Positions 1-64,000 of a stretch of 64,000 nt of DNA are shown piece after piece (position 1 is the stretch's first letter; each line of letters opens with the position of its first letter). Made by a program: the position numbers and the translations under genes. A model generated the notes under the pieces. The model was not told the DNA's origin and did no database searches. It was given only the letters and a program-made list of their open reading frames with translations. Source of the DNA: a virus; IMG/VR virus record IMGVR_UViG_3300028559_000015, positions 25,905 to 89,904 of that record. One strand, given 5' to 3'.

Positions 1-2172
1 GATCTTATCGAAGATGCAGACGTACTCACTGGCTGGAACTCAGAAGGGTACGACGTTCCCTATATGGTGAATCGGGTTACTCGGATGATGAGTAAGAACG
101 ACACTCGCAGGTTCTGTCTGATGGGTCAGCTTCCGAAGCCTCGTACTTATGAGCGTTTCGGTAAGGCCGAACAGACATATGACTTTGTTGGTCGTATTCA
201 TCTTGACTACCTACAACTCTACAAGAAGTATAACTACGAATCTCGTCACAGCTATTCACTTGATGCGATCGGTGAGTATGAACTAGGTGAACGCAAGACT
301 CAATACGAAGGATCATTGGATCAGCTATACAACAAGGACTTTAGAAAGTTCATCGAGTATAACCGTCAGGACACGATGCTTGTGTTCAAGATTCACAATA
401 AGCTAAAGTTTCTTGATCTTGCAAACGCCCTAGCGCATGAGAACACTGTGCTACTCCCAACGGTCATGGGGTCAGTGGCGATGATCGAAATGGCAGTAAT
501 GAACGAATCACATGCTCGTGGCTTCGTCGTTCCGGACAAGAAGCGTAAAGACTCTCACGATGAAGTCTCTCAGGCAGCGGGTGCTTACGTGGCTACTCCG
601 CACAAAGGCATTCACGAATGGGTAGGAGCAGTTGACATCAACTCGCTGTATCCTTCTGCTATTCGTGCATTGAACATGGCCCCTGAAACTATCGTGGGTC
701 AGGTTAGGCAAACGCTTACTGATCAATATATGAATGATAAGAGCCTTTCGCTAGCTAAAGATAAGCGCAAAAAGAAGAACGGGGATGATGCAGAAGCTGT
801 CACTGGTGCTATTCTTTGGGAAGGTCTGTTTGGTTCACTAGAGTATACTGCTGTGATGAACCAAGAGCGCGGGACGACGCTCACGATTGATTATGCAGAC
901 GGTCGCAGTGAAGAAAAGTCTGCTGCTGAAATCTGGAAGATGATCTTTGATAGTCATCGTCCTTGGATCCTTTCAGCTAACGGAACCATCTTCACTTACG
1001 AGAAAGAAGGAATCATTCCGGGTCTGCTGTCTCGCTGGTATACAGAACGTAAAGCTATTCAGAAGCAAGCTAAAGAAGCGTACGGTACTGATATGTACGA
1101 GTACTACGATAAGCGTCAGCTTGTTCGTAAGATTCTGCTAAACTCTGCATACGGCGCGCTTTTGAACGAACACTGTCGATTCTACGACAAGCGCATCGGT
1201 CAATCTGTCACGTTGTCTGGTCGCCAGATTGTCAAGCACATGATGAGTCAAATCAATGAAATCGTTGAAGGCACTTATCAGCATGACGGTAAAGCTATCG
1301 TCTATGGCGACACTGACTCCTGCTACTTCACTGCATATCCTGCACTCAAGCCTCAGATTGAAAGGGGAGAGCTAGAGTGGAGCAAGGAACTGTGTGTCGA
1401 ACTATACGACAACATCGCAGACCAAGCTAATGATAGCTTCCCGGCTTTCATGGAGAAGGCGTTTCATGCCCCGCGCAAGAACGGTGAAATCATCAAGGCT
1501 GGTCGAGAATTGATCGGTGATCGTGCGATCTTCATCACGAAGAAGCGTTATGCTATCAACATCTTCGATAAGGAAGGCAAGCGACAGGACACTAACGGTA
1601 AGCTAGGCTCTGTCAAGGCAATGGGTCTTGATCTGAAACGTGCTGATACGCCGAAGTATGTTCAAGAATTCTTGATGCAAGTGCTTTGTATGGTCATTCA
1701 GGAAGGTAAGAACCGCGATGATGTCGTTGACAAGATTCGTGAGTTCAAGACTTGGCTCTCTACACAAGATAGTTGGACTAAGGGAAATCCGAAGTCTGTC
1801 AACAATCTGACTAATCACACTATCAAGTTTGAGAAGACTGGTAAGTGTGCAGTTGGTCATGCTAAAGCTGCTATCAACTACAACTATCTTCGTAGGATGA
1901 ATAGTGATCAGTATAGTCAGAAGATTGTCGACGGCATGAAGGTTATCGTCTGTTCTCTCAAAGATAACATGTTCGGCTTTACTTCTGTCGCATATCCTAC
2001 AGACGAACTTAGACTTCCGCAATGGTTCCTTGAACTGCCTTTCGATGATCTAGACATGGAACGAAAGCTAGTTGATGAGAAGATCGACAATCTATTGGGT
2101 GTTCTAAACTGGAATATCCGAGTAGATACTAACACTAACAGTACTGCCAGTGATCTTTTCAGTTTCGGTTAA
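1..2172 (+). CDS. Family B DNA polymerase (5' truncated by window edge)
   Basis: Frame open from base 1 (DLIEDADVLTGWNSEGYDVPY, ExoII); motifs DINSLYPS, KILLNSAYG, YGDTDS, KKRY. Confidence 0.97.
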   Translation, partial: DLIEDADVLTGWNSEGYDVPYMVNRVTRMMSKNDTRRFCLMGQLPKPRTYERFGKAEQTYDFVGRIHLDYLQLYKKYNYESRHSYSLDAIGEYELGERKTQYEGSLDQLYNKDFRKFIEYNRQDTMLVFKIHNKLKFLDLANALAHENTVLLPTVMGSVAMIEMAVMNESHARGFVVPDKKRKDSHDEVSQAAGAYVATPHKGIHEWVGAVDINSLYPSAIRALNMAPETIVGQVRQTLTDQYMNDKSLSLAKDKRKKKNGDDAEAVTGAILWEGLFGSLEYTAVMNQERGTTLTIDYADGRSEEKSAAEIWKMIFDSHRPWILSANGTIFTYEKEGIIPGLLSRWYTERKAIQKQAKEAYGTDMYEYYDKRQLVRKILLNSAYGALLNEHCRFYDKRIGQSVTLSGRQIVKHMMSQINEIVEGTYQHDGKAIVYGDTDSCYFTAYPALKPQIERGELEWSKELCVELYDNIADQANDSFPAFMEKAFHAPRKNGEIIKAGRELIGDRAIFITKKRYAINIFDKEGKRQDTNGKLGSVKAMGLDLKRADTPKYVQEFLMQVLCMVIQEGKNRDDVVDKIREFKTWLSTQDSWTKGNPKSVNNLTNHTIKFEKTGKCAVGHAKAAINYNYLRRMNSDQYSQKIVDGMKVIVCSLKDNMFGFTSVAYPTDELRLPQWFLELPFDDLDMERKLVDEKIDNLLGVLNWNIRVDTNTNSTASDLFSFG

Positions 2173-2180
2173 CTAGAGCA

Positions 2181-2209
2181 TTGACAAGCGCAAAGAAATC
2201 CACTATTAT
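2181..2209 (+). promoter_or_regulatory. sigma70-type promoter
   Basis: TTGACA-N17-TATTAT, followed by late-type CTAAATA upstream of the clamp gene. Confidence 0.6.
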
Positions 2210-2253
2210 ACACAGTATAAAATCCTAAATATCATTAACAAAGGAAACACATA

Positions 2254-2988
2254 ATGAAAGACTACTTGCTCGACCTAGTTGAACACACTCATGCCCTCGG
2301 CATCATTGATCTTGTCAAGATCGTGGGAACCGACACAGAAACAAAATTTAGTGCATATTCGGAACAACGGGAGGCTGTGGTCACTGGTTCATTCAAGACA
2401 CCGATTCCAGAGTTTGCAGGCACTTTTGGCATGCCTAACCTATCTAAGTTAAAGACTATTATTGGTTTTGCTGAATACGATGACGATGCTAAGATCAATC
2501 TCATCCGAGAGGACTCTGCGGGTGAAAAAGATGCTCCTGCTCGTATCCACTTTGAAACTGCAACGGGTGATTTCGTTAACGACTACCGCCTGATGTTCAG
2601 GTATATCGTTGAAGCTAAGGTGCAGGACGTTAAGTTCCGCGGTGCTACATGGGACGTTGAGTTTGAACCTACTGTTGTCGGAATCAACCGCTTGAAGAAG
2701 CAGGCTTCTGCTAATAGCGAAGAACTCACGTTCAACACCAAGACTGATAACGGAGACCTTAAGATTTACTTCGGTGACATTTCTACTCACTCCGGTAACT
2801 TTGTCTTCCAGCCGGGCGTTACTGGTACTCTGTCTCGTGCGTGGAACTGGCCTGTCAAGGTATTCCTCGCAATCATGGATCTTCCCGGTGACAAAAAGAT
2901 TCGCATAGCAGACGCAGGTGCTATTGAAATCCTTGTAGATAGCGGTCTTGCAACTTATTGCTATCGTTTGCCCGCACAAGCGAAGTAA
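2254..2988 (+). CDS. Probable DNA polymerase sliding clamp (gp45-like)
   Basis: 244 aa, acidic and beta-rich, directly after polB; size and position fit a T4-like clamp. Confidence 0.7.
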   Translation: MKDYLLDLVEHTHALGIIDLVKIVGTDTETKFSAYSEQREAVVTGSFKTPIPEFAGTFGMPNLSKLKTIIGFAEYDDDAKINLIREDSAGEKDAPARIHFETATGDFVNDYRLMFRYIVEAKVQDVKFRGATWDVEFEPTVVGINRLKKQASANSEELTFNTKTDNGDLKIYFGDISTHSGNFVFQPGVTGTLSRAWNWPVKVFLAIMDLPGDKKIRIADAGAIEILVDSGLATYCYRLPAQAK

Positions 2989-3369
2989 ATGATCAATACA
3001 GTAAATGGATTGGGGAAGTATGTTGTGGTCGACGGCGGAATGCCCGGAACCACATATATAAATACTAGTTCAGGTTATATGAACGTCGGCGATATGCGGT
3101 TCAATCCTTCGCAGCAAAGGATTGAAGTGTATGACGGGAAACACTGGGTTACGTTAAACAGCGGTCATGCTTCGGTTAGGTTAACTTCTTATGCTGAAAC
3201 GGTTATTGATTGGGCTGCCAAGAAGATGCAGGAAGATGCCGAACTTGAAGCGTTATCAAAGTCTAATGCTGCTATCGCCGACTTGGTCAAACAGAAAAAG
3301 AATCTTGACGATAAGATCAAGATGGTACAAATCTTAATTAAAGAAGAGCCGAAACTTGGAACAAATTAA
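2989..3369 (+). CDS. Hypothetical protein
   Basis: Abuts the clamp stop codon; C-terminal coiled coil. Confidence 0.7.
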   Translation: MINTVNGLGKYVVVDGGMPGTTYINTSSGYMNVGDMRFNPSQQRIEVYDGKHWVTLNSGHASVRLTSYAETVIDWAAKKMQEDAELEALSKSNAAIADLVKQKKNLDDKIKMVQILIKEEPKLGTN

Positions 3370-4903
3370 TCTCTCAGCATCACATAACCCAGATTGGGCG
3401 TTGTTTTTGCCAGCAGTCTCGTCTTTCTTCATCGCAGGTCTTGGCAAGCAGCGTGAAGGTGAAAACTATTTTGACGCGGCGAGAATTCCTGCGGCATTCA
3501 ACGGTGATGTTGAGAAGTTAAACTTTCTAAACGAGAAGGAAGGCTTGTACACGTACAAGTGGGGACTGTACTCTGCTGGTCACGCTAATCTAGACATCAC
3601 GAAGGACGACAACAACGAATCGATCATTCGTAAGCGTGATCGCCAGAATACATTCATGTTAGGTGACTCTGGTGGATTCCAGATTCTAAAATGTCAATGG
3701 CCTGCTGATTGGAAAGACCCCAACTGCCCTCGTGCAATGAAGAAGCGTACAGAAGTTCTTAAGTGGATGGATGAGTACATGGACTACGGCATGTGTCTTG
3801 ATATTCCATCGCAGTCTTTGACAACGTATCACATCGTTGACAAGAAGACCGGCAAGTCCGCACACGGTATCAGCACTATTGAAGAAGCAATCACAGCCAC
3901 ACATATCAACAATGAGTATTTTGTTGCTAATCGTGATGGTCGTTGCAAGTTTCTAAACGTTCTACAAGGACGCAATCATACGCAGTCTGATGACTGGTAT
4001 GAAGAAATGAAGAAGTATTGCGATACTAACATCTACGGTGACAAGGCATTCAACGGCTGGGCATTCGGTGGTCAAAACAAGATCGATGTTCACTTGATGC
4101 TTAAACGAATCATCAACATCATTCATGACGGCTATCTTGAAGAAGGTAAGCACGACTTGATTCACTGTCTCGGCACTTCAATCATGGAGTATGCTGTAAT
4201 CTTTACTGATATTCAAAAGGCAGTTCGCAAGTATCATAATCCAAACCTACAGATTACATTTGACTGTGCGTCTCCGTTCTTTGCTGCGGCAAAGGGTCTT
4301 GTTTACAATAACAACACGTTCGAACACGATAGTAAGTGGACGTATGCTATGGAGAAGACGGCCGAGGACAAGAATTATGCTACTGACACCCGTAAGTTCA
4401 GTGACGGTGTATTAGCTGATGGTATTCATATGTTGTTTACTGACAGTCCGGTAACGGAAATGATGGTGATGAAGGACCTTTGTTTCCGTGGTCCAGGCTT
4501 TATTGGTCAACACGGCAAGGAGACGAAGACTAGCTGGGATACTCTTAGCTACACTCTCATTCAGGCACATAATGTGTATCAGCACATGACTGCTGTACAG
4601 GAAGCGAATCGTCGTTATGAGCAGGGCATCATGCCTAAGATGGTCTTTGATCGATTCGATGGTAGAACATTTGGGCAAATCGTTGATGAGATTTTCTCAC
4701 TTAAGGATAGACAACAGAGCTTAGATTTGCTAGAATCACATAGTAGATTTTGGACTCAGATGAAGGCAGGGCAAGGGTTCTCTGGTAAGAAGACAGTCAA
4801 TGCCCACACAATGTTTAACCAGTTATTTGAAGTCGCAGACAGCGACCCCAAAGATGAAGAAATTGAAGACAGTGACGACGCAATGGAAGGTGTGCTAGAA
4901 TGA
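3356..4903 (+). CDS. dpdA: TGT-superfamily guanine transglycosylase (DpdA-like 7-deazaguanine DNA insertion enzyme)
   Basis: TGT motifs MLGDSGGFQ, LDIP, NVLQG, WAFGG, HCLG, FDCAS; clustered with folE/queD/queE; TTG start. Confidence 0.8.
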   Translation: MEQINLSASHNPDWALFLPAVSSFFIAGLGKQREGENYFDAARIPAAFNGDVEKLNFLNEKEGLYTYKWGLYSAGHANLDITKDDNNESIIRKRDRQNTFMLGDSGGFQILKCQWPADWKDPNCPRAMKKRTEVLKWMDEYMDYGMCLDIPSQSLTTYHIVDKKTGKSAHGISTIEEAITATHINNEYFVANRDGRCKFLNVLQGRNHTQSDDWYEEMKKYCDTNIYGDKAFNGWAFGGQNKIDVHLMLKRIINIIHDGYLEEGKHDLIHCLGTSIMEYAVIFTDIQKAVRKYHNPNLQITFDCASPFFAAAKGLVYNNNTFEHDSKWTYAMEKTAEDKNYATDTRKFSDGVLADGIHMLFTDSPVTEMMVMKDLCFRGPGFIGQHGKETKTSWDTLSYTLIQAHNVYQHMTAVQEANRRYEQGIMPKMVFDRFDGRTFGQIVDEIFSLKDRQQSLDLLESHSRFWTQMKAGQGFSGKKTVNAHTMFNQLFEVADSDPKDEEIEDSDDAMEGVLE

Positions 4904-5106
4904 CAGACTATGACACAGAAATTTATCTTTTACAAAAAGAATTCGATTCTCTGACTGCTCAAGCAAATGCGGCGGAGAAGGCCGAAGAAAACTCACTTGA
5001 GATTCACGTACAACGCGGTGCAGTTTATGAAGAACTCACGCGGCTCAATCGATTGAAGTTTGAAGAACTTCACGAAACAACAGGACATGATGACTATGAC
5101 TATTGA
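4900..5106 (+). CDS. Small acidic hypothetical protein
   Basis: ATGA overlap with the upstream gene. Confidence 0.6.
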   Translation: MTDYDTEIYLLQKEFDSLTAQANAAEKAEENSLEIHVQRGAVYEELTRLNRLKFEELHETTGHDDYDY

Positions 5107-5566
5107 TAACGTGTCGGCAGCTAGAATTGCTGCTCAAGCAGAACATCACCGTAGAATTAAGGATCAGGCTAGACGAATGATCTGGGTAACCTTTAAGCGT
5201 GAAGGCATTCACAAGTATCCGGGAGCCGACACTGATCCAGCACTGGCAACAGGTGATGAGTTCGATGTCAGTTTTCTAGGTTTCCCTCACCGACACATCT
5301 TTCACTTTACGGTGGGGATTCAAGTATTTCACAACGACCGAGACATCGAGTTTATTCAGTTTAAACGCTGGCTCGAAAAGATTTTCAACGACGGATTGAT
5401 GCAGCTAGACTATCGGTCGTGTGAAATGGTTAGCGACGAGTTATATGATATGATTGCAACTCGCTATCCTAAGCGTGACATTGAGATTACCGTTTCAGAA
5501 GACGGTGAGAATGGTGCCACAATCTACTACAACATTTTTAAACCTGTACATTCAATCGCCATCTAA
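5087..5566 (+). CDS. dpdL: QueD-paralogous T-fold protein, DpdL-like (putative CDG decarboxylase)
   Basis: LGFPHRHIF matches the LxxxHRHxF variant of the QueD zinc site; SCEM and VSEDGENG C-terminal motifs; start at one of the ATGs at 5087-5096. Confidence 0.7.
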   Translation: MMTMTIDNVSAARIAAQAEHHRRIKDQARRMIWVTFKREGIHKYPGADTDPALATGDEFDVSFLGFPHRHIFHFTVGIQVFHNDRDIEFIQFKRWLEKIFNDGLMQLDYRSCEMVSDELYDMIATRYPKRDIEITVSEDGENGATIYYNIFKPVHSIAI

Positions 5567-5577
5567 GGAGTTATTCA

Positions 5578-5862
5578 ATGGCAAATCTTAATAACAAGTC
5601 TAACGTCAATCAAATCTTCAACGATCTGGATCTGTATCGTGATTTCTGTAGAGAATACGGTTACAGATTCGACGAGCGAGACTTGTACAGCGGTCAGAGC
5701 TATGTCTGGCGTCAACACCAAAAGGCTCTTGCAGGTAAGACTGTAAAGGATCAGTGGGAAGTTGATCGTATCCGCTTCAAGGAACAAGCGGAGCAGAATG
5801 CCCAGCGTAAGAGTTCTGTGCCGGTCCGAGCTAAGAACCAGAGCTTCCGCAAACGGGCATAG
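5578..5862 (+). CDS. Hypothetical protein
   Basis: Strong AAGGAG RBS, operonic position. Confidence 0.75.
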   Translation: MANLNNKSNVNQIFNDLDLYRDFCREYGYRFDERDLYSGQSYVWRQHQKALAGKTVKDQWEVDRIRFKEQAEQNAQRKSSVPVRAKNQSFRKRA

Positions 5863-5872
5863 GGAAAACAAT

Positions 5873-7063
5873 ATGCGTAGATTATACTACATGGGTTTGG
5901 AAGCATACAATGCCCGTTATACCTTACAACTAACTGAATGGAACAGGTGTGTCTTTGACCAGCGCGGTCTTGATGTTACTTACGTTCCCGGTGAAACTCT
6001 TGATGACAGTCAAAAGATTGTTGTTGGGCAGGTACTTGACGCACACGGTCGCTCTTACTTTGCGATGAGTCAGATGATGAACCTGGTTAAGATGATGCAA
6101 CAAGGTAAGGTGACCAACGAAGATGTAATCTACTTTGAAGACATGTTCCAGCCGGGCTTTGAGAGTCTCGGGTACATCATCAATCAAGTTCCTGATAATC
6201 TTCGTCCTCGTATCTTTGTTCGTTGTCTTGCTCAAGCAATCGATCCAGATGACTTTGTTCATGTTTGGGGCATGGGTCTTTGGATGAGTCAATATGAACA
6301 GATGGTTAACAGCATCGTTTCTATCTCGGGCGGTGCAGTTCTTGCAACTAACGAAGAAATGGTAATGCACATGAAGGTGGCGGGTTGGACTGCTCCTATC
6401 TATAATATCTCCGGGCTTGCTTTTGGTAAGAATGAAGTAATTCAACGGCTTGGAGACAAGCTTAGGAACTTTACTGATCGACGCCTTCGCGTAGTGTTCT
6501 CTGCACGTTGGGACCAAGAGAAGCAGCCTGATTTCTACATGGACCTTGTTGAAGCGTGGAGGGAACGTTTTCCTAGCAAGGACGTAGAGTTTGTTGTTTG
6601 CAGCGGGAGTTCGTTGAAGTCAAATAATGAAAGTTACATGGCTCGTACTCGCAAGATGCAAGATAGCGGCAAGCTGACTGTCTACGAAAATCTAGACAAG
6701 CAGAAGTACTACGAAATCCTCAATGATAGTCGTGTTGTTTTCAACTGTGCGCTTCAAGACTGGGTTTCTAATACTGCAAGCGAAGCTGATGCTTTGGGAT
6801 GCAATGTGCTTTACCCTGCGTATCGTAGCTTTCCCGAGACGTTTGCAAACGACCCAGAACGACTTTACATTCCGTGGTCGATTGATGACGCAGTGAACAA
6901 GCTGGATCCATTGCTTCGTAAGGCTCATCCCAACATGGGCAAGCTCAGTGATTGGACTGACAAGACTGTTGATCGTGTGATTGACATCATTGAAGGTAAG
7001 GGGGAGCAGTGGTTGCGTATGTCAAAAGACTACCGCAAATATTCTAAGGAAGCAAAGTATTAA
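5873..7063 (+). CDS. GT-B fold glycosyltransferase
   Basis: C-terminal GT4-like segment [13 protein letters not shown]...SEADALGC; ATG at 5873 after an AGGG RBS. Confidence 0.75.
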
Positions 7064-8127
7064 TGCGTATTGAAAACGAGATACTGCTTGACTTTAGTGA
7101 TGTGTTGATTCGCCCAAAGCGGTCAACACTTGCTAGTCGTAACGGAGTGGTGTTAGAAAGTACATATACATTCAAGTACAGCGGTACTCAATGGCGCGGC
7201 GTCCCTATCATGGCTTCTAACATGGATGGCGTAGGCACCGTTGAAATGGCAACTGCATTGCAACCACTTAACTTGTTTACTTGTTTAGTAAAAACTAACA
7301 CAACGATTCCTTCTGAGCTATATGCTCATCGTTATGCAGTAAGCACTGGTACTAGCGAAAAAGATTTTGAGCGTTTGCAGTCTGTCCTGACTGAAAACCC
7401 ACAAACTAAATTCATCTGTATTGATGTTGCTAACGGCTATAGCGAACACTTTGGTGACTTTGTTGCTAAGGTTAGAAAAGAATACCCCAGTCACACAATT
7501 ATCGCGGGTAATGTTGTTACAGCAGACATGACACAGGAGTTAATTTTACGCGGAGCCGACATCGTTAAAGTGGGCATCGGCCCTGGGAGCGTTTGCACAA
7601 CTCGTATTCAGACTGGCATTGGTTACCCTCAGCTTAGCGCCATCATCGAGTGCGCTGATGCTGCTCATGGTCTTGGTGGACATATCATCTCCGACGGAGG
7701 ATGTGTATGCCCAGGAGATGTTGCTAAGGCATTCGGAGCCGGCGCTGATTTCGTGATGCTAGGGGGTATGCTTGCTGGCCATGACGAAGGCGGCGGTGAA
7801 ATGTTCACTCGCTGGAAACAGACTGGATATTGTGACGAAACCGGTGATCCTATTTTACGAGGCGACCGCAAAGTACAGTTCTACGGAATGAGCAGTGACA
7901 CTGCTATGGACAAGCATCACGGTGGTGTAGCAGCGTATCGTAGTAGTGAAGGCCGTACAGTAGAGATTCCTTATAAAGGGCCAGTTGCAGATACTATCAA
8001 GGATATTGTTGGTGGCTTAAGAAGTGCCTGCACTTATGTTGGTGCAAGTCATCTTACTCATCTTAGCAAATGCACGACCTTTGTTCGGGTAAATAATCAA
8101 TTTAACAATGTATTTGAAGAAAGATAA
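7063..8127 (+). CDS. guaC: GMP reductase
   Basis: [50 protein letters not shown]. Confidence 0.95.
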
Positions 8128-8131
8128 AAAT

Positions 8132-8563
8132 ATGCATCCTGCAATTAAAAACATTATTCCCCTGTATTATGAGTTTGAACCTAAAAGTTTCGAAGCGTTG
8201 AATGACCATGTTACATACATCATGCAAATTTGCGAAGATAATAGTCCAAAGGTCTATTTTTTAGGAGATTGGATTGATACTCTAAACCTCGACATTAAAT
8301 GTAAATATAGATTACGGTACGATGAGCAGGCTCGACGAGCAACCATTTCTGTTGGCAGTGATAGTAGAACTTTAACCACTGAGCCGCGAGGCTTTGTCTT
8401 AAATATGACAGAGGTCGAAGCTGAAAAGTTTGAAAAACTGTTGTTGTTCCCGCTGCTTACCCAAGAGGGCGACACATTCACTATCACGAAGATTAACAAT
8501 TGTGAAATTTCAAGAAATCTTGAACAAGAGAAAATTGATATTTTTAATTCTTTTTTCAGTTGA
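8132..8563 (+). CDS. Hypothetical protein (AT-rich)
   Basis: ORF fills the gap between guaC and the folE leader. Confidence 0.6.
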   Translation: MHPAIKNIIPLYYEFEPKSFEALNDHVTYIMQICEDNSPKVYFLGDWIDTLNLDIKCKYRLRYDEQARRATISVGSDSRTLTTEPRGFVLNMTEVEAEKFEKLLLFPLLTQEGDTFTITKINNCEISRNLEQEKIDIFNSFFS

Positions 8564-8648
8564 CTAAATAACAATGTAGCACAAAGGCTACAACTTGAGA
8601 ATTATTCTCCGTTGGGTATTAACGTTAGATACTTTGAAAGGAAAAACT

Positions 8649-9329
8649 ATGTCTTTTAATAAAAATAAATGTGACCCCGAATTAGGTCGTCGCGTTCACG
8701 AACATCTAGTGAATATGGGAGTTGAAACTCCCACTATCGAAAACAATCTCAGCAGAACCGACAAAATTGAGATCATTGAACGCAAGTTTAAGGATATCAT
8801 GGAAACCTTAGGGCTTGACCTGAGTGATGATAGTCTTATCGAAACTCCGAAGCGTGTTGCCAAAATGTATGTAGGTGAAATCTTTTGGGGCCTCGACTAT
8901 GAGGCATTTCCGAAGTGTACTACAGTTGACAACAAGATGAAGTATAACGAGATGGTCGTTGAACGCAACGTGAATGTGCAATCTAACTGTGAACATCACT
9001 TTGTCATCATCGACGGTCTTGCTACTGTAGCTTATGTCCCGAATGAAAAGGTTCTTGGTCTATCAAAGATCAATCGCATCGTTGAATACTTCAGCAAGCG
9101 TCCTCAGATTCAGGAGCGTTTGACTGAACAGGTATTCCATGCACTTCGTTTTATTCTCGAAACAGAAGATGTTGCGGTCATGATTGACGCTCAACACTAT
9201 TGCGTTAAAAGCCGCGGCGTTGAGGATACCGGTTCCTCTACGGTGACAGTACGTTTGGGTGGTGGATTCAAGAACGACGCCGCAGCAAGAGCAGAGTTTC
9301 TTAGTATTGCTCGTATGGGCAAGTGCTAA
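8649..9329 (+). CDS. folE: GTP cyclohydrolase I
   Basis: ETPKRVAKM, SNCEHHF, GLSKINR, QIQERLT, HYCVKSRG; ATG at 8649 after AAGGA. Confidence 0.96.
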   Translation: MSFNKNKCDPELGRRVHEHLVNMGVETPTIENNLSRTDKIEIIERKFKDIMETLGLDLSDDSLIETPKRVAKMYVGEIFWGLDYEAFPKCTTVDNKMKYNEMVVERNVNVQSNCEHHFVIIDGLATVAYVPNEKVLGLSKINRIVEYFSKRPQIQERLTEQVFHALRFILETEDVAVMIDAQHYCVKSRGVEDTGSSTVTVRLGGGFKNDAAARAEFLSIARMGKC

Positions 9330-9808
9330 TGATCTTCAACAAGATTAAGAAACTAAAAGAGAACGGTCGCACGATTGGCATTACCTTCTCGACCTTTGAT
9401 ATGCTACATGCGGGTCACATTGCAATGCTTTCAGAAGCTAAGAATCATTGTGACTACTTAATTTGCGGGTTGCAGACCGATCCTACTATTGACCGACCAG
9501 ATACAAAGAACAAGCCAGTTCAAAGTATTGTAGAGAGGCAGATTCAACTTAGTGCTTGTCGCTTTGTTGACGAGATTGTTATCTATGAAACGGAAAAAGA
9601 TTTGATAGATTTACTCTTGACGTTGCCCCTAGATTGTCGTATACTAGGTGTAGAGTATGAACATAGAGACTTCACTGGTCGAGGAGAATGTCAAGACCGA
9701 GGGATTGAACTCATATTCAATGGTAGAGACCACAGCTTTAGTAGCAGCAATTTACGAAAGCGTGTAGCAGAAGCAGAAAGAAACAAAGATGGAACACGAG
9801 AAGTTTAA
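9329..9808 (+). CDS. HxGH cytidylyltransferase (TagD/glycerol-3-phosphate CT-like)
   Basis: TFDMLHAGH motif; RDHSFSSS tail. Confidence 0.88.
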   Translation: MIFNKIKKLKENGRTIGITFSTFDMLHAGHIAMLSEAKNHCDYLICGLQTDPTIDRPDTKNKPVQSIVERQIQLSACRFVDEIVIYETEKDLIDLLLTLPLDCRILGVEYEHRDFTGRGECQDRGIELIFNGRDHSFSSSNLRKRVAEAERNKDGTREV

Positions 9809-9998
9809 CCATAACAAGTTCAATAATATTAGATGGTCGTTCACTCTGCCAGTCAACACTTATCAGTTTCCCGCATATAAGAAGGAAACGGTTGAAGAAA
9901 TGATTGAACGAATGGATGCAGATGACGCGGTGATTGGGGTGATGACTTCGTATCCCACTGCTGAGAAGATGCTTAACAAATTGTATGGAAAAGCATAA
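9789..9998 (+). CDS. Hypothetical protein
   Basis: Overlapping operonic ORF. Confidence 0.55.
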   Translation: MEHEKFNHNKFNNIRWSFTLPVNTYQFPAYKKETVEEMIERMDADDAVIGVMTSYPTAEKMLNKLYGKA

Positions 9999-10203
9999 GT
10001 TAGACTTACATGGTGTACGGCATCAAGATGTTGATGCTCTGGTGGAGAACTTTGTTCTGACGAATCAGCAAAGTTTTCCACTCACCGTCGTTTGTGGCAA
10101 TAGCGTAAAAATGACACAACTAGCTGAAACAGTACTAAATAGGATTGGGTGTAACACATTTGTACTACGTTACGGAACAATCATTGTACATGGGTTCAAC
10201 TAA
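9985..10203 (+). CDS. Stand-alone Smr-domain protein
   Basis: LDLHG motif and VVCGNS loop, 72 aa. Confidence 0.7.
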   Translation: MEKHKLDLHGVRHQDVDALVENFVLTNQQSFPLTVVCGNSVKMTQLAETVLNRIGCNTFVLRYGTIIVHGFN

Positions 10204-10213
10204 AAATATCCGA

Positions 10214-10280
10214 ACCGGTCTCTTTGGGCATCATCCCGGTATACAAACTCTGCCGCCTGTGCTATTATTAACATAGGAGA
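10214..10280 (+). promoter_or_regulatory. Candidate preQ1-I-like riboswitch upstream of queD
   Basis: P1 ACCGG/CCGGT, loop begins with U and ends with C, A-rich L3 ATACAAA, GGCA/TGCC pseudoknot, anti-SD hairpin CCTGTG/CATAGG. Confidence 0.5.
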
Positions 10281-10287
10281 TTAAAAT

Positions 10288-10794
10288 ATGGCAGGACAAT
10301 CAGTATCATACAAGTACACAAGTACTAAAGAGTATCACGACGCCTTTCCATGCGCTTATCGCCAATGGCGAGCCGATAGCCATTGCAATCTTATTCACGG
10401 CTATTCGTTTTCTATGAAGTTCTACTTCGGGACTGATAGTCTCGATGTTCGTAATTGGGCTGCCGACTATGGTGGTCTTAAGGAATTGAAAGCAATCCTC
10501 GAGGATCAGTTTGATCATACTCTCCTTGTGGCAGAAGATGATCCTGAACTTGAAACGTATATGATGCTACAGGAAAAGAAGTTGGCCAAACTAACTATTC
10601 TTCCGAAGCTCGGATGTGAGGGTCTTGCTGACATGCTCTACAATTATGTCAACGGCGTGTATATCCCTGATATGTGGGGTCAAGCAGAATCGGAGCGTCT
10701 ATGGTGCTATCGAGTAGAAGTTCGTGAGACACAGAGCAACATGGCTTTCAGAGAAGGCCGCCGAGAAGACAATGAGGACCTGCTAAATGGTTAA
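10288..10794 (+). CDS. queD: 6-carboxy-5,6,7,8-tetrahydropterin synthase
   Basis: CNLIHGY, DYGGLK, FDHTLL, VEVRET. Confidence 0.9.
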   Translation: MAGQSVSYKYTSTKEYHDAFPCAYRQWRADSHCNLIHGYSFSMKFYFGTDSLDVRNWAADYGGLKELKAILEDQFDHTLLVAEDDPELETYMMLQEKKLAKLTILPKLGCEGLADMLYNYVNGVYIPDMWGQAESERLWCYRVEVRETQSNMAFREGRREDNEDLLNG

Positions 10795-11335
10795 CAAAGT
10801 ATATTACACAGAAAAACAAATCAATAACTCGATCCATACCATCATTCGACAAATAGTCAATGACGATTGGAAGCCTGACTATGTAGTTGGCATTACTCGC
10901 GGCGGACTAGTACCTGCGCTTAAGATCAGTCACTACCTTGATGTTCCGATGAACACTCTCAAGGTTAACCTGCACGATAACGGTGAAAGTGAGACAAATT
11001 GCTGGATGTCAGAAGACGCATTCGGTTATGTTCCCGTATCAGAACGAGCAACAGTAAAGAGTCGATGGGACACTAAGAAGCGTAAGAATATTCTTATTGT
11101 AGATGATATCAACGACACCGGTGAAACGTTAGAATGGATCAAGAAAAGTTGGGAAAAATGTTGCTTACCCGATGAACCCGCATGGGAAACAGTCTGGGGG
11201 AACAATGTTCGCTTTGCTGTGTTAGTTAACAATGACACTAGCCCTACAGAAGTCAATTATATCGGGGAGTCTATCAATAAGACAGAGGACCCTCAGTGGT
11301 GTGTTTTTCCGTGGGAGTATTGGTGGAAACTCTAA
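10787..11335 (+). CDS. Purine phosphoribosyltransferase (Gpt-like)
   Basis: VVGITRGGLVPA, PRPP loop ILIVDDINDTGET, WCVFPWE. Confidence 0.88.
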   Translation: MVNKVYYTEKQINNSIHTIIRQIVNDDWKPDYVVGITRGGLVPALKISHYLDVPMNTLKVNLHDNGESETNCWMSEDAFGYVPVSERATVKSRWDTKKRKNILIVDDINDTGETLEWIKKSWEKCCLPDEPAWETVWGNNVRFAVLVNNDTSPTEVNYIGESINKTEDPQWCVFPWEYWWKL

Positions 11336-11724
11336 GAGACGACTTGATGGTTCAACAGCAGATAAAGACTGAATGGGAACATATGGTCGGTGTGATCATG
11401 CTGAACCAAACAGGAAGAAAGCCTGTGAAATACGTACTGCCGAAATTCTTAAAAAAGTTTCCGAACCCAACAAGTCTCCTAAATAGCACAGTGGAGGATG
11501 TGATCGACATCATCAAGCCACTTGGTATGTATAACATCAGAGAGAAACGGTTGCGCCGTATGTCAGAGGACTACTTGACTTGGAATAAGCAAGATGCACT
11601 AGCCCTTTACGGAATCGGAAAATACGGTAATGATAGTTATGAGATTTTCTTTAAACAAAACTACAACGTAAAGCCCACTGACAAAGAATTAGTACGGTAC
11701 CTAAATGATAGAAAAGATAGTTGA
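11323..11724 (+). CDS. HhH-GPD DNA glycosylase, MBD4-like
   Basis: IMLNQT, IIKPLGMYNIR, LYGIGKYGNDSY; GTG start after GGGAG. Confidence 0.8.
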   Translation: METLRDDLMVQQQIKTEWEHMVGVIMLNQTGRKPVKYVLPKFLKKFPNPTSLLNSTVEDVIDIIKPLGMYNIREKRLRRMSEDYLTWNKQDALALYGIGKYGNDSYEIFFKQNYNVKPTDKELVRYLNDRKDS

Positions 11725-11726
11725 CA

Positions 11727-11780
11727 ATGGCTGTAATTAAAGTAAGCGAATTATTCTATTCAATCCAAGGAGAGAAGTAA
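11727..11780 (+). pseudogene. Orphaned 5' fragment of queE (MAVIKVSELFYSIQGEK*)
   Basis: 13 consecutive residues (IKVSELFYSIQGE) identical to the N-terminus of the intact queE at 12375, with different synonymous codons. Confidence 0.85.
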
Positions 11781-11794
11781 AAAGTGAAAATGCC

Positions 11795-11826
11795 TTCTCC
11801 CTGCATAAATACTTGCAAGAGGAGAA
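11795..11826 (+). promoter_or_regulatory. RBS-sequestering hairpin with late promoter in its loop
   Basis: TTCTCCCTGCA-TAAATACT-TGCAAGAGGAGAA upstream of ATG 11831. Confidence 0.7.
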
Positions 11827-11830
11827 CATC

Positions 11831-12397
11831 ATGATTCAACAGGGAATATCACGAAATAGCCGAGAACATTCTGCTAAGAGGCACAAACGAGCAGAATTGA
11901 AAAAAGCATTTGGCATTCACGCAGATCAATATGAAGCGATGCTGGAAGAGCAAAACCATACTTGTGCAATCTGTGGGAAATCGGACATATGCAATAGGTC
12001 CCTAGCAGTAGATCATTGTCATAAAACTAAGCGAGTAAGAGGGTTATTGTGCACCAATTGCAATATGGCTTTGGGGAAGTTTCAAGATGATGTTGAGATT
12101 GTGAAACGGGCAGTTGAATATCTAAGAAGGGAATATCAGGTTCCTCAAGTTGAAGACACAGTTGAACACATTTCGCATGATGACCGACCTAATTGGAAGA
12201 TGCTTGTTACTACCCCAGCTGGAATGTTTCCGTCTATGGGACACGCAGCTAAACACTATGATGTCCACGAAACAACGATAAGAGGCTGGTGTCTTACTGA
12301 CAGCAAGAGAAAAAAGGAAGGGTTTAGTTGTGAAAAACTATATGTTTCCATGAATTATTTGAAGGAATATATCAATGAACAAAATAAAAGTATCTGA
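11831..12397 (+). mobile_element. Endonuclease VII-family (His-Me) homing endonuclease with C-terminal HTH
   Basis: CAICG...LAVDHCH...VRGLLCTNCN; inserted between duplicated queE starts. Confidence 0.85.
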
Positions 12398-13217
12398 ACT
12401 TTTCTATTCAATACAAGGAGAGGGAAGATATTCCGGTGTACCAAGTATCTTCCTCAGAACATTTGGCTGTAACTTCACTTGCGGCGGATTTGGGATGCCC
12501 AAAGGACAGATGTCAGACGAGCGGGCGAACATAAATCCAAAGGACTATTCTGAGTATGGTTCTCTGCCGCTTCTCTCCACTGGATGCGATTCATATGCAT
12601 CTTGGGATCCTCGATTTAAGCATCTGTCTCCTGTTAGAGACATTGATTCTATCGTCGATAGTATTATGAAGCTGCTACCGTTCGGAGAATGGAGAGACGA
12701 ACACCTCGTCATCACAGGAGGAGAACCTCTCTTAGGCTGGCAACGTGCCTATCCTGCGTTGCTCGGTCATCACAAGATGCAGGGCCTTAAGGAGATTACA
12801 TTTGAAACAAACGGTACACAAGAGTTGAGCGAAGAACTGTATGGGTTTTTGATCGACCGGGAAACTTCACAAAACAATCGACAGGTTACATTTAGCGTCA
12901 GTGCGAAACTAAGCTGTAGCGGTGAGTCTAGAGAACAAGCAATCTGTCCAGACATTGTTAGTAGCTACGAGAATGTTGGGTATGCATATCTCAAGTTTGT
13001 GATCGCTACTGAAGATGATGCTCAGGAAGCTCTTGAAGTAACCAAGCTATATCGTGATAGCGGGTTCGAAGGCCCCGTATATTTCATGCCGGTCGGCGGT
13101 GTCGAAAGTGTTTATCATCTTAACAACAAGAATGTCGCTGATCTTGCCATGCGTAATGGCGTTAGATATAGTGACCGGCTACATTTGCCATTGTTCGGCA
13201 ACAGGTGGAGCACCTAA
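12375..13217 (+). CDS. queE: 7-carboxy-7-deazaguanine synthase (radical SAM)
   Basis: ELFYSIQGEG, FLRTFGCNFTC...GCDS, VITGGEPL, FETNGT, RLH. Confidence 0.92.
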   Translation: MNKIKVSELFYSIQGEGRYSGVPSIFLRTFGCNFTCGGFGMPKGQMSDERANINPKDYSEYGSLPLLSTGCDSYASWDPRFKHLSPVRDIDSIVDSIMKLLPFGEWRDEHLVITGGEPLLGWQRAYPALLGHHKMQGLKEITFETNGTQELSEELYGFLIDRETSQNNRQVTFSVSAKLSCSGESREQAICPDIVSSYENVGYAYLKFVIATEDDAQEALEVTKLYRDSGFEGPVYFMPVGGVESVYHLNNKNVADLAMRNGVRYSDRLHLPLFGNRWST

Positions 13218-13234
13218 ATAGTAATAGTTTATTA

Positions 13235-13281
13235 CCCCTCGTATTGTATAAATAATGAAGACTATTTAATAATATGAGGGG
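13235..13281 (+). promoter_or_regulatory. RBS-sequestering hairpin with TATAAATA late promoter in loop
   Basis: CCCCTCGTATT (13235) pairs with AATATGAGGGG (13271); TATAAATA at 13247. Confidence 0.75.
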
Positions 13282-13285
13282 AAAC

Positions 13286-14041
13286 ATGACAAATCCTATT
13301 AATAAAAAAACCACAGAACAGTTCATAAGCGAAGTAAATCCAGAGTTAGGTATTATGATATTAGGAGAGTATGTTAATACTGATACTAAGATCGAATATC
13401 AATGCAAGCACGGGACCTACTATTCATTGCCCTGGCAAATGTTAAAGTTTAAGTATTGTTGTCGTAAGGGATATTACGAAAGCGGCAAAATGTGGGAAAA
13501 AAGAACTAATACCTTGCAAGAGTTGAAGGCACGGGCATCACGAGACCGTAAAAATATTGATGTTACAGAATGCTATATTGATACTTCCGGACGCTATAAA
13601 AGACTAGCGAATATTAGATGCACTAACCATAATATATATTATAACCCCATAGCAAATAATAAAATAGGACAATGTCCAGAATGTTACAAAGAAGATAATA
13701 TGGAAAAGTTGAAGTTGGCACAAATAGCAGCTTGGTCAAGTCAGTCAACTGGTAGTTTTGTTAGTGAGAGCGAAACAAAATGGTTAGATTCATTAGAAGT
13801 TAAAGGTAGACAAGTGTGGTTAAAGGATGTACAATACAAAGTAGATGGGTATGATGCTGAAACTAACACTGTTTACTTGTACCACGGTAGATTCTGGCAC
13901 GGTTGCCCAGATACATTTGATCCAGAAATGATTCATCCGGTGGTGAAGATACCAATGAAAGATTTATACGAGAAAACGATGATGTATGAAAACAAGATTA
14001 GGAATGCGGGATATAACCTTGTGGTAGAGTGGGGAAGATGA
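13286..14041 (+). mobile_element. Vsr/EDxHD-like homing endonuclease with Cys-rich N-terminal repeats
   Basis: VDGYD...YHGRFWHGCP...GYNLVVEW; AT-rich, own late promoter. Confidence 0.72.
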
Positions 14042-15369
14042 AGCGAATCGGATTCCTAGTCAGTTCGCAGACATTAATTCCACACGGTGGTATAGGTCAG
14101 TTCGCAAAGAGTTTTTGTGAGCTAATGAACAGACAAGGGGTGCTGGTTGACATCATCACCGATAAAGCTCCGCAAGGATCAAGCAGCGACTTTCTAAATT
14201 CCATAGATGCGAATATCATCTATCCTAGTGAGCCGCTGCGTTACACTGATCACAGTGCCATTTTTATGTACGGTGATAGTTTCTGTTATGAACGAATGGC
14301 GAACTTTCGTAACTCAATTGTCAAGGCATTAACTACTAATATTTATGATGCCTTTATTTGTAATACGTATGAGACTGTGCAAGTTGCAAGCACTATGGGA
14401 CTTGAGGATTGCATTCAAGTCATTGCTTACACTCACCTTGAGAGTCAAATCTTCAAAGACACCAAGAATCCTTTCTTAGGCAACGTCAATGAAATGATGC
14501 GTAAGCAACTGGGTATCAACAATGTTGACATCGGAACACAAAGCAAGTTCAATCAACTACAATTTTGGGAGGAAGCTGCGTATCATCTTCCTATTCCCCT
14601 TCCGGAAAAGGGGTTGTTGCAAGAATACAACAAACCACGTGAAGGTGTTCTGTTCATCGGACGCTGGGAAGAAGGCAAAAATCCTGAACTCTATCTTGAC
14701 TTGATTGAGCAGACTAGATTGCCCGCCCGTGTCATGACTAATGCTACTGGTGCTAAGAAGTTTGAAGAACGCTTGAAAAAGTTAGGTGTTGATTACAAAA
14801 TTGCGGTCAGCGTTATCGGGCAAGAGAAAGTGGACTTCATCACAAACTGCCGAGTAGCGTTCAATCCTAGCACTGTAGAAAGCTACGGTATTGCTTTCTA
14901 TGAACAGACTATCCAGCTTCCTACATTTGCCCTTGAGAACCAGCGCTGGACTAACAACTTTGATAGTCACTTGTTCTTCACAACAACTAAGAAGAATATG
15001 GCAGCGGATATTATAGCAGCATATAATAAGTACGATACCGCAGAGAAGTGGTATGCTAACGGGTATCTTGAATACTTCAAGGCGCATGAAGATCAAGTGT
15101 TCCATCATTGGAATGAGTGCTTCGGTAGCTTTACTGGTAAGCAATCTAATAGCAGTACTGCTAAGATATGCAATGAAACTACAGTAAAATACGCTGATTT
15201 CATCGCTGCACTAAAGCGAAACATCATTTGTATAGATGATGTCAGGTCAGTACTCACAAACAGGCACAAGTTTCGTGTCATCTACACTGCTAAGGACACT
15301 TGGCTAACTAAGGATCCTTCGTTTGAACCAGCAGAAGAACTTACTGGATTAGGATTATTTGAGTTTTAA
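14038..15369 (+). CDS. GT4-family glycosyltransferase
   Basis: HGGIGQF, LFIGRWEEGKNP, PSTVESYGIAFYE (E-x7-E). Confidence 0.85.
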   Translation: MKRIGFLVSSQTLIPHGGIGQFAKSFCELMNRQGVLVDIITDKAPQGSSSDFLNSIDANIIYPSEPLRYTDHSAIFMYGDSFCYERMANFRNSIVKALTTNIYDAFICNTYETVQVASTMGLEDCIQVIAYTHLESQIFKDTKNPFLGNVNEMMRKQLGINNVDIGTQSKFNQLQFWEEAAYHLPIPLPEKGLLQEYNKPREGVLFIGRWEEGKNPELYLDLIEQTRLPARVMTNATGAKKFEERLKKLGVDYKIAVSVIGQEKVDFITNCRVAFNPSTVESYGIAFYEQTIQLPTFALENQRWTNNFDSHLFFTTTKKNMAADIIAAYNKYDTAEKWYANGYLEYFKAHEDQVFHHWNECFGSFTGKQSNSSTAKICNETTVKYADFIAALKRNIICIDDVRSVLTNRHKFRVIYTAKDTWLTKDPSFEPAEELTGLGLFEF

Positions 15370-15370
15370 T

Positions 15371-16219
15371 ATGAAAAAGATTTTGGTAACAGGCTGTTCA
15401 GGATACATCGGTTCGCACCTTTGTAAGCTGCTTGAACAGGACTATGAGGTATATGGACTAGATGTTAATAAACCTAAACATCCAGTAAAAGAATTCTTTC
15501 AGGTTGATATCAACAAGCCGTTCAAGACTGACAGAGAGTTTGACGCGGTGGTGCATCTGGCTGCGTTAGTCAACGTCAGTGAGAGTGAGGTGATTCCAAT
15601 CATGTATTACATCACTAACCTTAACGGTACAATGAATGTGCTGAACAAGGTCAAGACGAAAAACTTCATCTTTGCTTCTACCGGTGCAGCAGCACTGTGT
15701 GAAAGCGCATACGGTATTAGTAAGAGAGCCGCAGAGGATGTAGTCACTGAATATTGTACGCGCCACACCTCTACTCCTTATACGATTTTTAGGTTTTATA
15801 ACGTTCTTGGTTCGTCAAGTTATCCACCCACTAACCCGGATGGCTTGATGTACAAGATGATGGAATCTAGTTATACTAGAGAGTTCACGATCTTCGGTGA
15901 TGACTATGACACCTCGGACGGAACGTGTGTGCGTGACTATGTTCACGTTGATGAAATCTGCGAAGCTATCAAGCTAGCAATCGAAAAGCCAGCTAATAAG
16001 GTCGAGTGCTTAGGTCATGGTGTAGGTTACACGGTTAAAGAAATCTTTGACAAGTTCCTAGAAGTGAATGAGGAAGCGTTGTATAAAGACACCGATGAGG
16101 CAATTCTTTGTAAAGTCGGCCCCCGTAGAAAAGGGGACATACCTCATAGCGTACTAAAAGATGTGTCCCCTTATATGAAAAATCTCTATGCTATAGAAGA
16201 TTTACTCAAGCTACCCTAG
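15371..16219 (+). CDS. NAD-dependent sugar epimerase (GalE-like)
   Basis: VTGCSGYIGSH, HLAA, YGISK, FRFYNV, DGTCVRDYVHV. Confidence 0.9.
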   Translation: MKKILVTGCSGYIGSHLCKLLEQDYEVYGLDVNKPKHPVKEFFQVDINKPFKTDREFDAVVHLAALVNVSESEVIPIMYYITNLNGTMNVLNKVKTKNFIFASTGAAALCESAYGISKRAAEDVVTEYCTRHTSTPYTIFRFYNVLGSSSYPPTNPDGLMYKMMESSYTREFTIFGDDYDTSDGTCVRDYVHVDEICEAIKLAIEKPANKVECLGHGVGYTVKEIFDKFLEVNEEALYKDTDEAILCKVGPRRKGDIPHSVLKDVSPYMKNLYAIEDLLKLP

Positions 16220-17478
16220 TGCATCAACAGGAATGAGTTGAGAACGTCGTTGCGATTGGCAGAATCATCTCCGTCGCCCGGCTTAACGATAACGTTCCAC
16301 TTGCCTACTTCCTTACTCTGAGGTGTCTTCATCATCTCATCATATGTCAATATAGATTCTGGCTGCACACTGTATTTTGCAGCAAGGCGTTGCTTAAGCG
16401 AATTGATTGCGTTTTTGTCTATGTAGAACAGCTTTCCTTTTTCATCGCGATCCAGAAGGTCTTTGAATAGAACTTCAGGAACAACTCTACTGTTCTTGGT
16501 TTTTTGGAAATCAATCTGCTTCTCTTCTCCGGGCTTCGCCCCCATCGAATAGTTGATCTTGAAGTTATTTGGTTTCGACCCTTGAGCGACTGATGCTAGT
16601 TTGGTGTAAGCATAGAAATCTACATTAGGATGCTTTTTAGCCAATGCATACGACATTGCGAGATATTGAGGAGAGAAGAAGTCGCCGGCATCATGCCAAC
16701 GAATAACAAGTTTAGTTTTCTTGTCTTTCTTGTTGAACTTCTTGTCAGCCGCATCGATTTCTCTGCTCATCATGTCCATGAAGCCGTCAGGGTCGTTGTA
16801 CAAGAAGTTCAGAAGCTGCGTTTGTCCTTCAGCGACATTCTTCCACTGAACATATCCGCCCTTCAGGGCGTAGCAATACGTCTGACATTCGCCTGCTCCG
16901 GGGCAAGTGTCGATTACCACGAATTTTTTATCGTCTTCGTCATACGCTAGTCCTTTAAGAGCAGGAAGACCCACGTTATAGAATACACTAGCAGTGCCAT
17001 CACTGTGCTGCATCTTTTCATTCTGTTTGAGAACTTTAGATGGTCGTCTAGTTATCAAATCGCGTAGGGCATCTAGGTCGTATTTTTTACCGTCTTGGTC
17101 AACGATTGGAACTACTGAACTTCGGTGAATATAAGGCTTCTTGAACTTGTCCTGCTTAGTTTTGCCTGACACATACTTTTCAGTTCCGCGAGCAGTCTTT
17201 TTTGCTGCACCCGTCTTAGGGTCTGTGACAGGTTTACCCATGATACGATCTAGATAACCCTTCAATTCTTTTGGACTTAACTCACGCGCAGGTGCGTCAA
17301 TTTTAGCTTCTTCGATTTCCTCATCTTCTTCCACGTTTTTTTCGTCAGGTGTTACTACGCCTGATGCATTGAGAAACTGATCTAACGTCATCACGTTCAA
17401 TTTATCCGAAAACGGGGAAGAACCCTTGACTTCTTCCGAATTCTCTGTTATAAGATTAAGTATGTTTCTAATATCCAT
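16216..17478 (-). CDS. Gp88-like (radical-SAM-like Cys cluster) protein with CTS-like leader
   Basis: TCPGAGECQTYCYA, IRWHDAGDF, FYAYTK; begins MDIRNILNLITE; GATAAATA upstream on the minus strand. Confidence 0.7.
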   Translation of the reverse strand: MDIRNILNLITENSEEVKGSSPFSDKLNVMTLDQFLNASGVVTPDEKNVEEDEEIEEAKIDAPARELSPKELKGYLDRIMGKPVTDPKTGAAKKTARGTEKYVSGKTKQDKFKKPYIHRSSVVPIVDQDGKKYDLDALRDLITRRPSKVLKQNEKMQHSDGTASVFYNVGLPALKGLAYDEDDKKFVVIDTCPGAGECQTYCYALKGGYVQWKNVAEGQTQLLNFLYNDPDGFMDMMSREIDAADKKFNKKDKKTKLVIRWHDAGDFFSPQYLAMSYALAKKHPNVDFYAYTKLASVAQGSKPNNFKINYSMGAKPGEEKQIDFQKTKNSRVVPEVLFKDLLDRDEKGKLFYIDKNAINSLKQRLAAKYSVQPESILTYDEMMKTPQSKEVGKWNVIVKPGDGDDSANRNDVLNSFLLMH

Positions 17479-17531
17479 GATAAGTCCCGCTTTATATAGT
17501 GTATTTATCAAAAACCGGCAAGATAATAAAA

Positions 17532-17633
17532 ATGCAATACGTTGACGACACTACATTGTTCTATATATCATGTGCATTGGTATTTGTGGCTATTTTACTT
17601 AGTATACTCAAGCCTTTTAAAAATAACAGATAG
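17532..17633 (+). CDS. Small membrane protein (33 aa)
   Basis: MQYVDDTTLFYISCALVFVAILLSILKPFKNNR; one hydrophobic span. Confidence 0.45.
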   Translation: MQYVDDTTLFYISCALVFVAILLSILKPFKNNR

Positions 17634-17645
17634 TGGAGAACCCTC

Positions 17646-18236
17646 ATTAATATTTTTTATGTACACACTGATCCAGTCATCGCTGCACAGTCGATGGTTG
17701 ATCGGCACGTAGTCAAGATGATTCTGGAGACGGCCCAGCTACTCTCTACTGCACATCGTGTTATAGATGGTGTAGAGTATGTAGGTCAGTCACAGTCTGG
17801 TCGCAAAGCAAAACGATGGCGGTTATCAGGTAATGCTGATGCTATTATGTATGCTGCTACTCATATTAATCATCCTTCAGCAGTTTGGGTTCGTGAAAAC
17901 TCTGCCAACTATGCTTGGTTGTATGATCATCTTTTGGCTCTTGGTCGTGAGTACACTTATCGTTATGGTCGTACTCATCTTACAATTGATAAGCTAAAGG
18001 ATATTCTCAAGGAAGCCCCTGAGCAGATCACAGAAAGCAAAGTAATGACTAAGATGCCATCTTGCATGGACAAGCAGTACATTGTTAGCTTAGACCCGGT
18101 TGTCAACTATCGTAACTACTACAATTACGGTAAGGTTAACTTACTGCGTTGGACTGAGCGCGGGCCTCCTAGCTGGATCGACGGTGAAGTTATTCAGCAG
18201 TCAGGTAAAAAGACGATATATACTATTGAAAGGTAA
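17646..18236 (+). CDS. Pyrimidine-dimer glycosylase-like protein with probable ATT start
   Basis: (M)NIFYVHTDP...HVVKMILETAQLLSTAH...THINHPSAVWVR; GGAG 7 nt before the ATT. Confidence 0.75.
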   Translation: MNIFYVHTDPVIAAQSMVDRHVVKMILETAQLLSTAHRVIDGVEYVGQSQSGRKAKRWRLSGNADAIMYAATHINHPSAVWVRENSANYAWLYDHLLALGREYTYRYGRTHLTIDKLKDILKEAPEQITESKVMTKMPSCMDKQYIVSLDPVVNYRNYYNYGKVNLLRWTERGPPSWIDGEVIQQSGKKTIYTIER

Positions 18237-18240
18237 AAAT

Positions 18241-18687
18241 ATGTTTGACAAATTAAAGAAATGGTTCACTGAACCAATGTTTCCCGAAGAACAGCCGGCG
18301 GTTCCTGAACCAAAGCCCGAAGTAAAGCCTGAAGTAAAAGCACCCAGAAAGCCTAAGGTGGAACTCACAGACAAGGAAAAGGCTACTGCGGCTGGAGAAC
18401 CTTACGTCGCTATTCTCAAGGTTGATTTGGATCCAAATGACATCAACAATGGTGCGTTTGATCTTGATTGGAACGACAAGTTCCTTCTCAATCTGATTAA
18501 ACAAGGTTATAAGATTCGCGCCGATGACACAGACGCTATGATCGTTGATCGATGGTTCCAAACTGTTTGCCGAAATATCGCACTTGAGGTATACGAGCAA
18601 GAACAAGCTGACCCGGATAAGCGGGAAAGTGATATGCGTGTTATTCGACAGCGTGATCTAGGCGGCGGGTATACGGAGGCAAGCTAA
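18241..18687 (+). CDS. Hypothetical protein
   Basis: AAGGT RBS; FDLDWNDKF, IVDRWF. Confidence 0.75.
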   Translation: MFDKLKKWFTEPMFPEEQPAVPEPKPEVKPEVKAPRKPKVELTDKEKATAAGEPYVAILKVDLDPNDINNGAFDLDWNDKFLLNLIKQGYKIRADDTDAMIVDRWFQTVCRNIALEVYEQEQADPDKRESDMRVIRQRDLGGGYTEAS

Positions 18688-18769
18688 CCTTTTGGATAAA
18701 AGGGCTTGACAACTGCTACTATTTTGTGTATTATATGCTTATTCATAGAGAAAATGCTAGGTAATAACC

Positions 18770-20002
18770 ATGGTCAGTAAGTCTAATAATTTCAAGTTTG
18801 CGTGGGTACCTAATAAGGAACCAATCACTGCTCGTCCCGTAAATGTTCTAGACAAGCTCCCGAACGACTACGATATTATCTCGGTAGATGTACAGGCTAC
18901 GCAGTGTCTCGCTTCCCTTGAAAAGAGCATTCGGGATGAGCTAGCCAAACCTACTTACAAAAACACGAAGCCGCAGCGTTACGATCAACGACCCAAACAC
19001 CAGGAGATTGCGCTTGGTGTGTTTTTCACTGCTCGGTCATTCCAGCGTCCTGAAAACCAGCCTCATATTAGGAATATTGTTCTTAAGTGGGATTCTCGTC
19101 GTCCCGCAGCTATTCAAGTTTGCCACAATCCTGTTACAGATGAATACTACATAACCGACGGACAGCACACTGCGCTTGCGTATGCAATTCGTGCTAAGAT
19201 GGGCTTGTTTCCTGATGTTAACCCTGAGGATTGGTTGAATCTCAAAGTAGATTGCATGGTAGTAGAACTTGAAGTCAACAAGGATGGTTCGGTTGACATG
19301 AGTTTCTGTCGTGAGCATTTCATGGGTATCAACGGCGGTGACAAGTTGAAGCTAGCTGATTTTGATTTTTATCAGAATCATGTATTGGCTAAGCGTCAAG
19401 ATTCACCCAACAATGAAACTCAGGACGAATATGAAATTGCTTTCAACAAGCAAGTGATTATGGAACAGAATGATGTCATTCCTGTTCACAAGAATTCTTC
19501 TGATCGCTTCAAGGCCGGTGCTCTTACTGGTGTTACTCACCTTAAGGATTTGAGCATTGAGGATGTAGAGTTCTTTAGTTCTAATCACAAGAAGTATTGG
19601 CCTCAAGAACCCGTTGACGCTATGGAGCTTGTTCCCATGAAAACATTGCGTAAGCTGATTGTTTCTAAGATGCGTAATTCTAAGGAATTTGATTCCAAGG
19701 AATTCAAGAAGTTTATGGAAGATTTGAATGCAACAGTAAAAACTACTGCCGGTAGCTGGGAACAGCTTAAGAATTTAGCACAGACTACCTACGCAAAGTA
19801 CTATCGTGAGATTATGGGTGACTTTGCTAAGTCTAAGGTTAGTGTTCCCGATGATGTGTCGCTCGTTCTTCTACTCAAGATGTATCGCGCCGCAGGTGGC
19901 AACTATAAGTGCATTCCTGATTCAGTATATACCCGATATACCGAGAACGGGGATGACCTGTTCAATCACTTGGAACCTGCTAAGAAAGAGTTGTTTAAGT
20001 GA
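18770..20002 (+). CDS. ParB/DndB-like DGQH-motif protein
   Basis: YYITDGQHT motif; own TTGACA-N17-TATTAT promoter near 18706. Confidence 0.6.
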   Translation: MVSKSNNFKFAWVPNKEPITARPVNVLDKLPNDYDIISVDVQATQCLASLEKSIRDELAKPTYKNTKPQRYDQRPKHQEIALGVFFTARSFQRPENQPHIRNIVLKWDSRRPAAIQVCHNPVTDEYYITDGQHTALAYAIRAKMGLFPDVNPEDWLNLKVDCMVVELEVNKDGSVDMSFCREHFMGINGGDKLKLADFDFYQNHVLAKRQDSPNNETQDEYEIAFNKQVIMEQNDVIPVHKNSSDRFKAGALTGVTHLKDLSIEDVEFFSSNHKKYWPQEPVDAMELVPMKTLRKLIVSKMRNSKEFDSKEFKKFMEDLNATVKTTAGSWEQLKNLAQTTYAKYYREIMGDFAKSKVSVPDDVSLVLLLKMYRAAGGNYKCIPDSVYTRYTENGDDLFNHLEPAKKELFK

Positions 20003-20421
20003 TCAAGAATCTGCTATATGTTACTAAGGTGCTTGACAAGGTGAAGTTTGGGATATCAGGTGATCTTATCAATCGCTTTATAAATTACAACAAGGGAAAT
20101 CAAAATTATGAAGTCCATGCGTTGTATGTTGCGGTTGAGGGTCATGCGGAACATATCCTGACATGTGAAAATTACTTGATGAGGACGTTGCACGAATATC
20201 TAGAGAACCCCAAACAACTTGCAAAGCCTACCGAGTACGTTGATCCTAAATTTACCGATATAGATGTTGATTATGTCTCTACCCTGATCGAAAACAAGAT
20301 CAAAAATCATCCTTTGCAGATTAAAAGGCTGAAAGGGGAATACGTTTCTGCTCTTAAAATCGATCCTGACATGATGGATAAAATTAAATTGTCGCCCCAT
20401 AAGTACCTAGAGGACATTTAG
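19999..20421 (+). CDS. T5orf172/GIY-YIG-like protein
   Basis: LYV...KFGISGDLINRF..Y; GTGA overlap with the upstream gene. Confidence 0.45.
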   Translation: MIKNLLYVTKVLDKVKFGISGDLINRFINYNKGNQNYEVHALYVAVEGHAEHILTCENYLMRTLHEYLENPKQLAKPTEYVDPKFTDIDVDYVSTLIENKIKNHPLQIKRLKGEYVSALKIDPDMMDKIKLSPHKYLEDI

Positions 20422-20483
20422 GGCTTGACATATACTCATAAATAGCGTATTATCTATGTATATTATAAGAGTAAAGGTATCTC

Positions 20484-21488
20484 GTGAAATACGCACTGAT
20501 CGACACTGCTAACACTTTCTTCCGCGCTAGGCATGTTGCTGCTCGCAACACTGATACGTGGGAGAAGATTGGCATGGCTATGCATCTAACGCTTTCGTCT
20601 GTAAATCAGGCTGTGCGTATGTTCAACATCGACCACGTTGTGTTCTGTCTTGAAGGCCGTTCATGGCGTAAAGAATTCTACAAGCCCTACAAAGCGCATC
20701 GTGCTATCGACAACACTGCGTTGACTGAGGCTGAAATCGAAGAAAACAAGATGTTCTGGGAAACGTATGAAGCGTTCACTACGTTCCTGTCTCAGAAGAC
20801 TAATTCTAGCGTGTTGCGTCATCCCAACGCAGAAGCAGATGATCTTATCGCCCGCTTTGTTGACTTGCACCCCGAAGATGAACACTATATCATTTCGTCC
20901 GACACTGACTTCGTGCAGTTGATCAGTGAGAACGTGCATCAGTACAACGGTGTCGCGGGTCAGTTGATCAAGCTAGATGGCTATTTCAATGATCGAGGTA
21001 AGCCTGTCAAGGACAAGAAGACCGGTGAGCAAAAGCTGCTAGAAGACCCTGAGTATCTTCTGTTTAAGAAGATCATTCGTGGCGATGCTACTGACAATGT
21101 TTTCTCTGCTTATCCAGGTGTGCGTGAGAAGGGTTCTAAGAACTCTGTCGGCATCAAGGAAGCGTTTGAAGATCGCAACAAGCAAGGCTTCAATTGGAAT
21201 AATCTGATGTTGCAGCGTTGGGCTGATCACAACGGAGACGAACACCGTGTCAAAGATGACTACGAACGCAACAAGACGTTGATTGATCTCCGAGCGCAAC
21301 CAGCAGAAATCAAGGCTGCGGTAGACGGAGTGATCAAGGAGAACGTGCGTACAACTGTAACCCCAATGGTTGGCATTCATCTTATGAAGTTCTGCGGCAA
21401 GTATGAACTCACTAAGATTTCGGAGCAGGCTGAGACTTATTCAAAGTGGCTCAACAATCCATATAAAGGAGTTCTCAATGCCGATTGA
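20484..21488 (+). CDS. RNase H / 5'-3' exonuclease (T4 rnh-like)
   Basis: LIDTAN, WRKEFYKPYK, EADDLIA, SSDTDFVQL, GDATDNV. Confidence 0.92.
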   Translation: MKYALIDTANTFFRARHVAARNTDTWEKIGMAMHLTLSSVNQAVRMFNIDHVVFCLEGRSWRKEFYKPYKAHRAIDNTALTEAEIEENKMFWETYEAFTTFLSQKTNSSVLRHPNAEADDLIARFVDLHPEDEHYIISSDTDFVQLISENVHQYNGVAGQLIKLDGYFNDRGKPVKDKKTGEQKLLEDPEYLLFKKIIRGDATDNVFSAYPGVREKGSKNSVGIKEAFEDRNKQGFNWNNLMLQRWADHNGDEHRVKDDYERNKTLIDLRAQPAEIKAAVDGVIKENVRTTVTPMVGIHLMKFCGKYELTKISEQAETYSKWLNNPYKGVLNAD

Positions 21489-21780
21489 TCCTGTCTATCT
21501 TTGCAAAGATTGTAAGTTTAGCAAGATGGATGTGACAGATACTATTTTTACACTCGGTGGCCGAATGGGTGCTAAAGGATTCATGTACAAATGCGCTAAA
21601 ACAATAAAGCTAGCGCATAGCGTACTTGACCCTGTCACAGGTCCCGAAAAGATTGAGACTAGAATGTCGTACTGCGAAATTGAGCGCAGGCACGGTGACT
21701 GTGGTCTTACTGCAAAGCACTGGGTACCTAAGCACAAGAAAGATTTATTTAAAATGTTGACAAAGGAATCATATGACTGA
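21478..21780 (+). CDS. Cys-rich hypothetical protein
   Basis: CKDCK...C...CEIERR..DCG. Confidence 0.65.
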   Translation: MPIDPVYLCKDCKFSKMDVTDTIFTLGGRMGAKGFMYKCAKTIKLAHSVLDPVTGPEKIETRMSYCEIERRHGDCGLTAKHWVPKHKKDLFKMLTKESYD

Positions 21781-22231
21781 ACTAGTCGCAAAGCCAATCG
21801 TAAAGAACCAGTTTTGGATCGTCACTGATGGCATCAAGAAGGTTGGTAACATTGAAGTTAACAATGATGGGTACGGTGTCCGACTTAATGGAACTTTGTT
21901 ACAGTTCAATAACACTGACGAGTTGAAGAAGAAGACTCATATTCGGTTTGAGCCTATCAAGTCAAACAACAAGAAAGTCTCGCTTCCCTATCCCGAATAC
22001 CCAACCACTCCTCGCACTTACAACTCACTGTTTGATGTTAAGCGGGGCTTGCATCTGTTCACTAAGACACGCAAATCTAAGTGTCAGCATGCCGCGGGTT
22101 GGTTTGTGATGGATCAGAACGGAGTTAAGGTTGTTGTTTTTTGTCCTAAATATATCTTTATCCAACGTTATCCTTACTCTGGTCCGTATAAAACAGAGGC
22201 TGAAGCGCAAGTTCAGATAAATACAAGATGA
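21773..22231 (+). CDS. Hypothetical protein
   Basis: AAGGA RBS, overlapping operon. Confidence 0.75.
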   Translation: MTELVAKPIVKNQFWIVTDGIKKVGNIEVNNDGYGVRLNGTLLQFNNTDELKKKTHIRFEPIKSNNKKVSLPYPEYPTTPRTYNSLFDVKRGLHLFTKTRKSKCQHAAGWFVMDQNGVKVVVFCPKYIFIQRYPYSGPYKTEAEAQVQINTR

Positions 22232-22428
22232 TGCATATTAACCGATTCATGGATAAGATGACCGTAGCTGACTCCAAACAAAACAAAGATTTGGTGTTGC
22301 CGATGACGGATGCCCGTGGATTGCGTGATGATATCGCTAGGTTACTGTCAGACTTGTATGAATTGTCTAAGACCAAGAATCAAAACGAGGTAATACAAGT
22401 CGAAGTTAAGGGCGGATCATTCAAGTGA
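22228..22428 (+). CDS. Hypothetical protein
   Basis: GATAAATA upstream; ATGA overlap. Confidence 0.65.
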   Translation: MMHINRFMDKMTVADSKQNKDLVLPMTDARGLRDDIARLLSDLYELSKTKNQNEVIQVEVKGGSFK

Positions 22429-22724
22429 GTAGAACGCAACCAAATGTACTACTAGAGTATGTAGACAAGAAGACCTACAAGTGTGACCAGATTGTTGAGG
22501 CTGCTGGCATTTGGGCCGTGTTTTACGACGGGCAATCTATCAATCTCAAGTCTTCTCATTATCTCGCAAACGATGCTGCTCCGAAGTATAAAAAGACTAG
22601 CTTCTCCAATCCAGGACATGCTAGAAACCTTTGCCGCAAATTGAATGCACAATTCAAGACAGATAAGTTTACTGTCGTTTTCATGAACTCGGGACGCACA
22701 GTTTATCCCGATGACTTATCCTAA
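22425..22724 (+). CDS. Hypothetical protein
   Basis: KYKKTSFSNPGHARNL; GTGA overlap. Confidence 0.75.
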   Translation: MSRTQPNVLLEYVDKKTYKCDQIVEAAGIWAVFYDGQSINLKSSHYLANDAAPKYKKTSFSNPGHARNLCRKLNAQFKTDKFTVVFMNSGRTVYPDDLS

Positions 22725-23118
22725 GACCAAACTTGAAATTGTCAAAACTATCCTGACTGAGACCAAGGATGATCCTGACTTTCCCTGGAACAATCATGAA
22801 CCTGACAAGCTGATATTTGAATGGTTTGTTACAGGTAGAAGGGGCGATGGGCTTAGACTAACTGATGTTGGTGCTACTGCTTTCATAAAAGCAAACATCG
22901 CTCATTACTCATTTGAACTTAATAAGCAGAGTTCTAGAAAGAACTGGGAAAGTTATGTTATGGTTCTAAACAAGAAAATGCATTGTCCCTATTACATCGG
23001 AGCGGAAATCGACGAGAAGAAAAAGAAAAAACCCTATATCAGAGTCTACGATCACAAGATAGCTATGCTCATGACATTGTACGGCACAGTAGATGACTAT
23101 CTGGATTCAGTAAAATAA
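22711..23118 (+). CDS. Hypothetical protein
   Basis: GLRLTDVG...CPYYI; operonic. Confidence 0.7.
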   Translation: MTYPKTKLEIVKTILTETKDDPDFPWNNHEPDKLIFEWFVTGRRGDGLRLTDVGATAFIKANIAHYSFELNKQSSRKNWESYVMVLNKKMHCPYYIGAEIDEKKKKKPYIRVYDHKIAMLMTLYGTVDDYLDSVK

Positions 23119-23240
23119 TATTTGTCTTCTTAAACCAACTCAAAAAGTAATATCCGATTCGTCAGGCATTTTTTTTGGATAAAAAAGGTTGACATTGGCT
23201 TCGTATTTGTTATGATTAGTATGTAGCAAGGAGATATCAA

Positions 23241-23438
23241 ATGGCACAAGTTAATGTTAAGTTTCGTGTTCACTGCGTAGACTCAGAGCGTGGTTGGGGC
23301 CAAGACTACTGGCACGTTGATTTCGACACCCGCCCCGAAGCTGAAAAGTTTATGGCAGACACCAATGCTAAGAATACTGCTAAGTTTGCCCCTGACTTCT
23401 ACAGCCAGGCAAATAGCATCGAAATGGTCGAAGCATAA
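23241..23438 (+). CDS. Small early protein
   Basis: TTGACA/TATGAT promoter at 23189-23216 and AAGGAG RBS. Confidence 0.75.
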   Translation: MAQVNVKFRVHCVDSERGWGQDYWHVDFDTRPEAEKFMADTNAKNTAKFAPDFYSQANSIEMVEA

Positions 23439-23439
23439 A

Positions 23440-23502
23440 AATCGTACCCGAGGTCATTTTTCGGTTGACTTCGGGTACCCATTTTGCTATATTGAATCAT
23501 AA
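23440..23502 (+). repeat. Hairpin-embedded early promoter, copy 1
   Basis: GTACCCGAGGTCA-loop-TGACTTCGGGTAC containing -35 TTGACT, then -10 TATATT; near-identical copy at 36759. Confidence 0.8.
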
Positions 23503-23522
23503 GCTGAGAAAGAGGTTTTTAT

Positions 23523-23846
23523 ATGTCACTGGATGTTTATCTGACTGCTGTTCGCCCCACAGAGGTGTACAGCCGCAACATCACGCACAATCTGAACAAG
23601 ATGGCTATGGAAGCCGGCATCTACGAGGCCCTGTGGCGCCCCGAAGAAATCAATGTCACTACCGCTGAACAACTGGTTCCTCTGCTGGAAACAGGCCTGG
23701 AAACCCTGCGGGCCGATCCTGAGCGTTTTAAGGAGTTTAATGCTCCAAACGGTTGGGGCATGTACGATAACCTGATTCATTTTGTTGAAGACTATCTGGA
23801 AGCCTGCAAGGAAAACCCCGATGCTGAGGTCAACGTAAGTCGTTGA
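23523..23846 (+). CDS. Hypothetical early protein
   Basis: NITHNLNKMA...NGWG; GAGG RBS. Confidence 0.8.
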   Translation: MSLDVYLTAVRPTEVYSRNITHNLNKMAMEAGIYEALWRPEEINVTTAEQLVPLLETGLETLRADPERFKEFNAPNGWGMYDNLIHFVEDYLEACKENPDAEVNVSR

Positions 23847-23944
23847 TTCACGAGAGCCAAAGTAATTCACTCTTTGGTGAAAAAATCTTGACTTCTTCTT
23901 AAAATCTGTTATATTGTTTACACACTGAAACAAAGGAAATTTTT

Positions 23945-24067
23945 ATGTTTAGCGTTATCGTTGCTTTCATTCTTGGAATGGTTGTTATGGACTTCATGTG
24001 GGCCTACAAGATGGGAATCCCGCAGGCCATGTGGCGTCGTTGGAAAAATCGCAAGACCCGCATTTAA
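23945..24067 (+). CDS. Small membrane protein (40 aa)
   Basis: MFSVIVAFILGMVVMDF...; AAGGA RBS; TTGACT promoter at 23888. Confidence 0.6.
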   Translation: MFSVIVAFILGMVVMDFMWAYKMGIPQAMWRRWKNRKTRI

Positions 24068-24131
24068 GGGTTGACTTCTTCGCAAAGAAGTAGTACTTTA
24101 AGTTCATAGATTGAAGCAACGGAAGCAGCAC

Positions 24132-24791
24132 ATGGCTCGTTATCAGGCTCCCAAGATTTCTTATTCGACCGACGAAGTGTTTGCTGCTGCTTGTGCTGCA
24201 CAGCGCATCAACGGTGAATATCTCAAGGACGATAAGATTCTGTATGATACTGACGGGTATGTCCTTTCGGTCGATAAGGTCGCTAACAAGAAGCTGACTT
24301 CTCAGTTTCTTCGCGGTGACTTTGACATCAACGATGAGGACCGTGCGCTGGGACAAGAAGTGCGTCAATACTGCAACTCTCTGACGTTCAAGATCCTGCA
24401 GGGAAAGACTCTGAGTGATTTTGAGCAGACCATGCTCAAGATTGCTGACAAAGAGATTGTTGACAGCTTCTACGATATTGCTGTTGTTTCGTCTCTCCCT
24501 GCTTCGTATGAGCGTTCTAAGGCTCGGCGTGAGCAGAGCAATCGCCTCCGCGATCATCAGGGCTGTCTGAGTCAAGCAGAAGGTACCGCAGTTGATCTTG
24601 AAATCGAAGTCGTGCGCTGCAACTATAGCAACAACTGGAACACTTATTATGTCACTGCTATTGTTGAAAATGCTGTAGTGTTTTTTGCGTTTCGTGATCA
24701 GATTGAGATTGGTTCTAAAATCCGCGTCAAGGGTAAGATTAAATCCCACAAGGAAGATCGTACCCAACTTAGCCGCGTGAAAGTTATTTAA
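24132..24791 (+). CDS. Hypothetical protein, C-terminal OB-fold-like
   Basis: Ends VKGKIKSH...TQLSRVKV; promoter at 24071. Confidence 0.7.
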   Translation: MARYQAPKISYSTDEVFAAACAAQRINGEYLKDDKILYDTDGYVLSVDKVANKKLTSQFLRGDFDINDEDRALGQEVRQYCNSLTFKILQGKTLSDFEQTMLKIADKEIVDSFYDIAVVSSLPASYERSKARREQSNRLRDHQGCLSQAEGTAVDLEIEVVRCNYSNNWNTYYVTAIVENAVVFFAFRDQIEIGSKIRVKGKIKSHKEDRTQLSRVKVI

Positions 24792-24795
24792 GGTT

Positions 24796-24894
24796 TACGA
24801 GAAGCGGACAAGTCCCGAATGGCAGGTCGTATATTGGGTCTCCCTTAAGTGGGTTGTAAATTCCCTCAGTGTGCTGGCTTGTCCGCTTCTTGTA
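24796..24894 (+). ncRNA. Candidate structured RNA with tRNA-like D/T elements
   Basis: 19-bp closing stem; internal CCCGAATGGCAGG and GTGGGTTGTAAATTCCC; followed by a U-tract. Confidence 0.4.
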
Positions 24895-24914
24895 TTTTCT
24901 TTTAGGGTTTATGT

Positions 24915-25289
24915 ATGACAGATTGGACGATACCAATTCAAAGTGTAGGGCGCTCTTGCCGTCCGGGTATGGAAGTCAATATGCTTACCGCAGGAAAAGG
25001 CAAGTCTGTTTCTGTGGATATAGAATCCGATGCTTGGACCCCGATGGTATGGCGACTTCAATCTTTACTGAGCCCTCACTATGCTGAATATTTTGACTAT
25101 GATACCGGTGAGACATACTGGAAGAAGTTCACTGGGCTGCCTAAAATAGCAGACTTATATAGAGCAAACAATGTCATTCGCAAGAATGAAGACGGTTCAT
25201 ATGAATATGTTAAGAATCGTCAAACTGGCGATGAGCGTCGGCTGACCGAACAAGAAGTTATTTGGCTCATTTTGAAAGCAGGAGCATAA
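24915..25289 (+). CDS. Hypothetical protein
   Basis: ORF in co-directional run. Confidence 0.65.
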   Translation: MTDWTIPIQSVGRSCRPGMEVNMLTAGKGKSVSVDIESDAWTPMVWRLQSLLSPHYAEYFDYDTGETYWKKFTGLPKIADLYRANNVIRKNEDGSYEYVKNRQTGDERRLTEQEVIWLILKAGA

Positions 25290-25290
25290 G

Positions 25291-25629
25291 ATGCAAATCG
25301 CAATCGCAGATACTACTGGTAATGTTTCTATTTGGTGCGAAGTCATTGGCATCAATAAGGATGGTTCTATCAATTTCAGCGTCATCAATGGTGCTTGGGA
25401 TGGTAAGTACCACAACAATACCGTGTACGTAGAATATACTAAGGCAACCTATCCTGGCTTCCTTGTCTGGGTTGGTCGAGCTAAGTTTAACGAGCAAGAT
25501 TACAACGATGCTATTCCCTGGATCCAAGAACAGATTAATGATCCTGATTATGTAATGACGCAGCCCACTCAGTATGTTGGTCCCGTCAGACAACGGCGAA
25601 AAGATGAGCCAGACGATATTCCTTTCTAA
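25291..25629 (+). CDS. Hypothetical protein with SSB-like acidic tail
   Basis: GGAG RBS; ends EPDDIPF. Confidence 0.7.
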   Translation: MQIAIADTTGNVSIWCEVIGINKDGSINFSVINGAWDGKYHNNTVYVEYTKATYPGFLVWVGRAKFNEQDYNDAIPWIQEQINDPDYVMTQPTQYVGPVRQRRKDEPDDIPF

Positions 25630-25837
25630 GCCCAGTTATCTTCCGATATGTCAGCCCCCCACCTTCTCAAAACACACAGATGTGTGGCGCAACTTTATGG
25701 CATCACTTGATGTTAAAGATAAATTTGACCCACGCTTTGCTGACCAAATGAGAAAATGGAACGGTATGCTGATCAATGATGTGGTCAGGTTTGAATCCGA
25801 CAAAGATAAAATGTGGTTTATTTTGAGGTGGTCGTGA
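25604..25837 (+). CDS. Hypothetical protein
   Basis: Ends FESDKDKMWFILRWS. Confidence 0.55.
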   Translation: MSQTIFLSKPSYLPICQPPTFSKHTDVWRNFMASLDVKDKFDPRFADQMRKWNGMLINDVVRFESDKDKMWFILRWS

Positions 25838-26112
25838 ATTACAAATTCATCGGTTGGTGTCGTGAAGATAAGCACGATAAGGTTTGGGGCGTTATCACCC
25901 TTCACTCAAATTCTTACGTTACCTTTTGGGGTCGACGCGGCTCAAAGCTACAAACTAAGATCAGTACGGATTCCCATGCCGTTAACCACTCGATATACAA
26001 AAAGAAAAGGAATGGCTACCAGAGCATTCCGCGCGATGAGATTGATCAGGTTTATCCTGAATTTCAATCCGATCTAGAGAAGACTGCCCTTTGGGCGATG
26101 CTTAAGGCTTGA
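25834..26112 (+). CDS. WGR-domain-like protein
   Basis: DKVWG...TFWGRRG...KKRNGY; GTG start after GAGG. Confidence 0.65.
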   Translation: MNYKFIGWCREDKHDKVWGVITLHSNSYVTFWGRRGSKLQTKISTDSHAVNHSIYKKKRNGYQSIPRDEIDQVYPEFQSDLEKTALWAMLKA

Positions 26113-26161
26113 CTTTTATTTGTCTTCGCTGTATAGTGACTACATAAACTAAAGGAAACAC

Positions 26162-27535
26162 ATGTCTGCATCTTGGATTCAAAAGCTGGCTGAAAGCGAT
26201 TCTCGCCTTCATAAAGAAGATGTTATTCTTCAAGCACTGACTGCTGCAAAGCTAGGCAATGATATCTCCTCGCGGTTTCTGCGAGGATTAAAAGTATGCT
26301 ATGACCCGTTCGTGACGTTCGGTGTAAGGAAGATTCCTGATACAGTAGGTATCACTGGTGCAGAAAATCCTGCAGACGATTTCGACCAGCTTCTCATAGA
26401 CCTTTCTGCTCGGCTCTTGACCGGGCATGATGCTCGTGATGCTATTCAGGGTCTTGCTGAACGGTTTGACAGTGATGAGTGGAATTACTTCTACGCTCCT
26501 ATCCTTCGGCGTGACATGCGTTGTGGCATCAGCGCGACCACAATCAACAAGATTGTTAAGAAAACGGATTACGAAATTCCGATATTCAGTTGCCAGCTTG
26601 CTTCGAACAGCGAAGGCCGCCCTGAAATGCGCGGCACGAAACGTCTTGAACCGAAGCTGGATGGTGTTCGGGTGTTGATGATGGTGGCTGTGCAACAAGG
26701 TATTTCCCGTCCTCCTACTACTTCGGTAGTTTGCTATAGTCGCAACGGCAAAGTGTTTGATAACTTCTCGCACATTGAAAATCAAGTCCTCAATAACGTC
26801 GAGCGGCTGATCGCTGCTGCTGATAAAGTAGATGACATGCAGAGCGGCATTCTTAAGCAAGGATTTGTCCTTGACGGCGAAGTCGTCGGCAACACTTTCC
26901 AAGAACTGATGCGTCAGGCTCGTCGTAAAGAAAATGTCGATGCTGCTGACAGCGTGTTCCACGTATTTGATGTTCTTCCTCTTGCTGACTTTCAGCGTGG
27001 TCATTGGAATGCACCGTTGAGCAAGCGTATCGCTTTGCTTGAAGCTATGCAGCCTGCATTTGATAAGATGCCCAACGCTGAACTTCTCCCTCATCTTCAA
27101 GTTGACCTTGATACAAGTGAGGGTAAGAACCAGATTGAGCGTTACGCCAATGAAATGGTGAATGCAGGATTCGAGGGCATCATGATCAAGAATCTTGATG
27201 CACCTTATCTCTGTAAGCGTAGCACGGACTGGATGAAGTGGAAACCTACTATCACTGTTGATCTTCAAGTGATCGGTCTTGAAGAAGGTACCGGTAGAAA
27301 CAAGGATCGGCTTGGTGCATTGGTCTGCAATGGTGTTGATGATGGTAAGGAGATCACTGTCAACGCTGGTTCTGGATTCAGTGACGCAGAGCGTGACAGT
27401 CTTTGGGAAGATCGCAATCTGATCGTTGGTCGTACGGTTGAGGTTATGGCTGATGCTATCACACAGAACCAAGACGGTACATATTCGCTGCGCTTCCCGC
27501 GCTTCGTTCGATTCCGTGATGATAAAGGAGAATAA
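26162..27535 (+). CDS. ATP-dependent DNA ligase
   Basis: EPKLDGVR, LDGE, FDVL, EGIMIK, WMKWK, SLRFPRF. Confidence 0.95.
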   Translation: MSASWIQKLAESDSRLHKEDVILQALTAAKLGNDISSRFLRGLKVCYDPFVTFGVRKIPDTVGITGAENPADDFDQLLIDLSARLLTGHDARDAIQGLAERFDSDEWNYFYAPILRRDMRCGISATTINKIVKKTDYEIPIFSCQLASNSEGRPEMRGTKRLEPKLDGVRVLMMVAVQQGISRPPTTSVVCYSRNGKVFDNFSHIENQVLNNVERLIAAADKVDDMQSGILKQGFVLDGEVVGNTFQELMRQARRKENVDAADSVFHVFDVLPLADFQRGHWNAPLSKRIALLEAMQPAFDKMPNAELLPHLQVDLDTSEGKNQIERYANEMVNAGFEGIMIKNLDAPYLCKRSTDWMKWKPTITVDLQVIGLEEGTGRNKDRLGALVCNGVDDGKEITVNAGSGFSDAERDSLWEDRNLIVGRTVEVMADAITQNQDGTYSLRFPRFVRFRDDKGE

Positions 27536-27537
27536 AA

Positions 27538-27759
27538 ATGAACATTAAAGAAAAATACAACACCCTGAGTGTTAAGACTAGAGCAGCCGTCAAGACGGCT
27601 GCTATCATGACCGTTGCATTCGGGGCGCCGAGCCTAATTGTTGCTATGCCGCAGATTATGCTTCCTATTCTGTTTTTTAGTTTAATCGCAGGAGCTACAT
27701 ATGCGATATACGCCATTGTGCTGTCTGATATGAAATATGAAGAAAAGTACAAGAAATGA
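27538..27759 (+). CDS. Two-TM membrane protein
   Basis: AAGGAG RBS; hydrophobic spans. Confidence 0.7.
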   Translation: MNIKEKYNTLSVKTRAAVKTAAIMTVAFGAPSLIVAMPQIMLPILFFSLIAGATYAIYAIVLSDMKYEEKYKK

Positions 27760-27923
27760 ACATTGAAATCATCTTTGCAGAGCCTCCCCAACGGTGCGAA
27801 TGCTGCGGCATCATTGCTGAAACTCGACCATACGGGTTCAATCACGAAGAAATCTGCTTTGAGTGTGCTATTAAAGACGAGTCGCTTACAGAAATCAGAG
27901 CTAAAGAATTTTTGTTCGGATAG
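27756..27923 (+). CDS. Small zinc-finger protein (55 aa; not in ORF track)
   Basis: MNIEIIFAEPPQRCECCG...ETRPYG...ICFEC; ATGA overlap. Confidence 0.7.
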   Translation: MNIEIIFAEPPQRCECCGIIAETRPYGFNHEEICFECAIKDESLTEIRAKEFLFG

Positions 27924-27928
27924 GGAGA

Positions 27929-28147
27929 ATGATGTATTTAACCGTAGCTTTTATTTTGTTGGTAGTATTTGCATACTTTGCTACTTACATCGATTACCGT
28001 TTTGAGATTTATGGTCTTGGTTGGACCTTCACTATGGGGGTTGTTGCATGTTTTTTTTGGCCATTGACTCTCGGACTTGCTATCTTCATTGGTCCGTTGA
28101 TTCTAGTCATGCGTCTGGGCGCAAAGCGTAGAGGAGACAAATTCTAA
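27929..28147 (+). CDS. Membrane protein
   Basis: Hydrophobic, FFWPL. Confidence 0.65.
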   Translation: MMYLTVAFILLVVFAYFATYIDYRFEIYGLGWTFTMGVVACFFWPLTLGLAIFIGPLILVMRLGAKRRGDKF

Positions 28148-28392
28148 TGATAGAAGATGATGAGGATATGGAGAAGGTTACAGCCGAATGGTCTGCAAAG
28201 CTACTAGGGCTTCACCACACGTTTGAAGACGGTGATAGTATTGAAGTCACTCAAGTAAGACGCAGAGACACTGGTCCTTGGGTCACCTTTAATGTCAGGC
28301 AAGGTCCGGGCATCCCGAGAAAGTTGCTTATGGGTATAGACGAGTTTCTCGGGACATATGGCCACTTGTTCATCAAAGAAGAAAATAGTTAA
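28147..28392 (+). CDS. Hypothetical protein
   Basis: AGGAG RBS. Confidence 0.7.
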   Translation: MIEDDEDMEKVTAEWSAKLLGLHHTFEDGDSIEVTQVRRRDTGPWVTFNVRQGPGIPRKLLMGIDEFLGTYGHLFIKEENS

Positions 28393-28426
28393 CTTTATCC
28401 TTAGGGGATAGTAGTATAAATAAAGC

Positions 28427-29860
28427 ATGACTTTAAATAGAAAAATATTCAGTTTTGCAACTATCACCTTATTAGTTGCTCTTTCATTGAGTGCCGTTGC
28501 GGCTTGGTACTCTATTCAGGGATTGATGGCTATCTTCGCCGCTGCCCTCATCCCTATCATGATTATGGGAGGCTCCCTAGAACTAGCTAAGATAGTCACG
28601 ACTGTTTGGTTACATAGATATTGGGATAGGTGCGGTTGGGTGATGAAGCTCTACCTTATTCCCGCAGTCGTTGCTCTTGCATTGTTGACTAGCATGGGTA
28701 TCTTTGGTTTCTTGTCAAAAGCACACAGTGACCAGAGCTTAGTAAGCGGAGATGCAGCAGCTAGGATTGAGTTGGTTGACGAAAAGATCCGGATTTCTCG
28801 TGAAAACATCGCCATGAACCAAAGGGCGATTGAACAAATGAACAGCCAGGTCGACCAGTTACTAGGTAGAACAGATGACGATAGAGGTGCTAATCGTGCG
28901 GTTCAAGTTCGTAGGCAACAATCCGCGGAACGTAATCGACTATTACAAGAGATAGAAGCCGAACAAGTTGAAATCGCACAGCTTAACGAAGAGGTCGCGC
29001 CTATTCGTGCAGAGATTCGTAAGATTGAGGCAGAAGTAGGTCCGATCAAATATATTGCTGCGATGATCTACGGGGATAACCCTGACACAAACCTGTTAGA
29101 ACGTGCGGTACGATGGATGATTGTTCTTATCGTTCTTGTTTTTGATCCGCTGGCTCTTATGCTTATGATAGCTGCACAGAGCAGTTACAAATGGGATGCA
29201 GAGGACGCAAAGAAAGAAAAAAATGAGATTGAATATAAGCCTGAACCTGAGTCTAAGTCAGCTAATATTGAGAAGAATGAAGATGTGCATAGTACAGAAA
29301 TACTACAAGAAGAGGCTACTCAAGTCGATGACATCTTGGGAGAACCACTACCAGAAAAACCTCTTCCTGACGCAGATGAACTTGTCGATGAGTTGGCGCA
29401 GAGTGAGGCAGAACCTGCACAACATGTCGAACCCGCCGAGGAAGTAGCAATCCAAACGGAGGGCGTGACCCTTCATGAAATACAGGAAGGCTACTACGAC
29501 GTTGAGGGGAAATCTATGAGCAAGGCTGCATTGTTGGGAATGCGTCCTGAATTGTTTTCCGCGAGACCAGACAGTGAGCAAAGTAGTACTAACTTTGGAA
29601 CCGAGTTTCCTAGATTTGCGAAGAAGTCTGACATATTCGTTCGTGTAGATGTTCTTCCCAACAAAGTTTTTAAATTTGATGGTTACAAGTGGATTGAGAT
29701 CAACAAAGAAAACAGTGATTCGTATCTGTATGACGAAGCATACATTCGCCACCTCGTGAGTAAGATTGCATCCGGCGAATATGATGTTGATTTACTTTCA
29801 GAAAACGAGAAAGCGCAGATTGAAGAATATCTTCAACGAAATCAGTCCCAAGATAAGTAA
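28427..29860 (+). CDS. Multi-TM coiled-coil protein (late)
   Basis: Three N-terminal TMs, coiled coil, VFDPLA TM; TATAAATA at 28415. Confidence 0.8.
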   Translation: MTLNRKIFSFATITLLVALSLSAVAAWYSIQGLMAIFAAALIPIMIMGGSLELAKIVTTVWLHRYWDRCGWVMKLYLIPAVVALALLTSMGIFGFLSKAHSDQSLVSGDAAARIELVDEKIRISRENIAMNQRAIEQMNSQVDQLLGRTDDDRGANRAVQVRRQQSAERNRLLQEIEAEQVEIAQLNEEVAPIRAEIRKIEAEVGPIKYIAAMIYGDNPDTNLLERAVRWMIVLIVLVFDPLALMLMIAAQSSYKWDAEDAKKEKNEIEYKPEPESKSANIEKNEDVHSTEILQEEATQVDDILGEPLPEKPLPDADELVDELAQSEAEPAQHVEPAEEVAIQTEGVTLHEIQEGYYDVEGKSMSKAALLGMRPELFSARPDSEQSSTNFGTEFPRFAKKSDIFVRVDVLPNKVFKFDGYKWIEINKENSDSYLYDEAYIRHLVSKIASGEYDVDLLSENEKAQIEEYLQRNQSQDK

Positions 29861-29865
29861 TATAT

Positions 29866-31062
29866 ATGACTGACAATAAGATACAGCATTGTTCTTTCTG
29901 CGGAAACCATAAAGATCAAGTAACAAAATTAATAGTAAGTGAAGACGTTTCGATTTGCAGCGGTTGTATTTCTTTATGCACCCAACTACTGGAAGAAGAA
30001 AACAGTGAGGGGAAAAAGGAAATAGAATCTAAAAACTTCGACGCATATAGCATTAAAGAACACCTGGATCAGTTGGTCATTGGGCAAAACGACGCCAAAG
30101 AGGTGCTAGCAGTTGCAATATCAAATCATTACAAGCGAATCAATCATCCGCCCAAAGACCTTGAGATTCAGAAGGGCAACGTGTTGTTGATTGGTCCAAC
30201 TGGATCAGGCAAGACGTTACTCGCTAGGGCAGTTGCAAAGTATCTTAATGTACCGTTTGTTGTAGCAGATGCAACTAGTCTTACTGAGGCAGGCTATGTG
30301 GGAGAAGACGTAGAGAGTATGATTTCAATGCTGCTTGCTTTGGCGGACAATGATGTTAGCAAAGCAGAACGCGGAATCGTGTTTATCGACGAAATTGATA
30401 AGATCGCCCGCAAGAGCGAAAGCACTAGCATTACCCGTGATGTGAGCGGTGAAGGAGTGCAGCAAGCACTGCTAAAGTTAGTAGAAGGCACTAAGTGCAG
30501 GGTGAGTGCTGCGGGTAAGCGTAAGCACCCGCAAGGAGAATCCATCGAAGTTGACACTAAGAACATTCTATTCATCGCAGGCGGAGCATTCGTTGGACTT
30601 GAGAACGTCATTAAGTCAAGAACTCAAGGAACCTCGATTGGGTTCGGAGCCGAGGTCAAATCTAAGAACGAAAAACCTAACATCAATCAAGTCACTCCTG
30701 ATGATCTAACTCGTTTCGGAATGATTCCCGAATTCATCGGTAGATTCACCACCACAATCACGCTACAAGAATTGACTCTACCACAACTGATAGAAGTCCT
30801 GACTGATATCAAGAATAGCTTTATTAAGCAATATGCCTATCTGTTTTCGATTGATGATATCAATCTTTCATTCACTGACCAAGCTATCGAAAAAATTGCA
30901 CAGAACTGCATAGATTTAAAGACAGGTGCCCGCGGACTTCATACTGAGATTGAGCGTGTACTGATGCCACACCTCTTCCACATCAATAGGTACAAAGAGA
31001 ACAATCTAACTGAATTAGTGATTGATGTAGAACATATCGATGAGCCTAAATCTATCTTTTAG
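29866..31062 (+). CDS. clpX: ATP-dependent Clp protease ATPase ClpX
   Basis: CSFC/CSGC zinc domain, [25 protein letters not shown] and IGF loops, GARGL. Confidence 0.95.
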
Positions 31063-31099
31063 ACCCAAAATACTATATTTTTTTGCGTAATAGTGTACA

Positions 31100-31167
31100 C
31101 TAAATAATATTGTAGATGCTTTAATAGGTCTACAACAATAGTCTTGCTAACACATAGGAGATAAAAC
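31100..31167 (+). promoter_or_regulatory. Late promoter plus ROSE-like RNA thermometer
   Basis: CTAAATA; hairpin TTGTAGAT/GTCTACAA; TCTTGCT paired to AGGAGA SD with bulged G. Confidence 0.6.
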
Positions 31168-31635
31168 ATGACTAATGCACATCTAAACCTTCGTTCCCTC
31201 GACATTCCGTCAATTCATAAATTTGCTGTAGGATTCGATAACGTCTTTGACGAACTTCTACGAATCAATGCACAGAATGCACAGCAAGCAAACGGATCAA
31301 ATTATCCCCCATACAACGTAGTAAAGCACGATGACGATCATTTCGCCATCGAACTTGCTGTGGCTGGTTTTAACATCGGGGACATCTCTATCACAGTAGA
31401 AAAGAATCTTCTCACTATAAGAGGGGAGCGTGAATACATCAGTGAAGACGCCTCGGAAATCACATATTTGCATCAGGGAATTGGTTACCGCAATTTCTCT
31501 CGTACATTTACTTTGGCAGAGCATGTCGAAGTGATAGGGGCAACCTCGGAGAACGGTATTCTCAAGATTAATCTTGAGCGTAAGGTTCCTGACGAACAAA
31601 AGCCCAAAACAATTGCTATTTCGTACAATAAATAA
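31168..31635 (+). CDS. Small heat shock protein (Hsp20/IbpA-like)
   Basis: NYPPYNV, IELAVAGF, YLHQGI..RNFSRTFTL, NGIL. Confidence 0.95.
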   Translation: MTNAHLNLRSLDIPSIHKFAVGFDNVFDELLRINAQNAQQANGSNYPPYNVVKHDDDHFAIELAVAGFNIGDISITVEKNLLTIRGEREYISEDASEITYLHQGIGYRNFSRTFTLAEHVEVIGATSENGILKINLERKVPDEQKPKTIAISYNK

Positions 31636-31648
31636 TAGAAGTAACATA

Positions 31649-31677
31649 GTGCTTGCAGTCATTGTGACTGCAAGCAC
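31649..31677 (+). other. Perfect 13-bp hairpin in clpS leader
   Basis: GTGCTTGCAGTCA-TTG-TGACTGCAAGCAC, after ATAAATA; no U-tract. Confidence 0.6.
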
Positions 31678-31697
31678 ACCTTAAAGGAATCATATTA

Positions 31698-32006
31698 ATG
31701 GCAAATGCAGAACCAAAAGCTAAGATTAGACCCAACGTTGCTCTCAAGGAGCCGCCCCTATACAAGGTCATCTACATGAATGATGAACACACATCGATGG
31801 AATTTGTGATTGAAAGTCTATGTGAATATTTCAACTACAATCCGGACACTGCTACGCAGATTACAGTAGATGTTCACGAAAAAGGTAGTGCAGTTGTTGC
31901 AGTCTTGCCTTATGAAATTGCAGAACAAAAGGGTATCGAAGTGACACTTGATGCTCGGGCCCAAGGATTTCCGCTTCAGGTCAAAGTCGAAGCAGAATCA
32001 GACTGA
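31698..32006 (+). CDS. clpS: N-end rule adaptor ClpS
   Basis: PPLYKVIYMNDEHTSMEFV, VHEKGSAVV, FPLQV. Confidence 0.92.
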   Translation: MANAEPKAKIRPNVALKEPPLYKVIYMNDEHTSMEFVIESLCEYFNYNPDTATQITVDVHEKGSAVVAVLPYEIAEQKGIEVTLDARAQGFPLQVKVEAESD

Positions 32007-32699
32007 CAGCGTTATTCTCTTAGCCCAATAGGGCTGTTTATAAGGGCGGGGGTTGTTGACGTAATTTACGTTACCTAAATGAGTGTCAACAATCTTATCA
32101 TAGGTTCCAAATACCCAATGCGTTACTTTGCGTTCAGTATCAATTTTTAAAGTAGCGTGTAGGGGTATTTGGGCCTCTGTTACTTCAGGGGTTTCTTTGA
32201 AGTACAAGTCTGGATGAGGTACTGCATTAGTCACGACGATGACTTTTACGATGTCCAGATGTTTTTGAAGTTTTTCAATAGACTTATATAGATACGTTGT
32301 ATCTTCTTCCCTCGATGCTGCTTCCATTAAGTTTTCTACTGTGAGATTGTCAGTGTCAGCGTTTGCCCATCCATTGGCACCAATGATAGCAATTCCGTCA
32401 ATCATCACTACATGATGATGCAGTATACAAACATTAGGTATAGCAAGAGTTAAACTCATCAACTCTTCCGTCCTAGACTGAATGTCAATGGCAGTCTTAT
32501 ATTCGAGCGTCCCTGGAACGAAAAACACACCCTGATAACAAGTACCAAGATGTGCTAACGTTTGAAGTGTCGTTCTCAGGTCAGAACTAATGTTACCTGA
32601 TACAATACAGTACAGGCTAGCCGCCTTGTTTTCCCAATTGAAGCTGTCTTCGGGTGATAAGTTTAGATCACCGAGGACATCAAAGCCGATATCTTGCAT
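31998..32699 (-). CDS. Calcineurin-like phosphoesterase fold with degenerate metal ligands
   Basis: GDLNL, SGNIS, PGTLEY, TNAVP, FGTYD occupy the five motif positions. Confidence 0.65.
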   Translation of the reverse strand: MQDIGFDVLGDLNLSPEDSFNWENKAASLYCIVSGNISSDLRTTLQTLAHLGTCYQGVFFVPGTLEYKTAIDIQSRTEELMSLTLAIPNVCILHHHVVMIDGIAIIGANGWANADTDNLTVENLMEAASREEDTTYLYKSIEKLQKHLDIVKVIVVTNAVPHPDLYFKETPEVTEAQIPLHATLKIDTERKVTHWVFGTYDKIVDTHLGNVNYVNNPRPYKQPYWAKRITLSV

Positions 32700-32723
32700 C
32701 TTTAATTAGATTACTATGTGATC

Positions 32724-33029
32724 TTAATCTTTTGCGATCTTAATCTTAGGCTTCCTGACTGGTTTTTTAGCAGCTTCTTCCACTTCATGAATTTCCTCTG
32801 ACGGAGGATCCATCAGTGAAACGTGTGCGCTTTCAACTTCCTCGATCTCATACTCCGGTGGCCAGACTTCCGGTAAAGTTTCTTTGGGCCCCCACGGCAC
32901 GACTTCCGGTAAAACTTCTTGATCGATGACAGGGTATGATTCTTCGGCGCGTCTGGCGACGTATTTCTTATATGCGTGATAACCGACAAAAAGTGCTAAT
33001 GCGGCTAAGAGAGCTAGTGCGATTTCCAT
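32724..33029 (-). CDS. Membrane-anchored hypothetical protein
   Basis: N-terminal TM; AGGAG RBS; late promoter on minus strand near 33063. Confidence 0.7.
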   Translation of the reverse strand: MEIALALLAALALFVGYHAYKKYVARRAEESYPVIDQEVLPEVVPWGPKETLPEVWPPEYEIEEVESAHVSLMDPPSEEIHEVEEAAKKPVRKPKIKIAKD

Positions 33030-33101
33030 ATGATTCTCCTATTAAGTATGGTATCCATAATGTATTTATGTGTCAATACTAGACGAAAGAATAAATACTT
33101 G

Positions 33102-34628
33102 ATGCGTGATATCATAGACAGACTGGAACTTATCAGCGAAAGCACAGGACTAGCCGGTAGAAGAACGGGTGACGTTTTTCGCAACGGCGACGGTGATGAG
33201 ATCACTTTTGACAATATCATGTTTGTCCCTGAACAGGGAGGACGGTTAGAGGATAAAGACCTAGACGATGCTATCGTTTCCGTTGACGATGCGGTACAAT
33301 GGTTGAACAATCGCACGAGTCGTACAGGAGGGTACGCTATTGCTACCTTTAATGGGCCTGATGGTCCTTTATATTTCGGTAGATACTTAGACAACATCAA
33401 AGCCAACTTCGTGTCTAACTATGTTCCTAATCAAGTAGCAGGGTATAAGCTTGCTACGAAGACTGCATTGAAAGCTCAAGCAGGATTGACTCCTCAGGAA
33501 CTTTTAACAGAAAAGACTGACCTGACAGCAAATGATATCATCAAGCAGCTTTCAGTAAGTTTGGGCGTTGACAACCCACTGTACACAGTTGCTTACAACC
33601 TATCTATGGGAGAACCTCTTCCAATATCCTTTGCTGCTCCTCCCGGGGTTAGCTTCTCTGCATTCAGAGATTACTTTTGTGAAATTCTACAACCCATTGC
33701 ACTTCAAAGAGGTGAATATACAGTTAAGGCAGGGGATGATCCTAAAATCCTGTTAGATGGCAGCTTCGATGGTACGCTAATCTCATTTGATTTCAGCAAG
33801 ACTGCTGGATTGAGTGATAGTACGATGTCCAACGAAGACGGTAAGTATGTAAAGGTTAGCAGCAAGGGAGGCACCGGCGCAACTGCTAGTACAAAGAATC
33901 TAATCAACAGTGTAGAGGAACTCTCTCACACTCCCAATGGTAAAAAGGTATTGGATGACCATATAGAAACAATAGAATTGCTCCGTGAGATTGTTGCACT
34001 AGGACAGGCAGGTGCTCCTCTTGGTTTGGGTGTTAAGTTTGATATCATTGATGACGAAGACGCTGCACAGATTCGTGACTTAAAAGATACCCCACCTGTC
34101 AAAGCAGATAAGATCGATGACCTTGGGTTGAGTGATAATCTTGTAAAGTTAGCTAAATCTAGAAAGCCTGACAACCCAGAAAGAATCAGTCTTTATTTCC
34201 ATCTAATCGCAGCAATAGCGCATAAGGTTGCGAAGGAAGTAAACGAGACTACTGAATTTAGTAAGGCAGCAGCAGACATTCTGAACAACGGGTCATTAGT
34301 ACAAGTTTATACCACAGCCAAGGCAGGCAAGGAAATCTGGACCTTAGACAAGTTCGCTACTGTTTATCCCGGAAATAGCATCAGGGGCGTCTATCTATCA
34401 GCTTCTAAGACGTACTACAGCACGGGCATCAAGGGTAACTTCACGTTCAAGATTGATCGAGGCAAGGGAGTACCTGAAGATGATAAGCCAGGAGAGATGC
34501 GAGCTAAGAGAATTCAGACAGATAAAGAATTCGAGAAGAAGGCCGCAGACATTGCTCTAGGCAGAGAAAAGCCCAAAGAAAGAATTCCTTCTAAAATGGG
34601 AGATGTTGGGCGTTCATTGCGAAAGTAA
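33102..34628 (+). CDS. Late protein with CTS-like leader, possible PD-(D/E)xK-like fold
   Basis: Starts MRDIIDRLELISE; ATAAATA at 33091; LSD...KVSSK. Confidence 0.6.
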   Translation: MRDIIDRLELISESTGLAGRRTGDVFRNGDGDEITFDNIMFVPEQGGRLEDKDLDDAIVSVDDAVQWLNNRTSRTGGYAIATFNGPDGPLYFGRYLDNIKANFVSNYVPNQVAGYKLATKTALKAQAGLTPQELLTEKTDLTANDIIKQLSVSLGVDNPLYTVAYNLSMGEPLPISFAAPPGVSFSAFRDYFCEILQPIALQRGEYTVKAGDDPKILLDGSFDGTLISFDFSKTAGLSDSTMSNEDGKYVKVSSKGGTGATASTKNLINSVEELSHTPNGKKVLDDHIETIELLREIVALGQAGAPLGLGVKFDIIDDEDAAQIRDLKDTPPVKADKIDDLGLSDNLVKLAKSRKPDNPERISLYFHLIAAIAHKVAKEVNETTEFSKAAADILNNGSLVQVYTTAKAGKEIWTLDKFATVYPGNSIRGVYLSASKTYYSTGIKGNFTFKIDRGKGVPEDDKPGEMRAKRIQTDKEFEKKAADIALGREKPKERIPSKMGDVGRSLRK

Positions 34629-34699
34629 TAGGTAACCAAACCTGTTGCTTTTATCACAAAGATAGTCTATTGTTGTTATATCATTAAGAAGGATATTAC

Positions 34700-35281
34700 A
34701 TGAGCCTAGTTCCAATCGTACTCGAACAAACTAGCCGCGGTGAACGCAGCTACGACATTTATTCACGCTTGCTTAGAGAGCGTGTCATTTTGCTTGAGGG
34801 CGAAGTGCATGACCAAATGGCTAACTTGATTGTTGCCCAACTTCTTTATCTTGAATCGGAAGATTCAGATAAGGATATTTCTCTCTACATCAACAGCCCT
34901 GGCGGCAGTGTCACTGCTGGTCTAGCGATTCTTGACACCATGGATTTCATTAAATGTGATGTATCTACTATCGCAATTGGAAGCGTTTGCTCTATGGGGT
35001 CTTTGATTGCCAGTTCCGGTGCCAAAGGGAAAAGGTTTATTCTTCCTAGGGCGAGGCACATGGTTCACTCGGTGTCCGGTGGATCCCGCGGTACAGTATG
35101 GGATGCTGAAATCCAAATGGAAGAAATGGTTCGGTTGAATAACCTTCTTACTGAGGTTTATGCTAACAACACCGGTAAAACTATTGAAGAACTTAAAGCT
35201 GCTATGGCTCGCGACAACTATATGGATGCCCATGCATCCGTTGAGTTTGGATTAGCGGATAAGATCCTTACTTCTAGGTAA
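34700..35281 (+). CDS. clpP: ClpP protease subunit
   Basis: [24 protein letters not shown] (Ser), MVHS (His), RDNYM (Asp). Confidence 0.96.
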
Positions 35282-36083
35282 CGGTTCTTCCGGGATAATA
35301 CCCATCTGGACAAGTTTTCGCTCTTACTGATTTGCTACCGTCTGTGTACCAGTGGTAGCCGCTGTAATCTCTGTTCAGATGGGAATTTCCTGATCCGTTC
35401 GAGTGTCCCGATCTATAACCTTCAGGACATTCAAATGCTAACACCGAATTAATTCCGTTAGTGTACCATTTTTTTCCGATACCATGAGCCTTCCCTTTTA
35501 AAGTATCGCTTATTTTTTTATTAGTTTCTGCTGATGCCGGCAGCTTGCCCTTGACAAATCCGACCTCCTGTCCTACATTAGGTGGTAGCATTATTTCTTT
35601 GAAACCATTGTTGTAGCAAACATAGCCTTTTGTGTATCCGGATTGTTTAGGAAATGGATTAACTAATCTACCGGGAATGAACCCTTCGGGACATGAGTGT
35701 TGATGGACCTCCGTAATTCCATTATTATACCATTTCTTGTTCTTATTAGTTTGTCTTAGTTTAGCTACGCCTTCTTCGGTAACTTTGAATCTACGTTTAT
35801 TTCCGGATTGCCAATGTTTATTGAGTAGTAATGGATTGTCCCAATTCTCAATGATCAGCATATTCTCCCGATCATATGCTTCATCCGGATCCGCAGTTTT
35901 AAATATTATATCACTCTCGTATTCACGGAATTCTTCCGAGCCTATGTATTCTGCGGAGGTGAAATATGTTATTCCTAGATCATCTTCCGGGTGAATCTGT
36001 AGTTTGATGTTAGCATATCGGTATCCGATATAAAACTGTTTGGTTACCTTATGAGTAAGGCGATACACGTAAGCTAAATACAT
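35274..36083 (-). mobile_element. GIY-YIG (Seg-like) homing endonuclease with four WxNNG repeats
   Basis: AYVY...FYIGYR...YFTS...LLNK; tail-to-tail overlap with clpP. Confidence 0.8.
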
Positions 36084-36085
36084 TT

Positions 36086-36152
36086 GCTGATACTCCGTTT
36101 CAGTATTAGAGTAGTTGGGAATCTCACCTCCGTGAACTACACTTTTATTTAT
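36086..36152. ncRNA. Conserved two-hairpin element, copy A
   Basis: GCTGATACT-loop-AGTATTAGA-GTAGTT..AACTAC-ACTTTTATTTAT; 4 copies with covariation. Confidence 0.75.
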
Positions 36153-36312
36153 CTTTGCGGTTGCCAATCACCGTTTTGTGCGTTAGCGTATAAATAAGAG
36201 TGAGCGCAATTCACGTTTCGGTGAAAAAAGGTTGACTTCGGGTACGTTCTTTGTTAGAGTGCATCATAAGCTGAAAAACAGAAACACAAAATTCAAGGAC
36301 ATCAGATTTAAA

Positions 36313-36522
36313 ATGCTCTTTCAAAAAGTCTTCGTACTTCGGGTCATCTATAAGAGTGGTTATGCCATTGACTTTGAAGTCACTGAATATGAGATCAGTC
36401 CATCTATTGCCAAGTGGGTTTCTGCCAACGACGAGTTTCGTCCGATCCATCTGAACTACGATGAAGTAGCTTCTGTGTGGAAGGTTGGTCAACGTCTGCG
36501 CCTCAAGTTTTTCAAGAAATAA
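36313..36522 (+). CDS. Hypothetical early protein
   Basis: Downstream of a TTGACTTCGGGTAC promoter variant. Confidence 0.6.
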   Translation: MLFQKVFVLRVIYKSGYAIDFEVTEYEISPSIAKWVSANDEFRPIHLNYDEVASVWKVGQRLRLKFFKK

Positions 36523-36533
36523 GGAAATATAAA

Positions 36534-36749
36534 ATGTCAAAGAAGTATGATGAACGTCACGGAGGTCCGTATGATCGCGGGTCTGCTGATAGCTACTACG
36601 GTCGGGGTTCTAACCCTCACTACTACAAAGGTGGTAGCTATTCCAGCGAAAAGGTTGAACAGAAGCATATGACTCCTGAGGAAATCGAAGCCTATCTTGC
36701 AGGATACGCCGGTAACGAAGCTGAAGGTAATTTTAAGGACTGGGGTTAA
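36534..36749 (+). CDS. Hypothetical protein
   Basis: HGGPYDRGSADSYYGR...YLAGY. Confidence 0.75.
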   Translation: MSKKYDERHGGPYDRGSADSYYGRGSNPHYYKGGSYSSEKVEQKHMTPEEIEAYLAGYAGNEAEGNFKDWG

Positions 36750-36758
36750 GTTGAATTA

Positions 36759-36821
36759 AATCGTACCCGAGGTCACTTTTCGGTTGACTTCGGGTATCCG
36801 TTTTGCTACATTGAATCATAG
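36759..36821 (+). repeat. Hairpin-embedded early promoter, copy 2
   Basis: Near-identical to 23440-23502. Confidence 0.8.
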
Positions 36822-36849
36822 ACAGAAACAAACAAACGGAGACACGAAC

Positions 36850-37125
36850 ATGATCTACACTCTCAAGATTTATCGTTATGATCGTCGCTGCAAGAGCGGT
36901 GAACGCTTCTTTAAGACTTACGAGTATGACCGTAAGGACGATGCTTCGATGGACCGCGAAGTCAATGCTCTCCGCGGCTGTGGCTACTTCGACGACATGT
37001 TCCGCATCGAATACGCCCCCAAGTTCATCACTGTCAAGAACCTGATGAGCGGCAAGGATGTGCAGATTGCTGCCGATACTCCTTGGTCTTGTCGTCCGGA
37101 TTCAGAATCTTATTGGTCGGCTTGA
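36850..37125 (+). CDS. Hypothetical early protein
   Basis: VKNLMSG...DTPWSC.P.SESYWS; GGAG RBS. Confidence 0.75.
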   Translation: MIYTLKIYRYDRRCKSGERFFKTYEYDRKDDASMDREVNALRGCGYFDDMFRIEYAPKFITVKNLMSGKDVQIAADTPWSCRPDSESYWSA

Positions 37126-37721
37126 GGTCTGATCATAACAAAGGAACCATCAGGCAGATAATGTCTTTTGGTTCCTGTTTTTGATTTAGCAAGTTTTGCA
37201 TTTCGTTCTGGTGTGCAAATTTTAGCCTGAACATCTGGTCTTTTTAATGCTGCCGAAATATTAGCTTTTCCAGATTCTGGCATTTTCCACCCTTCTTCTT
37301 TTTTCTTGCGTTCTCTTTGGGCAGCTAATTCTCTAAACTTTTGAATGTTCTCCGGTGATCGTTTGAATCCAGTCAATTTTCTGCTAATGCGGGCCTTCAC
37401 TTCTTCTGTGTGTTGAGCGGGACCACGAAACTTTTTTCCTCCGTTATGTCTATTAATCCAATTATCGCGGGAAGCAGCGTTTAATCTTCGTAACACCTTG
37501 TGTTCCCACAGTATGGCTTCTTGAGATGTAGAGAATATTTTTCGGACCTCAACAGTGAATGAGTCAATGCCGTATTCCGCAATCAACTGCTTGACTATTT
37601 TTGACGATGAAAAATAAGTTTTCCATAGTGTATCTGGGTTCGCAGTTTTACCGTGCCTAATCCCGTAATAATGCTTTTGAGTGGGCTTATGGAATAGATA
37701 GTATGAAAAAGGGGTTGACAT
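37110..37721 (-). mobile_element. GIY-YIG homing endonuclease with NUMOD3-like tail
   Basis: FSYYL...HYYGIR...YFSSS...WEHKVL...WINR; TATAAATA directly upstream; lacks the two-hairpin element. Confidence 0.8.
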
Positions 37722-37782
37722 TGTTTCTTTCCTGTTGTATATTGTATTTATACAAACAAAGATGTTTTTGGAGCATGTAATC

Positions 37783-37959
37783 ATGGATATCGAAAGAGCA
37801 AATCGTATCGTAGGCAAGATGGCTAAGGAGCGGTATCGTTCCAGCGACGAAGTTCTTGCCGAGTTCTTGCGTTATCAGAAAGATGGCGAGTGCCAGCATT
37901 TTTGGCCCGATGAAAACACGGCATGTCTCATGCTGATTAAGCGACGAGCGAGTCAGTAA
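37783..37959 (+). CDS. Hypothetical protein
   Basis: GGAG RBS; TTGACA-N17-TATATT promoter overlapping the endonuclease start. Confidence 0.55.
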   Translation: MDIERANRIVGKMAKERYRSSDEVLAEFLRYQKDGECQHFWPDENTACLMLIKRRASQ

Positions 37960-38006
37960 TGCTGCAATATATCCCTTCAAAAGTCAACATCTATAAGGAA
38001 AATAAA

Positions 38007-38222
38007 ATGGAAACTATCGCTAAGGTTATCGGCCTCGCTGTCGTAGGAATTGTTGCTATCGTTGTTCTCGGGCTTATTCTTAGCCTGCCGGTCATGTGGC
38101 TTTGGAACGCTTGTCTTGTCGCTGCTATTCCTGGCATCAAGGAAATCGGATGGCTCCAGGCTTGGGGTATCTTGATTCTGTGCGGCTTGCTCTTTAAGAA
38201 TGCGTCTTCGTCTTCTGACTAG
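38007..38222 (+). CDS. Membrane protein
   Basis: MWLWN...IGWLQAWG; two TMs. Confidence 0.7.
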   Translation: METIAKVIGLAVVGIVAIVVLGLILSLPVMWLWNACLVAAIPGIKEIGWLQAWGILILCGLLFKNASSSSD

Positions 38223-38311
38223 GAAAACTTAGCACTTTGGATAAACATAGACATACTAAATAACAATTCTAATATTTAAAAACAAACATTGATATCATAG
38301 GAGAAGAACAA

Positions 38312-38533
38312 ATGTTAAAAACTATTACTGCACTACTAGTCGGTACCAGTCTCGTCGCCGGCCAGGCTATTGCACAAAACAGCGCATCGACATCTCGGGT
38401 CGGTGATCGGGTCGGTGCGACAGCCGAAAGGTCAAGTGATGTTGCCGGTGTACCGCTGTCATTGCTGCTAATCGGCTCCATCGTAGCTGTCATTGCTTAC
38501 AAAGCCACAGACGACAACCCTGCAAGTAACTAA
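38312..38533 (+). CDS. Small exported protein with C-terminal TM
   Basis: Signal peptide ending AIA; TM followed by DDNPASN. Confidence 0.7.
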   Translation: MLKTITALLVGTSLVAGQAIAQNSASTSRVGDRVGATAERSSDVAGVPLSLLLIGSIVAVIAYKATDDNPASN

Positions 38534-38610
38534 ATAAACCAAAAATAAAACTTGACAACCGCTTAGGTTGAGCGTATAGTTGATATATAAACTCGATTAT
38601 GGAGTCAGCT

Positions 38611-39006
38611 ATGGATCTGCTTGCTGTCGGACAGACGGTTACTATCAAGGTTGAAAACGTTATGTGGCCTGCTCGGGACCTCCACGCTAATGGTGTTGTT
38701 GGTCCCGAGTTCAATATCTATACCGGCACGATAGTGCGTGAGAAATGGTTTGATGCTGATGAGATCGGCATCACCACCGAAAATCCTAAGTTTCCGTTTC
38801 GTCGCATTCAGCGCCAGAGGATTGTAGCAGTTAACGAGCAGGCTGTCGATTACACTCCGATCAAGTCTGCTCGGGTTGAAATCACTGTGCAAGGTTCTAA
38901 GGGCAACACTTATATTGTCACTAAGGAGAACGGCAAGGCCACTTGTTCGTGTTCTGGTTTCCAGTTTCGCAGGACTTGCAAGCACAGTCAAGCAGTGCTA
39001 GTGTAA
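38611..39006 (+). CDS. SWIM zinc-finger protein
   Basis: GSKGNTY.V...CSCSGFQFRRTCKH; promoter at 38552. Confidence 0.8.
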   Translation: MDLLAVGQTVTIKVENVMWPARDLHANGVVGPEFNIYTGTIVREKWFDADEIGITTENPKFPFRRIQRQRIVAVNEQAVDYTPIKSARVEITVQGSKGNTYIVTKENGKATCSCSGFQFRRTCKHSQAVLV

Positions 39007-39007
39007 G

Positions 39008-39217
39008 ATGAATGCAGCTAAAGAAAACACATTTAGGGCCTTGCGTGATGAGGAGTTGCTTGTGACCAGTTTTTTGTGTAGATTTAATTGGCACACCTGG
39101 ACCAAATATCGTGAACCCGAAATTATTCGTGATAGTACCTTTAAGCCGGTAACTATTCAAGAACGCAGATGTGGGTCTTGCAACCTCTCCAATCGTAAAA
39201 TCTTAAGTAAGGATTAA
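39008..39217 (+). CDS. Small Cys/His protein
   Basis: LCRFNWHTW...QERRCGSC. Confidence 0.65.
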   Translation: MNAAKENTFRALRDEELLVTSFLCRFNWHTWTKYREPEIIRDSTFKPVTIQERRCGSCNLSNRKILSKD

Positions 39218-39220
39218 GCA

Positions 39221-39586
39221 GTGTCAATGCACTTAGCACCTGTGTTCGTGAGTACGATCAATCAGGGTAAGATCAAAAAGAAACTCACTGCACCCCAGCA
39301 ACGAGCATTGGCCGAACACCAGGTCTGGCTACGCAAGCGAGGGCTTCATATCGAGCAAATTAATGCGAGGAAGCCTAAAAAGCGTGTCACAGAAGAAAGC
39401 ACCTTTACCTACGAGTCTCGCTGCGCTGTTCCTACTTCAAACACAGTAGGCAATGGGTTCAAGAAGGAAGAAAACAAGTACACAGGCACCTTGATTAAAG
39501 GAGTGGCCACGATGCACAAGAGCAATTGTGTTCCTGTCATTGACAAAAAACAAATGGAAGAAATCTCTCGGATGCGCCGAGGCTAG
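39221..39586 (+). CDS. Hypothetical protein
   Basis: YTG...MHKSNCVPV...MRR. Confidence 0.75.
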   Translation: MSMHLAPVFVSTINQGKIKKKLTAPQQRALAEHQVWLRKRGLHIEQINARKPKKRVTEESTFTYESRCAVPTSNTVGNGFKKEENKYTGTLIKGVATMHKSNCVPVIDKKQMEEISRMRRG

Positions 39587-39600
39587 ACTAAGAGGTAATT

Positions 39601-40098
39601 ATGCGTAAAGAACTTGATGAATTGCTGTGTGAGAAGTATCCTAAGATTTTCAGGGACCGAAACGCACCCATGAATCAAACCTGCATGTGCTGGGGATTCG
39701 ATTGCGGTGATGGTTGGTTCAACATCATTGATGCTCTGTGTGATAATATCCAAAGCCATATTGACGATATTGAGCGGCGGCGAGTTTCCACTATTAAATG
39801 GAATGAAAACCTGAATGATCCTGATTTTGAGTGGTCGGCGTACTATGCCTCGGAGTTTGTTGAACGAGAAGAACGTCCTGTTCCGGAACTGCTTGATCAG
39901 GTTGTTGCTATCCAGGTAAAAGAAAAGTTTGGTACACTGCGTTTCTACTACAACGGCGGCGACGATTACATCGATGGTCTAGTGAGTATGGCAGAGTCAA
40001 TGTCTGCCGTCACCTGTGAGGTGTGCGGTAATCCGGGTACTAGTACTGACGGCGGTTGGATTCGTACTCTGTGCGAAGAACATAAAAAGGAAGAATAA
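39601..40098 (+). CDS. Hypothetical zinc-finger protein
   Basis: CGDGW, QVKEKFGTLRFY, TCEVCG, TLCEEH. Confidence 0.8.
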   Translation: MRKELDELLCEKYPKIFRDRNAPMNQTCMCWGFDCGDGWFNIIDALCDNIQSHIDDIERRRVSTIKWNENLNDPDFEWSAYYASEFVEREERPVPELLDQVVAIQVKEKFGTLRFYYNGGDDYIDGLVSMAESMSAVTCEVCGNPGTSTDGGWIRTLCEEHKKEE

Positions 40099-40110
40099 TG
40101 AAGGCGAGGA

Positions 40111-40953
40111 TTAATCCACATACCTTGCAGAATAACCGTAGATTTTAGGATGTTCAGAAACCTTTCCGGAACGCAATGCACCATATATTAAGTGGAACGA
40201 TAATTCTAGCTCTTTGCAGGTATCCCTAAGATTTCCATAGCATTCTATTTCATTTCCTAAAGGGTCAACAATTATAATTCTTTTTGCTCTAGGATTGTTT
40301 TTTCCGGAGTGAGCTTTTCCTTTTAGTTGCATAGATCGTTTCTGTTTTAGTTCTGTTGCCTTTTCTATACCGTAAAGCTCATCATATGATTTGCCCTTAA
40401 ACCTAGTAGAAGCAACACTTGCTTGAGTTTCCTTCAATTCATCCGAATGAGTCTTACCGAACATACCGTTTTTGCTTCCTGGATTGGATTTTTTAGGGTT
40501 TGAGCCGCGTAACTTAGCTTTAACTGTTTCGGTCAACGGGCCTCTAACCTTTCCTTTATTGCTGCGGCCGCCCTTCTTGTATATCTCATCAGTGAGCTCC
40601 AATCCTTTATTCCATGCCTGGCCACCGTAACGGACACACGCATACGATCGGTTGATATACAGAGGATTCCTAATCACTTGTAATGTTCGCTGTATACAGT
40701 CCTCTTTGTCATATGCTTCTTGGCGAGTAGAAAAAGATGCTATGATAATACTACTAAACAACTGCGGATTGAGTTTTAGTTCGGATAGCCAAATATTCTT
40801 ATATTCTTTGCTAGTAACTGATCCACGGTAGCCGCGGGCTACTTTGCGGACGCTGCTAGAACCTATGTAGAACGGGGGAAGCTTATTTCCTCGGTATATT
40901 GTTAGGTACACACAATAAAGTGTTCGGTTGGCTTCGGAAGTGTAAATAGTCAT
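40111..40953 (-). mobile_element. GIY-YIG homing endonuclease with NUMOD3 repeats
   Basis: YCVY...FYIGSS...YRGS...YINR; NGMFGKTHSDE. Confidence 0.82.
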
Positions 40954-40954
40954 T

Positions 40955-41022
40955 GCTGATACTCCTTAACAGTGTTAGAGGGGATGGGCATTGCGAGTGC
41001 CGCGATCCTCACTTTTATTTAT
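40955..41022. ncRNA. Conserved two-hairpin element, copy B
   Basis: Second stem changed to GGGGAT/ATCCTC (compensatory). Confidence 0.72.
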
Positions 41023-41103
41023 CTTTTTCCTTGACAATGTTTCTGTTATCGTGTATAAGAAATATACAGTCAAATACTGTATTAAAAGAAGGTATTTCAG
41101 AAC

Positions 41104-41988
41104 ATGCTCCTAGCCCTGGCCAGTGATTTGCACCTCGAATTTTCACCCATCGCCCTTCCTAACACTGAGGGTGCGAAGGTCCTTATTCTGTCCGGTGATA
41201 TCTGTGTTGCCCATTCGCTGCATGATCATCCCATCGACAAGCCTGTGCCTAAAGACGCCATGAAGCCTGGACGTAACCAAAGTGCTGCATATAAGTACCG
41301 TGAGTTCTTCCATCATGTCAATCAAGAATATGATCATGTGGTATACGTCAGCGGCAACCACGAGTTCTACCATGGTCGGTTCCCCGATGCGTATGATTGG
41401 CTGCGTGAGGAAATCAAGAACTATCCTAATATCCACTTCCTTGATAAAGAGCATGTTGAGATTGATGGTGTAACCTTCGTAGGTGGCACCCTCTGGACGG
41501 ATATGAACAAGAATGATCCTACTACTATGCAAGTCGTTAAGGGCATGATGAATGACTTTAGAATCATTCGTAACAGTCAGCGCAACTATGCTAGGTTCAC
41601 TCCACTTGACTCTGTAGTCCATCATAAAGAGACTGTAGAGTACATTAAGAATGTAGTTGACAGTGACCCCGTGAAGAAGTACGTTGTAGTTGGACATCAC
41701 GCTCCTACGTCCTTGAGTATCCATGAAAAGTACAAGAAAGATGTATGGATGAACGGCGGATACTTCAGTGATCTGTCTGAGTTTATCCTAGATCGCCCCC
41801 AGATCGCACTTTGGACTATGGGACACATGCACCACCCGCATAGCTACTATATGGGTGATACATTTGTTGCTTGTAACCCTCGCGGATATGCCGGACACGA
41901 CCCGGACGCTGCTAACTTCAAGTTGCGCTATATTGATTTAGACAACATGCCTGCTAAGTTTGAAGGGGTTAACTGGTCAAGAGATTAA
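41104..41988 (+). CDS. Metallophosphoesterase (intact motifs)
   Basis: SDLH, GDI, GNHE, GHHAP, GHMH, NPRGY. Confidence 0.9.
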   Translation: MLLALASDLHLEFSPIALPNTEGAKVLILSGDICVAHSLHDHPIDKPVPKDAMKPGRNQSAAYKYREFFHHVNQEYDHVVYVSGNHEFYHGRFPDAYDWLREEIKNYPNIHFLDKEHVEIDGVTFVGGTLWTDMNKNDPTTMQVVKGMMNDFRIIRNSQRNYARFTPLDSVVHHKETVEYIKNVVDSDPVKKYVVVGHHAPTSLSIHEKYKKDVWMNGGYFSDLSEFILDRPQIALWTMGHMHHPHSYYMGDTFVACNPRGYAGHDPDAANFKLRYIDLDNMPAKFEGVNWSRD

Positions 41989-42644
41989 AGTCTGCCTCGG
42001 GCCCATTCAGGTCCGGGGCAGTTTCTTGCCATAGTAGATTTGATACCATTGTTCCACCATTTTGTTCCGGAGGTTTGTAAGTTAGGTTTACCTTTCTTAA
42101 CGGAAGGTAGCCTTCCCTTACTGTATCCTTCCGGGACGATGCCGTGTATCATCATTTCGTGAGTATCGTTGTTGACCCAAATCTTTCCTCGCTGTCTATC
42201 GGTGCCGATTCTTGCACCTACATTATTAAATGATAGTCGGCCGGGGATAAAGGCTTCATCAGGAGGTGTCTCTGCAAACACTTGCTTCTCTCCATTATTC
42301 CACCATTTTCGGAGTTTGTTCATTTCAGAAAGGTTAGGCAGCCATTTTAGATAGTTTGCCGTTTTACTCGTATCACCGCCATCACCTGTCTCCGGTCTTA
42401 GATTAGCCCAATCATCACTCTCTACGATGTTCCATAGCTCACTGTAGTATGAACCCCAGTATTCCATTTCTTCTTTAGTTGCACATTCTTTAATGATTTC
42501 CGTATCTAAATCAATTCCGTGTTTTTTGATATGAGGTATCCATCTGTCTCCGGAACCGCAATAGGTATATGGGTCCTTTTCGGTCTTTCCCAGATATTGT
42601 AAGCCGGTTTTCTTATGGGTCTTTTTGTACAAATAAATAGTCAT
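41985..42644 (-). mobile_element. GIY-YIG homing endonuclease with three WxNNG repeats
   Basis: TIYLYKKTH..TGLQYLGKT...YCGSG...WANL; stop overlaps the neighbour's stop (TTAA). Confidence 0.82.
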
Positions 42645-42712
42645 GCTGATTGCTCCTTCTAGCATTAGAGTAGTTGGGATTGTCCAGATCCGCGAACTAC
42701 ACTTTTATTTAT
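42645..42712. ncRNA. Conserved two-hairpin element, copy C
   Basis: GCTGATTGCT..AGCATTAGA-GTAGTT..AACTAC-ACTTTTATTTAT. Confidence 0.75.
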
Positions 42713-42892
42713 GCTATTCTCATTGACATTACACCTATCTTCTCTTATAAAGAACTACGTCAGCTTAAGTTCCTTGACATTTAGTTACCCGTTTTACTTG
42801 TGTAAACCGTTGAATGGTTGTATTATGATAACACGCTGTAATAGAGCCGAAGCCAGCAGTGAGAACTTTTAGAACAAGAAAATAGAACCAAA

Positions 42893-43426
42893 ATGAAGGC
42901 AAGTCTCGGACGCTATCTTCGTACAAAAGAACGGAAGATAGATATTCAAATTGACAAGTTTGATACGTGGTCGCTAGACCACACCTTGGCTTTGATAATT
43001 TTGCCGGCCCTCATTCAACTAAAACAGACTAAGACCGGAACTCCTGGAAGTTTTGTGAATGATAGCGCAGAAGATTATCATGATCAAGCTACATTTGACT
43101 TCATGAAAGAAGATAAGGATGAAGTCTTCCAAAAAGGATGCGATGAATGGGACGACACGCTTGACAAGATGATTTGGGCTTTTCAGCAGATTGCATTGGG
43201 TGACTATGATAGCAAGTATCATCACGGTGAGATAGATATCGCTTGGGAGAAGACAGACAAGCAGTATCCAAATCCTACAACAGGAAAGATGGAAAGCACC
43301 TACCAGATGGTTGACAAAAATCCCGGTGATCATTGGTATGATTCCGTTGGACATCAACTGCATGAGGAACGAATCCAAGAAGGTTTAGAACTGTTCGGCA
43401 AACATTTCCGCTCACTTTGGGATTAG
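42893..43426 (+). CDS. Hypothetical protein
   Basis: DTWSLDHTLA...LDKMIWAF...GLELFGKHFRSLWD. Confidence 0.8.
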   Translation: MKASLGRYLRTKERKIDIQIDKFDTWSLDHTLALIILPALIQLKQTKTGTPGSFVNDSAEDYHDQATFDFMKEDKDEVFQKGCDEWDDTLDKMIWAFQQIALGDYDSKYHHGEIDIAWEKTDKQYPNPTTGKMESTYQMVDKNPGDHWYDSVGHQLHEERIQEGLELFGKHFRSLWD

Positions 43427-43451
43427 GTTATCTTTAACCCCATAAAGCATA

Positions 43452-43976
43452 ATGAAAGATTTAAAAATGAAGCACAAATACATATCCCTTTATATGGATA
43501 TCGCCGAAAGAATAAGCCAAATGTCACACGCCAAACGCCTTCAAGTTGGCAGCGTGATAGTAAAAGAAAACACTATTCTGTCCTATGGTTGGAATGGCAT
43601 GCCTGCGGGATGGCCGAACACATGTGAATACAAGGAATATAAGAAACCGCATTGGATTGGAATTGATCCAATGACGCTCACTCCCTTTGATGAATTATAT
43701 CCGTTAGAAGACGAGGAGGGTAGATATAGATGGGTCACAAAACCCGAAACACTTCACTCCGAAATGAATGCCCTAATGAAAGTGGCGCAATCTACTGAGT
43801 CTTCGTCGGGAGCAACATTGTTTTGCACCCATGCCCCGTGCATCGATTGTGCAAAAGCGATCTTTCAAGCCGGTATCTCTAATCTGTACTACCGAGAAGA
43901 ATACCGCTCAACATCGGGAACACAGTTTTTGAAGATATCGGGAGTAAATGTCCATAGATATTCCGACCTCCCATAA
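43452..43976 (+). CDS. dCMP deaminase
   Basis: QVGSVIV, GWNG, HSEMNAL, PCIDCAK. Confidence 0.9.
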   Translation: MKDLKMKHKYISLYMDIAERISQMSHAKRLQVGSVIVKENTILSYGWNGMPAGWPNTCEYKEYKKPHWIGIDPMTLTPFDELYPLEDEEGRYRWVTKPETLHSEMNALMKVAQSTESSSGATLFCTHAPCIDCAKAIFQAGISNLYYREEYRSTSGTQFLKISGVNVHRYSDLP

Positions 43977-44163
43977 AGCTAACATAACAATAGAGTTTGG
44001 TCAGCTACAAACAATCGTAGACTGGTGTGAACGCAATTGTGTTTCTGAATTTTGGTATTCCGGAGAACACGAACGCTGGGATGGTGATACATTGTATTAT
44101 GGATATGAGTTTTACTTCGTGTCCGAGAAAGACTATTTTGCATTTATGATTTGGAAAACGTAA
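43948..44163 (+). CDS. Hypothetical protein
   Basis: GGGAG RBS; overlapping operon. Confidence 0.65.
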   Translation: MSIDIPTSHKANITIEFGQLQTIVDWCERNCVSEFWYSGEHERWDGDTLYYGYEFYFVSEKDYFAFMIWKT

Positions 44164-44432
44164 TGAAGTTCTATGTGTTCAAGAGAGAATCTAATAAGTT
44201 TGATGATATTCTCAAAGATGTAGCAGTAAAGCCGATTATCAGATACAAGATTAGATACAAGGACCATTTGATACTCGGATTTTCCAATGACGATGAAAAG
44301 ATCATGTCATACATGACTCTCAAGTACGGTGATGACATGATCTCTTTCAATGACATTGCGCCCGATAGAACTCCTATCATGGGCAAAGATTATACACCTG
44401 TTCGCAGAGACAAAAAGGTTGTTAGGTCTTAG
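44163..44432 (+). CDS. Hypothetical protein
   Basis: TAATG coupling. Confidence 0.6.
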   Translation: MKFYVFKRESNKFDDILKDVAVKPIIRYKIRYKDHLILGFSNDDEKIMSYMTLKYGDDMISFNDIAPDRTPIMGKDYTPVRRDKKVVRS

Positions 44433-45048
44433 TAAGACCTAACATTACAGCGTACTTTTTAGTTTTGTCTTTGCGGTCATCAAGTCCGTGAGTACCTCCA
44501 TTGATGCGTTTTGTTAATGCAAGAATAGTAGCATCGTCTACACCTTTGTCGCATATAGCCCATAGCTTGTTTGTTTCAAAGAAGAACATTGCGCTCTCGA
44601 AAGAATACTTGGTTGCGACGATATCAGGATTGGTCATTACCTCTGGATCACCGATGTGCTTTGAGAATGCTAGGTAGTTATCTTTACCAGTCAACTGAAT
44701 AGCTCCGCGACCACGGTATTTCCATCCGTCACCACTCTTTTCGTCACCGTTGCCCATGCGACTTGCATAAACACGATTAGCAATCATTTCTGGTTTGCGT
44801 TCATACTTTGCAGCAGTAGCAGCATCAGGGAAATACTTCTTAAAAGTGCCTTGTAGACCCTTAGCACCATAGTTAAGATTTTCGTTGAATGCTTTGAACT
44901 CACCGCTCTCATGGGCACATTGTGCAAAGAAGTGTGCTGCACGAATCGGCGTCATCTTATAATGAGCTACGGCAGCTTTTAGTGTGCCTGGACCAAATGC
45001 TCCATCAGCGGTAACACCTACTTTTTCTTGAAGATGTATCAAACTCAT
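44422..45048 (-). CDS. GH19 endolysin with peptidoglycan-binding N-terminus
   Basis: ADGAFGPGT, AQCAHES, ENLNY, YRGRGAIQLTG, INGG. Confidence 0.92.
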   Translation of the reverse strand: MSLIHLQEKVGVTADGAFGPGTLKAAVAHYKMTPIRAAHFFAQCAHESGEFKAFNENLNYGAKGLQGTFKKYFPDAATAAKYERKPEMIANRVYASRMGNGDEKSGDGWKYRGRGAIQLTGKDNYLAFSKHIGDPEVMTNPDIVATKYSFESAMFFFETNKLWAICDKGVDDATILALTKRINGGTHGLDDRKDKTKKYAVMLGLTKT

Positions 45049-45058
45049 TTAACTCTCC

Positions 45059-45559
45059 TTAGAATGTTTTCCATTCGTCTTTTGGATCAAAATCATTAGT
45101 TGGCAAGTACTTAGTTGACTTACCGTCTTTCTTTGCGATCAACTTCTGCTTGCGGTTACCGCCTTCTTTCTTGATAGAAGCATGTACCCAACCTGAGTTC
45201 TTGTCACCTTCGACATAGAATTCCAAAATTATTTGGTCAAACTCTAGGTTATCAGCAATCCAGTCTGCTACAATTTTGTTTGAAATACCGTTGATTTCAA
45301 AGTCAATAGCTTGACCATTAACGTGCTGACTGGTCTTTGAGCCGCCTACAGCAGCATTAACCTTCGGTGCACGATATGATGAGTTGATTGTTATCGGCTT
45401 ACCAAAGTGCTTACGTACTGGCTCAAGAATTTTCTCACAGCAATAACGCATGTTTTCAATATGCTCTGGTGTAGGAGTATTTGATAAACCTAAACGTTTA
45501 GCGGTAGGTGATACAATCATTTCTTCTAATGTAAAGTTTTCTGTTAATTTTGTTGGCAT
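45059..45559 (-). CDS. Peptidase M15 endolysin
   Basis: INSSYR, SQHVNGQAID, WVH. Confidence 0.9.
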   Translation of the reverse strand: MPTKLTENFTLEEMIVSPTAKRLGLSNTPTPEHIENMRYCCEKILEPVRKHFGKPITINSSYRAPKVNAAVGGSKTSQHVNGQAIDFEINGISNKIVADWIADNLEFDQIILEFYVEGDKNSGWVHASIKKEGGNRKQKLIAKKDGKSTKYLPTNDFDPKDEWKTF

Positions 45560-45611
45560 TCACTTGCTCTCTCTTCCAGTAAATGTATTTATGCAAAAGG
45601 GCTTGACTTTA

Positions 45612-46175
45612 CTATCTATATGTCTTTGGTAGCATTCCCGAGACCCATTCGTCCCCGATTGGTTTCTCTTTTCGGTTAACTGCAATAGAACCATTATTAT
45701 ACCAACGGTTTCCGGCTGTAGTAGGTTTTTGATTGATTCTTCCAGGCACCCAGCCTGCAGGACACGATGTTAGAAACTTACTAGTGACGCCGTTATGATA
45801 CCATCTTCTTGCGGCATTTGTTTTTGCTCGGCGAAGACTTGAGGCTTTTTTTACTTCATCCGTATGTTTTTTGCCAAACATCGGGTTGTTCTTGCCCACT
45901 CCCCCTCCGGTCCCTTCTTCTTCTCTTAAGTTAGCCCATTCCGGACTGTCAACAATGTCCCACATTCTACTATAATGTAGTCCCCAATATCTGGCTTCTT
46001 CCTTAGTAGAGCATTCTTTTATGATTTCCGTAGTCACATCATATCCATGTTTTTTGATGTGAGGTTTCCATAAGGTTCCTGATCCTTGGTATCTATGCGG
46101 ATTTGTGGATTCGGTTTTTCCGAGGTATTTGAACCCGGTTTTGTTGTGGGTCTTCTTATACAAATAAATAGTCAT
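45612..46175 (-). mobile_element. GIY-YIG homing endonuclease with NUMOD3 and two WxNNG repeats
   Basis: Close paralog of 41985-42644 in the nuclease domain; flanked by an imperfect ~38-bp direct repeat. Confidence 0.85.
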
Positions 46176-46176
46176 A

Positions 46177-46242
46177 GCTGACGGTCTCCAAGGCGTTAGA
46201 GTAGTTGGGGATTCCCGTCCCGCGAACTACACTTTTATTTAT
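46177..46242. ncRNA. Conserved two-hairpin element, copy D
   Basis: GCTGACGGTCT..AGGCGTTAGA-GTAGTT..AACTAC-ACTTTTATTTAT. Confidence 0.75.
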
Positions 46243-46288
46243 GCCATAATGATTGACTTTAACTATCTGTATGTGCTATGTGTAGAAT

Positions 46289-46831
46289 ATGAAAAAAACA
46301 TACCTCTTTAAAAATAATAACTCAAGTAAGCCGATTGTATACGTGGATCTTGACGGCGTATTAGCTGACCTCTATAACCATGCCGCTGAAATTCACAATG
46401 TTGAACATTACAACGAAATGACGAGAGATGAATGGGAGACATTCTTCAAAGATAGCAACGCACATCATCTTTTTCGTGACATTCCCCCTTTCGTTACTGC
46501 AAATCAACTGCTCAATCTTGCAAAGAAGTATGCCGGCGGATATCGTATTCTTAGCAGCCCATTGAACTTTGACCGCGAAGGTAGCATCAAGGGCAAGCGT
46601 GAATGGCTTGCAAAACATATCAATGTTCCTGCTGATGAGATTATCTTTGAACATGAAAAATACAAGTACGCTGTGCAGCCCGACGGTACTCCTAACGTAT
46701 TGATTGATGATTATGGCGTGAACACTCGTGCATGGGATAACGCAGGAGGCATCGCTTGCAAATATCAGGCTGACGAGAATGACCTTAGTGTGGTAGAGGA
46801 TGTTCTAAAAGAAACATTCGGGGATAAATAG
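46289..46831 (+). CDS. HAD 5'(3')-deoxyribonucleotidase
   Basis: YVDLDGVLAD, ILSSP, GKREWL, LIDD. Confidence 0.88.
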   Translation: MKKTYLFKNNNSSKPIVYVDLDGVLADLYNHAAEIHNVEHYNEMTRDEWETFFKDSNAHHLFRDIPPFVTANQLLNLAKKYAGGYRILSSPLNFDREGSIKGKREWLAKHINVPADEIIFEHEKYKYAVQPDGTPNVLIDDYGVNTRAWDNAGGIACKYQADENDLSVVEDVLKETFGDK

Positions 46832-46850
46832 TATTATACATTCGGAGAGC

Positions 46851-48887
46851 ATGATGAGCGATACTAGAGACCTTTACAAGCTATTCAGAGAGCTTGAGAA
46901 CCAGCACCAAGAAAATGACACTGTGCGTTTGCATGACAGTTTTGATTTGGAACTTAACGAACACTTCGTCATTGAAAGCGGCGTGGTTGGTCTAACAGAA
47001 GACGGCGTTATCATCCAGCTTGACGAAGCAGCACTAGAGTTTCTAGACTTTAATGGTATGCTCACAGAATCTTTGCAAGAAGTTGGTCTTAAAGATCATG
47101 AGCCAAGAAAAGTAGAAGGTGTGTACGGTCCGAAGTCGAAGCCTTTTACTAAGAAGTTCAATAATCTAAAAGCGATGAATAAATTTTTCGACCACCCTGA
47201 TAATGAGGGAAACTATGAAATAGAACGTATTTCAAAGGTCACCGAATCAGTTGAGCTTAACGAGATATCTGACAAAGTGCTGACCAGTTACTTGACTAAG
47301 GCCTGGCCCAAGAGAGGTGAGACTGTCCCCGATAAAAGACTGCCCTTTATGCAAAAGGCCAGGGACGCTGCTGATAGATATTGGGACAAGCAGGGAAAGG
47401 AAAATGACGCTGCTGATGTACAAAAAGTGTTGGCTAGAACCCCCAAAGTTCATGACCTAAGACATATGAGTCATGGGGAAGTCTATGATATCACGCAAAC
47501 TTCCGATGAAATTCGTGACGGCGATGTTCTTCATGTAAAGGGCGGCTCTGCCATCATGTTTAAGGCTTGGCCTACAATGGTAAAAGGCGATAGCAACTCT
47601 CTACACACCTGGGACACAGATGCAGGAAACTCATGGGACGACGAGGAAGTAAGCCACTATAAACGCGCAGTTGATATCGCTAGGTCTTTGCCAATCAATT
47701 CGGCCTCAAGCCGAAGCGGCCGCGACGTAGACGAATCAGCAATAGCAGAAGGTTCTAGTCGAGGAGTTGCAGACGCAATTCGTCATAGAATCCTACACAG
47801 TCACAAAGATGTTGTCGCTAAGTACGGTCCTGTCAGAATCATGGCAGCGATTAGAGATAGAGCAGATAACCTAAATGACTTAGAAGAAATCGGTTCAAGC
47901 GACATCAGCATTTGGACTCGTCAAGTTATCGACGATCTAGAAAAGGGTTATTATGATGACGAAGATACAGTTTCGGTCAAGCGAGATGTATCCGAATCAG
48001 CAGAAGATTCTGACATTTTTGCGAAGATTGTAAAGAGCGATGACCCCTTCCAAGTAATTTACGATGGTATCTCGGGTCACTTCGGTGAAGTGGCACGTAT
48101 CAAACTGCAAGACATCTATGATGATGTCGCTCTTGACCACGGAGATCATCCAGACGATGACTTTGAGGAGATCATTGATCGTATGATTCCTCGCATTCAT
48201 GAACTACATGACATTGGGCTTGATTACTCAGCTTCAAAAAAAGACGAGCTAGATGAAATCAAGAAACTTGCATTTGGACGAGACGCTTTAGAAGAAAATC
48301 CTATGTTGATGGCTTTGGGCAGGTCGGCGGCAGTTGGTGCCGCCCGCGAGCTTGCGGGCAATGTCGATGAAGGATGGGGTAAGAACCTTTTAGGGGCTGG
48401 TGCTGTGGTTGGTGCGCTTGCTGCTATTGCCGGTATCGATAAGATGGAAGCAGATCGGCTAATGAAGACTGAACCACAGCTAGTCACATTGACTCAGATG
48501 CGTCAAGAAGCAGAGCGAGAGGGCGACGATAGTGCTGTCGATGCGCTCGATAACCGAATCAGAGTGACACTCAATTCTATCCGTAATACGGGTCGACCTG
48601 TAATGGGTCCAGACGGTGAGCCAGTTGATCCTAGAAAATCATTGGGTGAAGCAGAATATCAAGGACGAAAGGTTACCCTCAATAAGCCGATGCAGGGCGA
48701 TGTTGCAAAGAGCAAAGTCTATGTCAAGAAGCCTGACGGTAAGGTCGTGAAAGTAAACTTCGGCGACAAGAACATGACTATCAAGAAGTCTAACCCGGCG
48801 CGCCGCAAATCATTCCGTGCAAGACACAACTGTGAAAATCCGGGACCAAAATGGAAAGCAAGGTATTGGTCATGCCGAGCCTGGTAA
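46851..48887 (+). CDS. Acidic multi-segment late protein (probable internal head polyprotein)
   Basis: GATAAATA at 46823; segments separated by LTE/LQE/LNE/IAE/LDE/LEE/VDE/LGE; basic C-terminal domain ending SFRARHNC...ARYWSC. Confidence 0.65.
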   Translation: MMSDTRDLYKLFRELENQHQENDTVRLHDSFDLELNEHFVIESGVVGLTEDGVIIQLDEAALEFLDFNGMLTESLQEVGLKDHEPRKVEGVYGPKSKPFTKKFNNLKAMNKFFDHPDNEGNYEIERISKVTESVELNEISDKVLTSYLTKAWPKRGETVPDKRLPFMQKARDAADRYWDKQGKENDAADVQKVLARTPKVHDLRHMSHGEVYDITQTSDEIRDGDVLHVKGGSAIMFKAWPTMVKGDSNSLHTWDTDAGNSWDDEEVSHYKRAVDIARSLPINSASSRSGRDVDESAIAEGSSRGVADAIRHRILHSHKDVVAKYGPVRIMAAIRDRADNLNDLEEIGSSDISIWTRQVIDDLEKGYYDDEDTVSVKRDVSESAEDSDIFAKIVKSDDPFQVIYDGISGHFGEVARIKLQDIYDDVALDHGDHPDDDFEEIIDRMIPRIHELHDIGLDYSASKKDELDEIKKLAFGRDALEENPMLMALGRSAAVGAARELAGNVDEGWGKNLLGAGAVVGALAAIAGIDKMEADRLMKTEPQLVTLTQMRQEAEREGDDSAVDALDNRIRVTLNSIRNTGRPVMGPDGEPVDPRKSLGEAEYQGRKVTLNKPMQGDVAKSKVYVKKPDGKVVKVNFGDKNMTIKKSNPARRKSFRARHNCENPGPKWKARYWSCRAW

Positions 48888-49022
48888 AAAAGTTTGTGCT
48901 TGGCACAGAGACTAAATATTTCTATGACTGAACGAGCACCGAAAGAAGCAAAGGGCGGAGTTTTTTCCAACGCCAGCATTCCTTTGCTAGTTCATCGTCT
49001 GGGAAGAATTGCAGTATAATGC

Positions 49023-49190
49023 ATGTCTGACCCGCGATACGAAGTCATTACCCAAGAAGATCCAGACTCCGGCGATCTTATTATTCCTATCCCTATTCCT
49101 CTTCTTAAGCATTTAGGCTGGAAAGAGGGCGATGACGTTCAGATTGACGTTGGGGAAGATGGACAAATCTATTTGAGGAAAGCAAACTAA
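49023..49190 (+). CDS. AbrB/MazE-type DNA-binding protein (not in ORF track)
   Basis: GDLIIPIP..LLKHLGWKEGDDV. Confidence 0.75.
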   Translation: MSDPRYEVITQEDPDSGDLIIPIPIPLLKHLGWKEGDDVQIDVGEDGQIYLRKAN

Positions 49191-49597
49191 TGAGCCTATC
49201 TACTAAATTGCCTGGCGGAGCTATCCTAGCCAGCGCAGTCGGAACACAGTCTACCTATGTACATACGTCACCTGCAGTAACCTTTACGGGTATCGATACA
49301 GCATCTACCATAACAAATGGCTGGGGGAATCTTGCGGTGTCAACCAGCTGGGCAAATTCAAATCCAGGTTCAACATTTAAAGTTGCCGTCGATGCTGAAT
49401 TTGAAGGTGAGTTAAAGATCAAAGGTGTAAATCTAACTGCAAGATTGGATGCGATTGAAGAACGTTTGGGAATCCTGCGCCTGAACAATGATCTTGAAGG
49501 TAAATGGGAGAAGCTAAAAGCACTCGGTGATGAATACCGTACGCTGGAAAAAGATATTCTTGAGAAGGAGAAGATTTGGGACTTGCTCAACAAATGA
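49190..49597 (+). CDS. Hypothetical protein
   Basis: TAATG coupling; C-terminal coiled coil. Confidence 0.7.
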   Translation: MSLSTKLPGGAILASAVGTQSTYVHTSPAVTFTGIDTASTITNGWGNLAVSTSWANSNPGSTFKVAVDAEFEGELKIKGVNLTARLDAIEERLGILRLNNDLEGKWEKLKALGDEYRTLEKDILEKEKIWDLLNK

Positions 49598-49617
49598 ACA
49601 GTTCTATAAGTTGATTT

Positions 49618-49833
49618 ATGACTAAAGAAAATACACTTAAAGTAGAAGGAGATGTGATTGACGTACTCCCAAACGCAACATTCAAAGTCAAGCTTGACAA
49701 TGATATGATTGTATTGAGTTACATATCAGGAAAGATGCGGCAGCACGAGATTCGCATTTTGATGGGCGACAAGGTTGAACTTGAGATTAGCCCATATGAC
49801 TTATCAAGAGGCAGGATAGTTAGGCGTAAGTAA
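49618..49833 (+). CDS. infA: Translation initiation factor IF-1
   Basis: [30 protein letters not shown]. Confidence 0.95.
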
Positions 49834-49856
49834 TAGCTGAAGTGATAAATAGTCTC

Positions 49857-50417
49857 ATGAGAGAATTTATCACGCTTCTTGAGGAAAAGTCAAAACCCCA
49901 AGACATAGAAATCATCCCACTTAACTTCACTGAGCGTGAAGTTTCTCCCGTTATGGGGGAAGACACCTTAGACTTGCACTACAATAAGCTCGCTAAGGGA
50001 TACGCACAACGCTACAATGACAAAGAAGGTGACCCTGAGTTTAACTACGCAGGGGCATTCCTACACAATATGTGGTTCCCTCAGTTCAGGGAAGTGAGAA
50101 ACAACAACAAACCAAATGGTCCTATGGTAGGATTCATCAACAAGCACTTCAGTAGCTTCGATGATTTCAAGGACGACGTAGAAGAAGTCGCTATGACGAT
50201 ACAAGGTTCCGGCTGGGTCTATCTAGCTTATGACGGTAAGATCAAGACGATCAAGAACCATGAAGTGCGTGACGACATCTTGCTGCTGATCGACTGGTGG
50301 GAACACGCTTGGGTTCTTGATTATGGGAGTGACAAGAAGAAGTATCTCAAAGAGCTTTGGAAGATCATCAACTGGAACGTGGTTTCTACCCGTTTAGGAA
50401 AATTCTGGTCGTCGTAG
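49857..50417 (+). CDS. Fe/Mn superoxide dismutase with CTS-like leader
   Basis: Ligand motifs LHYNK, FLHN, DWWEHA; GSGW; starts MREFITLLEE after GATAAATA. Confidence 0.88.
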   Translation: MREFITLLEEKSKPQDIEIIPLNFTEREVSPVMGEDTLDLHYNKLAKGYAQRYNDKEGDPEFNYAGAFLHNMWFPQFREVRNNNKPNGPMVGFINKHFSSFDDFKDDVEEVAMTIQGSGWVYLAYDGKIKTIKNHEVRDDILLLIDWWEHAWVLDYGSDKKKYLKELWKIINWNVVSTRLGKFWSS

Positions 50418-50600
50418 ATGGACACTAATGATCTAAAAAGACTTGCCGGTATTGTTGATAGTAGAGGTAAGCCTACTCATGCGGAGCCCATTGACCGTAG
50501 CAAGATCACTGCGAAACCCGGCACAGACGAATGGTTCAAAGCAATGTTCCCAGTGAACGATATGCAAATGCCAGTCGGGTTCAGAGGCCGAAAGAAATGA
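50418..50600 (+). CDS. Small late protein
   Basis: LKRLAGI motif; abuts the SOD stop. Confidence 0.6.
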   Translation: MDTNDLKRLAGIVDSRGKPTHAEPIDRSKITAKPGTDEWFKAMFPVNDMQMPVGFRGRKK

Positions 50601-50932
50601 GAGTTAAAGAACTCCTGAATGAGTCTGCTAGACTGACAGCATATCATGCCACTCCTAGAGATAATCTAGGAAGTGTATTACACAACGGATTGGTTCCAAA
50701 AAAGAGCAAGCATTATCCTAGTGCAGGTAAAAGAGTATATCTTTTTCCATCAATCGATGCCGCAAATGAAGCACTTTTGGATTGGTTAGAAGATAGATTT
50801 TCGAATGATATTCTATCATTGTTAAAGATTGACATTCGTGGATTATCTGTATTTGAGGATTTTGATGAACTTTATACTACCGATCCAATATCACCTGATA
50901 GAATTTCAGTAATAGACGAGCATTGGGGATAG
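50597..50932 (+). CDS. ADP-ribosyltransferase-fold (Tpt1/KptA-like) protein with CTS-like leader
   Basis: MRVKELLNE; AYHAT...GL.P...RVYL...E...PISP. Confidence 0.6.
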   Translation: MRVKELLNESARLTAYHATPRDNLGSVLHNGLVPKKSKHYPSAGKRVYLFPSIDAANEALLDWLEDRFSNDILSLLKIDIRGLSVFEDFDELYTTDPISPDRISVIDEHWG

Positions 50933-50933
50933 T

Positions 50934-51962
50934 ATGAGAGCCAGCGAGTTTATAACTGAATCAACTACTTCAATAGGTGATCAGATTCAATCTCAACTAG
51001 GATTGAAAGTCTTTAACCTCTACGATCAAGGAAATACCATTGTATTAGCTTCATTGGTAGTCGGTAAAGATAAGCAGGGACAGGGTTTGGGTACTAAAGC
51101 TATGACGATGCTGACTGACTATGCTGATGAGCATGGTAAACGCATCACGTTGACTCCTGGTTTACAAGATAAGATACAAGGTACTACTTCTAGGGGTAGA
51201 CTCGTTAAATTCTATAAGAAATTTGGCTTCAAAGAAAGCAAAGGTAGAGATATTGATTACGCACTAGGTGCTGGCAAGATGTATCGTGAACCTAAACTAG
51301 ACGAGATGGCTCTTCCTACCGACTGGGACCCAGCAGCACTTGGGCACGACAAGTCGTTCAAGAGTCGCTTACAATATGCCCTAGAACGTGCCCCTAAGCT
51401 CGGGGGCGGGTCTAGTAGAGTTGCACTCATCATTCCCGATCAGGGGCGTGAAACCGTGCTTAAGATCGCTAAAAACAGGAAGGGAATGGCTCAGAACCAA
51501 GCTGAAGTTGATATTCTCACTGACGGGTATGCAGGGCAGTTAGACATTGTTATACCTATGATTGACTATGACCAGCAAAATCCTCAACCCACTTGGCTTC
51601 AAACCGAAAAAGCAAACAAAGTAAGTGACGCTAAGTTAAGAAAATTACTACACTGTGACAAGACTTGGATGGGCATGATGTATTTCACAAATGCAGTCCG
51701 ATACATGATAGGTGATCGCTCACCGTATCAGCCTGACCTACCCAACATTAAAGAAAGAATGTTTCAGGCGGGTCAAACAGAACAAGATTGGGATACCTTC
51801 ATTGAATACGTAAATGAGGTTGCTACTTTGGTTAGCGCATCGGGTCTTTTAGTTGACGATTTGATGGCTGCATCCAACTGGGGAGAATATAAAGGTAGAC
51901 CAGTTGTTATCGATCTAGGATATACCGAAGCAGTTAAATCAATGTATACAAAAGGACGATGA
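50934..51962 (+). CDS. GNAT acetyltransferase fused to protein-kinase-like domain
   Basis: QGQGLGT...FYKKFGF; linker KLDE; LGGGSSR, VLKIAK, NQAE, DDL...NWG, VIDLG. Confidence 0.75.
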   Translation: MRASEFITESTTSIGDQIQSQLGLKVFNLYDQGNTIVLASLVVGKDKQGQGLGTKAMTMLTDYADEHGKRITLTPGLQDKIQGTTSRGRLVKFYKKFGFKESKGRDIDYALGAGKMYREPKLDEMALPTDWDPAALGHDKSFKSRLQYALERAPKLGGGSSRVALIIPDQGRETVLKIAKNRKGMAQNQAEVDILTDGYAGQLDIVIPMIDYDQQNPQPTWLQTEKANKVSDAKLRKLLHCDKTWMGMMYFTNAVRYMIGDRSPYQPDLPNIKERMFQAGQTEQDWDTFIEYVNEVATLVSASGLLVDDLMAASNWGEYKGRPVVIDLGYTEAVKSMYTKGR

Positions 51963-51963
51963 G

Positions 51964-52746
51964 ATGAGAGCTAGAGAGTTTATCACCGTAACCGAAAACA
52001 TTGAAATCCCTATCGGGCGGGGTCGTGCTAATACTTCTGTACCAGACATTTTATATCATAGTTTGCGTGGAAGGGCACTTAACATGTCAGGTGGAATTGA
52101 CGCATATGTACCGGGAAATCCGCAGGAATGGCGTGAACTCGGCTCTAGGTTTAGGCAACCGATACAAGGACTCGTGTATCTTAGTAACAAACCATTGGAT
52201 CAGAGTGCTTTGGCGATTGATGTACACAAACTTAATCCAAACCTACTTAGATATACCGGTCAGTCCGAAGGTTATCTAATATACGGTGACAATATTCCCG
52301 CAGATGCTATCATTGATGTTTCCAAACAAGAAATTGATGAGAACGACGAACCTGTAAGAATCAAAATCGGCGGAACTGACCCTAAAGTTAAATCCTGGAT
52401 TCAAAAAGTATATGACATGTTCCCGCAGCAATTTGGAAACAAGCATGTCATGCCTCTAGGCGGAGAAGGGGACGATCAGGAGTTTGCATTGTTTGTGCTT
52501 GTTCCTAGTTTCAGCAAGCGAGGCGCAGTAGAAGTTAAATGGATTGAAGCCTCTCCGCTCAGACAAGGGGTAGGTGGGAGAGCTATGAAGATACTGCAAG
52601 ACCTAGCACGACAAGACGGTATTGCTCTTACACTTTATCCCTGGGACAAAGGACAAGTATCTCAGGCAAAGCTCATGAAGTTTTATAAGAAACAAGGCTT
52701 CGTGCCAAGAAGCACAGGCTCTAAAAATCTGATTTGGGAACCCTAA
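51964..52746 (+). CDS. ART-like domain fused to GNAT acetyltransferase
   Basis: LYHS...GLVYLS...IPADAI; linker EIDE; RQGVGG...FYKKQGF. Confidence 0.65.
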   Translation: MRAREFITVTENIEIPIGRGRANTSVPDILYHSLRGRALNMSGGIDAYVPGNPQEWRELGSRFRQPIQGLVYLSNKPLDQSALAIDVHKLNPNLLRYTGQSEGYLIYGDNIPADAIIDVSKQEIDENDEPVRIKIGGTDPKVKSWIQKVYDMFPQQFGNKHVMPLGGEGDDQEFALFVLVPSFSKRGAVEVKWIEASPLRQGVGGRAMKILQDLARQDGIALTLYPWDKGQVSQAKLMKFYKKQGFVPRSTGSKNLIWEP

Positions 52747-52800
52747 ACCGATAAGTGATTTCAGCCCAAATTGATAAATACTATCAATAGGGACTGAGAA

Positions 52801-55800
52801 ATGAGCATAAACGGTCAACAAATAATTAACATCGGATTGCCTAATGAATCTATAGGCAGCGACTCCTTGTACACAGCCTTCAACAAGACGGAAGACAACT
52901 TTACAACCTTATTCACCTGTGCTAGCCCTTATACTAATTTTGTGGCGCTTACTGGTATCAGCGTGAATTCTAACGCTAACGCAGGTACAGTGTCTATCAC
53001 TAATACCGGCGTTACTAATATCATTGCTGGCACAAACATAACAATTAATCAAGCTAACGGAAACGTGACGATCTCGTCAACCGGTGGCGGCAACGGCGGA
53101 GGAAGCGGCACTGTTACTAGCGTAGGTCTTGCTCCGGTATCTACAAGTAGAATCGTTGTAACTAACTCACCTATCGTTTCTTCAGGGAACATCGGCATTG
53201 ACCTAGCAACAACAGGCGTTGTTCCCGGAACATACACTGCCCCTACAGTAACGTTTGATGCATACGGTAGAGTAACTTCTGCTGCTAATTCAATTAGTAG
53301 CGGTACTGTAACAAGCGTGGGAATAATCCCTGGTTCAGGCATCGGAGTTGCAAGCAGCCCGGTTACTACTGTCGGTAACATAACTGTAACAAACACGGGT
53401 GTCGTGAGATTGACTGCTGGACTCGGCATCACGCTTTCAGCACCTAACGGAATTGTTCAGATTTCTGCTGTATCTACAGGAACTGTAACTTCAGTCGGAA
53501 TCAGCAGCAGCACGTTAACCGTATCAAATAGTCCCGTTACATCATCGGGCAATATTACAGTTGAGTTGCCATCAACGATCACGCTCAGTGGAAACATCAC
53601 TGCTGCAAACGGAAATCTTGGAAATCTAGCAACAGCAAATTTCTTCTCAGGAGACGGGGGATTACTCTCCAATCTTCAAGTTCCTGCATTCTCTTATATC
53701 GCCAATGGAACTAGCAATGTAAGAGCTTTAACTAACGGAAACGTTACTGTTAGTGTTGCCGGTAATGCGAACATAGTGGTCGTCACTGGAACTGGCGCCA
53801 ACATTGCCGGCACTGCTAATATCTCAGGCAACGCAAATGTCGGGAACATCGGAGCCTCATCTGGAATCTTTACTGCAAATGTAACAGCCGGAAATGTCTA
53901 TGCTAACTCAGGTACTATTGGAGCTTCATTGCTAACAGGTACGCTAACTACTGCTGCACAACCAAATGTCACTAGTGTTGGTACGTTAGGCTCACTAACT
54001 GTAACAGGTAAAGTAACTGCTGGTCAATTACAAGGTGACGGTGGCAACATCAGTAACATTCAAGGCGGCAACGTGTCCGGTGCAGTAGCTACTGCAACTA
54101 CTGCAACTACGGCTGCAACTGTCACAACTGCGGCACAGCCAAACATCACATCTGTTGGTACGCTGACTTCGTTGACTACTTCAGGAAATACATTCTTGGC
54201 GACTTCAAGCGGTAACGTCGGCATCAACACCACGAACCCCTCCGCTGCCCTGGTAGTTGGTGGCTCTCAGGCAGGAAACGCAGGTCTAGAGGTCCTCCCC
54301 GGTTCGGGGGTAGTCCTTCAGGGCTACAACCGAAGTACAGCTGCCTACACTAGTCTGAACTTAGATGGCGCTACAATCGGGTTCCGCCCTAATGGGTCTA
54401 CTCGTTTAACTGTAGACGCATCCGGTGCTAACGTAACCGGTACCTTGGGGGTAAGTGGGAACGCTAACGTAGCAACATTGAACGTTACAGGTAGAAGTAA
54501 TCTCAACGCTGTAGGTAACGTGTATATCAGCGGAGGTTCTGCTAATCAGATTTTAAAAACTGACGGTGCAGGTAACTTAAGTTGGACTGATCCAAACGGC
54601 GGATATTATTTACATACGCAAGGGTCCGTAAACACGGTTTGGACGGTTACTCACAATCTTAACAGACAATATGTAACAGTTGAAGCAATTGACGCTAATG
54701 GTAATTCGTATACTGGTCGTTATGATTATCCGACAATTAACTATACTAACGCCAATGCGCTGACGATGACATTCACTTCTGCTGTTGCGGGATATGCTGC
54801 TGTCACTGGAGGCGGCACAAACATTAATAGCGTAAGTGTTGGTAACTCGACACCCGGCGGCGTCAACACCCAAGTACAATTTAATGACGCAGGTGTATTA
54901 GCAGGCAGTTCGGGTCTTGTATATAACAAGACTACAGGAACATTAACTGCTACCCTGTATGTCGGATCGGGTGCAAATCTAACTAATATTGCTGGCGGCA
55001 ACGTATCGGGTGCAGTTGCTACTGCAACTACGGCTGCGACAGTCACAACTAATGCACAACCAAACATCACATCTGTTGGTACATTGGCTAATCTCAGCGT
55101 CTCCGGCAATGTAAGTTTCACTGGATCCAATGTATCATTGGGTTCCAACGCAAATATAAGAATTACAGGTGGTTCGTCTGGGCAAGTCTTATCTACTGAT
55201 GGTTCCGGAAATCTAAGCTGGGTTCCTACCGGAACAGCTACAACTGCCGCGACAGTCACAACTAATGCACAACCAAACATCACATCTGTTGGTACACTAA
55301 CATCATTAAGTGTGACGGGCAACATAAGCGGGGCTAATCTAACAGGTAATCATTTCGGTAGTGGGGCATCATTATCAAGTATCACCGGAGCCAATGTTAC
55401 TGGTACTGTCCCTACTGCAAACAACTCTGCATTCTTAGGTGGAACAGCAGCAGCTAGTTATCTGCTAGTAACTGGTACTGGTAGTTCACTGACTGCAATT
55501 GCAGGTGCTAATGTTACTGGTACAGTGTCACAAGCAACGACTGTCATGGGTGCAACTCAAAACAACATTACAACGTTGGGAGCATTGACTACATTAAGCA
55601 CCGGCGCAAACACGACAGCAGGCACGATCACAGGCAATTGGTCGCTCTCTGCTGGTTCAAGATTGGTTGCTACTTACGCTGACTTAGCAGAATACTATCA
55701 AGCCGACGCAGAATACGAGCCGGGAACTGTTCTCATGTTTGGCGGTGACAGCGAAGTTACCCTTGCGGAAGATGCAACGACTAGAGTTGCAGGCGTAGTA

Positions 55801-56043
55801 TCAACAAACCCTGCGTATGCGATGAATTCTGGTTGCCCTGATATCGCAGTAGCAATTGCGCTGCAAGGTCGAGTGCCTTGTAAAGTTCAGGGTATTGTTA
55901 GAAAAGGTGACATGATGATCAGCGCAGGCAGTGGCTACGCAGTAGCTTGTGGCGAGCCTCGTTTAGGCCAAGTCATCGGTAAAGCATTAGAAAACTTTGA
56001 TCTCAATGCCGGCGTGATTGAAATCGTAGTCGGCAGATTATAA
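52801..56043 (+). CDS. Tail fibre protein
   Basis: G/T/S/N-rich; GTVTSV and AQPNITSVGTL repeats; C-terminal ADLAEYY autocleavage/chaperone-like domain; GATAAATA at 52773. Confidence 0.85.
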   Translation: MSINGQQIINIGLPNESIGSDSLYTAFNKTEDNFTTLFTCASPYTNFVALTGISVNSNANAGTVSITNTGVTNIIAGTNITINQANGNVTISSTGGGNGGGSGTVTSVGLAPVSTSRIVVTNSPIVSSGNIGIDLATTGVVPGTYTAPTVTFDAYGRVTSAANSISSGTVTSVGIIPGSGIGVASSPVTTVGNITVTNTGVVRLTAGLGITLSAPNGIVQISAVSTGTVTSVGISSSTLTVSNSPVTSSGNITVELPSTITLSGNITAANGNLGNLATANFFSGDGGLLSNLQVPAFSYIANGTSNVRALTNGNVTVSVAGNANIVVVTGTGANIAGTANISGNANVGNIGASSGIFTANVTAGNVYANSGTIGASLLTGTLTTAAQPNVTSVGTLGSLTVTGKVTAGQLQGDGGNISNIQGGNVSGAVATATTATTAATVTTAAQPNITSVGTLTSLTTSGNTFLATSSGNVGINTTNPSAALVVGGSQAGNAGLEVLPGSGVVLQGYNRSTAAYTSLNLDGATIGFRPNGSTRLTVDASGANVTGTLGVSGNANVATLNVTGRSNLNAVGNVYISGGSANQILKTDGAGNLSWTDPNGGYYLHTQGSVNTVWTVTHNLNRQYVTVEAIDANGNSYTGRYDYPTINYTNANALTMTFTSAVAGYAAVTGGGTNINSVSVGNSTPGGVNTQVQFNDAGVLAGSSGLVYNKTTGTLTATLYVGSGANLTNIAGGNVSGAVATATTAATVTTNAQPNITSVGTLANLSVSGNVSFTGSNVSLGSNANIRITGGSSGQVLSTDGSGNLSWVPTGTATTAATVTTNAQPNITSVGTLTSLSVTGNISGANLTGNHFGSGASLSSITGANVTGTVPTANNSAFLGGTAAASYLLVTGTGSSLTAIAGANVTGTVSQATTVMGATQNNITTLGALTTLSTGANTTAGTITGNWSLSAGSRLVATYADLAEYYQADAEYEPGTVLMFGGDSEVTLAEDATTRVAGVVSTNPAYAMNSGCPDIAVAIALQGRVPCKVQGIVRKGDMMISAGSGYAVACGEPRLGQVIGKALENFDLNAGVIEIVVGRL

Positions 56044-56062
56044 ACATTATAGGATTTCAAGA

Positions 56063-56536
56063 ATGATTGATAACATTAAGATTACGAGTTTAACTAACAT
56101 AGGTGCAAATCTATCCTACACATCTATCGTGCCTGTAGTAGATGTGACAGCAAATGTCACCTATAAAGCAAACTTACAGATCATCGGTAATCTTATCCTA
56201 AGCGGGGCAGGGGGTTTAAACTTTGTTCAAGCTGCCCAAGCTAACCTTGCTCAAGCAGTAGTCAACTCTGCACAACCAAACATCACGAGTGTAGGTACAC
56301 TAATCTCACTTGCAGTAACAGGCAACATAAGCGGCGCCAATGTAGTTACTGCGACTACATTCAGGAGCACAGTAGTTGAATTTTCTGCTCTACCAGCAAT
56401 AACACCAGTAGGACAACGAGCGTTCATCAATAACGCAAACTTAGTAGCAGCCGATAATTTTGGCGCAATAGTGGGCGGCGGCGGCTCTAATACTGTACCG
56501 ATCTGGAGCGATGGCACCAATTGGCGCATTGGTTAA
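56063..56536 (+). CDS. Short tail-fibre-related protein
   Basis: One AQPNITSVGTL repeat; ends SDGTNWRIG. Confidence 0.7.
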   Translation: MIDNIKITSLTNIGANLSYTSIVPVVDVTANVTYKANLQIIGNLILSGAGGLNFVQAAQANLAQAVVNSAQPNITSVGTLISLAVTGNISGANVVTATTFRSTVVEFSALPAITPVGQRAFINNANLVAADNFGAIVGGGGSNTVPIWSDGTNWRIG

Positions 56537-56609
56537 TCGATGAACCAAAAATACTATATAATAGATTCACACTTAATAAGATAAATAGAATTAAACAAGG
56601 AGAAATATC

Positions 56610-57362
56610 ATGTCATCACCAATCATCTTAGGACCAGGAATACAAATAGGAGCTGGAATCACGCTGGTAGCAGCACCGCCTCCTCCACCGCCCCCCGCGG
56701 AAGAAGGTAGTCTACTTTTCAACCGTACTAACTATCTCTCTATTCCCAATAATTCAGCATTTGATCAGAACGCCGGTGCTTGGACAGTAGAATGTTTTGC
56801 ATATCCAACTAGTGTCGTCGACTTCGGCGCAACCTATGGGATTTACAATCAAGATTCTATCTCTAGATTTTTGGGAATGTTTTACAGCGGTAGTAGATTT
56901 GGAATTGCACAGAGTAGCGGTGGATTCCTACAGACTTCTGCTTCCTTTTCTCTAAACAACTGGTACCACGTAGCTATGGTCTACAACGGATCCAATGCGG
57001 TAACTTTATATGTTAACGGGAATAGTGCAGTAACTGGAAACCCCGGGGCGATGGCCGCATCTGGAGCAGCTACTTTAATTGGTAGCTTTACCGTTGGAGA
57101 CAATGCCTCACGCTTCAAGGGTAACCTATCAAACTTACGTGTGGTTAAGGGCGTTGCAGTTTATACTGGTAATTTCACAGTACCGACAGCACCGTTAACG
57201 GTTACTCAAAGTAGTGGTACAAATATTTCAGCAATCACTCCAGGACAGACTCAACTGTTATTGAACACCGCTTCTCCCGATTACTTCTTAGATGCGTCAA
57301 CGAATGCGTTTACTGTTACCAATGTTAATTCTGTAGCAACAAGCACTGACAATCCATTCTAA
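56610..57362 (+). CDS. LamG/concanavalin-like lectin virion protein
   Basis: WTVEC, WYHVAMV, LYVNG, FKGNLSNLRVVKG; poly-Pro linker. Confidence 0.8.
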   Translation: MSSPIILGPGIQIGAGITLVAAPPPPPPPAEEGSLLFNRTNYLSIPNNSAFDQNAGAWTVECFAYPTSVVDFGATYGIYNQDSISRFLGMFYSGSRFGIAQSSGGFLQTSASFSLNNWYHVAMVYNGSNAVTLYVNGNSAVTGNPGAMAASGAATLIGSFTVGDNASRFKGNLSNLRVVKGVAVYTGNFTVPTAPLTVTQSSGTNISAITPGQTQLLLNTASPDYFLDASTNAFTVTNVNSVATSTDNPF

Positions 57363-57377
57363 AGAGGAAGAAATATC

Positions 57378-58130
57378 ATGTCATTAACAGTAGGACTAGG
57401 AATTAACATAGGCGGCGGCATTTCAATTGGTGCTACACCAATTGTACAGTCAGGACTACAACTATATCTAGACGCTGCTGCTGTGGCCAGTTACCCAGGA
57501 TCGGGCACAACCTGGTATGACCTAAGCGGCAATGGCAATGATGTTTCAATGCAAAACTCGGGTGATATCTCTTATACCAGTTCAGGTGGTGGTTATTTCA
57601 CAACTGGAGCCACCGGCTACTTTAGCAAAACTTCCGGCACAAACATACCAACCGGCGGCACTCCGTACACAGTCAGTACATGGGTACAATTTCCCACAGA
57701 CTGGCCCGGCGGCGATACCAATCATACCATAGCACAGATAGGCAGCGTACCTACTTACGATGGCTTAAATACTTTCGTAGCAACCAACACTGGTTATTTG
57801 GCTGTTGGGTGGTTTAATAACCCCGGAGAACCCGAACCACTGATTAGCAATTCTTGGACACCTAGTAGTCCGACTACTAACTGGATGAATGTGGTGAGTC
57901 AGTGGGACGGCGCCACTCGCAACATTTGGTACAACGGTGTGCTACAGGCCACAGACTCGATAGGAACATATCTAGGCAACAATGCAGACATCCTGATTGG
58001 CTTGGACTTTTCAGGATTTGGAAATTATCTACGAGGCAACATAGGCCAGGTGCTGATCTACAATCGTGCATTGAGTCCTTCAGAGTTGAATCAAAACTTC
58101 ACAATCACTAGATCACGCTACGGAGTATAA
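57378..58130 (+). CDS. LamG/concanavalin-like lectin virion protein
   Basis: GLQLYLDA..SYPGSGTTWYDLSGNGN...IYNRALS. Confidence 0.82.
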   Translation: MSLTVGLGINIGGGISIGATPIVQSGLQLYLDAAAVASYPGSGTTWYDLSGNGNDVSMQNSGDISYTSSGGGYFTTGATGYFSKTSGTNIPTGGTPYTVSTWVQFPTDWPGGDTNHTIAQIGSVPTYDGLNTFVATNTGYLAVGWFNNPGEPEPLISNSWTPSSPTTNWMNVVSQWDGATRNIWYNGVLQATDSIGTYLGNNADILIGLDFSGFGNYLRGNIGQVLIYNRALSPSELNQNFTITRSRYGV

Positions 58131-58131
58131 T

Positions 58132-59001
58132 ATGGCAACCCCAATACAAATCGGAGCAGGCATGAAATACCCATTCGCTGTGGTCGACGAGACACAAGAT
58201 CCAGGACTACATCGTATTCCCATCGTGCTTAAGCCGGCTAAATTACCGATTGACATTGATAAATTTCATTGGGTTCGTGACAAGCCTGACAGTAGAGATT
58301 ACCTCTATCGACCAACCACTGCCAAAACACCGTCTACCGTTGATTTGAGAGAATTTGCAACACCCGTAGAAGATCAGGGTAGCTTGGGTAGCTGCACGGG
58401 ACAGGCTGTTGCCAGCGCGATTGAATTGATCAACAAGAAAAACAAAATCGTGAACGAAGTTAGCAGGTTGTTCATCTACTACTACGAACGCCTGCTGATT
58501 GGCACTGTCCACTACGATAGCGGGGCATACATCAGAGATGGAATCAAAGCTACAAACCGATGGGGCGCACCATTAGAAAACTTATGGCCCTATAACATAT
58601 CCAAGTTTAGGTCAGCTCCTTCTCGTCCTGCTGTCATGGATGCGTCAAAGCGCAAGGTCACGCGGTATGAACGTGCTGCTAACTTCAACGCCTGCATTGA
58701 TGCACTATCGAACGGGTATCCGGTTATTGTCGGATTCACTGTTTACAGCAGCTTCATGAGCGGCAACTGGTCGCGTACTACTGCTGTCATGCCCTATCCT
58801 AATACCCGCTCGGAGAGAGTCCTAGGGGGTCACGCGGTGCTTCTAGTAGGATACAACAATTCTACTCAACACTTCATTGTCAAAAATAGCTGGGGAACCA
58901 ATTGGGGCGATAGAGGATACTTCTATATGCCGTATCAGGTAATACAGAACACTAGAATGAGCGCAGATTTTTGGGTTATCAAAGGTGTAAATAACCCGTA
59001 A
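58132..59001 (+). CDS. Papain-family (C1A) cysteine peptidase
   Basis: DQGSLGSC, GGHAV, KNSWG. Confidence 0.9.
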   Translation: MATPIQIGAGMKYPFAVVDETQDPGLHRIPIVLKPAKLPIDIDKFHWVRDKPDSRDYLYRPTTAKTPSTVDLREFATPVEDQGSLGSCTGQAVASAIELINKKNKIVNEVSRLFIYYYERLLIGTVHYDSGAYIRDGIKATNRWGAPLENLWPYNISKFRSAPSRPAVMDASKRKVTRYERAANFNACIDALSNGYPVIVGFTVYSSFMSGNWSRTTAVMPYPNTRSERVLGGHAVLLVGYNNSTQHFIVKNSWGTNWGDRGYFYMPYQVIQNTRMSADFWVIKGVNNP

Positions 59002-59068
59002 AGGCCACGAATGGAACTTCCTTAGCGATCTTTCGTGAGCGAATTCTTCAATGAATTCATCTTCTTAG

Positions 59069-60427
59069 CTAGTTCTTAGCGATCTTCTTAGCGATAACAG
59101 AAAACAGAGGGCCCGTCACGTATCTATTAAGGGATTGATTCATCATCCCGTTTTGCATCTCTTTGATCATGTCGGGTGTCAGGTTCCTAGCTCTCCAACC
59201 GTTTTTAAGCAGTAGATGAACTTCTACAGGGTCGTCACCTTCTAGTTTTTGAATGGCTAGCATACGGTTGCGTCCTTCGTGCCCGGAGATGCTAGCGGGA
59301 TGAGTAAAGTCATCTTCTTCCCAGTCAGCAGGGATTTTGACATCTAGAAAAGGTGCGCCCAATGCTCCGCCATTTTTCAGGTGTTGCACGATATACTCTA
59401 CGCTTCTAGGTTCATTAAGTGGTAAAGCTAGATTCAAGAATGTGCTAGGCTTCATCAGAACACGCAAGCCAAAATAATCAACATTTTGATTATAAGGAAC
59501 TGAACCCAAACCTTCTACGTTGTCTACTTTGTACTCTGACAAGTTTTCCGATAATGTGTAAAATAGGTGATTGCCAACAGTTGCTACATGATCAAGATTG
59601 GCATTCCATGCCGGATCGACATCTGTAGTATGATAGTACACTGCACCGTTAGTAGGATCGGACGCTCTACCAGCTATGATCTTTCTTGCAAGGTCTTTAG
59701 CTAACAACCAAGCTTCGTAATCCATGTAATCCCCGGAATTTTTAAACTCAGCAAACCATTCATCAAAGGGAGTGCCATCTGGAGATTGTCTAAGATTAAT
59801 CAGTCTATCATACTGCAACATTTCTTTAATACGATCTCTATTAGGATCACCCTCATTCCAGCAACTGAACTGCTTTGGTTTGAGCGCGACACCGCGAATG
59901 CCATAACCAAACCTTTTCATATTTGCTTCGGCGCGGTTCTTGATGACGTTCCCTATAGCTAGCATCCCGATAGCGCCATGACTGCGAGCTTCACCCCACA
60001 TGGTCTGTGCTAATATGCTTACGTCAGGGTTTTCAGCGGGAGCAACAGTAGAAGCTACTGCCGGCTTAGGTCTAACTTCGGGAGCAGTCTTAGGTTGCAT
60101 CGTGTTCGGTCCGCCGGCAGCCAAAGCACCGGCGACACCGATAGCACCTAATGTTTTCTTCCAGTCTTCTTCTAATACTGATTCTTTCAATGCCTGCTTG
60201 AGGAAGTATGAGTCGATGGCGACGGTATCCCCGACTTTTACTGCTGTCTTCCTTCCAGGAATTACTTCAGCAGCAACGATCTTTATCTTGTATTTCCCTT
60301 TAGGAGAAACATCAAGTATCTTACCGTTGAGAACAGAATAATCTGGATAGTTCTTAGTGAGGGTGAGATCAAGCACTCTACCCACTTCTACGGACCTGTA
60401 TTCAGTTATAAATTCAAATGATCTCAT
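59069..60427 (-). CDS. Polyprotein-like: SleB/Hydrolase_2 cell-wall hydrolase plus ParB/Srx-like domain
   Basis: MRSFEFITE; WGEAR, NVIKNR, QFSCWN, YYHT, GNHLFY; then GHEGRNR; linkers VLEE and LSENLSE. Confidence 0.75.
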   Translation of the reverse strand: MRSFEFITEYRSVEVGRVLDLTLTKNYPDYSVLNGKILDVSPKGKYKIKIVAAEVIPGRKTAVKVGDTVAIDSYFLKQALKESVLEEDWKKTLGAIGVAGALAAGGPNTMQPKTAPEVRPKPAVASTVAPAENPDVSILAQTMWGEARSHGAIGMLAIGNVIKNRAEANMKRFGYGIRGVALKPKQFSCWNEGDPNRDRIKEMLQYDRLINLRQSPDGTPFDEWFAEFKNSGDYMDYEAWLLAKDLARKIIAGRASDPTNGAVYYHTTDVDPAWNANLDHVATVGNHLFYTLSENLSEYKVDNVEGLGSVPYNQNVDYFGLRVLMKPSTFLNLALPLNEPRSVEYIVQHLKNGGALGAPFLDVKIPADWEEDDFTHPASISGHEGRNRMLAIQKLEGDDPVEVHLLLKNGWRARNLTPDMIKEMQNGMMNQSLNRYVTGPLFSVIAKKIAKN

Positions 60428-60431
60428 AATT

Positions 60432-61796
60432 TCACCATCTTCTCGGCCGAGATATCGACCGACTGGCCGTCCAAGTACCACCGTCTCTTTTCATGCTGAT
60501 GTTTCTCTTAACAAAGTCTGCCATTCCACCATCGTTCTCTCGTCTTGGAGGAAATTCCTTCTCTATGTTTGCAGCAATAACATCTGTTAGATCAGCAATA
60601 GAGGGTAGCATACTGCTAAAATCTTCAGTATCTACTAAACGGTACAAATGCCTCTGTAAATATTCTGCTGAAGGCCGAATTGCGTCTTGCATTCCAATAC
60701 TAAATCTGCGAGCCTCGTCATTCCACCTTATATAATCGTCACCGGCGTTCTGAACTTTATCCCAATCAATTTCACCGTCATCGTCGCCATATTGTTTTTG
60801 CATTTCACCGTAGTAATAATCGTCATTCTGTTCCCATTCAAATATTACTTCCCACATCTTCTCTTGGGCAATCGTTGCGATCTGATCAATGTACGTTTGC
60901 AACACTTCATCAGGTGTGAACTCTATTGATTCTTTTATTTCAGGTTCATTCTTATAAAAGAATTCAAGTAATTCTGGAAATCTTTTAGTCAGTAAATGAT
61001 ATAGAGATATCTCAGAATCATTCTCGTCCATGAATTGACCTGTAGGGAAGTGCAGTTGGTATTTCTCTTTGTCATACTCTGGCTTCTTTGGAATAATAAT
61101 ATACAGCTTACCTTGCCGACTGTAATGATTAAAGTAGTTCTCACCTTTAGTAGCAGCAGTGCACCAGTGTGTTTCAGCACCGTAGCGGCAAGCAGCGGCT
61201 TCATCGTGTGGAACAACGACAAGTACATCACCGTTTTCAAAGACTTTAGATGCTTGACCTTTTTCTTGTACTTTTTTCTCAGTGTTATCTATGGCATCCA
61301 GATCATAGCCCAAACGCATTGTTTCTTCAAAGTCGGTATAAGACTTGAAAACGTTGATGTCATTGTGTTCTGGACTAATCATACGTCTTCTTTTACCAAT
61401 ATCGTAGATGCCCAATATATTTCCACGATTTAAGTCTTCTAACTTGACATCACCGCTGACATACATTCTTGCTAACCAAGGGGTATATATTTTATTTGGA
61501 GTAGGATCTTTTGTTTCGATGACACTCAGCAAGTCTTCTAGAAATCTCGCTCTGACTGCAGGGTCTTTGATGAGGGGGCCGGACTTTTCTCGGTAATCAG
61601 AAGATGAAGCATCTTGATCACCTGGAATAGTTACGGGTCTATCCATCCGAAGACTTATCAGACTGCTTCGCACCTGATCAAGAGGACCCACATCACCGCG
61701 GTCGGCAATTACAGCTTTTTCAGCTTTCTCACTTCCAGAGATTGTCTGAGCGGTTTTCTTACGATCATACTCAAACAGGAATTCCCGGGCCCGCAT
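60432..61796 (-). CDS. CTS-tagged protein with PcfJ-like WC motif
   Basis: MRAREFLFE; VVVP...ACRYG..THWCT...F.HY...KYQLH. Confidence 0.65.
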   Translation of the reverse strand: MRAREFLFEYDRKKTAQTISGSEKAEKAVIADRGDVGPLDQVRSSLISLRMDRPVTIPGDQDASSSDYREKSGPLIKDPAVRARFLEDLLSVIETKDPTPNKIYTPWLARMYVSGDVKLEDLNRGNILGIYDIGKRRRMISPEHNDINVFKSYTDFEETMRLGYDLDAIDNTEKKVQEKGQASKVFENGDVLVVVPHDEAAACRYGAETHWCTAATKGENYFNHYSRQGKLYIIIPKKPEYDKEKYQLHFPTGQFMDENDSEISLYHLLTKRFPELLEFFYKNEPEIKESIEFTPDEVLQTYIDQIATIAQEKMWEVIFEWEQNDDYYYGEMQKQYGDDDGEIDWDKVQNAGDDYIRWNDEARRFSIGMQDAIRPSAEYLQRHLYRLVDTEDFSSMLPSIADLTDVIAANIEKEFPPRRENDGGMADFVKRNISMKRDGGTWTASRSISRPRRW

Positions 61797-61804
61797 GATT
61801 AGAA

Positions 61805-62809
61805 TTATCCTCTATCACGGCCGAATAAATCATCCAACTGTTCCGGAGTAGCATCATCACCCTCTGACTTACTGTTGTATGCAATTGGATAATTACGCTT
61901 GATTCTTTCAATTTCTGCAGGGATGTTCCACCCGCCTCGGGCGATCCCTGCTTGGTCAGATGCGTTCTTTAATTCTTCTGAACGTGACGATAGTGCATCG
62001 GCGATTTTCTTCATCAAGCCAGGAAATAAATCAGCGAATTGTTCTTCACCTACACGATAATCTTGTACAGCATTCTTTAATTGACCAGTTGAAGTGTGCA
62101 TCTGCCACTTGCCGTTATTATCGTTCATGTTATTTTTATCAATAATACTGATGATAGGTCCATCTCTTGAATAGCGTTCGAACCAAGTTAGACCAGTACT
62201 ACTTCCTGTGCAGAACTGCCCTTGTGCACCTTCAGCATTATTAAAGATATAGCAAGAGCCGTAGTTCAACGGAACAATAACATAATATCTGTCATCATCA
62301 ATAAGAACGACTTGCTTGGCATCCTTTTTCATAGCTGCTATCTTTTCAGCATTGGCAATTTTTCTTAATGCTTCACGATACTTTTCTTTACGAACAACAC
62401 CTTGTAGTTGGGTAATAGTTGAGAAACGATTAAAATCTTGATCCGCAGGGTCAAGCAAGTTGCGAACACTCAATGCTTTCCAAGAACCCAAAGCATCCCC
62501 GCCTTCTCCGTTGATGTCTTCGTAGTCGTTAGCGTGATTGACGTATAACTTTGTTAGCCAACTATCAAACTTACCGTCTCTTGACAAGTCTCCGTAGTTA
62601 GTGTTAGCTAGTGTTCTATCGATCAGTTCACTCCATAGCTTGACTACCTCTTCGTCGGTTGGCTTAGGACCCAATCTTGCTAGCGCAGGACCAGGAAAAG
62701 TGTGATCGTGCTTCACGGCGAGTGCCAGCATTTTTGCCATCTTAGGATCTTTGAGAATCTTCTCTCCTGGATTGGCTTCTGATAAGTTAGTTCTTGATAA
62801 TTGTTTCAT
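61805..62809 (-). CDS. Paralog of the adjacent PcfJ-like protein
   Basis: VIVP...SC...QFCT...F.RY...KWQMH. Confidence 0.65.
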   Translation of the reverse strand: MKQLSRTNLSEANPGEKILKDPKMAKMLALAVKHDHTFPGPALARLGPKPTDEEVVKLWSELIDRTLANTNYGDLSRDGKFDSWLTKLYVNHANDYEDINGEGGDALGSWKALSVRNLLDPADQDFNRFSTITQLQGVVRKEKYREALRKIANAEKIAAMKKDAKQVVLIDDDRYYVIVPLNYGSCYIFNNAEGAQGQFCTGSSTGLTWFERYSRDGPIISIIDKNNMNDNNGKWQMHTSTGQLKNAVQDYRVGEEQFADLFPGLMKKIADALSSRSEELKNASDQAGIARGGWNIPAEIERIKRNYPIAYNSKSEGDDATPEQLDDLFGRDRG

Positions 62810-62820
62810 GTCTAGCCTTC

Positions 62821-63846
62821 TTATGGGTGCAGCAATGATTGTTTTAGGAAATTCATAAGAGTAATCAGTTTCTTTTGATCACCGGCTGCGATGTCGGCGA
62901 TCACTTGGCTCACACCACCCATGCTTGTCGGCTGATTTCTACTATATCTGTCTACGCCTAAAGCAAAATTACCTGTTTGTTCTGGATAATAATGACTTGC
63001 TGTCAAATACAATGCAGGTCTTAATCTTTCTTTTATTCTAGAGGGGACATCATTTGGATCGCTGAGTAATTCCTGTTTTACCTGCTGTAAACCATTTAGG
63101 ATTGCTATCTTTTTTGACACTTTATCGTAAGCATCATTTTTTAATGCCATGCCGACGACACCCTTAACATCCGCGATTGATTGCTCTATATATCTCAGGT
63201 AAACAGGACGCAGTTTACGTAATATTACTTCAGTGTTGTGGGCTGAACCTGCATTCGGATCTAGCGTGTTTGGGTTGACGACGACCTCTCTGCGCCCCTT
63301 ACGCAGCGCACGTTTTTTGTCTACCTCTCCTGTTCTATTATCAGAAGCCCCGCGATATGCCTGCCTACCCTGTCCGATCGCACCCCATTGGGCTGTGATT
63401 TTGCCGATTCGTTCTTTGATTTCTTTAAACAAAGTATTAATACTAGCGTCGGAATCTCTTGTTATGCCCTCTTTACTAGACAACATGGCTTCCCATTTAG
63501 AACCATTCCACTTAACTGCACCCATGCCGTCTTGGCCTTGAATGATTACATAGTTGGGTGATCGACTTTTGATATCTGCCCAGGTTACTTTTTCTAGTTT
63601 TTCCCATCTAACATCATGCGGCATAGCAAATTCTTTGTGTACCTTCTGGACGAGTGCATCAGCATATGGACCGCGACGAATGCCGGAAAGGTCAGGGATA
63701 GTTGAATCTTCGTCAAGAATTTCTCTAAGAAGATGGGTTATTGTGTAATGAAGTGCTTCACGAGCAGGATCTTTATCAGCGACCTTTCTAGTCACCGCTG
63801 GCTTGAGGATTTTGATGTTTTCTTTGAATATTTCTGTGCTTCTCAT
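62821..63846 (-). CDS. Hypothetical protein with CTS-like leader
   Basis: Starts MRSTEIFKE. Confidence 0.7.
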   Translation of the reverse strand: MRSTEIFKENIKILKPAVTRKVADKDPAREALHYTITHLLREILDEDSTIPDLSGIRRGPYADALVQKVHKEFAMPHDVRWEKLEKVTWADIKSRSPNYVIIQGQDGMGAVKWNGSKWEAMLSSKEGITRDSDASINTLFKEIKERIGKITAQWGAIGQGRQAYRGASDNRTGEVDKKRALRKGRREVVVNPNTLDPNAGSAHNTEVILRKLRPVYLRYIEQSIADVKGVVGMALKNDAYDKVSKKIAILNGLQQVKQELLSDPNDVPSRIKERLRPALYLTASHYYPEQTGNFALGVDRYSRNQPTSMGGVSQVIADIAAGDQKKLITLMNFLKQSLLHP

Positions 63847-63848
63847 TG

Positions 63849-64000
63849 TTATGCCCTTGCCGTCTTTAGGATGCTTCTAAGCATCCATACTTTTTTAGAA
63901 TATAAGTCTTGTAAATCCGCCATGTAGTTAGCTATCCCTTGCTCTCGGGTTTCAGTAGCAACGTCAAATATAGTTTTCACTAATTCAACCATATCAGATG
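63849..64000 (-). CDS. Dps/ferritin-like protein, C-terminal part (truncated by window)
   Basis: Manual translation ...EQGIANYMADLQDLYSKKVWMLRSILKTARA* resembles Dps helix D. Confidence 0.6.
   Translation of the reverse strand, partial: SDMVELVKTIFDVATETREQGIANYMADLQDLYSKKVWMLRSILKTARA

Follow-up and report, generated by a model that had tools for sequence, protein, structure and literature searches.

A conserved two-hairpin cassette heading phage homing endonuclease genes folds on the antisense strand and may encode a small antisense RNA

In large phages, the principal selfish genes encode homing endonucleases, and the known controls of homing endonuclease genes (HEGs) are the T4 promoter-in-hairpin and I-TevI autorepression. 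A stretch of 64,000 nucleotides from an uncultured lake phage (hereafter the window; positions 25,905 to 89,904 of IMG/VR record IMGVR_UViG_3300028559_000015) raises the question of what is done, and on which strand, by a two-hairpin element that recurs in front of four such genes. The four predicted copies were recovered at 36086..36152 (copy A), 40955..41022 (copy B), 42645..42712 (copy C) and 46177..46242 (copy D) on the plus strand, each directly before a Seg-like nuclease gene on the minus strand; these same intervals delimit the predicted antisense small RNA discussed below. All four copies read GCTGA, hairpin 1, TTAGA, hairpin 2 and ACTTTTATTTAT on the plus strand. The order on the minus strand is ATAAATA-AAAGT, hairpin 2, CTCTAA, hairpin 1 (carrying GGAG), TCAGC, 0-2 nt and ATG. 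Copy A, with G followed by CUGA at its start, is made up of hairpin 1 (36087-36109), hairpin 2 (36111-36140) and the tail ACUUUUAUUUAU (36141-36152). Hairpin 2 and tail lie at 40980-41010 and 41011-41022 in copy B, where the stem is GGGGAU/AUCCUC, at 42670-42700 and 42701-42712 in copy C, and at 46201-46230 and 46231-46242 in copy D. A search with ATAAATAAAAGT allowing at most one mismatch gave 6 matches against 0.65 expected, a count reached in 0 of 100 shuffles. A covariance model (R1) found the four window sites with E values of 3e-17 to 2e-16 (82.6, 84.6, 84.7 and 81.4 bits for copies A to D) and a next best match at E 2.7; its 102 training rows include the window copies, so that these matches are partly by construction.

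HEG A (P0001, 35274..36083, minus strand, 269 aa) matches PHROG 314 (E 5e-10), as do all four window nucleases. HEG B (P0002, 40111..40953, minus strand, 280 aa) matches PHROG 10820 (7e-28) as well as PHROG 314 (8e-17), and its match to TIGR01453 (4e-5) is under that model's cut-off. HEG C (P0003, 41985..42644, minus strand, 219 aa) is SegE-like, being about 30% identical to T4 SegE with 80% of the length covered (E 5e-6 to 2e-5), and HEG D (P0004, 45612..46175, minus strand, 187 aa) is SegE-like with NUMOD3 (2e-5). None of the four proteins reached Pfam GIY-YIG at E<=0.01, protein A had zero Pfam matches at that threshold, and proteins A and B had no PDB match at E<=1; the GIY/YIG-like motifs in the window proteins are a by-eye reading. 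The nucleases had been called distantly related, which holds for A and B against C and D because they share only 17% and 15% identity with the protein of copy C; it does not hold for D, which is 51% identical to C.

The element is widespread, with at least 114 and at least 119 stretches in two IMG/VR scans. Neither the INPHARED phage records that were searched nor a scan of five cultured phages yielded a copy. A comparison with Rfam 15, one of the checks proposed with the original prediction, revealed no family that matches the element: the whole window gave 0 matches at the gathering score, and the single match at E<=5 in 35900-46400 was a chance snoRNA outside the elements. Across the IMG/VR family the element heads both HNH and GIY-YIG homing endonuclease genes, and NUMOD3 is present in 31 of 101 downstream nucleases. 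The supposed specificity for GIY-YIG genes was therefore lost, as about a quarter of the downstream genes are HNH, while the existence of a real covarying module associated with nucleases was borne out beyond the window. Contigs of related phages join across HEG D together with its cassette (45610-46384, with 133 nt instead) and likewise across HEG C and its cassette (41817-42759). The cassette accompanies HEGs of several families and travels with them.

Its stems vary with compensation, as had been proposed. Compensatory changes occur in 13 of 19 pairs, the observed pairing or covariation score was reached in 0 of 500 shuffles, and slid registers gave 33-50% pairing. The junctions GCTGA and TTAGA had been taken as invariant; they instead pair together to form the base of hairpin 1, with covariation across the family at large. 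Among 88 parsed sequences, a set selected on hairpin 2 only, this basal helix (CUGA/UUAG) appears as CTAA/TCAG in 56, CTAT/ACAG in 10 and TTAA/TCAA in 9, with CTAA/CCAG (9) and CTAG/CCAG (3) as rarer variants. The bulged Gs never vary, with 102 of 102 sequences showing C.C on the sense side, one G.U wobble is invariant throughout the family, and the sequence identity of the element is very high among phages whose nucleases are only 10-50% identical.

The original prediction had noted stem positions that are G-U on the plus strand and A-C on the minus strand, and this proved systematic and decisive for the strand. Over 19 pairs in 102 unique sequences, standard pairs make up 96.8% on the strand opposite the gene (plus in the window) versus 86.2% on the gene strand, and hairpin 1 is 95.1% paired on the antisense strand versus 76.4% on the sense strand. 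The antisense strand has 222 G.U wobbles and the gene strand 16 (120 versus 16 without the invariant wobble), which identifies the folded strand as antisense to the nuclease gene. Sense hairpin 1 contains one invariant A.C and a second A.C in 54 of 102 sequences, and the lower stem of hairpin 2 shows 41 A.C and 1 G.U in 612 cells when read as sense. The antisense core is the more stable in 116 of 125 sequences (means -16.8 versus -11.7 kcal/mol), with a composition control explaining -2.2 kcal/mol of the gap, and the four window copies, folded as sense, do not outperform shuffles (z -1.19 to +0.18). Thus, the conserved fold sits on the strand antisense to the nuclease gene.

The cassette, about 80 bp in size, is bounded by a sense ATAAATA and an inverted TATTTA(T) within codons 2-4. 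In each of the four copies, as across the wider family, the sense motif ends 5 nt ahead of where hairpin 2 begins; it lies on the minus strand at 36146..36152, 41016..41022, 42706..42712 and 46236..46242 in copies A to D, with predicted +1 positions at 36140, 41010, 42700 and 46230. This agrees with the earlier proposal of a late promoter situated upstream of both hairpins, in contrast to the I-TevI type. On the plus strand, candidate antisense late-type promoters are CTAAATA at 36074..36080 in copy A (5 nt before G36086; codons 2-3, M-Y-L frame), GTAAATA at 40942..40948 in copy B (6 nt before G40955), ATAAATA at 42633..42639 in copy C (5 nt before G42645; codons 2-4, M-T-I-Y) and ATAAATA at 46164..46170 in copy D (6 nt before G46177). 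TATTTA, that is (A)TAAATA before GCUGA, stands 4-6 nt past TCAGC in 97 of 104 unique sequences, and 4-8 nt past it in 84 of the 88 parsed sequences; among the other 7 of the 104, 6 have no TATTTA in the 40 nt examined and in 1 it stands at +9. Of the 97, 74 (about 3 in 4) also have the first A of the inner motif. The inner hexamer occurs in three frames, in 60, 13 and 10 sequences with N-termini M-x-I-Y, M-Y-L and M-I-F-I, respectively, and the MTIY N-terminus is common to SegE-like and HNH proteins. The inner motif is therefore kept independently of reading frame, and both promoter-like motifs stand at conserved positions.

Both motifs precede the G that opens the respective conserved RNA by 5 nt (sometimes 4 or 6), a spacing which, for these putative promoters, is the geometry of T4 late promoters. 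According to the passages on promoter sequence in PMC1524935, the T4 late promoter spans -13 to -6, other T4-like phages have a weak T at -13, and an Aeh1-type CTAAATA promoter is described. The window contains 24 copies of ATAAATA against 12.3 +/- 3.3 expected, and of the 18 that are not part of a cassette, 10 are followed after 19-39 nt by a Shine-Dalgarno (SD) sequence and start codon; by this placement, ATAAATA behaves as a putative promoter in this phage. Homologues of T4 gp55 were found in 3 of 5 cassette-carrying records (G001, G002 and G004), including both complete records, and not in G000 (this record, 26% complete) or G003.

Our leading interpretation, held with modest confidence and drawn from sequence, is that each copy encodes a cis-antisense RNA about 65 nt long that has a late promoter of its own, has hairpin 2 and the U-tract as terminator, and would cover the leader, SD and AUG of the nuclease mRNA in the manner of IS10. 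Each copy would be a portable control cassette with two convergent T4-type late promoters, carried with the HEG. From the outer promoter (ATAAATA, 5 nt, G), the first base of the nuclease mRNA would be that of hairpin 2. The inner promoter, the inverted (A)TAAATA in codons 2-4, would fire backwards from the G of GCUGA, and the product would comprise hairpin 1, hairpin 2 and ACUUUUAUUUAU, ending at an intrinsic terminator formed by hairpin 2 and the U-run. The SD (GGAG, in hairpin 1) falls within the predicted RNA, whose end lies 0-2 nt from the ATG. Such an RNA would be fully complementary to the mRNA leader, SD and start codon and would display the anti-SD CUCC in the loop of hairpin 1; its pairing with the mRNA could block translation or cause decay and so keep the nuclease low. 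We infer the production of this RNA, its ending at hairpin 2 and the repression. The tail directly follows the hairpin 2 stem, which is bulged and A/U-rich in its lower part, and a simple terminator scan did not flag hairpin 2 because the bulges interrupt the stem. The U-run is partly a by-product of the sense promoter, and in the conservative set the conservation of positions -5 to -2 (AAAG) reaches only 62-64%. That both promoters are of the late type gives such control no obvious timing logic. Of the roles first suggested for the element, an RNA and the terminator of an antisense transcript come closest to this outcome, the fold being on the antisense strand.

The comparison with IS10/Tn10 rests on its RNA-OUT/RNA-IN pair, RNA-OUT being a highly structured antisense RNA of about 70 nt over the ribosome binding site and start codon that restrains the IS10 transposase. 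Its promoter is directed outward from inside the 5′ end of the enzyme gene and faces the gene's own promoter. At the level of sequence, the cassette shares with this system the outward promoter motif in the 5′ end of the gene, the stable antisense fold and the overlap with the ribosome binding site and start. In contrast to IS10, the gene is a homing endonuclease gene rather than a transposase, the promoters are of phage late type, the predicted RNA has two hairpins, and it is nearly unchanged across unrelated nuclease families in many phages.

This last feature must be weighed against the preferred cis-acting RNA, as the invariant bulged Gs, the invariant G.U and the high conservation exceed the needs of a purely cis-acting antisense RNA. 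Since near-identical sequence stands on unrelated nucleases in many phages, the RNA of one cassette could silence all, and it is conceivable, if doubtful, that the antisense RNA is a shared trans-acting brake on all nucleases in the cell that a cassette heads, also those that a rival phage brings in by co-infection, with the bulged Gs and the wobble marking a protein or pairing-nucleation site. If true, copy-number control would double as a weapon or truce between competing phages. The same invariant features agree with an antisense RNA whose main role would be something other than cis repression, such as binding a phage or host protein or silencing look-alike nuclease leaders of co-infecting phages. 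Neither a partner protein nor a trans target was identified, the conservation could also reflect the two promoters, the SD and copies that often recombine with each other, and we consider this role improbable. Less probable still is a structure of single-stranded DNA acting as a recombination, replication or mobility signal during homing. DNA hairpins tolerate G.T too, so strand bias alone cannot separate RNA from single-stranded DNA, but promoter-like and terminator-like features lie exactly at the two ends of the fold, and there is one copy per gene with no partner at the 3′ end. That single copy, with none on the 3′ side, likewise speaks against the mobility end once suggested. An operator for the cognate nuclease fits poorly with one element serving unrelated nuclease families and with strand-biased wobbles, since a double-stranded palindrome would show none, and an RNA cofactor found no support, the nucleases bringing their own DNA-binding modules such as NUMOD3.

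A rather unlikely but more serious competitor is a terminator or insulator only, in which the antisense-strand fold would end and stabilise neighbour transcripts that read through the nuclease and an outward promoter would restart transcription, with no separate regulatory RNA. It accounts for the U-rich tail after hairpin 2 and agrees with neighbours on the opposite strand on both sides at 44 of 77 loci and at all four window loci. TTGAC occurs within 25 nt beyond the tail in 32 of 128 loci (25 at 7-11 nt) versus 3 in control windows, with a -10-like hexamer too in 29 of the 32, and outward TAAATA is found at 22 further loci. However, neighbours are fully co-oriented at 16 loci and mixed at 17 of the 77, and the cassette and its fold are kept in all; neighbour read-through thus cannot be the sole source of the folded strand. 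This explanation also leaves unaccounted for the retention of hairpin 1 on the antisense strand (95% versus 76%) and TATTTA in three frames at a fixed distance from GCUGA, and the missed call in the simple terminator scan speaks against it as well. Hairpins acting in the nuclease mRNA itself to affect its translation or stability, in a variation on the T4 hairpins that hide the ribosome binding site, would place the function on the sense strand. The 86% standard pairs there (93% in hairpin 2) may leave room for such a role, the SD lies inside hairpin 1, and hairpins with TATAAATA in HEG leaders are so interpreted in the relevant passages of PMC2677866 and PMC2988022. Nevertheless, we give this little credence: the wobble bias favours the opposite strand, sense hairpin 1 carries the A.C mismatches, the window sense folds resemble shuffles, and no early/late switch is present because the promoter precedes both hairpins. 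For these loci, two specific forms were rejected: a T4-type masking hairpin with an internal late promoter, as ATAAATA lies outside, 5 nt before hairpin 2, and a stable SD-sequestering sense hairpin, given 76.4% pairing and A.C mismatches in sense hairpin 1 and the shuffle-like z of the sense folds.

Among T4-family HEGs, I-TevI, I-TevII, I-TevIII, segB and Aeh1 mobE have the late promoter inside a sense-strand hairpin, and late transcripts are made without the masking arm, as set out in the passages on these genes in PMC2988022. The cassette resembles that arrangement in placing a late promoter and RNA structure directly before GIY-YIG and HNH genes, apparently with the same aim of low nuclease, and departs from it in having the promoter ahead of both hairpins and a fold selected on the antisense strand. 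The closest description in print is that of Dassa et al. 2009 (PMC2677866) on "fractured genes" in GOS data, likened here by its text description. As described there, environmental phage-like loci with GIY-YIG and Vsr-like HEGs have hairpins in 15 of 16 HEG leaders, of which 10 also contain TATAAATA; two conserved motifs pair mutually, and the hairpin is kept at a locus lacking the HEG. These authors interpret the structure as a sense-strand translational hairpin, and the sections of their paper on it say nothing of an antisense promoter, a strand bias or a small RNA. Fremin et al. 2023 (PMC10690425) mined the same database as here for structured RNAs; the catalogue, presented in its main passages without functional study, holds 8495 candidates (median 65 nt), of which 879 are located no more than 25 bp ahead of a gene, 1241 resemble terminators and 598 form opposing-strand pairs.

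If the cis-antisense RNA is real, the cassette shows how a selfish gene can enter a host genome equipped with a promoter, a brake and a terminator of its own. To our knowledge, antisense-RNA control of HEGs has not been described so far; it would be a third mode of HEG control, on a principle shared with insertion sequences, and would be packaged as an 80-bp cassette that is swapped between GIY-YIG and HNH genes and reaches into the first four codons. With more than 130 natural sequence variants, the element is a small-RNA candidate that lends itself to testing, and the cassette is a useful marker for HEG annotation in uncultured jumbo phages.

Our analysis identifies the two-hairpin element at 36086-36152, 40955-41022, 42645-42712 and 46177-46242 (copies A-D) as a widespread control cassette of homing endonuclease genes (HEGs) and, as judged from its sequence, most likely a cis-antisense small-RNA gene. 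The four copies lie in the window with the layout and coordinates originally predicted. Their layout on the minus strand is ATAAATA-AAAGT, hairpin 2, CTCTAA, hairpin 1 with GGAG, TCAGC, 0-2 nt and ATG, and directly behind all four are ORFs of 187-280 aa, which matched PHROG 314 (‘homing endonuclease’) in 4/4 cases. The copy C protein shares ~30% identity with T4 SegE, and 15%, 17% and 51% with the proteins of copies B, A and D, respectively. PDB sequence searches with the proteins of HEGs A and B (P0001 and P0002) gave no match at E<=1, and an NCBIfam search returned TIGR01453 alone, below threshold. The 12-mer ATAAATAAAAGT, with at most one mismatch, occurs 6 times in the window vs 0.65 expected. 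The source of the window is an 89.9-kb IMG/VR record, its completeness judged 26%, that is present in contigs of 20 metagenome runs (lake, freshwater or groundwater).

An exact pattern combining the invariant parts was found in at least 114 IMG/VR stretches, with 118 matches and 102 unique sequences among the matches listed. A second pattern, anchored on the commonest hairpin 2 only, was found in at least 119 stretches and added 94 new loci among the matches listed; these (L139-L232) were read with regular expressions alone. In the loci scanned, a covariance model of the cassette (R1) gave 150 matches, 130 of them unique, among the matches listed, and in five large records (G001-G005; 158-525 kb, two rated complete) it found 1-4 copies each, 15 matches in total. 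The cassette is nearly absent outside viral contigs: among the 185,579 species genomes of GTDB, the exact pattern was found in 4 contigs, all from MAGs, and these contigs (L233-L236, in MAGs with the labels Flavobacteriales, Mucispirillum, Erysipelotrichaceae and Alphaproteobacteria) are probably of phage origin, put into the MAGs by binning. Neither blastn of copy C nor megablast of 35000-47000 matched INPHARED phages, and R1 found 0/5 at E<=1 in the cultured phages C48C1, HTVC008M, Melnitz, S-PM2 and T4. The suggestion that the motif is undescribed held in Rfam, where nothing relevant was found at gathering score or E<=5.

Among the matches listed, 117 of the 130 unique cassettes are followed by a complete ORF and 13 by an ORF running off the locus. 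The complete ORFs comprise 102 of at least 150 aa and 15 shorter ones (n=117, among the matches listed), the latter probably being decayed genes. Domain scans were performed on 101 ORFs, that of locus L030 being left out since its element contains Ns. Among the matches listed, Pfam assigned NUMOD3 to 31 of these, HNH_3 to 12, HNH to 8, SegE_GIY-YIG to 7, HNH_5 to 6, GIY-YIG to 4 and DUF559 to 1, and PHROGs 314 and 655 were matched by 60 and 30, along with several HNH families. A crude motif classing, whose counts are approximate, gave ~74 GIY-YIG-like, ~24 HNH-like and 3 unclassed proteins (101 ORFs, among the matches listed). The tabulated adjacent genes are thus HEGs, as the original prediction had it, but the association is wider than the GIY-YIG genes that it named; since genes of both classes are headed by the cassette, it belongs to HEGs in general. 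Decayed cassettes were also seen (L064:1137-1216, L128, L131, L134 and L084:207-288), which keep hairpin 2, with hairpin 1 or the ORF gone or cut to 1-40 codons.

The fold was inferred by RNAalifold on 102 unique sequences in window + sense (among the matches listed). The consensus has two hairpins with 19 pairs, and compensatory changes at 13/19 of them (102 sequences, among the matches listed) bear out the covariation originally claimed. Standard pairs fill 96.8% of cells on + vs 78.1% in shuffles, the observed value being reached by 0/500, and slid registers gave 33-50%. When the same 19 pairs are read on the gene strand, 86.2% are standard, and hairpin 1 falls from 95.1% to 76.4%. On the + strand there are 222 G.U wobbles vs 16 on the gene strand (102 sequences, among the matches listed), or 120 vs 16 without an invariant wobble; the lower stem of hairpin 2 has 41 A.C and 1 G.U when read on the gene strand (n=612 cells). 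The antisense core is more stable than the sense core in 116/125 sequences among the matches listed, by a mean of 5.0 kcal/mol, of which base composition alone accounts for 2.2 kcal/mol. Folded one by one on +, the four copies outdo their shuffles only weakly (z -1.1 to -1.9). The case for the fold rests on covariation, not energy. The ‘invariant junctions’ GCUGA and UUAGAG of the original prediction are present, but they are the base of hairpin 1 and covary in the wider set. Among the 88 cases parsed in the hairpin-2-anchored set (among the matches listed), this base occurs as CUGA/UUAG (56), CUGU/AUAG (10), UUGA/UUAA (9), CUGG/UUAG (9) and CUGG/CUAG (3), and its third pair is always G.U.

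The original prediction had left the active strand open, and the wobble counts (222 vs 16) resolve it as antisense to the nuclease gene. A double-stranded DNA palindrome would give no such strand bias; the selected fold is therefore single-stranded and lies on the strand opposite the nuclease gene, and an operator acting as double-stranded DNA was rejected on this ground. That the element might be a mobility end was rejected as well, there being one copy per gene and none 3′. The proposal of an RNA cofactor was likewise rejected; it found no support, and the nucleases have DNA-binding modules of their own (NUMOD3 in 31/101, among the matches listed). The antisense-RNA reading has points counted against it too. 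Hairpin 2 was not called in a simple scan for terminators, the U-run arises in part from the sense promoter, pairing on the sense strand is still 86%, and the bulged Gs and the G.U wobble are invariant.

Flank statistics were taken from the 94 new loci of the hairpin-2-anchored set only (among the matches listed), which holds no matches to the first pattern and is therefore biased against the consensus. In this set, among the matches listed, gene-strand positions -12 to -6 are ATAAATA at 73-96%, with no conservation further upstream. At the other end, a TATTTA inside codons 2-4 of the nuclease gene lies 4-8 nt past the closing of hairpin 1 in 84/88 (hairpin-2-anchored set) and at 4-6 nt in 97/104 of the first-pattern set, in both cases among the matches listed. 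In the hairpin-2-anchored set, counted from the start codon, it falls into each of the three reading frames (60, 13 and 10, among the matches listed). The N-termini are MTIY (39), MNIY (15), MSIY (9) and MIFI (5), then MYLx and others (among the matches listed), and MTIY heads SegE-like and HNH proteins alike. The three frames and the sharing of MTIY by both protein classes show that the hexamer is conserved as DNA, not protein. Its antisense-strand form, (A)TAAATA, precedes the G of GCUGA by 5 nt (4 or 6 in some cases), a spacing that mirrors the gene-strand ATAAATA, 5 nt and G.

Late promoters of T4 have TATAAATA at -13 to -6, the T at -13 being poorly conserved in other T4-like phages, and that of Aeh1 is CTAAATA (PMC1524935). 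The window has 24 copies of ATAAATA vs 12.3 +/- 3.3 expected, and of the 18 that are not part of a cassette, 10 are found 19-39 nt upstream of a Shine-Dalgarno sequence and start codon. Homologues of T4 gp55 were found in 3/5 cassette-bearing records, both complete ones included (30-36% identity, E 8e-8 to 4e-5), and none was found in the present, 26% complete record. The matching ORFs (on L136-L138, from G004, G002 and G001) have 304-310 aa vs 185 aa for T4 gp55, and their alignment is limited to gp55 residues 30-116.

Taken together, we predict that each cassette holds two convergent late promoters ~75 bp apart. The outer promoter would give the nuclease mRNA, and the inner one an antisense RNA of ~65 nt that would be all structure, with a 5′ hairpin whose loop has CUCC, then a second, bulged hairpin and a U-run. 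The antisense RNA would be complementary to the entire nuclease leader, SD and AUG included, would terminate at hairpin 2 and would repress the nuclease. This predicted arrangement matches that of IS10 RNA-OUT/RNA-IN.

The predicted arrangement is unlike that of T4, where the late promoter is placed within a hairpin of the sense strand and this hairpin masks the ribosome binding site (PMC2988022). Full-text literature searches turned up no description of antisense RNA control of HEG cassettes, and the supplements of PMC10690425 and PMC2677866 may bear on novelty. Dassa et al. (2009; PMC2677866) describe hairpins in 15/16 HEG leaders from GOS ‘fractured gene’ loci, 10 of them with TATAAATA, and two motifs that pair with each other, which they interpret as a sense translational hairpin. 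These hairpins may be the same element as the cassette, and the cassette may be listed in the catalogue of candidate RNAs from IMG/VR by Fremin et al. (2023; PMC10690425).

Related phages from other metagenomes were compared as DNA contigs (X17 and X20). In X20, 45610-46384 (HEG D and its cassette) is replaced by 133 nt (flank 255 nt), and 41817-42759 (HEG C and its cassette) is joined across in X20 (flank 255 nt) and X17 (flank 30 nt). HEG and cassette are thus gained and lost as a unit. Copy B is kept in these contigs. X17 has no cover over 35000-35833, and X17 and X20 pieces (records 17 and 24) match up to 36168, 16 nt beyond cassette A, and are unlike thereafter; because no contig joins across the HEG A region, this is not counted as a sign that HEG A is absent. 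As further insertion/deletion differences close to the cassettes, the related contigs have 680 extra letters between 38227 and 38269, and 38-39 letters instead of 38589-38996, a stretch containing an ORF with a SWIM zinc finger.

The close neighbouring genes at 77 loci are both on the opposite strand in 44, both co-oriented in 16 and mixed in 17 (among the matches listed). On the antisense strand, TTGAC pointing outward was found no more than 25 nt past the tail at 32/128 loci vs 3 in control windows, at 7-11 nt in 25 of the 32 and with a -10-like hexamer in 29/32, and an outward TAAATA follows the tail at 22 loci (all among the matches listed). In the window, TTGACA, ~17 nt and TATAAG or TATAAA lie at 41029-41060 and 42724-42755 (+), immediately behind cassettes B and C and pointing away from them.

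Several other features were seen in the window. At 36190-36202 (+), 38 nt right of cassette A and in opposite orientation, lies ATAAATAAGAGTG, which is similar to the first 13 cassette bases; R1 has no match after it. A fifth Seg-like gene at 37110-37751 (-; Pfam SegE_GIY-YIG, 3.7e-7) is preceded by just a plain ATAAATA, 23 nt from its ATG, without a two-hairpin cassette, and may be without its N-terminus, the match beginning at profile position 47; in X20, 182 nt stand in for 37083-37887 around it. Immediately behind HEG D and in the same orientation, 44422-45592 (-) holds two genes with an ATAAATA of their own (45592), for a peptidase M15 (45059-45559, -) and a glycoside hydrolase 19 (44422-45048, -), which are probably a late lysis pair.
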